Source of the DNA: a virus
Lineage: Duplodnaviria > Heunggongvirae > Uroviricota > Caudoviricetes
Virus record (IMG/VR): IMGVR_UViG_3300027320_000003
Location: 6,192 to 70,191 of that record
Direction: 5' to 3' (one strand)
DNA: 64,000 bases
Part shown: piece by piece, positions 1-64,000 of the stretch
Position numbering within the stretch: the first letter of the stretch is position 1
How the letters are laid out: each line of letters begins with the position of its first letter
Position numbers and translations under genes: made by a program
Notes under the pieces: generated by a model
Seen by the model: only the letters and a program-made list of their open reading frames with translations
Told to the model about the DNA's origin: nothing
The model's database searches: none

Positions 1-2
1 GA

Positions 3-104
3 AGCGTGGTTAACCCAACCGGCGGAACCACTCTTGTTGGAGTAGACCAGGCTCACAATAACATGCCTCCGTCCATCGTAGTCAACTGGATGATTAAAAC
101 TTAA
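3..104 (+). CDS. C-terminal end of a tail-collar/fibre protein (truncated at window start)
   Basis: Frame from 3 reads ...DQAHNNMPPSIVVNWMIKT*, paralogous to the end of 113..1078 (TPHNNMQPSTVITWIIKT*). Confidence 0.75.
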   Translation, partial: SVVNPTGGTTLVGVDQAHNNMPPSIVVNWMIKT

Positions 105-112
105 GGTACACA

Positions 113-1078
113 ATGGCAAGCATCCCTATTATCAATCTTCCAGTGCTCCCAGGTGGAGCGGTCAATAACACCTACATCCCAGTTACCTATAATGGCGTAA
201 CATACCGGATGCCAGCGTTCTCGATGCCACCACAGATCCTAGCCGATAGCTCTATCACCGGCAATAAGATTATTGACCTTAACATTACCACCGCTAAACT
301 AGCCGATCTCGCTGTTACATTAGCTAAGTTAGCTGTAAACAGCGTTGGTGAATCTAAGATTATTGACGGGGCAGTTTCAAATAGTAAACTCGCAGATGAC
401 GCTGTTAGCACCGCTAAGATGCTCAACGCGGCTATTACCGCCGCTAAACTCGCGGATGGTAGCGTTGGTACATCCAAGCTCATTGACAATGCCGTAACTG
501 CCGCTAAGATTCTCGCTGACGCAATTACCACGAGCAAGATCGTAGACGCCGCTGTTACTACGAATAAGTTAGCTGACCAGAGTGTTACTGCCGCAAAACT
601 AGCGCCGAGTGTTGGTCTTGCGATTCCAGCTGGTATTATATTCCCGTGGGCTACAGGAACTGCCCCTGGCGGATATCTGAGCTGTGATGGCGCGGCCGTA
701 TCACGGACAGGATTTTCAACGCTGTTTGGCGTGATTAGCACGTTATGGGGCCCTGGTGACGGTGTCTCTACCTTTAATCTTCCAAACCTCGCTGGTCGTA
801 CGCTGGTCGGTGCTGGAACATATACTGACCCGGTGAGTGGTTCAGTCACGCGAACGTTTGGTCAGAGCATTGGAGCTGAGAAGCACCAACTGACTGTGGC
901 CGAGTTAGCGGCACATAGCCACTTCTACAGCGTTTGGAACAGTAATGGCGCCGCCGGTGGAAGTATTGAGGGAGCTACTCCGTATAATAGGCAATATCAA
1001 ACGACAAATGCCGGTGGTGATACTCCGCATAATAACATGCAGCCTTCCACCGTTATTACGTGGATCATTAAAACGTAG
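113..1078 (+). CDS. Tail fibre protein with 10-aa VTxxKLAxxx repeats and C-terminal phage tail-collar domain
   Basis: About 11 decamer repeats (ITTAKLADLA...VTAAKLAPSV), then IPAGIIFPWATGTAPGGYLSCDGAAVSRT...FNLPNLAGRTLVGAG collar motif. Confidence 0.85.
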   Translation: MASIPIINLPVLPGGAVNNTYIPVTYNGVTYRMPAFSMPPQILADSSITGNKIIDLNITTAKLADLAVTLAKLAVNSVGESKIIDGAVSNSKLADDAVSTAKMLNAAITAAKLADGSVGTSKLIDNAVTAAKILADAITTSKIVDAAVTTNKLADQSVTAAKLAPSVGLAIPAGIIFPWATGTAPGGYLSCDGAAVSRTGFSTLFGVISTLWGPGDGVSTFNLPNLAGRTLVGAGTYTDPVSGSVTRTFGQSIGAEKHQLTVAELAAHSHFYSVWNSNGAAGGSIEGATPYNRQYQTTNAGGDTPHNNMQPSTVITWIIKT

Positions 1079-1556
1079 ACTCAATCCGCTCCAGAAATCC
1101 ATCAAATCTAGAAATTACATCGGCGCGCAGTTCGGTGAATGTTAGGTAATCAAATCTGAAGTCGAACATCCGGCTCTCGTCAATCCCTAGGTAGGCAGCC
1201 TTTAATTTCAAGTTGCCGCTATGCCGGTCACCCCATGCCTCGTTATCTATTAGGATAGACTTTGGAGCCACGTCGTGCTCCTTAGCAGTAAAGTAATACC
1301 CTCCGTAGATACCCGTCGTCTCTGTGTCCGTGAAATCTCCACGGGCTATAATCTCCGAGAATACGCCTGCGAAGTGTCTCCTCTCCATCTCAAGGGCCCG
1401 AGGGCGCGTAGACATGGTTATAACCCGGACATCGTAACCATGCCTCGTGCACATACCGACCATCTCCCAAGCGGTTGGGTTAAGGATAACCTCTCCGTTC
1501 CAGGTTGCATCGGTGAGAAGTGTCTCATCCATATCAAAGTAAGCTATTTTGTTCAT
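1068..1556 (-). CDS. HAD-superfamily hydrolase
   Basis: N-terminal YFDMDETL (DxDxT motif I); ILIDN motif near C-terminus. Confidence 0.65.
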   Translation of the reverse strand: MNKIAYFDMDETLLTDATWNGEVILNPTAWEMVGMCTRHGYDVRVITMSTRPRALEMERRHFAGVFSEIIARGDFTDTETTGIYGGYYFTAKEHDVAPKSILIDNEAWGDRHSGNLKLKAAYLGIDESRMFDFRFDYLTFTELRADVISRFDGFLERIESTF

Positions 1557-1563
1557 TTTCTAC

Positions 1564-1591
1564 TTTCCAAGGCCCATTGTTGATGTATTCT
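1564..1591 (+). promoter_or_regulatory. Class A promoter-like element TTTCCA-N16-TATTCT (leadered, SD AAAGGA before 1623)
   Basis: TTTCCA 1564-1569, 16-nt spacer, TATTCT 1586-1591; same geometry at 12 other sites in the window. Confidence 0.7.
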
Positions 1592-1622
1592 GCTACTATA
1601 ACAACAAAACAAAGGACCCAAA

Positions 1623-2219
1623 TTGAAAAAGCTAAACTTCGGTGAAGTCAAGGAAAAGAAATCGAAATCTGCCATCCCAGTAATAGATGGTGTCGACGCG
1701 TCTAAGCGGGCCATGGTGGATGCGTTAGTTCGCAACTCAACCACTATTGAGACTCTAACCAAGGCGGTTGATGACGCTAAGGAGCAACTAACGGGTCTAG
1801 CTCGTCCGTATTGGTTTGAGCACAACAATGGTAAGAGCGAGATCTTCTCATCCGTGAAGATTAAGGGCAATAAAGAGGCCGTCATGATCACATTTAAAAA
1901 TCAATACAAGGCCATCGATGAGGGTCTTGTAAAGGAAATCTTCCCGCGTGAACTCCAGGACAAACTGTTCGCCAACACTTTTGAAGTTAAGATCGATGGA
2001 TCGTTGATCCCTGAGCTTAAGGCACAGGCAGTTGTTGACGATCTTAACAAGCTGATGGTTAAGCATGGAATTGAAGGTGCCATCTCTTTCAGCCAAAAGA
2101 TCAAACCTAAGGCTGAATTCCACGAGATCCGACACAGCATGTTTGATACCAGTACCAATTTGCAACTACAGGAAATCCTGCCGGTTGCTTCCTCTGTCAA
2201 AGTCAAGGGAGTGGTGTAA
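1623..2219 (+). CDS. Hypothetical phage protein
   Basis: 198-aa ORF, TTG start with SD and upstream promoter-like motif. Confidence 0.7.
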   Translation: MKKLNFGEVKEKKSKSAIPVIDGVDASKRAMVDALVRNSTTIETLTKAVDDAKEQLTGLARPYWFEHNNGKSEIFSSVKIKGNKEAVMITFKNQYKAIDEGLVKEIFPRELQDKLFANTFEVKIDGSLIPELKAQAVVDDLNKLMVKHGIEGAISFSQKIKPKAEFHEIRHSMFDTSTNLQLQEILPVASSVKVKGVV

Positions 2220-2255
2220 ACCAGCACGAACCCTACTTAGGGAGATACCCTGACA

Positions 2256-2355
2256 GGTTGACGACCGACCTACCCGTGCGAAGGTAGGTCAGATTTGGTC
2301 TCCAGACCACGCGCAACCGCCTAGCCGAACAACGGTTTTGGCGGTTGCGTCAACC
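2256..2355 (+). ncRNA. Candidate structured ncRNA (four-way junction)
   Basis: Closing stem GGTTGACG 2256-63/CGTCAACC 2348-55 enclosing hairpins GACCTACC/GGTAGGTC, TGGTC/GACCA and CAACCGCC/GGCGGTTG. Confidence 0.45.
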
Positions 2356-2396
2356 CAGAACACCGATATCACAACGCCTATGGAGTTCTAACCGAC

Positions 2397-2747
2397 ATGG
2401 GTATTAAAGACATTCCGCTCCACGACCACAAGCATGGCAAGTACAGCCAGAAGGCTGTGGATAAACGGCGGCGCACCGACAAGGCACCCGTAGACCAGAG
2501 TCACGCCGCTGGCGGTAAGTCACTTGGATGGAAAACAACTTCGATAGGTGTGGTCAAGATGAGCAGTCTCGACCGGTACCTCACGAAATGGACCGGTCGA
2601 CCATATAACCTCCTTATGAGCCAACTCTCAATCGATAAGTCGCATAAGGGTCGTACCCTGCGAGAGGAGGTTCGTGAAGCCTTTCGTGGGAGGCATGCGA
2701 AATGGACCACCGACAAGCAAGAACGTATCCAACGGAGAAAACAATGA
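2397..2747 (+). CDS. Hypothetical basic protein
   Basis: 116-aa ORF preceded by GTTCT-N7-ATG; ATGA overlap with next gene. Confidence 0.6.
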   Translation: MGIKDIPLHDHKHGKYSQKAVDKRRRTDKAPVDQSHAAGGKSLGWKTTSIGVVKMSSLDRYLTKWTGRPYNLLMSQLSIDKSHKGRTLREEVREAFRGRHAKWTTDKQERIQRRKQ

Positions 2748-3127
2748 AAATAGTAATGGCTATCATATCCGGAACAGACAAGAGTGGAGCAGTGCGTTCA
2801 TTGGAACTTAACTCACCAGTCGCGTTATCGCCACACGCAATTGACACCTGGCTATACAAACATCCTACTATTGATACGTTTGATGCCATTGAGACGGTTC
2901 AGGATGCATCCGTGAAATTTATCGAGCTTGAACCCGGAATGAAACCAAGCACGTTGGTCAAGGATGTTAACCGCCTGATTAAGAGATACGGTGATGTTCC
3001 TATCGACGTCACTGAGAGCTATGGAAATTTAAACATTCGCCCGAGAGTGTACAAGCAACAAAAAACATCGTATCAAGTAACGCGATCAATGAAACCTAAT
3101 TGGGTTCCAACCAAACGCTGGCCATAG
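2744..3127 (+). CDS. Hypothetical protein
   Basis: ORF; start chosen at the ATG overlapping the upstream stop. Confidence 0.55.
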   Translation: MKIVMAIISGTDKSGAVRSLELNSPVALSPHAIDTWLYKHPTIDTFDAIETVQDASVKFIELEPGMKPSTLVKDVNRLIKRYGDVPIDVTESYGNLNIRPRVYKQQKTSYQVTRSMKPNWVPTKRWP

Positions 3128-3230
3128 TAACCTTATTCATTAAAATTGTGCTGCTTACTAAGCAATCAATATTTACTCCTTAGTAAATTTTAACACCCGC
3201 AGTAAATAACATCATTTTTGTAGTTAATAC

Positions 3231-4142
3231 GTGAACACTGCACAAGCATTCCTAGACGCGCGCCTCTATTGGCTAACCTGGAGCCGCGATCGTAAGGCCA
3301 CAGGCCGCACCATGAACCGGATGTTTGCCTCTATCCCGAGAATTGGTGAAGGTCTACGCTTGGCCATTCCAGATGGGATTAGCACAAACCCACTCATGGT
3401 TCCGCGCCATTTCGGTGCTGACGGTGGTGTGCAGGCTAAGATTTGTGATAAGCTACGAGCCCTGGTAAGTTGTATCAATTCTGATGCGGATCTAAATAGG
3501 TTGATGGACGAGGTTGACAATCCGAGGGATGGCGGGTCGTTCACTGATTGTTTCATTGCCCGCGGAGCCGGTGATACGCCGATTGTCATTTGTGAGTTTA
3601 TAACCTACGCTAACCTAAAGTATGTCCAGCTACCTTTATTGGATGTAAAAACCGCCGAGCGGTATCGAGAATGGACACGACGGATGCTAGCCTATGTTAT
3701 CAAGTATCAATCAGCTCAGCTCAATAACCACCTCACCTGGAAGGCGCTCTATATCGCATCTTGTGGATTAGTGCTAAGTGACACAGTTGCACTCGAGATT
3801 GCGAACTACCTCTTTAACACCGCATGCTGGATGATTGACCATGATGGATCGATGCCACTCGAGCTAATGCGAGAGGACAAGTCAATGTCCTACACCCGCA
3901 TGAACCTAGAGGCGCTGGTCTGGCTTGACCGCATCTTTGGCAAGCGGTGTGAGGTTACACTCGCCCTGCAGAATTTTGAAGGCATGTTGGACGATCCTCT
4001 GGGTTGGATTAAGCGGTATGGCCTACCTGGCCAGCGTATGCCCGGTAACACCTCCAACTGGCGCTGGTTGCTATGGAGTCGTGATAACCGCAGCACCGCC
4101 AACGAGATGGACAGCTATATTTCGTCGTATCTTCGTGTGTAG
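3231..4142 (+). CDS. Alginate-lyase-like polysaccharide lyase (alpha/alpha toroid, PF05426-type)
   Basis: LNNHLTW motif and IDHDGSMPLELMREDKSMSYTRMNLEAL segment resemble the NNH and DG-x-x-P-x-E-L-x-R...Y motifs of this family. Confidence 0.65.
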   Translation: MNTAQAFLDARLYWLTWSRDRKATGRTMNRMFASIPRIGEGLRLAIPDGISTNPLMVPRHFGADGGVQAKICDKLRALVSCINSDADLNRLMDEVDNPRDGGSFTDCFIARGAGDTPIVICEFITYANLKYVQLPLLDVKTAERYREWTRRMLAYVIKYQSAQLNNHLTWKALYIASCGLVLSDTVALEIANYLFNTACWMIDHDGSMPLELMREDKSMSYTRMNLEALVWLDRIFGKRCEVTLALQNFEGMLDDPLGWIKRYGLPGQRMPGNTSNWRWLLWSRDNRSTANEMDSYISSYLRV

Positions 4143-4154
4143 TTATGGTATATC

Positions 4155-4889
4155 ATGGCAACCACACCATTTGACAAATCTCGCATTACCGTCTCGGAGG
4201 CGTGTAATAACCTGTCGCAGATCAATGCTGGCCTAATAGACCAACTCCTAGGGCTACGCCGTCGATTGGCTGCTCTACAAAACGCTGCTGATCTACTTAA
4301 GAATTCCGCCAGCAATTACAACCTGCCAGATCTTAACCGCATGGTACCAGCGAAGGATGTAGGATTGGACACCTATAACAAGTTAAAGGCTGCATGTCCG
4401 GATATAAATTTGCCAAATATCAACGGTATCGCCGATCTTAACGCGCTCTATCAAACCTTTAAGGATGCATACCGGGCGATTATTAACGCGCTTGACACGA
4501 GTCCACTAGGCATGCTCGCCCAATTGGAGGGACAGTTCATTAGCGCCATTCAGGATATGCTTAACAGTCTTGGCGGTAACGAATCGCTCCTGCATTGCCT
4601 ATGTCAATCCGAGAACATCTATGCCCAATTTCCAACCTGGGACCAAAACAAACAGAATGCTATCGACACCTACAAATACTCCAAAGGAGTTGTTGATGGC
4701 AGCGAAAACGGGCTGCTAAACAGTAACTTAAAGAGCAAGGTGCAGGACCTGAATAATACCAAACAGTTGCTAACCGGCCTGTCAGAGGCCAAGGTTGGTG
4801 AGGTTGGCAGCTATGACTCTGCCTCAAAGAAATCAACCGATCTCGTATCCACCGAGGTAGACAGTTTTAAGACTAAGGTTGGGTTTTAA
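4155..4889 (+). CDS. Hypothetical helical protein (possibly virion)
   Basis: 244-aa ORF, GTAGTTAT motif upstream. Confidence 0.65.
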   Translation: MATTPFDKSRITVSEACNNLSQINAGLIDQLLGLRRRLAALQNAADLLKNSASNYNLPDLNRMVPAKDVGLDTYNKLKAACPDINLPNINGIADLNALYQTFKDAYRAIINALDTSPLGMLAQLEGQFISAIQDMLNSLGGNESLLHCLCQSENIYAQFPTWDQNKQNAIDTYKYSKGVVDGSENGLLNSNLKSKVQDLNNTKQLLTGLSEAKVGEVGSYDSASKKSTDLVSTEVDSFKTKVGF

Positions 4890-4942
4890 AATATTTTTAA
4901 AATAAAACTTTCCACTCCGCGGGCACGGTGTACCTTCCAAGT

Positions 4943-5167
4943 ATGAAAACGCTTTGGACGAAGACTTCGGATGGAAAAGTGGTGCTCCTCCTAGACGGAC
5001 ACCTGGTAGCATGGTATTGGGATAAGGATTGGTCTAAGACCCCTAAAGTTATACCGTGCTATATCTACGATAGAAAATGCACTGTTATTTGTGAACATCG
5101 GGCTATTGAATTAGAGGTGGTTAAACGAACAACCTCTATTTTAGCTAAGCTAACCAACTACCTCTAA
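4943..5167 (+). CDS. Hypothetical protein (leaderless start at 4943)
   Basis: TTTCCA 4909-14, N16, TACCTT 4931-36, N6, ATG. Confidence 0.55.
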   Translation: MKTLWTKTSDGKVVLLLDGHLVAWYWDKDWSKTPKVIPCYIYDRKCTVICEHRAIELEVVKRTTSILAKLTNYL

Positions 5168-5174
5168 GGCCAGT

Positions 5175-5411
5175 ATGAATCACGATAATGATCCCAAGAG
5201 AGTTAAGGTAACCGTAGATTTTGAACCGGCCACCTTTGACCAAGAGACTGGACAGATTCATTGGAAAAGATTGATGGGCACCATAACGTTCTCAATTCAC
5301 GACAGTTGGAACTACTGGAGAGACAATAGCACCATCGAGGTTGATGGCAAGACGATTCGATTTGATAGACCGGTTCGTAAGGCTACTCGATTAGTACTGG
5401 GGCTCAGATAG
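5175..5411 (+). CDS. Hypothetical protein
   Basis: 78-aa ORF in co-oriented run. Confidence 0.5.
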   Translation: MNHDNDPKRVKVTVDFEPATFDQETGQIHWKRLMGTITFSIHDSWNYWRDNSTIEVDGKTIRFDRPVRKATRLVLGLR

Positions 5412-5457
5412 AAGGCCTATTAACTTTCCACCGTGCACCGCGTGTGTATTCTTCCTT

Positions 5458-6057
5458 ATGACAGCTATTCTTAAATTCATTGGTGGTTTTATAGTTTTTA
5501 CGCTGCTGCTTGCGGTGTCTGGACTATGGTGGGTTTTTACCGACGCTCGCCGGTACATCGTAGATGTTAACTTTTGGAAGGCACCCGTAAACTCCGCATG
5601 TGCTATTCTAATCATCGCTCTTATGTCGGCGGTTGGAGCTTTCTTTCCTATCATCATAGTAACGTTGTGCAGCGGTTCAGACATCGCCTTTACAACGTAT
5701 CCCGCAATTGCCGGTTCTATTTTTGTCCTAGGAATAATCAGATCGGTATACACTACGGCTAGGGTTAGATTAGCCGTATGGAAAAATCCAATCTCTTTTG
5801 CACCATTTGATTCGTTATCGGCTAAGTTACTTGGTTGGAATGACTTTGACGACTACGTGATGTACCGTGAATGGTACAGAGGTAGGCTTGGAGTAGACGA
5901 TGTTCTTCGCCTCGGTGGAAGCATCGCTAAGTGGAAATCAACCATGAAATTTATGGGAATAGACCATGAACCATGCCGGTTAACCAATGCCGTAAAGAGT
6001 ACAGAACTTGTTGAGGTTATCGTGGGAAACATCCAGTCCAATCACGGGTTGAATTAA
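5458..6057 (+). CDS. Membrane protein (2-3 TM segments)
   Basis: Hydrophobic stretches; TTTCCA 5425-30, N16, TATTCT 5447-52, N5, ATG. Confidence 0.65.
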   Translation: MTAILKFIGGFIVFTLLLAVSGLWWVFTDARRYIVDVNFWKAPVNSACAILIIALMSAVGAFFPIIIVTLCSGSDIAFTTYPAIAGSIFVLGIIRSVYTTARVRLAVWKNPISFAPFDSLSAKLLGWNDFDDYVMYREWYRGRLGVDDVLRLGGSIAKWKSTMKFMGIDHEPCRLTNAVKSTELVEVIVGNIQSNHGLN

Positions 6058-6058
6058 T

Positions 6059-6265
6059 ATGAGACGAATTCACCGGAATATCTATGGAAATTGGAATGGA
6101 TACAGCGGTTCACGCAAAATCGTGGAATTTGGAACACGGGAGCGTGATGCTAGAACATGGCTCGCCTGGAACGGTGGAACACCGGGTGAGGATGGACCAC
6201 GCGACCAGCTTAGTCGAAGCTGTTGGAAGAGGAATTGTGAGCGCCTGTCACCGTCCAATAGGTAA
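6059..6265 (+). CDS. Hypothetical protein
   Basis: 68-aa ORF in co-oriented run. Confidence 0.45.
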   Translation: MRRIHRNIYGNWNGYSGSRKIVEFGTRERDARTWLAWNGGTPGEDGPRDQLSRSCWKRNCERLSPSNR

Positions 6266-6280
6266 ACTCGCGGAGACGCT

Positions 6281-6553
6281 ATGAAAAATATCTATATCGT
6301 AGTGAACGATAGACATCATGACTATCTTGAAGTAATAGCCGTTTGTGAAGATGGCGCGGTGGTTTGCGGCCACGTTTGCTCAAACAGCGAGTGGATCAAC
6401 CATGACATGGGAATAACATCCACGAAAAAACATGAATACTATGATCGTCATTGCGGAGTTGGTAATTGGAAGCTTGAGTACGTGCCAAATATTCAGGAGC
6501 ACGAGGAACTTAAGAGAATACGTGATGCTGGTCTTAGGCTCGTAGACATTTAA
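6281..6553 (+). CDS. Hypothetical protein
   Basis: 90-aa ORF with GGAG SD. Confidence 0.6.
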   Translation: MKNIYIVVNDRHHDYLEVIAVCEDGAVVCGHVCSNSEWINHDMGITSTKKHEYYDRHCGVGNWKLEYVPNIQEHEELKRIRDAGLRLVDI

Positions 6554-6572
6554 CAACCGGATAGACCGCCGT

Positions 6573-6983
6573 ATGAAATATAATTTATCAGCCACGAATG
6601 AACGAACTAGAACAGCTAAGATACTACGCTTATTTGAACATGGTCAAATAAGCTGCCGTAAGGCCGTAGATTTATTACTAGAACTCGGTCGTGGAGCATA
6701 CTTTCTGTATATCGATGAGGACGTAGCTAACCTGGAGCAACATCTTAGACGTCTAGGTTATAGCGTTAGAACTATTCCAAAAGGATCTCCTGATCAGCTT
6801 CTAAAGAGGTGCGCTTGTGGAAATCTAATCGTTGACTTCGTGATCCAACAGCGTGTAACCTACCGCATCAACGAGATTGTCACGTTTTTTCGAGTTACAC
6901 TGCCTGACCAACTTCATAGCTGCCATCATCCGACAAACAAGACTCCCAGACACCTCCACGTCTTGCTGGTTATGGGCCGATAA
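6573..6983 (+). pseudogene. Apparently truncated PIN-like (DUF5615/Mut7-C-type) protein
   Basis: LYIDEDVANLEQHLRRLGYSVRTIPKGSPD resembles the N-half of this family; from ~6825 the frame is the antisense of the convergent gene. Confidence 0.35.
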
Positions 6984-7565
6984 CAGGGCCTCCCACGTCC
7001 GAGCAACATGTTTCATGGAGGTAGAGGCGCTTCCGTAGGACTGGTGACGCTCACCACCGACGATTGACCGTGCCTCCTCCTCGATTGGACCCTGGTAGTT
7101 TATCGCGTCAGACTGGCGTTGATACCAGACCGTAAGGCCAAGACACATTGCCATGTCATGCTCTAGGCGCGCTCCTCGGCTATTCTTCCATCCATCTAGC
7201 ATGTACAGATGAGATGACCCAAGCACCTGTTCAATCGATTTACGGATGTATGTTTCGTAGGACAGGTCTAGTCTACCATCAAAATTCTCAGCTGGGTTGA
7301 TAACATGCTCGATGTGAAGAGTTTCGCGCCATTGAGCTGCGGCCTCATTAAACTTCGGCCTATTATAATTCTCAATCCCTGTCATTGGGCCAGCGATGTA
7401 GATCCTCTTGATGCCGGGAAAAACCTTTGACCGTGCAGTATCACGCAGCATATCACCTTGGCAGTCAAATAGGTGAATTAAAAGTAGGTTGTTGACTACA
7501 CCTCGCCATGGGCCAAACTCCTCTGGCCCAGCAGTTAAACTGGATTCAAATAGCCTCTTAGCCAT
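6825..7565 (-). CDS. DUF4406 (nucleoside 2-deoxyribosyltransferase-like) + DUF6378-like fusion; real start may be 7451
   Basis: RIYIAGPMTG...VINPAEN...LDGWKNSRGARLEH, then ERHQSYG...MMAAMKLVR...DNLVDAVGY. Confidence 0.75.
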   Translation of the reverse strand: MAKRLFESSLTAGPEEFGPWRGVVNNLLLIHLFDCQGDMLRDTARSKVFPGIKRIYIAGPMTGIENYNRPKFNEAAAQWRETLHIEHVINPAENFDGRLDLSYETYIRKSIEQVLGSSHLYMLDGWKNSRGARLEHDMAMCLGLTVWYQRQSDAINYQGPIEEEARSIVGGERHQSYGSASTSMKHVARTWEALLSAHNQQDVEVSGSLVCRMMAAMKLVRQCNSKKRDNLVDAVGYTLLDHEVND

Positions 7566-8311
7566 AAACCTCTGCTTGTTGGTACTGGTGAAACGTACCG
7601 GGTTTTAGCGTAGAACCCATCTCCCTCACGGTCACTCTCGGTGGTGCCAGGTTGTGGGCTAGTATTACCTTCAATCGTGTCGATTCGTGTCTCCCCGTTC
7701 CACCTGACCACTATTCCACAATGGCCAAGCGCCGTTCCACCATTTTGCATGAAGAAAATTGCGCCAGGTCTTGGACTCTGTGATATAAGACCTAGACCAC
7801 GGAAATTGTTGAACGAGTCCATTACGGATGGGTTCATGTTATCGACGAAAAACTTCGGCACGCTTGGACCGTACGCTACCATCCATGCCATCCTAGCAGC
7901 GGATGCGCAATATGGCCAACCAGGTTGCCAACCACCATATCTCTGCAGGTTAGTAGCTAGAAGTTTGGCACGTTCATCTAGACCTGGAGTAGCCGGGTCG
8001 TCCCATACGCGGTTATTTTTAACCTCCTCTAGACCAACAAATTGGTGTGCAACATCTATAATTTTAGACCCGATTCCGGTGATTGAGACGGTTGGAACTG
8101 GCGCGTCTACCTTTTTTGCACTGGTCGACAATATTCTTGACCAAGTCGCCGGACCAACAATACCATCAGATGTTAGGCCATTCTTAAGCTGGTACGTCTT
8201 AACAGCGGAGTATGTCGCTGGTCCGTAATCACCGTCAGCCTTAATACCGAGGCGAGTTTGGAGCTCAGCAACAGCTGCTCCAGTGCTACCAATTCTGAGA
8301 ATACCCGTCAT
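7535..8311 (-). CDS. Endolysin: PG_binding_1 + CHAP domain
   Basis: LRIGSTGAAVAELQTRLGIKADGDYGPAT...DGIVGPATW; PYCAS, GHCGIVV, TIEGNT catalytic motifs. Confidence 0.9.
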   Translation of the reverse strand: MTGILRIGSTGAAVAELQTRLGIKADGDYGPATYSAVKTYQLKNGLTSDGIVGPATWSRILSTSAKKVDAPVPTVSITGIGSKIIDVAHQFVGLEEVKNNRVWDDPATPGLDERAKLLATNLQRYGGWQPGWPYCASAARMAWMVAYGPSVPKFFVDNMNPSVMDSFNNFRGLGLISQSPRPGAIFFMQNGGTALGHCGIVVRWNGETRIDTIEGNTSPQPGTTESDREGDGFYAKTRYVSPVPTSRGLWLRGYLNPV

Positions 8312-8313
8312 GG

Positions 8314-9108
8314 TTACACCTGAGGTTCGTCAGACGGTTGATCTTTGCTCTTACGGCGACGGCGTTTCTTACCGGTCTCCTCAATAGCAACCATAGGTGT
8401 TGGTTCAACCGAGGCTGGTGAAACTGGGATCGCCTGTTCAACTGGCTTAGTAGTTCCAAGAGCTTTGCCGAGCAGTGCACTCATGTCGGTAGTAATTGGA
8501 ACGTCGTCAATCTCCTGTGCCTCTTCGACTATAGGTTGCGGTGCGCTAATGGCCCTCTCTTTCAATCCGGAGTATGGGTTAGCTTTCGCTTGGCGAGGTA
8601 CGTTTCGTGATGTACCTGTTTGAATGTCTCGTGGGTTGCTTGATCCATTGTCTTGGTTTGCTTCAAATCCGATTGGAGCGTTAATCAGGCCAGCATTCAC
8701 CGCTTCATTCACCGTGAATCCCTTAACAGGGTTGCCAAGTTGGCGTCCGTCCTCTACCTTTGTTTGAGCGTTTGGCATGGTTGGGCGAAGCGCCTCACCA
8801 TGGACATCAATAAACACGTTCTGCGATCCACTGATGACAGAGGTACCGCGTTCACGGTTAGGTTTAACCGGGCGGCGTAGATGGTTGATTGGTACAAGCT
8901 GACCATTCGGAGATTTCTCAGCGGCGAGTAATCCTACGCCAACGTGCTTAGCGAGCTCAGGATCGTTAACCTTTAGGCCATCAGAATCGATGATGTGCTT
9001 CTTTGATCCAACGTTGAATTGGAGTCCAAGTCGACCCGTGGAAATTTGAATTGGATAATCATTTGGGTTAAAATAACCCAACACATCGGTTTGTATGGCA
9101 TTTGACAT
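8314..9108 (-). CDS. Hypothetical protein with basic C-terminal tail
   Basis: 264-aa ORF; GTTCT-N7-ATG upstream; KKRRRRKSK tail. Confidence 0.7.
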   Translation of the reverse strand: MSNAIQTDVLGYFNPNDYPIQISTGRLGLQFNVGSKKHIIDSDGLKVNDPELAKHVGVGLLAAEKSPNGQLVPINHLRRPVKPNRERGTSVISGSQNVFIDVHGEALRPTMPNAQTKVEDGRQLGNPVKGFTVNEAVNAGLINAPIGFEANQDNGSSNPRDIQTGTSRNVPRQAKANPYSGLKERAISAPQPIVEEAQEIDDVPITTDMSALLGKALGTTKPVEQAIPVSPASVEPTPMVAIEETGKKRRRRKSKDQPSDEPQV

Positions 9109-9131
9109 GCACGGTAGAACACCATGGGGCG

Positions 9132-9749
9132 TCAGAATAGGAAGTTTTTTAGGCGAGTGGGGTGTGTGGCGTTCAGGTCTATCCGGTTCTTTGCTAGGAG
9201 ATATGTTACCGCCGCCGAAAGTGCATCACTCATGGCCCAGGCGGTTGACTCATCAATCTTATCTGGCTGGTCCTTGGGTGGACGTTTCATCCTTGGCCAC
9301 ACGATACCAGGCCATAGCTTGGATATAGACCGCAGCACCGTGTTCTTGTCACCATCAGCGGCGTGCCAATTCGTAATACCAGTGCTGTTCTTCTTGCTAT
9401 TCAACGGCGTTACTGGATAAACCTCTAGATTAGCGTCAAAGAGATGCTTAATGCAGGCGACAGAGGCCGCCGTAAATGCCGTACTCATCGCCATACCACG
9501 AATAGCACCAGCGCTCATTGCACCACCTGTTGGGTATTCAATAACAATCGTCTCTGGTCGCCATTCCTTATAGAGCTCAAGGATGCGCACCGCATGCTCA
9601 GAGATACGGCCAACATTAAAACCTGTTACGCCATCCTTCTTATCCTTGTACTTTGGACGAAAGCATTCAAGGTGTACAACGGCTAGCGTCTGGCTGTCTA
9701 GCACCGCAATACCTGGTGCGGTAAGACCGGCATCAATGGCAAGTATCAT
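9132..9749 (-). CDS. ruvC: RuvC-like Holliday junction resolvase
   Basis: ILAIDAGLTAPGIAV, IVIEYP, MSDALSAA acidic RNase H-fold motifs. Confidence 0.75.
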   Translation of the reverse strand: MILAIDAGLTAPGIAVLDSQTLAVVHLECFRPKYKDKKDGVTGFNVGRISEHAVRILELYKEWRPETIVIEYPTGGAMSAGAIRGMAMSTAFTAASVACIKHLFDANLEVYPVTPLNSKKNSTGITNWHAADGDKNTVLRSISKLWPGIVWPRMKRPPKDQPDKIDESTAWAMSDALSAAVTYLLAKNRIDLNATHPTRLKNFLF

Positions 9750-10153
9750 GATTGTGCAGTGCCTAGCGCGGATCGCAGAAGTTCAGCTGCTTCGCTGCCG
9801 GTGAGTTTTTTCATTGTGGATAGGCTATCAGCTAGCTTTGATATAACTTCAGCATCGGTTTGATTTACCTGTGCGGTTATCGTGGATGAGCTGTGTGCGA
9901 ATGAAAGAATTGACTTAACCCAGTCGCTCTCCATCTCCTTAAGGTTGCCAGAGGCAAGCAGAAGATTGGCAATTGCCTCAATCTGATTTAACCTGCTCTC
10001 CCGTGAGTGCACCTCCGTAATAGGCACATAGTCGTGTCCAAGGTTGCTATCGAACAGATAGGAGGCCAGAGTACCTGTGAGGTTGTCTCTTAACGCGGCG
10101 AATCTTCGCTGTAAATCGTCATATTTTCCGTTGCAGGTGCAGTTTTCAGGCAT
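9746..10153 (-). CDS. Hypothetical protein
   Basis: 135-aa ORF preceded by GTATTTAA-N3-ATG. Confidence 0.6.
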   Translation of the reverse strand: MPENCTCNGKYDDLQRRFAALRDNLTGTLASYLFDSNLGHDYVPITEVHSRESRLNQIEAIANLLLASGNLKEMESDWVKSILSFAHSSSTITAQVNQTDAEVISKLADSLSTMKKLTGSEAAELLRSALGTAQS

Positions 10154-10207
10154 AGATTAAATACAGAACCCCATGCATCTATTTTTAGGTTTATTGGTTC
10201 TAGCGAT

Positions 10208-10639
10208 ATGGACGATAGTCATCCAAGAAATTACTGGGCTGCGGCGGAGGCGAGCAACGAGCCTGTCCCGGTTATCATATACTGCAGTTCGGATAGCTCG
10301 CCAACCAGACCGCTGGCCATAAACAATTACTATCCAGGTTACACCCACCACAAAACATACGACCTGTCCTGTGGAACGTGCGAATTTGCAACTCTGGTTA
10401 TTAGTCGCAAAGACGTGTCGGTGAGGTTAAACATCACCGGCGGTAGAACAGCGTTTGAAGGGCCATTTGGTGGTTGCTATATGAGCATACTGCCCGTAGG
10501 TCGGTGGTGTGAACTAGGCGGGATGCACTGGCTGGTCGCTGTTCCAAAGACTAAGGTTAAGAACCTATGCAAATTAGGTGTTCGTAGTTTCAACCGCTAT
10601 CAACGCCGTCTAGCCGAACAGGAGTTGCTCGGTGAGTAA
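10208..10639 (+). CDS. Hypothetical protein ending in partial tag (AEQELLGE*)
   Basis: ORF; GTTCT-N6-ATG. Confidence 0.55.
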   Translation: MDDSHPRNYWAAAEASNEPVPVIIYCSSDSSPTRPLAINNYYPGYTHHKTYDLSCGTCEFATLVISRKDVSVRLNITGGRTAFEGPFGGCYMSILPVGRWCELGGMHWLVAVPKTKVKNLCKLGVRSFNRYQRRLAEQELLGE

Positions 10640-11087
10640 GATGAAGGTTAATACCCCGGTGGACCTGGTATTGTCATCCTACCAGGCTCTAAGCTCAATT
10701 GAGCAACGGGCTCTCGTCGAGAGGATGAGTAAGTTTTCGTTACCATCTGACGACTACTTTACGGCAGTGTTAACACGGATTGACGAGCGTGGTAACATTG
10801 ACGCAGTAAGTCAGTGCACTGTTAAGGTTGGCGAATCTCACTGGATTGCATCTGGAAACGTGACTATTGGCGAAAACCTGCGTGCTAGATATATCGTAAC
10901 CTCCAGTAATCGCAAGATTAGGTTAATGGTGCGGTCAAATAGGTTTGTAAAATATGGGACCCTTTGGTACTACCTGTCCATACACCGAGTAAAGAGTCTT
11001 AATCTCGACATGTTGCGGAAACGTGTGTCTAGGTTATTCAAAAGAATGATGTCACGAGAGGCCAACAAAGTTATCCTCAGCGAGTAA
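10632..11087 (+). CDS. Hypothetical protein ending in partial tag (ANKVILSE*)
   Basis: ORF overlapping upstream stop (GTG AGT AAG within GGT GAG TAA). Confidence 0.6.
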   Translation: MSKMKVNTPVDLVLSSYQALSSIEQRALVERMSKFSLPSDDYFTAVLTRIDERGNIDAVSQCTVKVGESHWIASGNVTIGENLRARYIVTSSNRKIRLMVRSNRFVKYGTLWYYLSIHRVKSLNLDMLRKRVSRLFKRMMSREANKVILSE

Positions 11088-11168
11088 CAATTGGCCCAAG
11101 GATTTGATCCTCTAGTCCATATATAATCCTCTGCACGCCATATATGGCATGGCAGTACTTAACCTCCC

Positions 11169-11492
11169 ATGCCCTATAAGTTTCGTATCGTAGTTGCTAT
11201 TTCTAAATCAAAATCCGGTGACAATTGGCACCACTCCACGTTTCATCTCAAGTCAGACACAACGTCTAGGTGCAGTGTAACAGGGTTGCGCGCCATCAAT
11301 GCTAATGGGCGCGTGGTTGTTACCCATCATGGTCGCAAGCTAAAGCACATCGTTCCAAATGATACCACTGAACAAACCGTATCATATGCAGCAGTTGACC
11401 CGGCAAAACGTCCGCGGCACACCATTTCACGAGTTGCTGCGGCACTTCGGTATGCGGCAAGTCGCAGATCAAGATTAGAGGTTGTCATTTAA
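11169..11492 (+). CDS. Hypothetical basic protein
   Basis: 107-aa ORF; GTACTTAA-N6-ATG. Confidence 0.6.
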   Translation: MPYKFRIVVAISKSKSGDNWHHSTFHLKSDTTSRCSVTGLRAINANGRVVVTHHGRKLKHIVPNDTTEQTVSYAAVDPAKRPRHTISRVAAALRYAASRRSRLEVVI

Positions 11493-11519
11493 AGAGTTTC
11501 CAACACACCTTGTATTCTT

Positions 11520-12205
11520 ACATCAAGGATCAACTATCCCCTGAGGAGTTGCAGTACAATGAGACTGGCCTATGCCATACTGAGAATGGACCCGGTGCAG
11601 ATCTCCCCGTCAGTCTACCCAGGACAAAATGTTATCCCTCCAAATCACTACATCGCCTAACCGATGTAATAGCTGAATTGAGTATTGCATAAACGCTGCT
11701 CAGTTCGAGACCACCTCAACGGTGAATCGGCCCGGTCTCAGTTAGAACAAACGTAAGGCATAGGCTGCCCAAATGGGACTATGCTGTAGCTATGGGTGTC
11801 GAGAACATACACCCACTATTAATCTTTAGGGCACCAGTAACATGGTGATCTCGCTAGGTCAGGCACTCGTGCCAGTCAAGTTCTCGTGGATATGGATCTA
11901 CAGTGATACGTTTGTTGGGAGCCGAAAGTCTAGCACAGCGTAGTGCTAGGTAGTAGAAGGATGAGTATCGGATAGTGATTCGCCGAATATGGAGACTAGG
12001 CATACCTCCAACCAGCCGTGAAAAAGGAAGACGAAGAGTCGTCGGCTACGTGAATCATGCTGCTCAGCTACTAGCCGTGTCATCTATACGATGCAAGCCC
12101 ACGGACAACTAAGGTTGCCCTTAAGGGCAACCGAGCCAGCAGCTATAGGTTCATACCTCCGCGGCATGGTAACACCTCCACGTCCACCGGGTAAATGCCA
12201 ACCGT
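11520..12205 (+). ncRNA. Candidate large structured ncRNA (~680 nt)
   Basis: No credible ORF; at least 9 hairpins, a 20-nt perfect palindrome, a long-range 7-bp pairing; TATTCT element at 11513-18 just upstream. Confidence 0.55.
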
Positions 12206-12303
12206 ACTTCCTCCATGAGGACCTCTAGGCGCACCGTTGAACATACGTTCGAAGCTTGGGCCACAGGGCAGGCCATATCCCATTAACAGCATGTTCTACT
12301 AAT

Positions 12304-12654
12304 ATGGGTACGGATAAACCACGCAACAATTTAACGGCCGACCAATTAGCTGTAGTAGAGGGTATAGGCATACTTGACCTAGCTGTGGATGTCGTCATAA
12401 ACAGTGCTGGAGACATCCTGTTCACGGTAGAGAATAGACGATACTACCTAGGCATGCTCAAGAATGGAAAGATACACTTCCTACAGAGATGGGTGGTAGG
12501 ACGGAACGCTGTAGAAACCGATGGCCATACCACCTATGTTAATATTGGCATGCCACGTGCCTCCGGAGATATAGCCATGGATATGGTGGTAGAGAGCGTC
12601 CGTGCCATGATATTCCCGGGGGTGGCCGCTGACCTCGAGATTATGACTGAGTAG
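12304..12654 (+). CDS. Tagged-module family protein (ends IFPGVAADLEIMTE*)
   Basis: GTTCT-N6-ATG start at 12304; C-terminal P-x3-A-x3-hh-x-E. Confidence 0.65.
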   Translation: MGTDKPRNNLTADQLAVVEGIGILDLAVDVVINSAGDILFTVENRRYYLGMLKNGKIHFLQRWVVGRNAVETDGHTTYVNIGMPRASGDIAMDMVVESVRAMIFPGVAADLEIMTE

Positions 12655-12657
12655 CCT

Positions 12658-12840
12658 ATGGAACTGGCCTACAGAGTACGTTACACGGCCGGCAGTAGGG
12701 AGCATGCCAGGCGAGGCACGGTTTGGGCCTATACACCACGGCAGGGTATGATCCGACTGGTGCGGGTGTTACGGAGATACCGACATGAGGGTCAGGTGGT
12801 GGTTATACATGGGATAGATTTGGTGATAGTTAGTCCGTGA
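12658..12840 (+). CDS. Small hypothetical protein
   Basis: 60-aa ORF; GTGA overlap with next gene. Confidence 0.5.
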   Translation: MELAYRVRYTAGSREHARRGTVWAYTPRQGMIRLVRVLRRYRHEGQVVVIHGIDLVIVSP

Positions 12841-13556
12841 ACAAGAATGAATGGATAGGTCATTATGTGAAGAGATACGCCGTGGAGGCCCATGTATCAC
12901 TGGGGGTTGCGGATACCGAGCTACGGATAATCTATGATGAGATGTATGCTTTTTTGGCCACGGATGATGGTGGCATGGGGTTAGGTAGGGCTGGGGCCTC
13001 GGAGTTACTGGCCGATAGGAATCTGTCCATGGATCTAATCCGTTACGTCAGAGATGTGTATGGTACGGCTAAGGACATGGTTGATGCATTCAATGATGGT
13101 GGTGATGCTCCGCAGGCCTACAACCTAGACAGCACAGGGTGGGCCTTTATATTACCCTATGTGGAGCGGTATCATGGTAGAAAGGCGGATGATTCGGTTA
13201 TGTCGGAGTCAGCAGGCAAGTACCGGATAACAGAGAAGAACGTTGGCCCTGCACGTTGGAGGACACTTGGTTGGCTTGGGTTACAGGACAAATGCATATA
13301 CCACGGCAAAGTTTCACCAAAGCCACGCGACACCATAATATCAGTGCAGTTCAAGGTCGGCGGAAATTACTACCGGTTAAGGCTTATGCACCACGGCCAG
13401 GTGTTAATGATGTACGCATATAGGGATTTACTCTGGCAGGCAGTGACAGGTTACCGCCCGTCAGACGAGGAAGTATTCGCTATTTTACACCCTGGTGAAG
13501 CCGCTAATAGCGAGATTATGGCTGAGGCCCTAGTCCAGAGGTATCTAAACCGCTAG
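12837..13556 (+). CDS. Two-module tagged-family protein
   Basis: Internal KADDSVMSE|S and C-terminal LHPGEAANSEIMAE|ALVQRYLNR*. Confidence 0.7.
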   Translation: MNKNEWIGHYVKRYAVEAHVSLGVADTELRIIYDEMYAFLATDDGGMGLGRAGASELLADRNLSMDLIRYVRDVYGTAKDMVDAFNDGGDAPQAYNLDSTGWAFILPYVERYHGRKADDSVMSESAGKYRITEKNVGPARWRTLGWLGLQDKCIYHGKVSPKPRDTIISVQFKVGGNYYRLRLMHHGQVLMMYAYRDLLWQAVTGYRPSDEEVFAILHPGEAANSEIMAEALVQRYLNR

Positions 13557-13581
13557 GTCGTGATTTGTGGTTCTATGGAGG

Positions 13582-13881
13582 ATGAAGCTTATTATCAAAT
13601 ATGTGTCCAAGGAACTACTGGACAGTCTCGGAGTTACCGGGTTAAATTACATCTATAGTCCAACAACCAAGGTTGGCGATAGGCTGTATATCTGTTGCGT
13701 TCGCAGATTCGGTGGAGTTGCTGACCTGCTAAAGTACATCCGTGAGCAGGTTGGTGATCTATACATTCTTGACATAGTACGGCCAGACATCAACGCTATT
13801 ATTCCCGAGGTATCTAGCCAGGAGGAAGGTGTCAATTATTACATGTCCTGTTTTACCGTTAAGGGTACACCGTCCAAATAG
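13582..13881 (+). CDS. Hypothetical protein
   Basis: ORF with GGAGG SD before ATG 13582. Confidence 0.55.
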   Translation: MKLIIKYVSKELLDSLGVTGLNYIYSPTTKVGDRLYICCVRRFGGVADLLKYIREQVGDLYILDIVRPDINAIIPEVSSQEEGVNYYMSCFTVKGTPSK

Positions 13882-13920
13882 GCCTGCTTTCCATGCGACG
13901 GACGCGATGTACTCTACCGT

Positions 13921-14247
13921 ATGACAGAGAACATGGAACGGCTGAGTTGCCTCAGCAAGGAGCAGTACGACACAGTACGTGCATGCGGTATCCTAGAGGC
14001 AACGGACGTCACGGTTGAGATGACGGGAGAGTTTGCGAACGTTTATTTCACGGCCGTAACGGAGCAGCACTATCTCTTCGTCAGCAAGCGTGGTGGGATA
14101 CTCGCCCTATATAGGTGGCCAACGTCACCGGATGAGTACTGGGATAAACCGCACTGGCAAATCGTAACCGTAAAAGATAGCGCGGCTGATATCAAGTTGC
14201 ACCTCTTCCCATGGTTAGCAGCCAACGAGGCATTGTTAAATGAGTGA
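13921..14247 (+). CDS. Tagged-module family protein (LFPWLAANEALLNE*)
   Basis: TTTCCA 13888-93, N16, TACTCT, N5, ATG; tag. Confidence 0.7.
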   Translation: MTENMERLSCLSKEQYDTVRACGILEATDVTVEMTGEFANVYFTAVTEQHYLFVSKRGGILALYRWPTSPDEYWDKPHWQIVTVKDSAADIKLHLFPWLAANEALLNE

Positions 14248-14602
14248 ACCTGACATAATCCAAGGTGGAACGCCATTCACGGACTGGTCCTATAGCCGCT
14301 TCATCGACGAACTCAAGATATTTGCCACGAGAATAGAGGGACTCGGGTTCAAATACGACGCCTACCGGACGACTGTGATAGTTCAGGTTTTTGTCTACGC
14401 ACGCCTAGACGATGGCCGGAAAGAATCCGTGGAGGTGGTGTATGACCGTGGATGTGAGTGGATCACCATATTGCGAACTGGTGGTCTTGACACTGTTACG
14501 CTGGCCTGCAATGGCCCAGGAAAGTATGCGGTAACTTTTAGGATGGCCATTACGGCGTTGGACCCAGGTACTGAGGCCCAAAGGAGTGTCATAGATGAAT
14601 AG
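14240..14602 (+). CDS. Tagged-module family protein (LDPGTEAQRSVIDE*)
   Basis: Coupled overlap; tag. Confidence 0.7.
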   Translation: MSEPDIIQGGTPFTDWSYSRFIDELKIFATRIEGLGFKYDAYRTTVIVQVFVYARLDDGRKESVEVVYDRGCEWITILRTGGLDTVTLACNGPGKYAVTFRMAITALDPGTEAQRSVIDE

Positions 14603-14972
14603 GGTGCCAACCAAATCCGGTGATGTATTGACGCCAGTTGGCCTTGAAAATCTTACCACTGAGGAGCACGAGGTGGTTAGAAGGATTGGTATATTGGATT
14701 CGGCGGCCGTATATGGCATAATTGCCTCGATTCGTAGTTCAACGTACCTCCATCACAGGCGCGTGGCTAAGGTTACGTTCCACGTCGGGGAGGATCTTTT
14801 CAAGGCGGAAATTACGTCCATTAGTCCAGTGGCGCGGATAAATCTGTTCGTTTTTGCCCTGCACACGGCAGGCACTACCTGGAAACCGCTGCACGTCTCT
14901 GGCGCACCTGAGGCCATCCGATCAACGCTATTCCCAACCGAGGTCGCGGAGAGCTCGATTATGGACGAATAA
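14595..14972 (+). CDS. Tagged-module family protein (LFPTEVAESSIMDE*)
   Basis: Coupled overlap; tag. Confidence 0.7.
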   Translation: MNRVPTKSGDVLTPVGLENLTTEEHEVVRRIGILDSAAVYGIIASIRSSTYLHHRRVAKVTFHVGEDLFKAEITSISPVARINLFVFALHTAGTTWKPLHVSGAPEAIRSTLFPTEVAESSIMDE

Positions 14973-15270
14973 CCCTACGATTCTCCCAAAGACCTTTATT
15001 AGCAAGGTGCACAGGGCCACCTTAGATAGAATTGGCATCACCAGACTAGACACGTTGGAAACGAGGTCCGGGTCGTCAGTGATGGGTACCTGGATTGACT
15101 TCAGCGCGCAGGATGTATGTTGGTGCATAAACCTGGACGGGCGTGGAAAAGTTATTAGCCTCCACTCCATGGGTGCAAGAATGACCTACCTCAGTGAGCC
15201 GACGGACGAGATGATTCTAGCGCACCTCTACCCGACAATGACCGCGGAGGGTGCCATCTCACAGGAATAG
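14965..15270 (+). CDS. Tagged-module family protein with ACG in the expected start position (LYPTMTAEGAISQE*)
   Basis: Homology to neighbours begins at ACG AAT AAC overlapping the upstream GAC GAA TAA. Confidence 0.55.
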   Translation, partial: TNNPTILPKTFISKVHRATLDRIGITRLDTLETRSGSSVMGTWIDFSAQDVCWCINLDGRGKVISLHSMGARMTYLSEPTDEMILAHLYPTMTAEGAISQE

Positions 15271-15442
15271 TTAGCCCATAGAAGATTTGAAACCAATATC
15301 GCAGGCGAACCTTGGACCGCGGCGGTGGAAGACGATTACGGATCTGGATCTACAGGACATTGGAAAAGTAGTCTCATAATCTGCACCTAGTGTTACCAGT
15401 GGCGTCCAATTCTCCCTGGATGGAAAGCTATACCGCCTTCGG
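15263..15442 (+). pseudogene. Degraded N-terminal part of a tagged module
   Basis: Frame reads NLGPRRWKTITDLDLQD (cf. NVGPARWRTLGWLGLQD in 12837..13556) with in-frame TAG 15272 and TAA 15377, no ATG. Confidence 0.6.
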
Positions 15443-16036
15443 ATGTACCATACCGGTATGATAATGGCGCTAACCACATGGCGAGATAACGCGTGGTACA
15501 TCGTAATTGGCATGGATCCATCGGTTGAGGATGTTTGGACGGCCCTATATCCTGGACGGGCAGCTGAGACCGAGCTGTTGTCGGAGTTAACCGGAGTATT
15601 TAAACCTATGAAGAGTCGCCACATTTTAAGTAAGATCATCAACGAGTCGCACAAGAGCATTGGATGGGCCAAGTTCGCGCAGCCAACATACAGCGCTATT
15701 AGGGCGAATAAGGACGAAATTGCTCTCGCTAGATTATATGATGAGGTTCTCGGTCTTCTCGTTGAGAAGGACATGGACGGGTCGGGTATCGCCTTCACAC
15801 AGGCCGAAGCAGAGAAATTCCTTAACTTTACACCGCATGTTGAGGCCATTCTTAAGGGAATCATTCTTGTTTACGGGTCCGTTGAGAACGCTCTTGAGGA
15901 CTGGTTGAACAACGGCGCTCCAGCTGCTCACGACCTCGACAACACCGCATTTAAGGGATTGCTTCCTCTTATCAATCGATTCGAACGTGCCAACGGTATC
16001 CGCAGAGACGCTGACGGATACCGCGTCGCTCGGTAG
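15443..16036 (+). CDS. Remaining intact part of module fusion protein (LYPGRAAETELLSE|L...)
   Basis: 197-aa ORF in frame with the degraded upstream segment. Confidence 0.55.
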   Translation: MYHTGMIMALTTWRDNAWYIVIGMDPSVEDVWTALYPGRAAETELLSELTGVFKPMKSRHILSKIINESHKSIGWAKFAQPTYSAIRANKDEIALARLYDEVLGLLVEKDMDGSGIAFTQAEAEKFLNFTPHVEAILKGIILVYGSVENALEDWLNNGAPAAHDLDNTAFKGLLPLINRFERANGIRRDADGYRVAR

Positions 16037-16093
16037 CATTCTGTCTAACCGGCTTAATCTTTCCACATTCCATTGGAGGTGTATTCTACTGGC

Positions 16094-16372
16094 ATGAACA
16101 AGCCATCCTTCCATCTCCCTATTCCAATGCTAACACGGGTAGTAACGTTTAGATGGAGTGAGCTTATGGATGGCAAAAATGGAACAGTTTACGGTATATC
16201 CAGCGAAGGCGTCATCTTCAATTACATTGTTCACCTGGACTCGCCAGTGTTAGTTAACGGCGAGATGCATCTTGCCCTGTCCGTACCTGGTACTAATCTT
16301 ATGGGTGTTGATGGAACTGATTACCGCCTTCACGAAGCCCATCCTTCTCGCCCCAGTCAACGGGCTTCATAA
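16094..16372 (+). CDS. Hypothetical SH3-like small protein (leaderless start)
   Basis: TTTCCA 16060-65, N16, TATTCT, N6, ATG 16094. Confidence 0.55.
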   Translation: MNKPSFHLPIPMLTRVVTFRWSELMDGKNGTVYGISSEGVIFNYIVHLDSPVLVNGEMHLALSVPGTNLMGVDGTDYRLHEAHPSRPSQRAS

Positions 16373-16411
16373 TGTTCTTTCCACCACCGATGAGCGGTGT
16401 ATTCTACCTCC

Positions 16412-16591
16412 ATGGACTACCTTGTAATATTTGAAGACGGCACATTGCTGCTAATGGAGACGGTATCCGCTGAGGATTTAGCCGCCTCGAACGACGGAAT
16501 TATCACCATTGTCTACCTTAAGGATCGTACCGTCCATCGTGGTGGTACTACTTGGGATCCTATTAAAGAGTACACCGCGGAGAAACCATGA
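16412..16591 (+). CDS. Small hypothetical protein (leaderless start)
   Basis: TTTCCA 16378-83, N16, TATTCT, N6, ATG 16412. Confidence 0.55.
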   Translation: MDYLVIFEDGTLLLMETVSAEDLAASNDGIITIVYLKDRTVHRGGTTWDPIKEYTAEKP

Positions 16592-16866
16592 GTGGCTTTA
16601 ACTTTGCTGAGGCCGACAAGGACCTCTCAGATATGTACCGGTTCTCAGTTGGCGACGGTGTTGCCGAATCTATGGCCGCCAAGATTAACCTACTGGTCTT
16701 GAAGGCCAGGCAGGCGGGTGCAGATGAGGCCCGAGCTAGCATGCGCTGTGATACTTGTGTTGACTACTGGGAGTCGAGTCACGGATCAAAGCATTGCCTG
16801 CGATACGCCCGCACAATGCCGGAAAATTTCGGCTGCATAAACCACGCACTAAAAGGAACACCATGA
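16588..16866 (+). CDS. Hypothetical protein with Cys cluster
   Basis: CDTC...HC...GC; ATGA-coupled. Confidence 0.55.
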   Translation: MSGFNFAEADKDLSDMYRFSVGDGVAESMAAKINLLVLKARQAGADEARASMRCDTCVDYWESSHGSKHCLRYARTMPENFGCINHALKGTP

Positions 16867-17114
16867 GCAAATACGATTCAGAGGCTGCGAAACTATTGAA
16901 GCTAATCGAAGAGGCGCAGGAGACTGAGATGGTCGATGACTACGTTGACGTCTGCTGCCACGCTATCCGCAAATTTCTCGACCAGAACCGTGCATTTGAT
17001 GTACGGTTCATGGAGTGGATGTTAAACAACACGGCGATGGTCGCGCTCAAGTTTGACAATAACCCGATAAAGGCGAAAGAGTACTGGTTGGCCAATGTTC
17101 ACATGGAGAGCTAG
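16863..17114 (+). CDS. Hypothetical protein
   Basis: ATGA-coupled ORF. Confidence 0.55.
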   Translation: MSKYDSEAAKLLKLIEEAQETEMVDDYVDVCCHAIRKFLDQNRAFDVRFMEWMLNNTAMVALKFDNNPIKAKEYWLANVHMES

Positions 17115-17786
17115 ATGATCATCAACTCTGACTTTAAGGATTACTACGACAAGGCAGCCTCCTACGGCATCGATAAAACCGTGGCATGGAACAGACGGAG
17201 TGTTAAGTATTTCCACGTTCGGCGAGGAGACGGACCAGCGGAAGGACTAAACAGAATTACAGACAAGAAAATAACCACCGCCGCAGATCTACTAGGCTTT
17301 CGGCACATTGAGAGCCACGAGTTATCTGACACACTTCTATTCTGCGGTGAAATATGGGTGATTGTCTATGACACCACCAGCGATCTCGTTAGAATTATCT
17401 CCGAGAAGGAGGCTGAGGCGGTATCCACCCGAAAAATCAAGAGCAGGAAACTATCTTGGATGTACGGTCCATGGGGTGGTGGATACGGTGCCCGTCATGC
17501 TGCTGCTGATCTTATTCACAAGGCGTACGAATCTCCAGTAATACTGGTCGCCGGTTGGCGACATGGATCGTCAAGCATTACCGTAAACCCGTCACTACGA
17601 AAGATCGGTTTCTACCAGGATGCCTCAATGATCTTCTCAAAGATTCACAGCTACCTGTCGCCTAAGGATAAGGAGACCGTTAAGGTAGCCGACAAATACC
17701 GGATCGCCGCCCACGGATACGATAAAGACAGCTTTCGCCATGAACCTGGTGGACCAGCACGGAAACGTAAGAAAGCCGCCGGTTAG
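17115..17786 (+). CDS. Hypothetical phage protein
   Basis: 223-aa ORF starting MIINSDFKDYYD. Confidence 0.7.
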   Translation: MIINSDFKDYYDKAASYGIDKTVAWNRRSVKYFHVRRGDGPAEGLNRITDKKITTAADLLGFRHIESHELSDTLLFCGEIWVIVYDTTSDLVRIISEKEAEAVSTRKIKSRKLSWMYGPWGGGYGARHAAADLIHKAYESPVILVAGWRHGSSSITVNPSLRKIGFYQDASMIFSKIHSYLSPKDKETVKVADKYRIAAHGYDKDSFRHEPGGPARKRKKAAG

Positions 17787-17794
17787 GAGAGCGT

Positions 17795-18229
17795 ATGCCT
17801 ATCAGTAGAGCGCCAATAGAGCTTCTGAAAGACGATTTTAAACGCGGAACTTTCTTCGGCAACTCGTCATATACGACTAAGGCGCTGATCGGGTCTATTC
17901 CAGTCGTGTTTAAGGAATGGAACTTTGGACCGGATGACCAGGCCCAATCTCACCTGCCGCATAAATACCAGCTTGGTGAGCACCTTCGCGGGTGCAAGCA
18001 CTGGGATGATGGAATCGCTAACATGAAGATTCACTCCATAGACACGTTTGACACGGTTCTTCTCAGGTATGTCGCAGTGTGCAGCGTTACCATTAGAGGT
18101 AAGTATATCGAACAAACCAGTAAAGTGTTCACAATGGACACGGCGGATCGCATTGACGAGATATTCAATTGGGTGCATGCCACGCTTGAACCATCTGAAA
18201 GCGCCGAGACCGAGGTGCTAACCGAGTAG
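17795..18229 (+). CDS. Tagged-module family protein (LEPSESAETEVLTE*)
   Basis: ORF with SD; tag. Confidence 0.7.
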   Translation: MPISRAPIELLKDDFKRGTFFGNSSYTTKALIGSIPVVFKEWNFGPDDQAQSHLPHKYQLGEHLRGCKHWDDGIANMKIHSIDTFDTVLLRYVAVCSVTIRGKYIEQTSKVFTMDTADRIDEIFNWVHATLEPSESAETEVLTE

Positions 18230-18242
18230 ACTGATTTACATC

Positions 18243-26838: not shown

Positions 26839-27603
26839 ATGAAAGAAGCTATGACAATTGAGCGAGACCTAATCGAGAAACTGTTCCATATGAGAACCTA
26901 CTCAGGTTGTGAGGAGGCAATGGTTCAGTGGATTATTAACGCTGTGCACACCAGACTGCCTGGTTGCAGTGTGCAACGGGATGAGATAGGCAATATTCTC
27001 GTAACTCGCGGACCTGGTCCATGGCCAATGGTTTGCTGCCACACGGACACCGTATTTAAGGAACCACCGAAGGAAGTTGTTTGGATTGGCTCAACCGCCA
27101 CTGGATTAGGTGAAACTGGCAGGCCTTGCGGATTAGGTGCAGACGATAAGTGCGGAATTTACGCCTGCCTTAAACTTCTCGAGTCGCATGATAACATCAA
27201 GGCCGCATTTTTTGTCGGCGAAGAAATCTACTGCATTGGGTCAAAGGCCGCACCAGAGGAGTGGTTTAAAGGTGTTCAGTACGCTATTGAGTACGACAGT
27301 CCTGGTATTGACACCGTGTCAATCTCAAACGACGGCACGATGCTATCTGATCCCGATGGAGAATTCTGGAGAATTGTACACCCACAGCTCGTCGGGTTTG
27401 GCATTACTAACTTCGCTCACCATCCGTGGACAGATACCGCAATCGTTCGTCGTCGTACCGGAGTGGCCTGCATTAATCTTCCCGCTGCCTACTATTACTA
27501 TCATACCAAGCATGAGACCATGGATATTAACGAACTTCACAGGTCAATCGAACTCGGGTCAAATCTCATTGGTCTGCTTGGTAACCATACGGAGTACCGG
27601 TAA
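26839..27603 (+). CDS. M20/M28-family Zn peptidase
   Basis: CHTDTV, LGADDKCG, FVGEEI, AIEYD, YYYYH motifs; TTACCA-N16-TATCCT-N5-ATG. Confidence 0.85.
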   Translation: MKEAMTIERDLIEKLFHMRTYSGCEEAMVQWIINAVHTRLPGCSVQRDEIGNILVTRGPGPWPMVCCHTDTVFKEPPKEVVWIGSTATGLGETGRPCGLGADDKCGIYACLKLLESHDNIKAAFFVGEEIYCIGSKAAPEEWFKGVQYAIEYDSPGIDTVSISNDGTMLSDPDGEFWRIVHPQLVGFGITNFAHHPWTDTAIVRRRTGVACINLPAAYYYYHTKHETMDINELHRSIELGSNLIGLLGNHTEYR

Positions 27604-27606
27604 CCC

Positions 27607-27948
27607 GTGAAAAAGACGAAGAAGTTACCAATTGAGATTACCCGCAAGGGCAGGGTATCAATTAACACGGAGCATGCGGTGCTGCTCTATCGATCTAAGA
27701 AGGTTATCCTATGCGATATTGACATCAAATCCAAGAATGCGGAGACAGGCGGGATTTGCTATGACCGTGGTTACGGACCAGAGATATTCCTAGATTGCGG
27801 CGAATACACTACGAACATGGACAAGAGGTACGCCTGTGGCTATACAGCCATCTATTTTCCAACGTTGGTTGGTTGGACCATTCGTGGATTTCAAATATCA
27901 GGCTACACCGTGCAATTGACATTTATTTCGCAAGAGATTGAGCGCTAG
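27607..27948 (+). CDS. Hypothetical protein
   Basis: 113-aa ORF. Confidence 0.55.
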   Translation: MKKTKKLPIEITRKGRVSINTEHAVLLYRSKKVILCDIDIKSKNAETGGICYDRGYGPEIFLDCGEYTTNMDKRYACGYTAIYFPTLVGWTIRGFQISGYTVQLTFISQEIER

Positions 27949-27962
27949 TTAGTTCTACCACC

Positions 27963-28901
27963 ATGGCGATCAAAAGTAACATCTCAGATTTCAGTCCATC
28001 CCGCGAGAAATACAAGCGCGATATCGATATTCCAAGCGGCCTATGGTACGCTAAGGACAAATTTCCAGACGGCAAGTTAACCGTGTTTCCATGGGACATG
28101 GACGTCAACAACCGTTTTATGAAGATTCTTAACCGGGTTAAGTCCAGTTCAATCCGCTGGCAGATTGAGATGATGCCACTCCTCGCCGATCTTAAGGGTC
28201 TTGAGCCGAAGAATTTTCTGGCCAATGAAACCGCCTTGGTAATGATGATTTCGCGCGCTCTTGTCGGCAACGGTAAGATTGAGGTTGAGATGACCTGCCC
28301 AGAGTGTGGACACGTTAACAAAGCAAAGCTAGACATCCCTGATAACCTTGAGCGCATTGGCGCAAAGCCGGCAGGTTACATTGGCTATGATGTTATCAGG
28401 CTTCCAAGCTGCGGTGACTATGTCGCTATTCGCCCACAAACGCTTGGGGATATTCTCGCCTGTGAGGAACGTGATACGCTCGGTGACTCTCTAAAGGGTG
28501 TTCAGATGCCACAGCCAGTCCTACAGAAGTTATACTGTGTCTATGGTGTTGGCACCTCAGCCGATGACCTCGGACGCCCAGACAATATCACCGAAGTTTT
28601 AAAATGGTTTAATAGCCTACCGCCATCTGATGCCGAGTGTTATTCAACCTCGTTTGAGGAGGTTCAACCAGGAGTATCGAGCGAGGTTAACTGGACCTGC
28701 GATTCGTGCGGTCACGAATTTACACATCGGCTAGAATTGAACCGCGACTTTTTTCGTCGACGCGTCACTCGGCCAGAGACTAGGGCACTGGACGAGGTTG
28801 TTCAACCTAGCGCAAATGAGCGAGGGAGCACTGACAGTGGAGTTGACGAGAGTACCAGCGGACGTCGTCGATCATTATCACGACCTCCAACTCGAGCTTA
28901 A
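27963..28901 (+). CDS. T4 gp26/gp51-like baseplate hub / tail assembly chaperone
   Basis: MTCPECGH and WTCDSCGH Zn ribbons and ...RDFF, where family members typically end; in-frame tail after FF looks non-functional. Confidence 0.7.
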   Translation: MAIKSNISDFSPSREKYKRDIDIPSGLWYAKDKFPDGKLTVFPWDMDVNNRFMKILNRVKSSSIRWQIEMMPLLADLKGLEPKNFLANETALVMMISRALVGNGKIEVEMTCPECGHVNKAKLDIPDNLERIGAKPAGYIGYDVIRLPSCGDYVAIRPQTLGDILACEERDTLGDSLKGVQMPQPVLQKLYCVYGVGTSADDLGRPDNITEVLKWFNSLPPSDAECYSTSFEEVQPGVSSEVNWTCDSCGHEFTHRLELNRDFFRRRVTRPETRALDEVVQPSANERGSTDSGVDESTSGRRRSLSRPPTRA

Positions 28902-28941
28902 CAAATACCGTGAACAGGAGCGCCGTAAGGCTGGATTATGA
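28750..28941 (+). CDS. +1-frame extension (small T/gp51-like domain) reachable by frameshift at TTTTTT 28749-54
   Basis: FFVDASLGQRLGHWTRLFNLAQMSEGALTVELTRVPADVVDHYHDLQLELNKYREQERRKAGL*; stop overlaps ATG of next ORF. Confidence 0.55.
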   Translation, partial: FFVDASLGQRLGHWTRLFNLAQMSEGALTVELTRVPADVVDHYHDLQLELNKYREQERRKAGL

Positions 28942-29090
28942 TGAGACACGAAAGACTGATTATTGAACTAGAGAACCTCTATCACAAACGGTCTGAATCA
29001 GCCGTCGGTACACCCGAGCGTGAAATCACTGAGACTGCCATTCACGAGAAACTCCGTGAACTTCGCGACGAGTTAATTAAGATTTTGTAG
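28938..29090 (+). CDS. 50-aa helical protein (below ORF-track cutoff)
   Basis: MMRHERLIIELENLYHKRSESAVG...ELIKIL*, coupled to the +1-frame stop. Confidence 0.5.
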   Translation: MMRHERLIIELENLYHKRSESAVGTPEREITETAIHEKLRELRDELIKIL

Positions 29091-30116
29091 GAGTTTTTTG
29101 ACAAGGCGTTTTGCTTCGTCAAGTACCGCCTTGTCAGCCACTTGCTGCGGGTATAGAATAGACAGCATCGTTCTAACATTTCTATCGATGTGGTGGTCGG
29201 TGATATTAAAGCCAACATTAAACTTAGCGCCTGAAACGCTGCGGCTATGCCGTACTGGTTGAACATAGATGATGTCACTGATTGAGGCGAAATGAATCCA
29301 AGTGCCATCGTCGATGGTTACTTCATAGTCCATGATGTTATACTCGCAACTCATTCCAAATGGCCTAACCTGATCAGCGATGCTTCTGGCGATTCTAGCG
29401 TAGATCTCCGATGCGATACTTGCCTCCGTCATTACGGCGCTACTCGAGGTCTCATCTGGATAGGTCTCTGCGATAATTTTGTCTATTGCCGCTTGAATCG
29501 TCAAGGCGTTATCAGTTCCATATATCGTAATGAACTTGTTTTCAAGCGCTAATTTTCCATCCCTCTGGGATTGGACATAGACATTCGATCCAACAGGTGT
29601 TAAGAAAACCGCGGATCCATCATTTATCATAACAGCCATACAGCTTGAATTCTCCGACGACTCAACACGGTCTATTTCAATTCCAGCGGCTATCATCGTT
29701 GTTTTAATCATCTCAAGGATCAACAGTACACGATCCTCCATCGGATTCATATGCCTCAGTTCTACGCCTTCAGCCATGATCTCGTGCTCCGCTGACTCGC
29801 TTGGAGCTATGACGGGTATCACCTTGTTCGCCCACGTCTCGTAGGATTTAGGATTGATCAAGAACGCGGCATTCGATATTGGTCGGCTATTAAAATTGTC
29901 GCCTAGATTCTTGTAAACATCTATGTAACCAACGGTTTGAAGTTGCATGATGCATACTTCGTACTCATTAACATGTAAGATATTCTCGTAGCTGGTAGGC
30001 GATTCCGGTTCGACGGCGGTGAATTTTATCCCGAGCTGGGACATCCTGTCGGTCAAATAGTCAACAAATCGTTGCTTGACTGGCTCGGACTCTAGAATTG
30101 ATTTGCTGGACCTCAT
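29073..30116 (-). CDS. Three-module tagged polyprotein
   Basis: IAPSESAEHEIMAE|G, TYPDETSSSAVMTE|A, LYPQQVADKAVLDE|AKRLVKKLLQNLN*. Confidence 0.75.
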   Translation of the reverse strand: MRSSKSILESEPVKQRFVDYLTDRMSQLGIKFTAVEPESPTSYENILHVNEYEVCIMQLQTVGYIDVYKNLGDNFNSRPISNAAFLINPKSYETWANKVIPVIAPSESAEHEIMAEGVELRHMNPMEDRVLLILEMIKTTMIAAGIEIDRVESSENSSCMAVMINDGSAVFLTPVGSNVYVQSQRDGKLALENKFITIYGTDNALTIQAAIDKIIAETYPDETSSSAVMTEASIASEIYARIARSIADQVRPFGMSCEYNIMDYEVTIDDGTWIHFASISDIIYVQPVRHSRSVSGAKFNVGFNITDHHIDRNVRTMLSILYPQQVADKAVLDEAKRLVKKLLQNLN

Positions 30117-30132
30117 ATTTCCAGCGGTGGTA

Positions 30133-30384
30133 TTATTTAACGCGATAGAGCACGTTCAAGGACATATTGTACTTGGCGCCGTTTGCCAATTCAACTTCAC
30201 CAACGTTTCCATTGATGGATTTGATCTTACCCTTAACTCCAGCGATCTGGTAGGTAGGATCGTCAGCAACACAAACTTCATCACCAACTTTAAAGTTGAT
30301 ACCAACGCTTTCATTCATTGCGCGCTCGACTGAGGCGGCGTCGTTAGGTTTCACTGTTTTGATGATTTCTAAAATGTTGTTCAT
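30133..30384 (-). CDS. Small SH3/KOW-like protein, probably virion
   Basis: FKVGDEVCV...KGKIKSI...EVEL; AMNE|S site; ATAATTAT motif upstream. Confidence 0.6.
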   Translation of the reverse strand: MNNILEIIKTVKPNDAASVERAMNESVGINFKVGDEVCVADDPTYQIAGVKGKIKSINGNVGEVELANGAKYNMSLNVLYRVK

Positions 30385-30403
30385 ATGATGTCTCTTGTTA
30401 TAA

Positions 30404-30811
30404 TTATACCAGTTGTTGTTTCTCTTCCACCTCGGAACACATTTTCACAATACGGTTCAAGGATTCTATGCTCCGTCTCTTGCTTAGGATAAGATCAAAT
30501 TTATAGTAGTTGTAGTACGGTAAGAAATCGTCATCTTCGCTACCTGTAAATAGGACGGTCACAGCGTTTGGATCGCTCTCCTTAATCATCAATCCGAGAA
30601 TCTCACCACCGATGCTGCCGGGCATGACGAGGTCAATAATAAAGACGTGGAACCTCTCAGGAGCGTCATGGAGAACGTTGAGTGCATCTTTTGCGCAATT
30701 CACCGCGCACACCTCGGCTCTGCCGCTAAATTTGCTCCTGATCATCTGTTCAAGCATGTCACGACAACCATTGTCGTCATCAACAATCATGACTCTCATC
30801 TTAGGATCCAA
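30404..30811 (-). CDS. CheY-like response-regulator receiver domain
   Basis: VMIVDDD, IIDLVMPG (phospho-Asp), LFTG (Thr), LSK (Lys). Confidence 0.85.
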   Translation of the reverse strand: MDPKMRVMIVDDDNGCRDMLEQMIRSKFSGRAEVCAVNCAKDALNVLHDAPERFHVFIIDLVMPGSIGGEILGLMIKESDPNAVTVLFTGSEDDDFLPYYNYYKFDLILSKRRSIESLNRIVKMCSEVEEKQQLV

Positions 30812-31310
30812 TTTGTCGCATCTTCTCGCGGATGCTCTCTATTTCGCTGTTAAGGTTAGCGCGGCGATCGTCGGCTTCGCCGCAAACACGGTAAACCTCT
30901 TCGATCTTATCCTCGCGTTTAAATTGTCTATAAACTTCAATGAGCTGCGTACGTAGGAATGAGCTGGTCTCGTTGACGACAGCGGACTCAATCTGTGATA
31001 TCTCCATCATCTTACTAAGAAGAGTATTCTTTGCGTTTACCTTCTCGATTGTTCCTTGGAGCGTCAAGATGAGCTTCTTTGCAACCTCTAACTCGTCCTT
31101 AGTGGATTTAAGATCCCGCCGTATTTCATCTCTAAACTCGGCGTTGGCCTTCATGATGCTTGAGAATTGGTCTAGTTGTGTAACGGCCTGGTCACGCTTC
31201 TCCTCCTTTGCTACTGTCTTAGATGTTGCTCGATAGGCAAACGCCCCGCCTGCGACCCCTACGATCAACGTAACAACTTGTCCAGCAATAGCACTCCACT
31301 CTTCATTCAT
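30801..31310 (-). CDS. Single-TM coiled-coil protein (holin/antiholin-like architecture)
   Basis: WSAIAGQVVTLIVGVAGGAFAY then heptad-rich helix; GTATTTAA motif upstream. Confidence 0.55.
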   Translation of the reverse strand: MNEEWSAIAGQVVTLIVGVAGGAFAYRATSKTVAKEEKRDQAVTQLDQFSSIMKANAEFRDEIRRDLKSTKDELEVAKKLILTLQGTIEKVNAKNTLLSKMMEISQIESAVVNETSSFLRTQLIEVYRQFKREDKIEEVYRVCGEADDRRANLNSEIESIREKMRQIGS

Positions 31311-31348
31311 TCTGGTTTAAATACAGTCGCAGAAGTGTTCTTTTGTAT

Positions 31349-31588
31349 ATGAACGACCAAAGCGATAACAGCGTAGAAATAATGGCACAGACAGAGCGTC
31401 TTCAGGCGCGCAACCTCCAACTAGCGCGCATAGGATATCCACTGTGCGATATAGCAAAGGTTCTCAAAGACTCGCTAGACCTTAACGCCGAGTACGCCAG
31501 GCATACCATATCCCTACACGGAGTTATAGCGTCACAGGTTGACCAGTCCCATGTGAATCTCGGCCAAGTTCCAATGTCCGCGCCGTAG
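31349..31588 (+). CDS. Hypothetical protein
   Basis: GTTCT-N7-ATG. Confidence 0.5.
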   Translation: MNDQSDNSVEIMAQTERLQARNLQLARIGYPLCDIAKVLKDSLDLNAEYARHTISLHGVIASQVDQSHVNLGQVPMSAP

Positions 31589-31596
31589 TTAATCAA

Positions 31597-32394
31597 ATGC
31601 CGAATTACCAATCAACTGAATTACCAATCACGATCATCGGTAATCCAGGACGTCGACCACTAACCAACAGTAGCCTATCGCCAGATAGTCTACCGCAAAA
31701 AGGTTATACCGTTGACCAATTGGCAGCGTATATCATCCGGCAACTCGGTGGACCAGTGTGGACTGTGGAACTGACAAAGCAGCAGATTGTTGATTGCATT
31801 CTTGACTCACTTAACATGTACAGCATTTGGCGTCCACAGATTGGCTGGACAGCCTGCCAATTGCGCCGTGACTCAACATCCTACCTCATTGGCGTTGACG
31901 TTGGCCAGGGTGTAGTCAGAGTTGATTTCGTCGAAACGCGACCAGCTCCAACTGAAATTTTCTATGGTAACCTAATCTCGCCGGCACCGGTGATGGTTCG
32001 TGGTATGGACGACTATGACACCTTCCTACGCTGGCGATCAACATGGATGCGCGTTACCTCCATTAAACCTGATTGGACATACGATGATATTGAAGGTTGT
32101 CTCCGGATTCATAACCCAATCGAGAAATACACCGCCGGAATTCAATGTTACTACTCCTACTCTGAGACCTCGTGGTTGGATGACTACGGTGCAGTGTGGG
32201 TAAAGGACATGGCTCTCGAGAAATCACGCTATCTCTATGGTGAAATTATCATGAAGTATAGCGGATCCCTACCAGGGCCGGCCAAAGATATTCAGATGGA
32301 TCAGCAGAAACGCCAGATTGCCCAGGAGCGCATGGACAAACTTACCGCCCAGCTCCAAGGTGCCCAAATTAGCACCCCAGCACAAACCGATTAA
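31597..32394 (+). CDS. Neck / head-completion protein (T4 gp13-like)
   Basis: YIIRQLGGPVWTVELTKQQIVDCI...WVKDMALEKSRYLYGEIIMKYSG-LPG. Confidence 0.8.
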   Translation: MPNYQSTELPITIIGNPGRRPLTNSSLSPDSLPQKGYTVDQLAAYIIRQLGGPVWTVELTKQQIVDCILDSLNMYSIWRPQIGWTACQLRRDSTSYLIGVDVGQGVVRVDFVETRPAPTEIFYGNLISPAPVMVRGMDDYDTFLRWRSTWMRVTSIKPDWTYDDIEGCLRIHNPIEKYTAGIQCYYSYSETSWLDDYGAVWVKDMALEKSRYLYGEIIMKYSGSLPGPAKDIQMDQQKRQIAQERMDKLTAQLQGAQISTPAQTD

Positions 32395-32433
32395 GAAGCT
32401 TTCCACGGATCATGGCCCGTGTATTCTCCAGCC

Positions 32434-32991
32434 ATGCAATTCTTCGCTGAAATCAATGGTAACAGCCTTGGGACATACGATAACCCTGTTCCAATCTGGG
32501 AAAAGATTAAAAACCGGCGCTCAAGCAACGGCACCACCTACAACCTCGCCGTTAAAGAGAACCTGGACGATCCAGAGCGAATCAACCTAGTTGCCCTATG
32601 GCACAAGAGCGTTAAGCATCTCTCAGGCATGATTGGCGAAGCTCCAACCAGTAACCGCAACAGGATTTGGCAGAGGTATATGAAGCGGGTGGTTGACAGC
32701 GAGCATGACGAAGCTGATGTTGATGTAAATCTCATCATCAACAATTACCTTGGCCAGAATGACATCTGGCTGCAATGGGACCAACAGAACGATGCTTGGT
32801 GCATACCATATGCATATAGCACACCAGACCAGGCCATGGCAGTATATCTCCGGCTTGTTAACAGCATTGAATGGGTTAAACGGTACACCGGTGGAACACG
32901 CCTCAGTGGAAATAGCCACATCTCCAAGAGGAATTTCGACGCTATTACGCTGAAGATTGAGAATCCAATCGTGGTTAAGAGAAGGTTCTAG
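32434..32991 (+). CDS. Hypothetical protein (leaderless start)
   Basis: TTTCCA 32400-05, N16, TATTCT, N6, ATG 32434. Confidence 0.65.
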   Translation: MQFFAEINGNSLGTYDNPVPIWEKIKNRRSSNGTTYNLAVKENLDDPERINLVALWHKSVKHLSGMIGEAPTSNRNRIWQRYMKRVVDSEHDEADVDVNLIINNYLGQNDIWLQWDQQNDAWCIPYAYSTPDQAMAVYLRLVNSIEWVKRYTGGTRLSGNSHISKRNFDAITLKIENPIVVKRRF

Positions 32992-32995
32992 TCAC

Positions 32996-33190
32996 ATGAA
33001 ATATTACACGCCGTTCTTAGTTCCAACGCTGCTGATGTCGCTGCTTAAAATCGGCGGTTATCTTAGCCTAGGTTGGAAGTGGGTGCTACTACCAATTCTT
33101 ATTCCCATCGCTGTTCAACTGTCCTTCCTGGCGATAGGGGTGCTCGTGCTCGTCGCTATGATGGTCCTTGTCTATTTTAACGAGTTATAA
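32996..33190 (+). CDS. Small 2-TM membrane protein
   Basis: LLKIGGYLSLGWKWVLLPILIP pattern; GTTCT-N6-ATG. Confidence 0.6.
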   Translation: MKYYTPFLVPTLLMSLLKIGGYLSLGWKWVLLPILIPIAVQLSFLAIGVLVLVAMMVLVYFNEL

Positions 33191-33193
33191 CCT

Positions 33194-33376
33194 ATGGACG
33201 AAAAACCACGACACATTTGCAAGATCTTCTGGAAGGGTCAGGATCGAATCATCGACTCCCACGAGGACTCAAATGCCATATTGATTACCGCTAATGGCAT
33301 ACCACTAGACCATAACGACCAGCTCTTTCAATATCTCATGAAGGAAGGTTTTCTGGACGGAGTCACGGATGCCTGA
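33194..33376 (+). CDS. Small hypothetical protein
   Basis: 60-aa ORF, ATGA-type overlap with Fpg gene. Confidence 0.5.
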   Translation: MDEKPRHICKIFWKGQDRIIDSHEDSNAILITANGIPLDHNDQLFQYLMKEGFLDGVTDA

Positions 33377-34151
33377 GGTAGCTGAGGCGGCGTGTTTCGC
33401 GGACAAGGTTAGATCGTTCAATGGTTGCACATTAGACAGTGTCCAATACGGTGCTCTATATTCGCGACCAAAATCTGACCGAGGTCGTACCGTACGGGCC
33501 GGCTGGAAAATAAGCTCCATCTTCTCGTACGGTAAATCAGTCTATATCTGTAGCGAAGACGACGATATTCTGACGATCCGGTGGAACATTCGATTTCAAT
33601 TTGGCATGAGTGGTAGCCTAGCGGTTATTGCACCAGACCAGTTTCTTCCAATTCATACCCATGCCATTCTCTATTTCAGTGATGGTCAGAGAATCGCCTA
33701 CGTTGATCCACGCCGGTTTGGCCGAGTGTCATATACGCAGACTCCGAAGACGGTATTTCGCCTTGTCGCATGCCCACTTCATGATAAGGCAACAGACTTA
33801 TTTTCAAGGTTAGCGGCGGCCCAAACATACCGGCCGCACTATTCGATATCTAGAGCGCTGATGAGCCAGAGGTATGTCTACTGTGGAAACTATATGAAGA
33901 GTGACGCGCTGGCCATAGCTGACATCCACCCGTCTACTAATGTATCAGACATCGATGATAGACGCCTTATGAATCTAGCGCATGCGTTAGTGGAGGTTAC
34001 AAGGAAGAGTTATGAGGCAGGCGGGCACACCATCCATACCTACAGAGGTGGAGGTTACGAGCCCGTGATTTACGGGAGAAAAGAATATAGGGGTGTTGCC
34101 GTCAAAAAATTAAAGACCGATGACGGTCGGTCTAGTTACACAATTCTCTAG
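33369..34151 (+). CDS. mutM: Fpg/Nei-family DNA glycosylase/AP lyase (zincless finger)
   Basis: N-terminal MPE, FGMSG, YVDPRRFG, H2TH GNYMKSDAL, C-terminal DGRSSY without Cys4. Confidence 0.85.
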   Translation: MPEVAEAACFADKVRSFNGCTLDSVQYGALYSRPKSDRGRTVRAGWKISSIFSYGKSVYICSEDDDILTIRWNIRFQFGMSGSLAVIAPDQFLPIHTHAILYFSDGQRIAYVDPRRFGRVSYTQTPKTVFRLVACPLHDKATDLFSRLAAAQTYRPHYSISRALMSQRYVYCGNYMKSDALAIADIHPSTNVSDIDDRRLMNLAHALVEVTRKSYEAGGHTIHTYRGGGYEPVIYGRKEYRGVAVKKLKTDDGRSSYTIL

Positions 34152-34289
34152 CGTTTCTGGTCTCCGCTCTTCGAACTTACTTTTTGCATCTCATTCGCGA
34201 GTACACGGAGTTTGGGCTCCGTAACGGGAACTTTGAAGGTTTCGTACAGATGGCGCAGGTCTTTTAACATATGGATTCCTTTGGTTGGG

Positions 34290-34565
34290 CTATCCAGCCA
34301 GATAGGCTGATATTAAGAGTTTCCTACTCCTCTGCTCCGATCGGAGTTGCTTGACATAGGAAACAAAAAGAGCGTTGCTAGTGCCAGACATAGATCTGGC
34401 TATCGAAGTGATTCCGCGGTTAATGGCGTCTGGCATACTCTTAGCGTAGAACGCCTTTCGGAGAATTTCTTTGCCGTTTTTTCTGGCGACAACCACCCAG
34501 GGATCAGTGGATGAATCGCCGGGCATGTCGAATCCAGGTTGCGCGTCACCTTCTAGGATCTTCAT
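34290..34565 (-). CDS. Hypothetical protein
   Basis: 91-aa ORF coupled to upstream gene. Confidence 0.5.
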   Translation of the reverse strand: MKILEGDAQPGFDMPGDSSTDPWVVVARKNGKEILRKAFYAKSMPDAINRGITSIARSMSGTSNALFVSYVKQLRSEQRSRKLLISAYLAG

Positions 34566-34825
34566 ATGGTTGGGTCATCCGCACGTTTTACTCGAATATC
34601 GCGGTAATTCTTAATCGTTACTTCACTCCGCCAAAAATTCCAGCAATCGTCGAGTGCATTCTCAACTACATCCATATTGGCACCACGAAGCCTGAACCAT
34701 TGCCGGCATTCCTCGGCGTCAAGATCAAAGACTTCACCATTCTCGAGTGTCAGCTCAACCGTCTCACCACCCGGACAACCAGGCTCGCGGTACATCTTAA
34801 CAAGCATTGGTCCGGTAGTGCTCAT
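34562..34825 (-). CDS. Hypothetical protein
   Basis: 87-aa ORF. Confidence 0.55.
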   Translation of the reverse strand: MSTTGPMLVKMYREPGCPGGETVELTLENGEVFDLDAEECRQWFRLRGANMDVVENALDDCWNFWRSEVTIKNYRDIRVKRADDPTI

Positions 34826-35341
34826 CTAGTTTCCGAGTAGGTTTCTCATCGCAGAGCATACGGTGTGCGAACTCTTTGGATTAAAGTGGTATTTCGTCTC
34901 AAGGCTAGCAATCGATGCTGGATCAAAACTCGTGATTAAACTGCCATCCGCGCCGGCTCCCATCGACTCCATAGTTCTCTTGGCCAATTCAACAGGGTTA
35001 ACGTTTGGAACGGGTGATGGATTTTGAACTGTTCGCGTCGGTGTTTGTGGGTTATTTCTACCGAGAACAGTGTCAAGAGCAGGACTATGAACAACAGTCT
35101 GCGCTGGCGCCAATGGAACATCCCAGCTTGGTGTGCAATTCGGTGGTGACAGGCTCCAGGTTGTGCTCATCAGATCCGGGGTAGTTGGACGTTCGTCCTT
35201 CTTAAATTCCTGGTCGTTACTCAATCCAATGGCCTGATCCGCTAATTCAACACCCTTAACCTCAGCCGCGTCATTTGGGATAATAGACGTCTTTTTACTG
35301 CCGGTGGCGTTTTCGCAAAGTTTTTTAATTAAATCACTCAC
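34826..35341 (-). CDS. Pro-rich hypothetical protein, probably head-internal
   Basis: LIKKLCE|N start; GTATTTAT motif + AACAAGAG leader. Confidence 0.6.
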   Translation of the reverse strand: MSDLIKKLCENATGSKKTSIIPNDAAEVKGVELADQAIGLSNDQEFKKDERPTTPDLMSTTWSLSPPNCTPSWDVPLAPAQTVVHSPALDTVLGRNNPQTPTRTVQNPSPVPNVNPVELAKRTMESMGAGADGSLITSFDPASIASLETKYHFNPKSSHTVCSAMRNLLGN

Positions 35342-35387
35342 ATTGTACCTCTTGTTATAAATACAGCGCGCTATGTATTCTTAAGGT

Positions 35388-36173
35388 ATGTCGCGCCTCT
35401 TATCTATCTTGACCTACAACCGATATAGTTCATTAGACCACCTGCTTGACACGGTGCCAAAGGGTTACTACGACGAGGTTAGAATCTACGACGACGCATC
35501 TTTTCAGGAAAATGGGCAATCTCATTACCGTAAAGAACCGCCGATTCACATTGGATATAATTACGAGCTATGGAATTACCGTGGAGCAACCATCCGGTTA
35601 AACCTGACTAATGTAGGCGTGGCTGGCAATAGCAACCTAGCCCTGAAGGATTGGAGCCTATCAGACCATAACGAGATTCACCTCCTAAACGACGACATCG
35701 AATTTATTGGTGTTCCACGTAGGATAGACTACTCCGAGTGCAAACTGTGGCTATTGAACCAAACAGCGTTTGAGGCTGAGGAGGACCACGGAGATTACAT
35801 TATACCGACACAGATATTCGGTGGCGCTCTCCTGATGACCCGAGAGGTGCTTGACTGCATTGGGTACATGGATACAAAATTTGGCCGATTTGGCTTTGAG
35901 CACATTGATTATACAAACCGTGCAATGTTCTCTGGGCTAACAAACATTAATGGAGTTTCACGGCGTGGCCCAAGCCTAAAGGATGGCGAGAGCGGATTCA
36001 GATATACCGATGTTCAACCGTCTGTCCTTGGAGATGAGCGGCTGTCACTCGAGGATCATAGCAGACGGGCTATGCAATCCACCGATTACATCACCTCTGG
36101 TTTCTACCGTGCATGCCGATTCTACCCGGAGATCATCGCCGGCAATAGTTGTCGCGCCGTAGCCTCCGCCTAA
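35388..36173 (+). CDS. Glycosyltransferase family 2
   Basis: ILTYNR, YDDAS, NVGVAGNSN, LLNDD, IGYMDTKFGRFGFEHIDY. Confidence 0.85.
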   Translation: MSRLLSILTYNRYSSLDHLLDTVPKGYYDEVRIYDDASFQENGQSHYRKEPPIHIGYNYELWNYRGATIRLNLTNVGVAGNSNLALKDWSLSDHNEIHLLNDDIEFIGVPRRIDYSECKLWLLNQTAFEAEEDHGDYIIPTQIFGGALLMTREVLDCIGYMDTKFGRFGFEHIDYTNRAMFSGLTNINGVSRRGPSLKDGESGFRYTDVQPSVLGDERLSLEDHSRRAMQSTDYITSGFYRACRFYPEIIAGNSCRAVASA

Positions 36174-36179
36174 CAAAAA

Positions 36180-36203
36180 TAGCCCAATCAACCGATTGGG
36201 CTA
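36180..36203. terminator. Bidirectional intrinsic terminator-like hairpin between convergent genes
   Basis: TAGCCCAATC-AACC-GATTGGGCTA, A-run 5', T-rich 3'. Confidence 0.65.
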
Positions 36204-36227
36204 CTATTCGCCGTGGAGGAGCAGAAA

Positions 36228-36641
36228 TTAACGTAGGATTGAAGGATAGCTAGTATCTTCACGATCAAAGGATTCAGTTGCCCATGCATTGTTTGAATTA
36301 AACAACAGGGTAACTTGTCCTTTATTCAGAGTACCACGAACCTCTAGGAAGTATTTCGAGCTATTGAACGTTGTTACAATTTGACCGTTAGGTTTGATTG
36401 TGTATGTGGCAATTTGCGTGCGAGTACCGGATGATGTGATATCGTCTGTTTCGTCAATAGCGAATCCGATGTCGTTGGCCGTATCATTGAAAGCTGTCAT
36501 TGAGACTAGGTCAAGATTGGTGCTACGTCCAACAGCATTATCCTGCAGGGACGAGAAACGCATTGTACGTGATCCGATATAGACTTGTCCACGCGCACTC
36601 CAGCTACGAGGATTAGGGGATGGATAGACTGATGCATTCAT
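36228..36641 (-). CDS. Hypothetical beta-rich structural protein
   Basis: 137-aa ORF in minus-strand structural operon. Confidence 0.6.
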   Translation of the reverse strand: MNASVYPSPNPRSWSARGQVYIGSRTMRFSSLQDNAVGRSTNLDLVSMTAFNDTANDIGFAIDETDDITSSGTRTQIATYTIKPNGQIVTTFNSSKYFLEVRGTLNKGQVTLLFNSNNAWATESFDREDTSYPSILR

Positions 36642-36644
36642 GGG

Positions 36645-38153
36645 TTATGCCTTTTCCAATTCAAGTTCATCTGACTCTTCTTCCTTGCCTGTCTCTTCGT
36701 CCGAGGACTCTTCATCCTCATTTTCCTCTTCATCCTTTGGAACAGGAGGCAATTCAAGCTTCTCATCCTCGTCCTCTGGAACCGTAGGTTCAGTGGCAGT
36801 TGAGTTTAGGTCAACAAGCGCTGCAAGGAGTTCTTTAATCGACTGAAGCAACTCGAGTGCTGCATCACCCTGTTGGTCCTCTACGGCCAATGGTTCGGCT
36901 TGCACAATGTTGTCAACGACTTGAATCTCTTCTTCGAATAGTGGTTTCATATCTCTTTTTTCCTTGTAATAACTACTGCCTAAACTCTCCTGCGCCCGCG
37001 TTGGTGCTGGCGGCGGAGATCCTACTGAACTGTTACCTGCGACTGGCACTGGTGGAGGAGTCGGTGTGTGAACAGTTCCACCGATATTCTGCGGTCGCTG
37101 CTGCCGATAGGCGGCTCCACCAACGTTACCCGGACCAATTGACACTGATGGATTATTCTTAACAAGTCGTCCAAGACGGCGACTATCCTCTGGAGTTGTT
37201 CCAGGGAACTGCGAAATGGTACCAAAAATGTAGTTTCGCAGGGCCAGAAGATGTTTGCAAAGGCCTGGGCGGCTACCTGGATTGGTGATCCGTGGCGCGC
37301 GATTCAACGATTTATTTGCACTACCCTGTCCAACCTTACCGCTACCACGTTGCTTGTTGGCCCATGCCCAACGGAATTTATAGTCTGGGCAAGTGCAGTC
37401 AACTTCGCACTCAACCTTGTCTAATGGATTGTTTGGGTTGCGTGGCTTAAAGAACCGGATGTAACCCTTCTGCCGTTGACCGGTGGTGCTATCCATCGAT
37501 TTGAAATTGAAGAAATAATACATGGTGCCTTCATAGGCCTCCACGTCGAGGCTAGGACCACGGACATTATTAGCACGAAGTAACCGCTTTGGTTCACTAA
37601 CCCGGAAGAGCTCGCGGTATGAAAGGCGCTCGCAGATCAGTTTAGAAGCAATCTTGCTGGATTCACCGAGTACCGAGTCAACCGCAGTCGTCGTGTGCCA
37701 ACTGGCCAGCAACTCCTCCTTCGGAACCGGGTTGTCGCCGCAGTAGAAATCGCCACCTACGCTGGCGGGTCCGCTTGTGAGGCTGGTAAGCTGGTTGTTA
37801 GTGCAGTAGAAATTGCCGCCTACGGTGGTGGGTGCGCCTGTGAGGCTGATGAGCCCGTTGTAGTGGCAGTTGAAATCGCCACCTACGGTGGTGGGTCCGC
37901 CTGTGAGGCTAGTAAGTTTGTTGTCGTCGCAGTAGAAATCGCCACCTACGGTGGTGGGTGCGCCTGTGAGGCTAGTGAGCCGGTTGTCGTCGCAGCTGAA
38001 ATCGCCGGTTACCTTGCGGAAGCGCACTGGTAGGGCGGTTAGCCTAAGACCGCTAAAATCAACATCTCCATCAACTGAAACCGTGCCATCGTCATGGTAG
38101 GTGATTATACCTTCGATAAGCTTAAGGTATTTTGGTGGAATTTCAGCTTTCAT
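36645..38153 (-). CDS. LRR-type 22-aa repeat module + SWIM-like Zn finger + acidic tail
   Basis: LTSLTGAPTTVGGDFxCxxN repeats; CTCPDY...CKHL; E-rich C-terminus. Confidence 0.7.
   Translation of the reverse strand: MKAEIPPKYLKLIEGIITYHDDGTVSVDGDVDFSGLRLTALPVRFRKVTGDFSCDDNRLTSLTGAPTTVGGDFYCDDNKLTSLTGGPTTVGGDFNCHYNGLISLTGAPTTVGGNFYCTNNQLTSLTSGPASVGGDFYCGDNPVPKEELLASWHTTTAVDSVLGESSKIASKLICERLSYRELFRVSEPKRLLRANNVRGPSLDVEAYEGTMYYFFNFKSMDSTTGQRQKGYIRFFKPRNPNNPLDKVECEVDCTCPDYKFRWAWANKQRGSGKVGQGSANKSLNRAPRITNPGSRPGLCKHLLALRNYIFGTISQFPGTTPEDSRRLGRLVKNNPSVSIGPGNVGGAAYRQQRPQNIGGTVHTPTPPPVPVAGNSSVGSPPPAPTRAQESLGSSYYKEKRDMKPLFEEEIQVVDNIVQAEPLAVEDQQGDAALELLQSIKELLAALVDLNSTATEPTVPEDEDEKLELPPVPKDEEENEDEESSDEETGKEEESDELELEKA
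37735..38010. repeat. Tandem ~66-bp repeats (about 4 copies) encoding the LRR units
   Basis: Recurrent GCAGTAGAAATCGCCACCTACGGTGGTGGG...CCTGTGAGGCT at 66-bp period. Confidence 0.8.
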
Positions 38154-38162
38154 CTGCTATAA

Positions 38163-39614
38163 CTACGACGCAATAACCGTTACTGTTGTGTTACGGATGG
38201 TTGTCCGTGAAGGGATCTCCGAGTCTACCACCGTGAGAATTACTGAGTAGGTTCCAGGGCTAACGGACGATAGCGTACGGTTGATTTGAACCACACCCTT
38301 TCCAGTAGCCAATGTTCCAGACTCAACGTAGCCATCCCAGAACTGCCACGAGTAATCAATAGAACGGCCATGCGTATCATATACACCGGCCTGAAGGATA
38401 ACCTCGTCGTTCTGTCCAATCGTTAAGTCGTGGCTCTGAATAAAACGGAGTGGAGATTCAAACGTTAGCGCCTCACCGGAGGCCTGCAGGACGTAGGTTT
38501 TACCGGCGTTGCTTAGCCCAGACTTAATTCGAGTAGATGCTCCAGAGACTAGATCGGTGCTCTCGCTTAGGGTTACGCTGCGCGGCCAGTATAATTGAAA
38601 GCTAACACGCTGACCGACAGTTGCCGTCCAATTGTTGACGACGCACTCGGTGAGCGTAATTTGGCAAACTCCAGATCCAATCGTCTTCGTCAGAATCGTA
38701 CCGTCTATTGAGGCCAACCCGAGCGATAGTCGTAGCTTGCGATCCGTAAGGTATACCTCACTGAGATAATCCGTGGCATCAACCAGCTGCGCACCAGCAT
38801 AGAGTTGCACATTGATCGACAGGTACACCACTCCGAAGGAGGTGATAACCACATTGAATTGCCCAGCCGAAATCAACGGTTGATAGTCAGAGGCCAGTAC
38901 CGTCGTTCTAGCATCGTAGAGACCGTTGGTTCGTTCATCGGTTTGGCCAACCAGCGCTACTCGCATTGGTGAGGCTGGTAATAACCTGGAGAGAACTACC
39001 GCCGAGTCATCCGATAGATCTACGCCATCGACGCTTGCTACACTTCCAACCGGTGTAACGTCCGTTGTGGAGGCTACATTTGCGTCCTTAATCCAAATCG
39101 TCGGTGCCACCACCACGCGCGAGGATTCTATCGACGACACTTCGATTGGCTTTGGTGATATTCCGTAGAGGTTAAAGAAGCTCGTAGTCGTTGCACCTGT
39201 TGCACTAGCGGCAATAACTTCAAAACGAATAACAGGCCTATCAACCACGATCGAGATACTGCCGGCGGTTGAATACGTAACTCCGTCAATTTTCCATGTC
39301 GTGGAGACGACAGCCACTGAGTTGTCAAATTCAGCAGACAGGAGTGACGAGTATGGAATAACCTCCCAGTTTCTGGTTGGAACAATTCCAGTGAAAATTG
39401 GAACTGGACTCACCGAGATGTTAAAGCTCTCTGACGCACTAGAGCCGTCCGGTTGAACAGCGACTACCGTATATGATAGCGAGCCAGACCGGGTGAGTGT
39501 CTTCTCCGTGACAGGGATGTTAGTTGTCTTATTCTGTCCATCCCAAAAGCTCCATACATAGACCGCGCCAGCAACGGTAGTAGCTGTTAATGTTACGGTA
39601 TCACCGACGTTCAT
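38163..39614 (-). CDS. Virion structural protein with PKD/Ig-like domains
   Basis: YVWSFWDG and YSWQFWDG...PGTYSVILTV PKD-type motifs; beta-rich. Confidence 0.65.
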   Translation of the reverse strand: MNVGDTVTLTATTVAGAVYVWSFWDGQNKTTNIPVTEKTLTRSGSLSYTVVAVQPDGSSASESFNISVSPVPIFTGIVPTRNWEVIPYSSLLSAEFDNSVAVVSTTWKIDGVTYSTAGSISIVVDRPVIRFEVIAASATGATTTSFFNLYGISPKPIEVSSIESSRVVVAPTIWIKDANVASTTDVTPVGSVASVDGVDLSDDSAVVLSRLLPASPMRVALVGQTDERTNGLYDARTTVLASDYQPLISAGQFNVVITSFGVVYLSINVQLYAGAQLVDATDYLSEVYLTDRKLRLSLGLASIDGTILTKTIGSGVCQITLTECVVNNWTATVGQRVSFQLYWPRSVTLSESTDLVSGASTRIKSGLSNAGKTYVLQASGEALTFESPLRFIQSHDLTIGQNDEVILQAGVYDTHGRSIDYSWQFWDGYVESGTLATGKGVVQINRTLSSVSPGTYSVILTVVDSEIPSRTTIRNTTVTVIAS

Positions 39615-42600
39615 GAGAGCTCCAAGGAATTTTGTTTTTCATTCGTACTCATGGTTAACAACAGCGCTGTCGGAGATTTGCTTGAATTAAAATTTTGTTC
39701 AGCGTACAAGGTTGACTCGTGATTTGATTCAACATTGCCATCCAAATCCCACTGGCTGCGCCATCCGCCAGGTACAGCTGAGTCATAACCAGCGTCAGGG
39801 TCAATAACCTGGCTTGCTCGAACAGGGTTGTAATCAATCTTATAGATCACTGCCTTGCGTTGGTTTACTTTGATCCCGTGCAACAGCAGGGTACGTCGCT
39901 CCACTCCATTAATGCGCAGCGAATTGCTCCAGTAGATATTGGTTGTCCACGAGCCACCAGTTGACCCACCGATGGTGACGTCAAATCGGTAAACAGTACG
40001 TCTAAGAGAAATCATGAACGACGCTTGGGTTGACGCACCACCAACCACGACGTCTGTAACCTGCGCATCCATACCATCGATAGTTGGTAACTCCCTAAAT
40101 CCAACCTGCAACCAGCGGTAGGTGTATGGTCCACCAAGACGATTATTACCGATGAGTTCAAGTCCGCCTGCCTCCACCACCGCTGGCATCGAGTTAAGCC
40201 GTGTTAGGAGTTCAAGACCGGAGATGTTTGCGTCATACGCTTGACTTCTATCCGTCTTCCATGAGAAGATGAAACTCTGATTGCCATCGCGTAGGGCCGT
40301 CTTAGTTACCACATGGTTACTGTCGATTGTTACCTCGAGATTAAATCCAAAGAAATCTTCGTCTGGAGTGCCGTACAACGATAGGTCAAGCTCAACAACG
40401 TATCTACCGGGCGATAAGATTCCAGTACCTGCGATGGAGATATTCCCAGATGTGTCGCGTGCCACGGCTCCGAGCGCTAATCCAACGGTGGTTGGATTAA
40501 TCCAGATGCTTGAATTGTTTGCGACGGAGGCGTCATTTAGCGTTAAACTCTGCTTTCCAACATACTCTCCATAGAGGAATACCGGTGGAGGCGTGGTGGC
40601 TAGTGCTGCTCCATCACCAACAACAGGTGTGCCAGAGGACTCTGTGACAACGAGGCTGCCTGAGGTGTCACCGAGAATCGTGGTACCAATGCTTCTATAC
40701 TCCTTCAATTGGAGACTCTGTGCAGCACTTGGCGACAACCAGCGAAGACTACCGCTGTCATTTTGAACCGCGGCCCGTTCAGCATAGAGATATGGAATAG
40801 GGTCGGTAGTTACGCCGATCGCGTATACAACATCACCCTGTTTGTGGTAAACACGTCGGCGAATTGGGTTGGTTGCTCCAACCGCGTAGGTGCCAAGAGA
40901 ACCAGGAACGTATTGCCATACGTCGTTATCGTAGAACCAGGATCCCTCGTTGTCCTCGTCAAGACCACCAAAATACCAGCTACTCTCAGCCTGTAGTAAT
41001 GCCAGCGTAGAGACCGCCGGTGTAGGAAATGCTTGGGTTGACTCAACCGGTATTCCTGGCCAATTGTAGGTGTTACGCTTATAACCAGAGACACTGGAGT
41101 TCCGCCACTTTAGGCTTGACTCTGGATAGACGGAGGAAATGGTGCAGGTGTTCTCCGCCCACCCGCCATCAACCTGCAGACCATCAACCATCCCAAGTGT
41201 GCGGCTCTCCGCTCGCACCGGTCCATCGCCAAGTCCAACGCGTTCAGAGTCATCGTGTCCAGAGAACTCGGCGATTGGGGTGTAGCGAAGTTGCTCGCCA
41301 GTAAAAATGTACCCATAATCAAAGGTGTCTAGTGATGGGTAGACGTACCCGTACGGCGTTGTTTCGAGGCGGTAACGAACACCGCCGGAGACTTCACCAA
41401 CCTCGGCGTATGCCTCGGCAATCATAATCGGTCTAACGTTTGGACGGCGAACAACGTCCATCTGGGCCGTTGTTTTTGCCACTCGCCAAATCATAAGGTC
41501 AGAGAAAAGGTTTAATCCATAGGATGTAGTGACAACCGGTGATGCCGTTTCGTCGGTGATAAGAACGCTGTTTTGAACAGGGGTGTGATCCGTGTACGCA
41601 CTGACATAACCACCGGTCTTGTAGCTCCAGGTGTGACTAACCGAGGACATCACAACGGGGTTGATTGAGATTAGGCGAAGCAGCTCTTCACCATCAGAAA
41701 CGAGAGCGCCAGCGGTTGCTCTCCACGAGGATGAGATTGGCACCCAAACGCCAGAGTTAACAGAGTAGATGTCATTCTCAATTGAGTTGGTCTGCCCGTA
41801 CGCAAGAACACGATCACCACTACCGAGTCCAACAGGTATGCCAGAGAGTGTAACATTCGATGAATACGACCGCTTTATGTCAACAGTTGAACTTACGTCA
41901 ACAGGAGAGATGGAGAGATATACGTGTTTCCAAACATCCACTGTTAGCGTTGTTGACAGCAGGTATGTGTTATCGTATTTCAACGATAGCGACGTACCGG
42001 CGAGCACCCATTCCCATTTCCCATAGGATGCAACCGTACCACTACTGGATGATAAGGTTTTTGGGCGAATCCAAAAAGCAAAAGTCCATGATGGAGTAAT
42101 TTCCTGCGGCAAATATCGTATTGCCCGCCCATCCTGCGCCGACACAACCCAACCGCGGTCCTCATCCCAAACCCGGTCACTCTCAATAACTGTGCTCTGA
42201 TAGAGACCGGAGCTAAGATCCTCGGGCGTAACCGCGTGGGTTCCAAGATCCTCAACGATAAATCCGTCATCCGGATGATCACCGAACCGCAACCAGGTGT
42301 CAAGTCCTTCCTGAAATGGTGCGGAGGTAAAACTCAGCGCGTCAGCAACTAGGGTGCGCCCGATGGCGTATGGTTTAAATCCGTCGACAGTTACTCTTTT
42401 CTCACAGATACCGCCTGCTGTGGATGTAATCAAACGTGGTCGTCGACCCTGACTATTAATCGCCAGAATTTGGGAGCTACCACCTAGACCGTCAACAGTT
42501 AGCGTTTGACTGTGCTGGACATACTCGCTATCAATATTGTCATATGAATACCCGGTGTCCATCCCGTCAAGACGAATAGGGCGGACGGTTATGATCCCAT

Positions 42601-44413
42601 CCTTTAGACCGAGGTCAGTCTCTGTCTGGCCGTCCTCTGGTCCGCATAGATACCCAACCTCTAAAATGTTTGCACCTATCACAGGTTCAACTCTAACCGT
42701 TTCATACTCTAACACCATGGCGCACAGTCTAAAACTCCAACCAGTATAATTTACACTTGGGTTAATAAAATATGAGCCAGTCTCATAATTCCACCAACCA
42801 GTAATGTCCTGTCCGACCAGGTTCACTCGTCCAGAGATAACTGGGTCACTCTCAGCTGAGACCTGGTACGTCGTAACACCATTCGTGATGTGAAAACTGG
42901 CGGTGTATGACCCAACTGGTACGTCAGTCCCATCACCGGCGACAGTCCCAGAGATTGGAACTGCGCCGAGTGACGTGATACTGACAAGCTCTGGGTAGGC
43001 TGCCCATTGTAATTGGTCAGTAACGGAGAAACCAGTGGTGAATTTTCGTACAGATCGCGTGGCTGGTCGAATGTCATCTATCTTTCCATAGACTAGTCGT
43101 CCATCCTCGTTTAGAGGATCAATATTAACCTGTCTATTAGCACCAGCGCTCTGTGAACGACCGGTGACTGCGCCCTGAGCAGTGTTCACCACTCGCGCTG
43201 GCCATAGGTCGATATCTGCTGCGGTGCTTGTTCCGCCGGTCCATGGGCGGTATGGACTAACCGAGGTTCCATCCGTGGTTAAATCTGGAGAGTTTTGAAG
43301 ATCAGGATTCGAGGCAACAACGTCGGTCCATAGTAGGGCGTATGCATCGTAATCCTGGCGATATGACAGATCAAATAGGCTGCTAAGGTATTTGATAAGG
43401 CTAAGGCTATGCGATGCTTGGATGTCAAAAGTGGTAGCACTATCGCCGGAGATAATGATTCGGAGACCGTTCATTGCTGCGCCGGTTGAAATGCTCTCAA
43501 TTGTCATCCCAGATGGAGCTCCGGCACCATTCAACGGAGAAATGCTGGCCGCGACGTTCTCATCGCCGCCGGCGAGATAATAGAAGCCATTCGCTGGTCG
43601 ACTAAGAATGCCGGTTAATACCACCTTTATGTATGGGTTATCACCATTAATCTTCAGGCTAAGATAGGATGTGCTGCTTGGCACAATGCTTAGGCCAGTT
43701 GCCGTCCATGTATACGCTGGACCATCCGCGATATCCTTTGGATTGTACGCTGGTGAATCAACAGGCATCTCAGGTTTGTCCCTGAGATCACTTGCATTGC
43801 TTTGGTCTAGTAAATCTGCCGGGTTGCGAACAGATAACCTGCTCCACAGCGGGGTGTAGACGGTGTCCGAAAAACCATGGAGTCTACCGAGGATGTCGTA
43901 GCTCTTCTCTGTTCCTTTAATCTTGAGCCGCGTGAACATGCTACGAAGCATTCGGCGTTGCGAGGCGATTCGCTCTGACTCGGTAAGCCTATCACTAACT
44001 GAAATATTTTGTCCGTAGGTCTGGGCTACGACACCCAGAATATTGGTGACGCTATCATACGCATCGTCGTAGTTCCAGCAGGCTGATCCGAATGCGTCAG
44101 CCTCAATACCGAGAGTCTGTATGGCCCAAGCGTCAAGATCATCTCCCTCAAGGTCAGGTGTGCTATCATCCGGGATAAGACTCTTAGTGATTACATTACC
44201 ATTTGATATTGAATAGGTTGCTTGAATGCTATTCTCCGCGCGCTTCAACGAGAAGTCAACGTATCCGGTCATCCCGTTAATAAGGGCGCGTAACTCATCT
44301 TCCTTATCCTGAAATGCGCTCATCACCGCCTCAACTAGGAAGCGAGAATCATCGCCTTGTGCACCCTGTGGGATTTTATTATAGATGAAATTTTCAACGA
44401 GCTGGCGAAGCAT
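39611..44413 (-). CDS. Large baseplate wedge/tail protein (gpI/gp7-like N-terminus, LamG-like domain)
   Basis: RLKIKGTEKSYDILGRLHGF; WTFAFWIRP...WKHVYL...SDLMIW; 1600 aa; GTAATTAA-N3-ATG. Confidence 0.65.
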   Translation of the reverse strand: MLRQLVENFIYNKIPQGAQGDDSRFLVEAVMSAFQDKEDELRALINGMTGYVDFSLKRAENSIQATYSISNGNVITKSLIPDDSTPDLEGDDLDAWAIQTLGIEADAFGSACWNYDDAYDSVTNILGVVAQTYGQNISVSDRLTESERIASQRRMLRSMFTRLKIKGTEKSYDILGRLHGFSDTVYTPLWSRLSVRNPADLLDQSNASDLRDKPEMPVDSPAYNPKDIADGPAYTWTATGLSIVPSSTSYLSLKINGDNPYIKVVLTGILSRPANGFYYLAGGDENVAASISPLNGAGAPSGMTIESISTGAAMNGLRIIISGDSATTFDIQASHSLSLIKYLSSLFDLSYRQDYDAYALLWTDVVASNPDLQNSPDLTTDGTSVSPYRPWTGGTSTAADIDLWPARVVNTAQGAVTGRSQSAGANRQVNIDPLNEDGRLVYGKIDDIRPATRSVRKFTTGFSVTDQLQWAAYPELVSITSLGAVPISGTVAGDGTDVPVGSYTASFHITNGVTTYQVSAESDPVISGRVNLVGQDITGWWNYETGSYFINPSVNYTGWSFRLCAMVLEYETVRVEPVIGANILEVGYLCGPEDGQTETDLGLKDGIITVRPIRLDGMDTGYSYDNIDSEYVQHSQTLTVDGLGGSSQILAINSQGRRPRLITSTAGGICEKRVTVDGFKPYAIGRTLVADALSFTSAPFQEGLDTWLRFGDHPDDGFIVEDLGTHAVTPEDLSSGLYQSTVIESDRVWDEDRGWVVSAQDGRAIRYLPQEITPSWTFAFWIRPKTLSSSSGTVASYGKWEWVLAGTSLSLKYDNTYLLSTTLTVDVWKHVYLSISPVDVSSTVDIKRSYSSNVTLSGIPVGLGSGDRVLAYGQTNSIENDIYSVNSGVWVPISSSWRATAGALVSDGEELLRLISINPVVMSSVSHTWSYKTGGYVSAYTDHTPVQNSVLITDETASPVVTTSYGLNLFSDLMIWRVAKTTAQMDVVRRPNVRPIMIAEAYAEVGEVSGGVRYRLETTPYGYVYPSLDTFDYGYIFTGEQLRYTPIAEFSGHDDSERVGLGDGPVRAESRTLGMVDGLQVDGGWAENTCTISSVYPESSLKWRNSSVSGYKRNTYNWPGIPVESTQAFPTPAVSTLALLQAESSWYFGGLDEDNEGSWFYDNDVWQYVPGSLGTYAVGATNPIRRRVYHKQGDVVYAIGVTTDPIPYLYAERAAVQNDSGSLRWLSPSAAQSLQLKEYRSIGTTILGDTSGSLVVTESSGTPVVGDGAALATTPPPVFLYGEYVGKQSLTLNDASVANNSSIWINPTTVGLALGAVARDTSGNISIAGTGILSPGRYVVELDLSLYGTPDEDFFGFNLEVTIDSNHVVTKTALRDGNQSFIFSWKTDRSQAYDANISGLELLTRLNSMPAVVEAGGLELIGNNRLGGPYTYRWLQVGFRELPTIDGMDAQVTDVVVGGASTQASFMISLRRTVYRFDVTIGGSTGGSWTTNIYWSNSLRINGVERRTLLLHGIKVNQRKAVIYKIDYNPVRASQVIDPDAGYDSAVPGGWRSQWDLDGNVESNHESTLYAEQNFNSSKSPTALLLTMSTNEKQNSLELS

Positions 44414-44500
44414 GTCTTAATTACACTTAGGCGGTGTCTACGTCCTAAGAGATTGTAAAAAAGACTATCCAAAATAACTGGACGAGTGTATTCTTAATCT

Positions 44501-44833
44501 ATGAACATAGATAATGAGTCGTGCATGGAACGCACGGTTTACCCGATACTAGTTATTAGTGGTGACACGGAGTGGAATGGATACATTGAGAAGAGTGGTG
44601 ATAGCCTGTTCTACGATAGCCTCGGTCATCGAAAACAATGGCGACCGGGTGAAATTGATAAGATACGACACATTTTGAACCTTGACATGCTTGATAGGCA
44701 GAATTGGAACATTCATCTTATACTGCCACCATCCGTGGTGAATAGCCTGTCCGGAGATTTTGTGGTTGACAGCTCCCTAATAACCGATTGGATGACATCG
44801 CACGGTGTTAATCTAGAGGCGATTAGAAGCTAG
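44501..44833 (+). CDS. Hypothetical protein
   Basis: TATTCT-N6-ATG. Confidence 0.6.
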   Translation: MNIDNESCMERTVYPILVISGDTEWNGYIEKSGDSLFYDSLGHRKQWRPGEIDKIRHILNLDMLDRQNWNIHLILPPSVVNSLSGDFVVDSSLITDWMTSHGVNLEAIRS

Positions 44834-45111
44834 CGAATCGCGGAGTCTCGCCAAATGTTCTTGCGGTTGCCAACAAGGGCGAGAAATCCGCCAAGTACAT
44901 CGGCGGATAGTTTTTTGATTACTTCTTCCGATTCGTCAGATTTAAGGCATTTCTTAACCTGGGACTGAATATACTCCTCGAGATCGTTCTTAACAACACG
45001 TTTAACGATTCTGGCTATTTCATCCTTATCCGACTTCTCAAGCGCCTCTGATACTGGAACACCAGCAAGATAGTAGGCTGAAATCTCTTTAATTGTCTCA
45101 TTTAACACCAT
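44830..45111 (-). CDS. Hypothetical helical protein
   Basis: ATACTTAG-N3-ATG. Confidence 0.6.
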   Translation of the reverse strand: MVLNETIKEISAYYLAGVPVSEALEKSDKDEIARIVKRVVKNDLEEYIQSQVKKCLKSDESEEVIKKLSADVLGGFLALVGNRKNIWRDSAIR

Positions 45112-45148
45112 AGTCTAAGTATAGATGGTGACGTGTTGTTTTTAATCC

Positions 45149-46414
45149 GTGGCGCGTGAAATTCAATTTAATTCCGGTACGGCAACCGTTCAACTCGCCT
45201 TTGAGCGTGGTGCAGGTGAAACCGGGTTGTCATCGCTCGAGGAGGTAACCCACCTACGAAGCGTGATTAAGAAGCAACTAAACGGGTATAAAACGGCGGT
45301 TCACATTGTTAAGGCCTCAAGCAAGGACTATGTAGACCGGGTTATTCTTCCGTTTCTTAAGGACCAGATCTACCCGCAGATACGGTATCGGGTTGGCATT
45401 AAGACTAAGGACAAGTTCATCTACGATAGCTGGGAGCAGCACTACGTTAAGAATTACCAGGTAATGGAGAGTCCAGACACCACGAGCGCACCAACAGTAA
45501 TTTTTACCACGGTTGATTTTATATCGGTGTTGGACACCGTGCAACGCACCTACGCCTGGTCTGGCACTCCGAGTGAAATAGTATCACAAATTTGGAAGAA
45601 ATACAACGCCACAGGCACCACCGTCATTGAACCAACCGACGGGCAAAATAAGGTCTATTACCAGTGTCAACTATCGCACCTGGACTTTATTCGAAACCGT
45701 CTCATCCCACGCAGCGCTAACAAACAGGGTGTTACGAATTACAATCTCTATATTAGCAATAACGAGTTGCACTACCACACCCCTGGGTATGGAGTAACCG
45801 AAAACCGTAAAATATATCTTAGTTGGAGCAACGGATCAGCGCCAACAGATAGGATGATTATCGTGGACAACACTGTGGATAACATCAAATCTGGCGCTGG
45901 CGGTGTTATAACACAGGTTTTTGACCCGCTAGAGGGAAACGGCAAGTATCAGAGCAGCGATTTTAGCAAGGTTCGTCCATGGGCAGTAACAAAGAACGAG
46001 GCCATTGAGTACCTCGTGTTGCGTGGGCATATCGGCCAGAACGGTGTCAGCGACGAGCGCACCATCACTCAGTATTTCTACAATGTCTCCTGGGATTACA
46101 ACTACGTTCTCAAGTTTATGGTTGGTAGCACTATTGATTTACGTATTGGCGATATTCTCGTAGCTGATGTACGCAAGAGCAAGAGTGCACCGAGTGCTTT
46201 CTCCGGCGAGTGGCATGTATTTGCACTCACAGAGACTATTGTCACCGGAAAACTCATGACCGCTGTTGAGGCACATCGAGGTGGGTATAACGGATCACGC
46301 GAGCGGTCAACACTACCAAGCAACGGATTTGAGTCAGTCTCAGGCATACCAGCAGTTAGAGGAATTGCATCAAACATTTCAACCGGTGTCACCCGCCGGG
46401 TTACCGCTCAGTAA
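45149..46414 (+). CDS. Baseplate hub / late-control D (gp27/VgrG-like)
   Basis: SEIVSQI, YYQCQLSHLDFIRNRL, LRIGDIL...FSGEWHVFALTETI pattern. Confidence 0.6.
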   Translation: MAREIQFNSGTATVQLAFERGAGETGLSSLEEVTHLRSVIKKQLNGYKTAVHIVKASSKDYVDRVILPFLKDQIYPQIRYRVGIKTKDKFIYDSWEQHYVKNYQVMESPDTTSAPTVIFTTVDFISVLDTVQRTYAWSGTPSEIVSQIWKKYNATGTTVIEPTDGQNKVYYQCQLSHLDFIRNRLIPRSANKQGVTNYNLYISNNELHYHTPGYGVTENRKIYLSWSNGSAPTDRMIIVDNTVDNIKSGAGGVITQVFDPLEGNGKYQSSDFSKVRPWAVTKNEAIEYLVLRGHIGQNGVSDERTITQYFYNVSWDYNYVLKFMVGSTIDLRIGDILVADVRKSKSAPSAFSGEWHVFALTETIVTGKLMTAVEAHRGGYNGSRERSTLPSNGFESVSGIPAVRGIASNISTGVTRRVTAQ

Positions 46415-46417
46415 CCT

Positions 46418-46759
46418 ATGAACTTCCACGATGTTATCATGTCGGCACTAGATAACGCCGTGCTCCTACCTGTATCACCAGAGGCACACCGAGTTTTTAT
46501 GGACGCGCTGATGAGGTGGTGGGAACGGACTGACCGCCGCACGAATGATAATCGAACACGGTACCTCACCATCCTGTTCTCAGACATTCTTACTGGTGCT
46601 GTCTATAACCCAAAGACCGGAAATGTCGTGCTCTCTGCTCGCGGCATGGAGGCGTACCAGTCTCTCAAGATTGGCGGATTAGACTTCAGAGCGTGGACGG
46701 ATGTCGATAAAAATTTAGCATCCGCCTTAGGGATAGAGCGTTCTGTAATTAACCTATGA
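46418..46759 (+). CDS. Hypothetical protein
   Basis: 113-aa ORF. Confidence 0.55.
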   Translation: MNFHDVIMSALDNAVLLPVSPEAHRVFMDALMRWWERTDRRTNDNRTRYLTILFSDILTGAVYNPKTGNVVLSARGMEAYQSLKIGGLDFRAWTDVDKNLASALGIERSVINL

Positions 46760-48564
46760 GCGTTGCCTCCAAATTATTCGATATTTTTGCCCTTACAGGC
46801 AGCACCAACCTAAATCCATTCGGTGTTACAAAGAACACCCAACCAGAGCAGGAGCAGCAGTTCCGGCAGGCCGGAGAGCTTGCCAACCCTGATATCTGGA
46901 ATGCCTATAATCAGGCAATGAAGCAACCGGCGAGCATGGAGAGCGCCTACGCCCTGTGGGATGAAATGGCTGGTTGGGATCTTATGGCAGCTGCTCTAAA
47001 CGAGGTGGTTGAAGAAACCGTGCAGCGTGATTCAGACAGCCCAGGTAGCCTGTGGTACAGTTGCAACGACGCCAAAGTTGAGGAAGATATCAACAACATG
47101 CTGCGAGACGTGCGGATGGAGGATATTATTAGTAGCCAAGCATGGCATGAAGTCGCATTTGGTAATAATTTTGAGAAGATTGACTATGAGAAGGGTCAAG
47201 GTGTTAAAGGACTTTCATTCGTTCATCCTGTGGCAATGCGCCGATACTGGCTGCAACGTAACCGCCAATGCGTAGGTTACCGTTGGATGGGTCATACACC
47301 CGGTTCAGAGGGCTATGGTGATAAATCACGAGCAAAAATCACGATTTCAAATAACTCAACGGAGGATCTGTGGTATCCATGGGATTTTATGCATACGCGC
47401 CGTATGCACCGCAACCGTACTACCGAACACGGTGAACCACTCTTCGTAGATGCATCATCGGTTTACAAGAAGATTCGCATCGCACTTGATCAAATGGTTG
47501 TTTACCGTGCTCAGATTCAACCTGACAGATATGTTGTCAACATTGATACCAAGGATATGCCACCATCCGAGAGCATGAAAACAGTGCAACGCTGGAAGCA
47601 GAGTCTGCGCAGCCGGATGAGCTATGGCAATGACAAATCAGGTCTTGGTATCGCTGAGGAGTTTAAAAGCTTCTATAACGCATGGGCGCTCGATAGTGTA
47701 CTCTGGATCGCGAAACCACGTGAATTTGCGCATAGCATTGAGAAGCTTGCCGGTACCACCGCTGTGCCTGACATATATGATGTTGAACTTCTGATGGGAG
47801 TCTTCTTCTCGGTGCTTGGCATGCCACGCAGCTGGATTGGTGTAAACGGTGGTGATACTGAGAAACCGACAAGCGGTAAGGCTCTCCTAGCACAGGACAT
47901 GCGTTTCTTACGCAAGATCAAGAGCGTACGTGCACCGCTGATTAATTCCTATGAGTGGTTGGCCTATTTCCATTGCGCGCTAAAGGACCAGGATGTCTCT
48001 AGTTTAAAGATTCAGGCCCACATGAGTCCAATCGGTAGCCTTGAGGATAACCTTAAGATGGAGGTGCTCAAGACGCAGGTTGAGATTCTTAACTCGCTTG
48101 GTGATGTCATGGACAAGTATCAATTGCCACGTGAGCTGTGGATTGAGCTCGTCTTTAAACGGTATATGAAACTGCCGGCAGACGTGGTCAATATCATGCT
48201 AACCTCGCTTCCGCCTGAGGCTAACAACCAGAGCGAGTCAATTAAACCTCGCGAGTCGTATAGCAAGAAGAAGGTGATGGAGGACATTGTTAACCGCCTC
48301 GGACCAGGGCAGGAGCATTACGCAGATGCTCTCAACGACGTGATGAGCGGCAATCTACCAAAGATTAGGCGCTCACCGTATCGGTCAGTCAACGAGGTGC
48401 TTAACTATCAGGCAATCAACACCGGCGATATTGTCAGCTCTGGTTGGGATGGCGAAGATCTACTAGAGGGTGCTAAACTGTCCCAGGGTCACCAGTCAGC
48501 ATCAGAGAAGCTATTTGAGAGCGACCAATATCGTAAAGTAATGAGTCAACACATCGTACGGTAA
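46756..48564 (+). CDS. Portal protein (T4 gp20-like)
   Basis: MHTRR...GEPLF...YKKIRIALDQMVVYRAQIQPDRYVVNIDT-DMPP; FFSVLGMPRSWI; 602 aa. Confidence 0.8.
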   Translation: MSVASKLFDIFALTGSTNLNPFGVTKNTQPEQEQQFRQAGELANPDIWNAYNQAMKQPASMESAYALWDEMAGWDLMAAALNEVVEETVQRDSDSPGSLWYSCNDAKVEEDINNMLRDVRMEDIISSQAWHEVAFGNNFEKIDYEKGQGVKGLSFVHPVAMRRYWLQRNRQCVGYRWMGHTPGSEGYGDKSRAKITISNNSTEDLWYPWDFMHTRRMHRNRTTEHGEPLFVDASSVYKKIRIALDQMVVYRAQIQPDRYVVNIDTKDMPPSESMKTVQRWKQSLRSRMSYGNDKSGLGIAEEFKSFYNAWALDSVLWIAKPREFAHSIEKLAGTTAVPDIYDVELLMGVFFSVLGMPRSWIGVNGGDTEKPTSGKALLAQDMRFLRKIKSVRAPLINSYEWLAYFHCALKDQDVSSLKIQAHMSPIGSLEDNLKMEVLKTQVEILNSLGDVMDKYQLPRELWIELVFKRYMKLPADVVNIMLTSLPPEANNQSESIKPRESYSKKKVMEDIVNRLGPGQEHYADALNDVMSGNLPKIRRSPYRSVNEVLNYQAINTGDIVSSGWDGEDLLEGAKLSQGHQSASEKLFESDQYRKVMSQHIVR

Positions 48565-49313
48565 TGCTCACCTCAAGCCTCCTAATCACTAGCATCCAAA
48601 ACGTCTCGAACGAGAGGTTTAAGGTTGTTGTTGCGGTTGAGGTTAAGGAGGATGCCACAGACCTCACTGACCAGCTCATCTCTGCCTCCATTAATTGGGG
48701 TGATGGTGACGTTAATACCGAGTCGGTTCGCAGCGCTAACGGCGCTGGGTATGTATCAGACATCGATGGCAAACCAGCCTATAGCGGAACTATCGCTAAT
48801 GAGTATCTTCACAACTACGGCGTTGGAACATATCGAATTAGATTAATTTCCCATAACTATCGCAGCCCTGTGCAGGATAAATTAGTAAGCAGCTACGTTG
48901 TCACCCTAAAGGGATTACAATCAACCATTACTGAGGACACGATCATTGTTGGTCCTATTTCACCGAGTGATGCTGGTTTTCCAAATAGCGATCAGTGGAG
49001 CCTAGACATCGATAAAAATCTTAAGCTGCTAGCCTCGAACGTAAAAAATGTGCTTACAACCGGGGTTGGCGAGAGAACGATGGAGCCAACATTCGGTACG
49101 AATATACGCCGCATGATTTTCAATCCATTAGATGCGCCATCCATTGGAGAGATTGAAACGGAGATTCGCAGAGCGCTGTCAATCTGGGAACCGCGAGTAC
49201 GCGTAAATAGCATTCAGCGCCGCACCTCTGGTAATTCTGTCTACTTAAATCTTGATCTGGTTAGTTTGCTAGATCGACAAAACTTTAAACTAGACGTTCA
49301 GTTCTCCCAATGA
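48564..49313 (+). CDS. Baseplate wedge subunit, gp25/GPW-like (with N-terminal Ig/PKD-like part)
   Basis: NVLTTGVGERTMEPTFGTNIRRMIF...IRRALSIWEPRVRV. Confidence 0.85.
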   Translation: MLTSSLLITSIQNVSNERFKVVVAVEVKEDATDLTDQLISASINWGDGDVNTESVRSANGAGYVSDIDGKPAYSGTIANEYLHNYGVGTYRIRLISHNYRSPVQDKLVSSYVVTLKGLQSTITEDTIIVGPISPSDAGFPNSDQWSLDIDKNLKLLASNVKNVLTTGVGERTMEPTFGTNIRRMIFNPLDAPSIGEIETEIRRALSIWEPRVRVNSIQRRTSGNSVYLNLDLVSLLDRQNFKLDVQFSQ

Positions 49314-49660
49314 CAACCACCAAAAACACTGTTGACCGCCGCGAATTTCTAAGACGGCTGCACGCTGATTGCGACATCCCGTATGGTAAGGCAATACAGG
49401 TCTATGATTGCGTCAATAACATCATTGCCGACGCCATCGTCAACGGCAGCAAGATTAAGATTGGTACCGTGATGAGCATTAAGCCAACATGGAGCAAGCC
49501 ACGGGCTATTCATATGGGCTTTAAGAACGAGAAAAACCAGACGAAGAAGGCATCGCGGATCTATTATAAGGGTCGTAGTCTGAAGTTTAAGGTTAATGTC
49601 TACAAGGATTTTATGTCACGCTGCCGGTTAAACTGGTTCTCGGGTGACGAACGAATCTAA
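49310..49660 (+). CDS. HU/IHF-like DNA-binding protein
   Basis: REFLRRLH...IIADAIVNGSKIKIG...KPRAIHMG...KFKV pattern. Confidence 0.65.
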   Translation: MTTTKNTVDRREFLRRLHADCDIPYGKAIQVYDCVNNIIADAIVNGSKIKIGTVMSIKPTWSKPRAIHMGFKNEKNQTKKASRIYYKGRSLKFKVNVYKDFMSRCRLNWFSGDERI

Positions 49661-49676
49661 AAACCGTACTTAAGCC

Positions 49677-51224
49677 ATGGCCCAGAAAATTACTCCAATC
49701 GTACCACCACGAGTATCGCATCTCTCGTCATCCTCGGATGTGTCGTCTAATACAATTTCAAACACTACGCAGCAACTTGACCGCAGCATACAGGCTGTCG
49801 CGAGTAAAGTAAATGAAGTTGTCGGTGAGGCGAATAACCGTGAGAACTACAATTACGTCAACCCGCCGCTGAGCACACTCGCACCTAGCGAGACTAAGAT
49901 TCTCACCAATGTGCGCATACCGGTAGGTTTTGAGGCGCGTATCGTCACCGGTACGGTTTCAAGTCTACCAACACCTAAGACAGTTGAGCTTAAGGTTATG
50001 CACAATGCCGGTACCTACGGATCAGTTACCGGTACTACGATTGTTGATACACTCGGTGAGGGTACATCTGGCACCGCATATAGCCCAGCCGGTGAATTTA
50101 TTGTTGAGGTTACGAATAACACTACAAAAACAGCAACCTACGTTACCTCCATCGTTGTTGCGATGCGCCCGCTTGGATTTGAAAGTGGTAGCCTATCTGC
50201 ACCTGCCCTGAAGGAACGCGTTATTTCTGCGCCGCCTGGACCATCTGGCGCAACCGGACCATTTGGTGTTACCGGAGCGACTGGCGCACAAGGTACGCCT
50301 GGCGGAGCAACTGGTGCTACCGGTGTCGCTGGGACCGTCGGTGTTACTGGCGCAACCGGAGTAATTGGCGCAACTGGTCCGCAGGGTCCAAGCGGTCCAC
50401 AAGGCGTGATCGGTGCAACCGGAGTTACTGGTTCACTCGGTGTTACTGGAGCGACTGGTGCCGGTGGAGCTATTGGCGCCACTGGTGCGACAGGTGTCGG
50501 CGCTACCGGAGCAACAGGCCCACTCGGAGCGACCGGCCTACAGGGTACACCGGGTGGAGCAACTGGCGCAACCGGAGTTACTGGACCTGTCGGTCCAACC
50601 GGAGTTACCGGCCCAACTGGCGCTGGAGTAACCGGTGTTACTGGTGCGACTGGAGTACAAGGTGCAACTGGATTTTCAATTGTTGGCGCGACTGGAGTTG
50701 GAGTTACTGGAGTAACCGGTGTTACTGGTGCAACCGGCCCAGTTGGCGTTACAGGAGTTACTGGTGCCGGAGTTACTGGAGTAACCGGTGCAACTGGAGT
50801 CGCTGGTACTGTCGGTGTTACTGGTGCAACTGGCCTTGGTGTCACCGGCGTTACAGGTGTCACCGGCGTTACAGGTGTTACTGGTGCAACTGGAGTGTCT
50901 GGAGCAGTGTTCGGTATTGGAACGGTGTCCGGTTTTTTTAATGGCATAGTCGTCGCTAAAACGATCGTGCTAGACGAGTACGCTAAATTCGCGTACACGA
51001 TCAACGACATAACTCACCGCACGCTAAGTGGAACAGCTACGTTTAGCGTTCAAATAAATGGAACAAACGTGACTAGTCTCGCGTCGCTTGGATCTAGCTC
51101 AACCCAAGCAACAGCGACAGCGACAGCGGCAAACACGGTTTCCATCGGAGGACGAGTTACTATGGTGATATCAGCAGTTTCTTCTTGCCAAGATTTGTCA
51201 TTCACATTAAAATATACTAGATAA
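49677..51224 (+). CDS. Collagen-like tail fibre (G-A/V-T triplets)
   Basis: About 220 aa of G-X-Y, mostly GAT/GVT; GTACTTAA-N3-ATG. Confidence 0.85.
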
Positions 51225-52378
51225 TGTCAGACCACATCGTATTCAACTATATTGGTGGTAATAACATATACACACCATTCGCTGCTCTATCCACCGCTGG
51301 AACTTCTGGATCGGCTGGAAGCGTCATACAGAGAAATTATGTTTGGAACAATCTTAAGGTTGGTGGCGTAGATTACCCTCTAGATAACACGAAAATGCTA
51401 CTATACGGTGGTGGAACAGTTCAAATTGTCAGCAAATCGACGTATACCGCCTCGGCGACGTCTTCTGTTACGACTTACACGAATTTTGCTGTTGGTGCCT
51501 CAACAATCGTTGGAGTAAGGGACAACGCTGGAAACAAGGTCATGGATCTCATGACATTTCCAAATCTGACGGTGACAGCCACATACGATCTAAACGATAC
51601 ATTTCTTATTCCATTCTATGACGGTGGGTTCTACTACGTCGTTGGTGCTGGCCAAAGTCAGATAGTAAAACTAACTGAGGCTAGTCTTAGTGTTAGCAGC
51701 ACTGACACGGCATCCCTTAACAAGGAAAGACCTATTATTGGAAGCAGAGTATTTTCCTTTACGAGTACGGCGTATGCATTCACGATGCAGAACCTGCCGT
51801 CTTTCTCCACCGCGTATACTGGTGGGAGTATTCCAGCAAATGTTCTTAACACCGCGTTCTCCGACGACACAAATAACCACATCTATAATATCATCCCAGT
51901 AGGAGGAAGTGGAGCAAACGGAAGATACAACCTAGCTGCGGTATCGTCAAACGATTGGTCGTCATTCGGCGGAAATCCTCCATACGGAACAATCGCGCAG
52001 GATGCAACGAATCTATACTACGTCTCCGATTACAGCGTGGACGGATCTACGCCGATGAAGGTGCAGAAGATCACGAAGACAACCGGTGCCTTAGTTGGTA
52101 CGTACAACTCTGTTCCGCAACAGACGTCTAATACTCAAAATTACGTGTGCCAATGCATTAGCGGTAATAGACTCGTTATCGGAGTTATTCAACCTGGGCC
52201 AGTATACAGAATCGCCGTGCACGACACCACCACGATGTCTCTTTTATCATGGAACCAAGTATACGCTCAGCCAACAGGTTTTTGGGAAGACACTGTAAAT
52301 AAGATCCTCTGGGTGTATTCGAACACCAACAGCCAAGGTATTCTCGGAGCAGGGTGGATCACGTTATTTCAGTTATAG
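51224..52378 (+). CDS. Beta-rich fibre-associated / receptor-binding protein
   Basis: 384 aa, S/T/Y-rich, coupled to collagen fibre gene. Confidence 0.55.
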   Translation: MSDHIVFNYIGGNNIYTPFAALSTAGTSGSAGSVIQRNYVWNNLKVGGVDYPLDNTKMLLYGGGTVQIVSKSTYTASATSSVTTYTNFAVGASTIVGVRDNAGNKVMDLMTFPNLTVTATYDLNDTFLIPFYDGGFYYVVGAGQSQIVKLTEASLSVSSTDTASLNKERPIIGSRVFSFTSTAYAFTMQNLPSFSTAYTGGSIPANVLNTAFSDDTNNHIYNIIPVGGSGANGRYNLAAVSSNDWSSFGGNPPYGTIAQDATNLYYVSDYSVDGSTPMKVQKITKTTGALVGTYNSVPQQTSNTQNYVCQCISGNRLVIGVIQPGPVYRIAVHDTTTMSLLSWNQVYAQPTGFWEDTVNKILWVYSNTNSQGILGAGWITLFQL

Positions 52379-52385
52379 TTAATCC

Positions 52386-52781
52386 ATGCATGAAAATAAG
52401 AATCTCTCCCAGATCCTCGCAACCGCAATGCTCGAAAACAGCGACGCAAGTATTGCTGGCAAGGTTGCCAGCATCCTATCCGCCAAAGCAAATCAAAAAG
52501 AAGGCGATAAAGTTGCCGGTTCGCCCAACAGGCTTGATAGAGCGGGTACGGTGCAGCCTGAGAAAATTCGGGATGTATCTGACACGGTAGAGGCGGCCGT
52601 TAAGAAGTATCTCGCTAACGGCAAATTCAATTTCAATGCGGCTGTGGTATCACCAGGGCAGGCTGGCACCATCAATATCCACGTACCACAGAGTAGCGAG
52701 GCATCCGCGGCGTCAATTTCACACGGTGAGTCAATCACCCTCAACGTCGAGCTAGACGAGTTTACTGTTAAAGAGATTTAA
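52386..52781 (+). CDS. Hypothetical protein, probably head-internal
   Basis: ATAGTTAA-N3-ATG; AMLE|NS. Confidence 0.6.
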   Translation: MHENKNLSQILATAMLENSDASIAGKVASILSAKANQKEGDKVAGSPNRLDRAGTVQPEKIRDVSDTVEAAVKKYLANGKFNFNAAVVSPGQAGTINIHVPQSSEASAASISHGESITLNVELDEFTVKEI

Positions 52782-52782
52782 C

Positions 52783-54729
52783 GTGGCCATAACTGACCTC
52801 CATCGCGCCTCCAAGAGGATAAACGCCGCATTAGAGCTGGTCAATCCTGCATTCAGCGGCATTGAATGGCGTCCTAGAGCATACGTCCTCATATCGAGCA
52901 CGGTCGGTCGTCTTGAGGACTCTGACTATCGGATAGAGCTATACTACACCGGATCTGGCATCTACGCTGACGTCCTGGATGACCGGGGCACAATTTCAGC
53001 GCAGTACCGGGTCAACAATGCCGAGCAGATCGCCAAGTTCGCGGAGACGCTAGACGCCAAATTGTTCCCAGAGCACGCCGCCGTAGAAGCAATTCTACGC
53101 GAAACCTCTGGTAATACGATCATTACGTCCAGGGGAGAGCAGTTGACTAGGGCCATTCAAGAAATTGTTCCGTCCTTTAAACCTCCAACCTGGTTTAATG
53201 TATCCGCAACGCACGCCACCACGGTGCCATTCAACGATGAACAGGGTAACGAATGGAGAATCGTCGTCATGAGACTCGGTGATGTCTACTATGCCACGTT
53301 GGCTCCAAATAACGGAAATTGGGATATTCATACCACCGAAGGAACGCTGAAGGCAGCACGAGAGATGGCGGCTAAATTCTTTCCAAGCGAGGTCGCAAAC
53401 GCTGCTGTTATAGCCGAGAGCGAACTACCTGGATTCCATGATCTGTATTTAGACGAATTTACGCACCGTTTGGGTAAGGCTAACCCTGCATTTAGCGGGT
53501 TAAAGTGGAGCTCGTCTCGTCTCTTCGACATACAGAGTTCACCGATAATGCTCCAAGACGAATCAGAGGCTATAATCTATGCCGTCTTACGAGGACGTAG
53601 GGCAGGATATGGTTTCCTTGTTGAACGAGACGGGGCTATCCAAGATCTCGACTCGTACGACCTCGAAGATGACATCGCCGTTGACTCTCTTATAGATAGG
53701 CTTAATGCCATGCTATTTCCAACCGCTGCCGCGAATGACACGATTATGCAGGAAAACATCGAGGCTACAGCCGCCGCCAAGTCACTGCTCGCAGAATTTC
53801 AACGGGAGTTAGTAGCGGTTAATGACGCTTTCACCACTGTGGAATTCGGTCGGTGGCACAAGCTCGACCTTGGAAACGAGCCTGACGATGACACGCAAGG
53901 GTGTTTGTCTACACCAATAGTCGGAGACGATGGCCTAAAATACATCATCCACATTACGATATACCCTGACGCCCTATGGGTTGACATCGGGACCGCGGGT
54001 AGTAGCATTGACGATAACTCTGGATTTCCAATCAATTTCACGTCACAGATACGCACTGCGGCGGTAGGCATCAATACTATGCTATTTCCTGGCGCTGCCG
54101 CGGATACCGCCGTTATGGCTGAATCAGAAGCAGAGGATCCGGCCGTGGCCGGATGTAGACTGATCGCAAATCGTCTAATCGACGATCTGAGCGCGTTGAA
54201 CCAGCGGTTTAGTGGAGTCACATGGCTGCACGTTCCAGGAATGGGACTAGTGTCGTCAGTTATATACCAAAATGAAAATCAGTACGAGATTGCCATTGAC
54301 AACCGTCATGAAGAGGTGAGCATCTCATTGGCAGTCAATGGAGTCAGCCCCGAAGAGAGGACGCGATCATTTAATCGATATAACGTCGTGGATGCGGCTA
54401 GATGGATTCATGCACAGATGTTTCCAACTGCTGCCGCGAATGACGCTGTTATGCAAGAGATGACCAGCTGTGGATCATTCGGCGGTGGCGCTGAGATGCC
54501 ACTCGGTAACAATTTCGCAAAAAAACGAAAGAAGAAAAGGATGAAAACATTACATGAAAAAGCTCAGGACCTCGTTGATCGCCTATTGGAAAATGCTGAC
54601 ATCTGCCCTCAGTACATGTCATCGTCCGTCACCCGTAATCGTAGAGCCGCCATTGGCAAAGAAACCTGCACCGAAGAAACAGAAGAGAAAAGCGTCGAGA
54701 AAGACGCGGAAGCCAAAGCCGCTATGTAA
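52783..54729 (+). CDS. Five-module tagged polyprotein
   Basis: LFPEHAAVEAILRE|T, FFPSEVANAAVIAE|S, LFPTAAANDTIMQE|N, LFPGAAADTAVMAE|S, MFPTAAANDAVMQE|M. Confidence 0.8.
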   Translation: MAITDLHRASKRINAALELVNPAFSGIEWRPRAYVLISSTVGRLEDSDYRIELYYTGSGIYADVLDDRGTISAQYRVNNAEQIAKFAETLDAKLFPEHAAVEAILRETSGNTIITSRGEQLTRAIQEIVPSFKPPTWFNVSATHATTVPFNDEQGNEWRIVVMRLGDVYYATLAPNNGNWDIHTTEGTLKAAREMAAKFFPSEVANAAVIAESELPGFHDLYLDEFTHRLGKANPAFSGLKWSSSRLFDIQSSPIMLQDESEAIIYAVLRGRRAGYGFLVERDGAIQDLDSYDLEDDIAVDSLIDRLNAMLFPTAAANDTIMQENIEATAAAKSLLAEFQRELVAVNDAFTTVEFGRWHKLDLGNEPDDDTQGCLSTPIVGDDGLKYIIHITIYPDALWVDIGTAGSSIDDNSGFPINFTSQIRTAAVGINTMLFPGAAADTAVMAESEAEDPAVAGCRLIANRLIDDLSALNQRFSGVTWLHVPGMGLVSSVIYQNENQYEIAIDNRHEEVSISLAVNGVSPEERTRSFNRYNVVDAARWIHAQMFPTAAANDAVMQEMTSCGSFGGGAEMPLGNNFAKKRKKKRMKTLHEKAQDLVDRLLENADICPQYMSSSVTRNRRAAIGKETCTEETEEKSVEKDAEAKAAM

Positions 54730-54783
54730 CGGCGACAAGATTTAACGCGGTGTTATTATAATCAAGAAACTAAGGAAACTGCC

Positions 54784-55152
54784 GTGAAAATCAAAAAAGT
54801 CAACAACACCTATAACGTTTACAGCATGGAGCTCTCATGGACAGAGCTCGAGGCTCTCCAAGCCCGTCTCGAGAAGGATCACTCCGGACCAGCTGCTGAC
54901 GACCTCTACCAAACAATTGATTGGTACTTGAAGAACAACCTTCCACAGCCAGGTGAAGATGACAAGAAGAAAGACGATGAAGCGCCAGCTGCCGGTGAAG
55001 TCGATAAGATCCCTGACGACGAAATGCAACTCAACAGTGAATTGCCACCTATTGAAGATCCAGTACCTGAAATGCCCAAAGAATCACCGGAGGACGAAGA
55101 GTCCCTAGAGTATCGTCCTAGATTAAACCCGTTCGACGAATTCGAACGATAG
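54784..55152 (+). CDS. Acidic hypothetical protein
   Basis: 122-aa ORF with AAGGAAA SD. Confidence 0.65.
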   Translation: MKIKKVNNTYNVYSMELSWTELEALQARLEKDHSGPAADDLYQTIDWYLKNNLPQPGEDDKKKDDEAPAAGEVDKIPDDEMQLNSELPPIEDPVPEMPKESPEDEESLEYRPRLNPFDEFER

Positions 55153-55190
55153 GAATTTCCACGATGAGCGCGCGGAGTATTCTCTCCATT

Positions 55191-56246
55191 ATGGAGTTTG
55201 AAAAAGTTGAAGGTAGTGATCTCGTGCACGCGAGTCGCAAGGATGCACTTAAACGCGGTACACACAGCCTTGGCGGTAACCCAGGTGTCCCTGATGAGCT
55301 CCACAAAATCTCAGCTGCTGAAGCCTTTGACCGACTCGAGAAACGTCTCGAGAAGTACACTGGAAGCCGAGTAACTGCTGGTAGCGCAAGACAGTTGCTA
55401 ATGCAGGTACGAACAGCGCTTGGAACATTGTCGCATATTGAACACGGTAAAGAGAAACGGTTAGAGGATCTAGCGGTTGAACTGGTTGAATCACTGCCAG
55501 AGTTTAAATCCCTGGTGGATGCTCGCAACGCAGGTCACGTTGAACTCCGCCCAAAGATCACTGCCGACATCGACCTAAGTGATATCGCTAAGGCACCTGA
55601 GACCGAGGAGGAACAGGATGAGCTAGTGATGGAACTCGCCGCCATCGATGCTGAGCATAGCAAACGCCGCCTTATCAATTCAATGATCCAAGGTTCCGCA
55701 GTCTCCAAGAATTACGCGTTTGAGATGGTTAAGTCTGAACTCGACAAGATTGACCCACGGTTGATTAATCTCTATGGACTGCTTATGGCCGCCTCAGAGA
55801 TTGGCTATTGGATGTTCCCAGACGAGATGATCCGCACTAGCGCCGGTGAAGTCGGTATCGGTAAATCACGGCTTGAAGTTAAGGATGGCAAGACGATCAT
55901 CCACGCCAAGGGTATCTCATTCCCAGTGGTGGTGCAGGAATTGATTAAGGGTATCATGGAACTCGCCTCCTACTCTGGTATGCCAAAGGATAAGGCAACA
56001 CGTGATAAGATTCTCAAAACAGACTTTATTGACCACGAAACATGGGATATGATCCTCGGACCTGGGTTGTGGAAACGCTACCTAGATTCAATGGACCTCT
56101 CAGATCAGGAGCTCGCCATTAACATGTGGGACCTCCTGGTTCACAAACCAACCGAGGAGTTTGCCGCCGACATTAAGGTTATTCTCAAGGGTGGACCTGA
56201 GGCTAAGGCACTCGCGAAGAAACTCATCGCCCAAGTCAAGGAATAA
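55191..56246 (+). CDS. Hypothetical phage protein
   Basis: TTTCCA 55156-61, N16, TATTCT, N7, ATG 55191. Confidence 0.7.
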   Translation: MEFEKVEGSDLVHASRKDALKRGTHSLGGNPGVPDELHKISAAEAFDRLEKRLEKYTGSRVTAGSARQLLMQVRTALGTLSHIEHGKEKRLEDLAVELVESLPEFKSLVDARNAGHVELRPKITADIDLSDIAKAPETEEEQDELVMELAAIDAEHSKRRLINSMIQGSAVSKNYAFEMVKSELDKIDPRLINLYGLLMAASEIGYWMFPDEMIRTSAGEVGIGKSRLEVKDGKTIIHAKGISFPVVVQELIKGIMELASYSGMPKDKATRDKILKTDFIDHETWDMILGPGLWKRYLDSMDLSDQELAINMWDLLVHKPTEEFAADIKVILKGGPEAKALAKKLIAQVKE

Positions 56247-56249
56247 TTT

Positions 56250-57377
56250 ATGACACCACGCCAACTCGTTGAAAAATTGCTAGACGGAACTATCCACCGT
56301 GAGAATCCTGCGTATTCTAGCCATCTAATGGAGAATGCTATGTGGAGTAATGGTAAAACAAAAGAATTTGTGCCGCAGATGGTTGCCTATCAGACCGAGA
56401 TCACCGATAAGGATGGCACTAAGAAATTGATTCCACGGGCCGACGCCGTGACTAAGCGTCTCGGTGAATTTCGTGAGCTATTCGCTGATAGCTACGAGTT
56501 AGTCTACTGGGCAACCCAGATGTACCGTGTTACCATGCTCAACCTCGTCGGTAACAATGGTAACGCGAAGGCCGCAAAGAAATGTGCGGAGCTTGTCGCT
56601 GGATACACCGGTGGTGCGATATTTTTCAACTCTAATTTCAATTTCTGCCGCGGTGCTATCGGCCAAATCGCTACGACGATGGGTGAAATTAAGAAGACTA
56701 TCGCCAAGAGTGAGAAAGCTAAGACAGCATTCTACGCCATCAAGGCCACCGATGATAACGGCAAGTTAATGGACCACTCAGTTCTCTACGACAAGCTGCA
56801 TGGTATCAACCAACTCATCTCCAGCATTGAAGCATTACCACAGGGTGAGCCAATCGTCGAGTTCCCAGACGGTAGCAAATGGGTAATACTTGATAAGCAT
56901 GGTTGTGAACAGGAAGGTAAACTCATGCGCCATTGCGGTAACAGTGGTGGCAACAAGGCTGACCGCCTGATGAGTTACCGTGAGCCAAGCGCCTCCTACG
57001 AAGGTTTACTAGAGCCGAAGATGACATTCATCCTTGGTAGCAACGGTATGATTGGTGAGATGAAGGGCTACGCAAATAACAAGCCAGCCGCCAAATACCA
57101 CGAGAAGATTCTTGCACTGCTTGAGTTACCGATGATTAAGGGTACCAGTGGTAAAGGATACAAACCAGAGGCCAATTTCTCAATCGCTGATCTAAACGAT
57201 GAACAGCGTCTCCGATTGGCTAAGAGTAAACCAGACTTTAAGAATACCGATGGTATGTTTGATTTTGAGGCCTTTAAGGCGAAGCATGGCGTTACTACTG
57301 GCGCTAAAAAAGTTGACCAGAAGGCTGAGCCCGCTGAAAAAGATGTTACCGTAGTAGACGACGAAGACATCGCTTAA
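56250..57377 (+). CDS. Protein with PcfJ-like C-terminal domain
   Basis: EGKLMRHCGN...LMSYRE...MTFIL...GEMKGYANNKP. Confidence 0.5.
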   Translation: MTPRQLVEKLLDGTIHRENPAYSSHLMENAMWSNGKTKEFVPQMVAYQTEITDKDGTKKLIPRADAVTKRLGEFRELFADSYELVYWATQMYRVTMLNLVGNNGNAKAAKKCAELVAGYTGGAIFFNSNFNFCRGAIGQIATTMGEIKKTIAKSEKAKTAFYAIKATDDNGKLMDHSVLYDKLHGINQLISSIEALPQGEPIVEFPDGSKWVILDKHGCEQEGKLMRHCGNSGGNKADRLMSYREPSASYEGLLEPKMTFILGSNGMIGEMKGYANNKPAAKYHEKILALLELPMIKGTSGKGYKPEANFSIADLNDEQRLRLAKSKPDFKNTDGMFDFEAFKAKHGVTTGAKKVDQKAEPAEKDVTVVDDEDIA

Positions 57378-57387
57378 TAGTTAGTAC

Positions 57388-64000: not shown

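Follow-up and report, generated by a model that had tools for sequence, protein, structure and literature searches.

A gene-free gap in a T4-like phage genome as candidate locus of a large structured RNA

Large phage RNAs and how the locus compares

Bacterial and phage RNAs longer than 600 nt are few. ROOL (RF03087) has an average length of 581 nt (PMC5737381), and the kissing loops in ROOL and GOLLD cages are intermolecular (PMC12286853). The candidate RNA described here shares with these two families the size range, the phage origin and a multibranched fold with several candidate pseudoknots. In contrast to them, it matches neither model and does not lie beside tRNAs, and its helices and any multimer are putative. 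With the Polynucleobacter-1 motif (RF01718; PMC2864571) and its extended 'twin-box' form of aquatic T4-like phages it has in common a T4-like phage as carrier, a knotted fold, a short word that recurs, a few words that look alike, a similar 3' hairpin and a nearby resolvase gene (RuvC-like, 9132-9749, 1.8 kb from the candidate). However, the boxes of that family stand ~50 nt apart and the repeats of the candidate 151 nt, and the invariant GGTACCG is missing. Phage-borne tmRNA (RF00023) occurs in related phages, twice near the same marker gene, whereas the candidate has neither tRNA-like ends nor a tag frame. In S. aureus, C-rich loops of RNAIII and RsaE pair with ribosome-binding sites. The candidate likewise has a structured fold in which C-rich words that complement Shine-Dalgarno sequences recur; unlike it, RNAIII and RsaE are host RNAs with specific targets, there is no sequence relation, and the pairing of the candidate is predicted only.

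The first-pass annotation had proposed a large structured non-coding RNA that could not be matched to GOLLD, ROOL, OLE or MISL. A structured RNA is indeed the best reading of the plus strand, while identity with GOLLD or ROOL is not borne out. Among all Rfam 15 families, including OLE, MISL, HEARO and raiA, none reaches its gathering score in the region, and at E<=10 a single chance match appears (sR17, E 1.9), so that the candidate fits no family. The model of the conserved GOLLD 3' domain (RF02032) finds nothing at E<=10 in the record or the region, and the tRNA adjacency of GOLLD is absent, the nearest tRNA (20215) being 8 kb away. The ROOL covariance model gives no match in a search whose controls were equally blank and whose sensitivity to distant members is unproven. 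Neither the RF01718 model nor profiles from 86 members match. Twin-box membership was considered in view of words held in common and was rejected, as the full-length profile, the sub-profiles and the tail model are all blank, the GGTACCG core is absent, and two identical 7-nt boxes ~50 nt apart around the 3' hairpin are not found in the candidate. The Polynucleobacter-1 core itself is present in at least 120 viral contigs (L294-L413), and the tails examined there contain two identical 7-nt boxes ~50 nt apart.

The tmRNA model is negative in the record and positive in relatives and controls; the candidate shows no CCA, no G3-U70 and no tag frame. RNase P RNA (RF00010, conserved regions CR I-V) is likewise negative, with controls positive and relatives matched, as is the group I intron (RF00028, P7 G-binding core with J6/7 and J8/7), again with positive controls. 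Inspected by eye, the helices of the 5' domain follow a P3/P4/P8-like order, with a proper P7 or J8/7 missing. Group II intron domain V (AGC triad, 2-nt bulge and GNRA loop) has no match in the Rfam search of the region, and the AGCCGUG hairpin at 12073-12104 is without the AGC triad pairing and GNRA loop of domain V. In its size and its fold the candidate is similar to the large ornate phage RNAs, and it is a member of no named family tested.

No homolog of the RNA is found by blastn against phages and plasmids, at the DNA level in 22 portal relatives, in 35 viral records with the same promoter, or in 401 genomes from the phylum to which a Luteolibacter genome belongs. In viral and metagenome contigs, pattern scans return nothing or chance matches, and searches with the neighbouring proteins in viral contigs and protein sets lead to no homolog. 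Covariance models built from the single sequence of each domain are equally blank over 1.67 Mb of DNA from related phages, as are the 3' domain model over 46 virus records and the 5' domain model over 149 genomes. As these searches would miss a family below roughly 65% identity, the absence of relatives is not established. Three other assemblies of the same phage are identical across the region; the phage is contained in samples JGI 3300009026, SRR5468224 and ERZ27246579. The structured gaps of relatives do not align to the candidate; one alignment to a relative's gap with z 3.1 was discarded as noise, overlying a tmRNA. As a single sequence that offers no covariation, the candidate stands behind those large phage RNA families whose helices covary.

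The gap, its promoter and its neighbours

The phage record comprises 143,750 nt, is ~67% complete and encodes a T4-like portal, whose closest relatives have ~50% identity and are uncultured. Within the window, which is the whole stretch of 64,000 nt that was analysed, the locus had been described as the longest ORF-poor stretch. This claim can be extended: with ORF-free defined as lacking a 70-codon ORF, 11493-12255 (763 nt) is the largest gap not only of the window but of the whole record. Each of the six frames contains 10-17 stops there, codon scores are negative throughout, and the gene caller reports nothing within 11088-12303. The boundaries and promoter elements are as follows.

11155-62, plus strand: class-II promoter-like element GTACTTAA, 6 nt ahead of the ATG of the ORF 11169-11492
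11169-11492, plus strand: ORF of 107 aa, upstream boundary, skipped by the gene caller
11511-11518, plus strand: extended -10 box TGTATTCT of a class-I promoter, complete, with no ATG behind it
11525-12200, plus strand: candidate non-coding RNA of 650-690 nt (~680), both ends predicted
12304-12654, plus strand: first called gene (116 aa), downstream boundary from gene calling

The TATTCT reported at 11513-18 is present exactly there and is part of the extended -10 box. In this phage, the class-I motif T[TA]TCCA-N16-TATTCT has 18 copies in the record, mostly with an ATG close behind. The match at 11511 is only partial because TTTCCA (11497-11502) lies at N10, out of register. A transcription start near 11524-11525 is plausible from the -10 box and, for an untranslated RNA, unproven. 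Class-I promoter-like sites span positions 1564-60615 of the window and beyond, and TTTCCA-N16-TATTCT is also found in dozens of small uncultured phage contigs. Assigning a host through the promoter motif yielded no host.

The second class, GTANTTA(A/T), has 41 sites in the record and resembles a leaderless promoter, with an ATG a few bases behind 20 of them. These sites (4139, 10164, 11155, 20307, 31585, 46745 and 49666 of the window among them) often precede structural genes, and the class is probably the late promoter in place of T4's TATAAATA, which occurs once in the record. Because GTACTTAA stands 6 nt upstream and about half of such elements precede an ATG, the ORF 11169-11492 is probably a real leaderless gene, which would place the beginning of the RNA after 11492. 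Its product is basic and has no family match. Apart from the resolvase gene, none of the flanking genes tested has a PHROG match, and three flanking genes searched in depth gave no useful relative. Further upstream in the window, an alginate-lyase-like gene (3231-4142) adjoins tail-collar genes.

A tRNA with a CUA anticodon (amber suppressor-like) is located at 22815-22888 of the window and also occurs in relatives G002 and G017, yet TAG serves as stop. Read-through of TAG, prompted by this tRNA, was rejected as a way to code in the gap: TAG ends 17 of the 51 long ORFs of the window, and the read-through frames of the gap match no Pfam family and score as non-coding. A contig of 34,923 nt (G031, L157-L158) comes from JGI sample 3300009026, which also contains this phage; as it agrees with the phage in GC and promoter motif and has no proteins in common with it, it is probably a missing part of the same genome.

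RNA genes of the relatives include tmRNA as well as Y-RNA-like and RNase P-like ones. In three of them, the homolog of the gene at 8314-9108 is found 5-14 kb from tRNA or tmRNA genes, which loosely places the candidate in the RNA-gene neighbourhood of the clade. In relative G012, L060 contains a tmRNA that ARAGORN did not report, along with two matches to YrlA-like Y RNAs that stay under the gathering score (3211-3641, 4588-4652, 11669-11780), and L053:19850-20000 together with L054:1-450 holds a CRISPR-like repeat-spacer array with a period of ~72 nt. In G017, an RNase P-like match of ~210 nt (L072:16335-16548, minus strand, E 1.8e-14, below cut-off) sits in a tRNA cluster, and a gene-free stretch of ~460 nt (L071:17776-18237) is strongly folded (z about -7), has no Rfam match and cannot be aligned to the candidate.

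Predicted architecture of the RNA

The folding energy of the whole region was compared with shuffles, a check suggested by the first-pass annotation. On the plus strand the region has a modest advantage in stability over shuffles (z -2.3 to -2.5), on the minus strand none (z -0.4). The plus-strand signal is concentrated in two domains, 11539-11831 and 12011-12170, with z about -4.4 each, values that are optimistic because the domain ends were picked after inspection. Both domains fall within the top 1-2% of genome windows. The predicted elements are listed here.

11539-11831, plus strand: 5' domain, a stacked rod with side hairpins (z -4.31, 0 of 150 shuffles as low; minus strand -1.66)
11539-46/11824-31, 11547-56/11782-91, 11567-76/11757-66 and 11579-85/11736-42, plus strand: rod helices of the 5' domain, 35 bp stacked
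11649-68, 11675-11706 and 11793-11815, plus strand: hairpins of the 5' domain
11746-11916, plus strand: candidate pseudoknot, 10 perfect pairs between the unpaired bulge 11746-55 and 11907-16
11800-11886, plus strand: candidate pseudoknot, 7 perfect pairs between the hairpin loop 11800-06 and 11880-86
11832-12010, plus strand: middle linker, weakly folded alone (z -0.2 to -0.8)
11832-47 and 11930-49, plus strand: hairpins of the middle linker
11643-48/11975-80, 11630-35/11837-42 and 11693-96/11938-41, plus strand: weaker candidate knots, none above chance individually
12011-12170, plus strand: 3' domain, a branched rod recurring in every fold tried (z -4.47, 0 of 150 shuffles as low; minus strand -2.1)
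12030-43, 12075-12104 and 12113-32, plus strand: hairpins of the 3' domain
12113-12132, no strand assigned: perfect 20-nt palindrome, an 8-bp hairpin with self-complementary loop, terminator-like on the minus strand
11590-12192, plus strand: long-range helix 11590-97/12185-92 of 8 perfect pairs that may close the structure
11637, 12005, 12156, 12175 and 12210, plus strand: five CCUCC words, the repeated 9-mer pair CATACCTCC among them

The rod helices of the 5' domain are almost entirely paired in the prediction, and a 300-nt window over this domain is undercut by a single one of 96 genome windows of that length. For the 3' domain, none of 359 same-size windows is as low. The main helices contain G-U pairs. 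The two candidate pseudoknots join unpaired segments of the 5' domain to the middle; together they amount to 17 bp, a total with P about 0.005 against a shuffled middle and equalled by 2 of 358 genome windows. The closing helix 11590-97/12185-92 competes with a short 4-bp helix within the 5' domain. Three terminator-like matches lie on the minus strand of the region.

Every hairpin arm of the first-pass annotation that came with coordinates is located exactly as given, and the three hairpins listed without coordinates are found at 11832-47, 11863-74 and 12075-12104. As a set they stand in part: perfect hairpins of at least 7 bp are in excess (the region has 4 and shuffles 0.72, with p 0.003; this count is matched by 4 of 209 genome windows), while those of 5 bp are at chance level (p 0.16). 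Both 9-mer direct repeats are where they were placed, in a number expected by chance (p 0.24). Three of the listed pairings have their arms in place and are nevertheless probably not formed, being in competition with better-supported helices: GAGACC/GGTCTC with 11579-85/11736-42, GCATAG/CTATGC with 11567-76/11757-66 and 11547-56/11782-91, and the long-range ATAGCTG/CAGCTAT with 12059-64/12138-43. A composite model of 22 helices leaves out the first two because they compete with the rod; 21 of its helices share no nucleotide, and the sole overlapping one is the ATAGCTG/CAGCTAT pair. The first-pass annotation had overlooked the 35-bp rod, the candidate pseudoknots and all five copies of CCUCC.

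Competing readings and a possible role

We consider it likely that a structured RNA of ~680 nt, one that would represent a new family, has its own stand-alone gene in the gap. Non-coding sequence, strand-asymmetric folding, two strong domains, candidate pseudoknots and the -10 box at the 5' edge together favour this reading of the plus strand. The locus could instead hold two separate cis-elements, a structure of ~290 nt behind 11169-11492 and a leader or terminator of ~160 nt before the downstream genes. A middle that folds no better than shuffles, the low z of the whole region, the out-of-register -35 box and the three minus-strand terminator-like matches agree with such a division. We regard it as rather improbable, however, as two perfect knots run from the 5' domain into the middle, the downstream gene appears by eye to own a GTTCT-type start element at ~12293, and 760 nt is long for a leader in a phage preferring leaderless mRNA. 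Quite improbable in our judgement is that the locus is a DNA element, such as an origin or a site where a protein binds, that it is the remnant of a gene or that its structure arose by chance. The strand asymmetry and the G-U pairs of the main helices speak for an RNA; also against this reading are the lack of an iteron-like array, the stops and codon scores in all six frames and the read-through frames without a Pfam match. On the other hand, no search found conservation, the perfect palindrome could be a DNA site, and choosing windows after inspection inflates z.

If the stand-alone RNA is accepted, its role can be read in several ways. It is unlikely, though in keeping with the size of ROOL, the multibranched knotted fold and the phage location, that the RNA is a ROOL/GOLLD-like molecule whose loop-strand pairs and 20-nt palindrome act between molecules, as the kissing loops of the cages do, to give an RNA-only multimer or cage that would shelter or sequester cargo. 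ROOL and GOLLD occur near tRNA islands, and the 8314-9108 homolog in relatives is near tRNA or tmRNA genes, but the nearest tRNA in this phage is distant, neither model matched, and intra- and intermolecular pairing are indistinguishable from sequence. Somewhat doubtful is a set of other roles, for instance a scaffold binding the 107-aa protein, a sponge for a defence protein or a highly diverged tRNA/tmRNA-like mimic within the 3' domain; the estimate pools several mechanisms, none of them directly supported. These draw on the same domain folding, on the RNA genes of the relatives and on the 3' domain, where the eye can make out a 6-bp stem followed by an A, and a hairpin like a T-loop. Against them stand the blank tmRNA, RNase P and group I models, whose controls were positive, and the missing CCA, G3-U70 and tag frame; RNA binding by the upstream protein is conjecture.

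ACCUCC is the anti-Shine-Dalgarno core of 16S rRNA. CCTCC occurs 5 times in the region versus 0.59 expected, a word selected after inspection, and the copy at 12210 may fall beyond the 3' end of the RNA. ACCTCC occurs three times and is absent from every other 690-nt window (830 windows). Among 5-mers, CCTCC shows the strongest over-representation (P 3.6e-4), and CCTCCA leads the 6-mers (P 7e-5); both values are uncorrected, and that of the 5-mer fails correction for 1024 words. Only two of the five words (11637, 12156) are predicted to be clearly unpaired. They may also be features of the DNA, since similar CCTCC tracts trail some phage -10 boxes. The enrichment is a lead and not a result.

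From this lead, we put forward a decoy as our mechanism of choice, which is a guess and an unlikely one. Transcription would begin from the -10 box at 11513, and the RNA would fold into a compact knotted platform whose stable fold displays several anti-Shine-Dalgarno-like CCUCC words. On host mRNAs, these words would base-pair with ribosome-binding sites of the GGAGG type; alternatively, they would bind a protein that reads them. Host translation would thereby be dampened, leaving the many leaderless mRNAs of the phage unaffected. The 18 class-I and about 20 class-II leaderless-type promoters of the phage support this scheme, and GGAGG stands ahead of 5 of 151 phage ATG ORFs, compared with 29 for AGGA. 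The decoy is the only proposed mechanism with a sequence feature behind it. Its boldest form, in which a largely leaderless phage makes a new-family RNA of ~680 nt that titrates host ribosome-binding sites globally, an RNA-based translation shut-off, we hold to be very unlikely.

A new fold of such size would be a good target for cryo-EM. If true, the CCUCC decoy would give an ornate RNA a testable job and would tie it to the leaderless expression of the phage.
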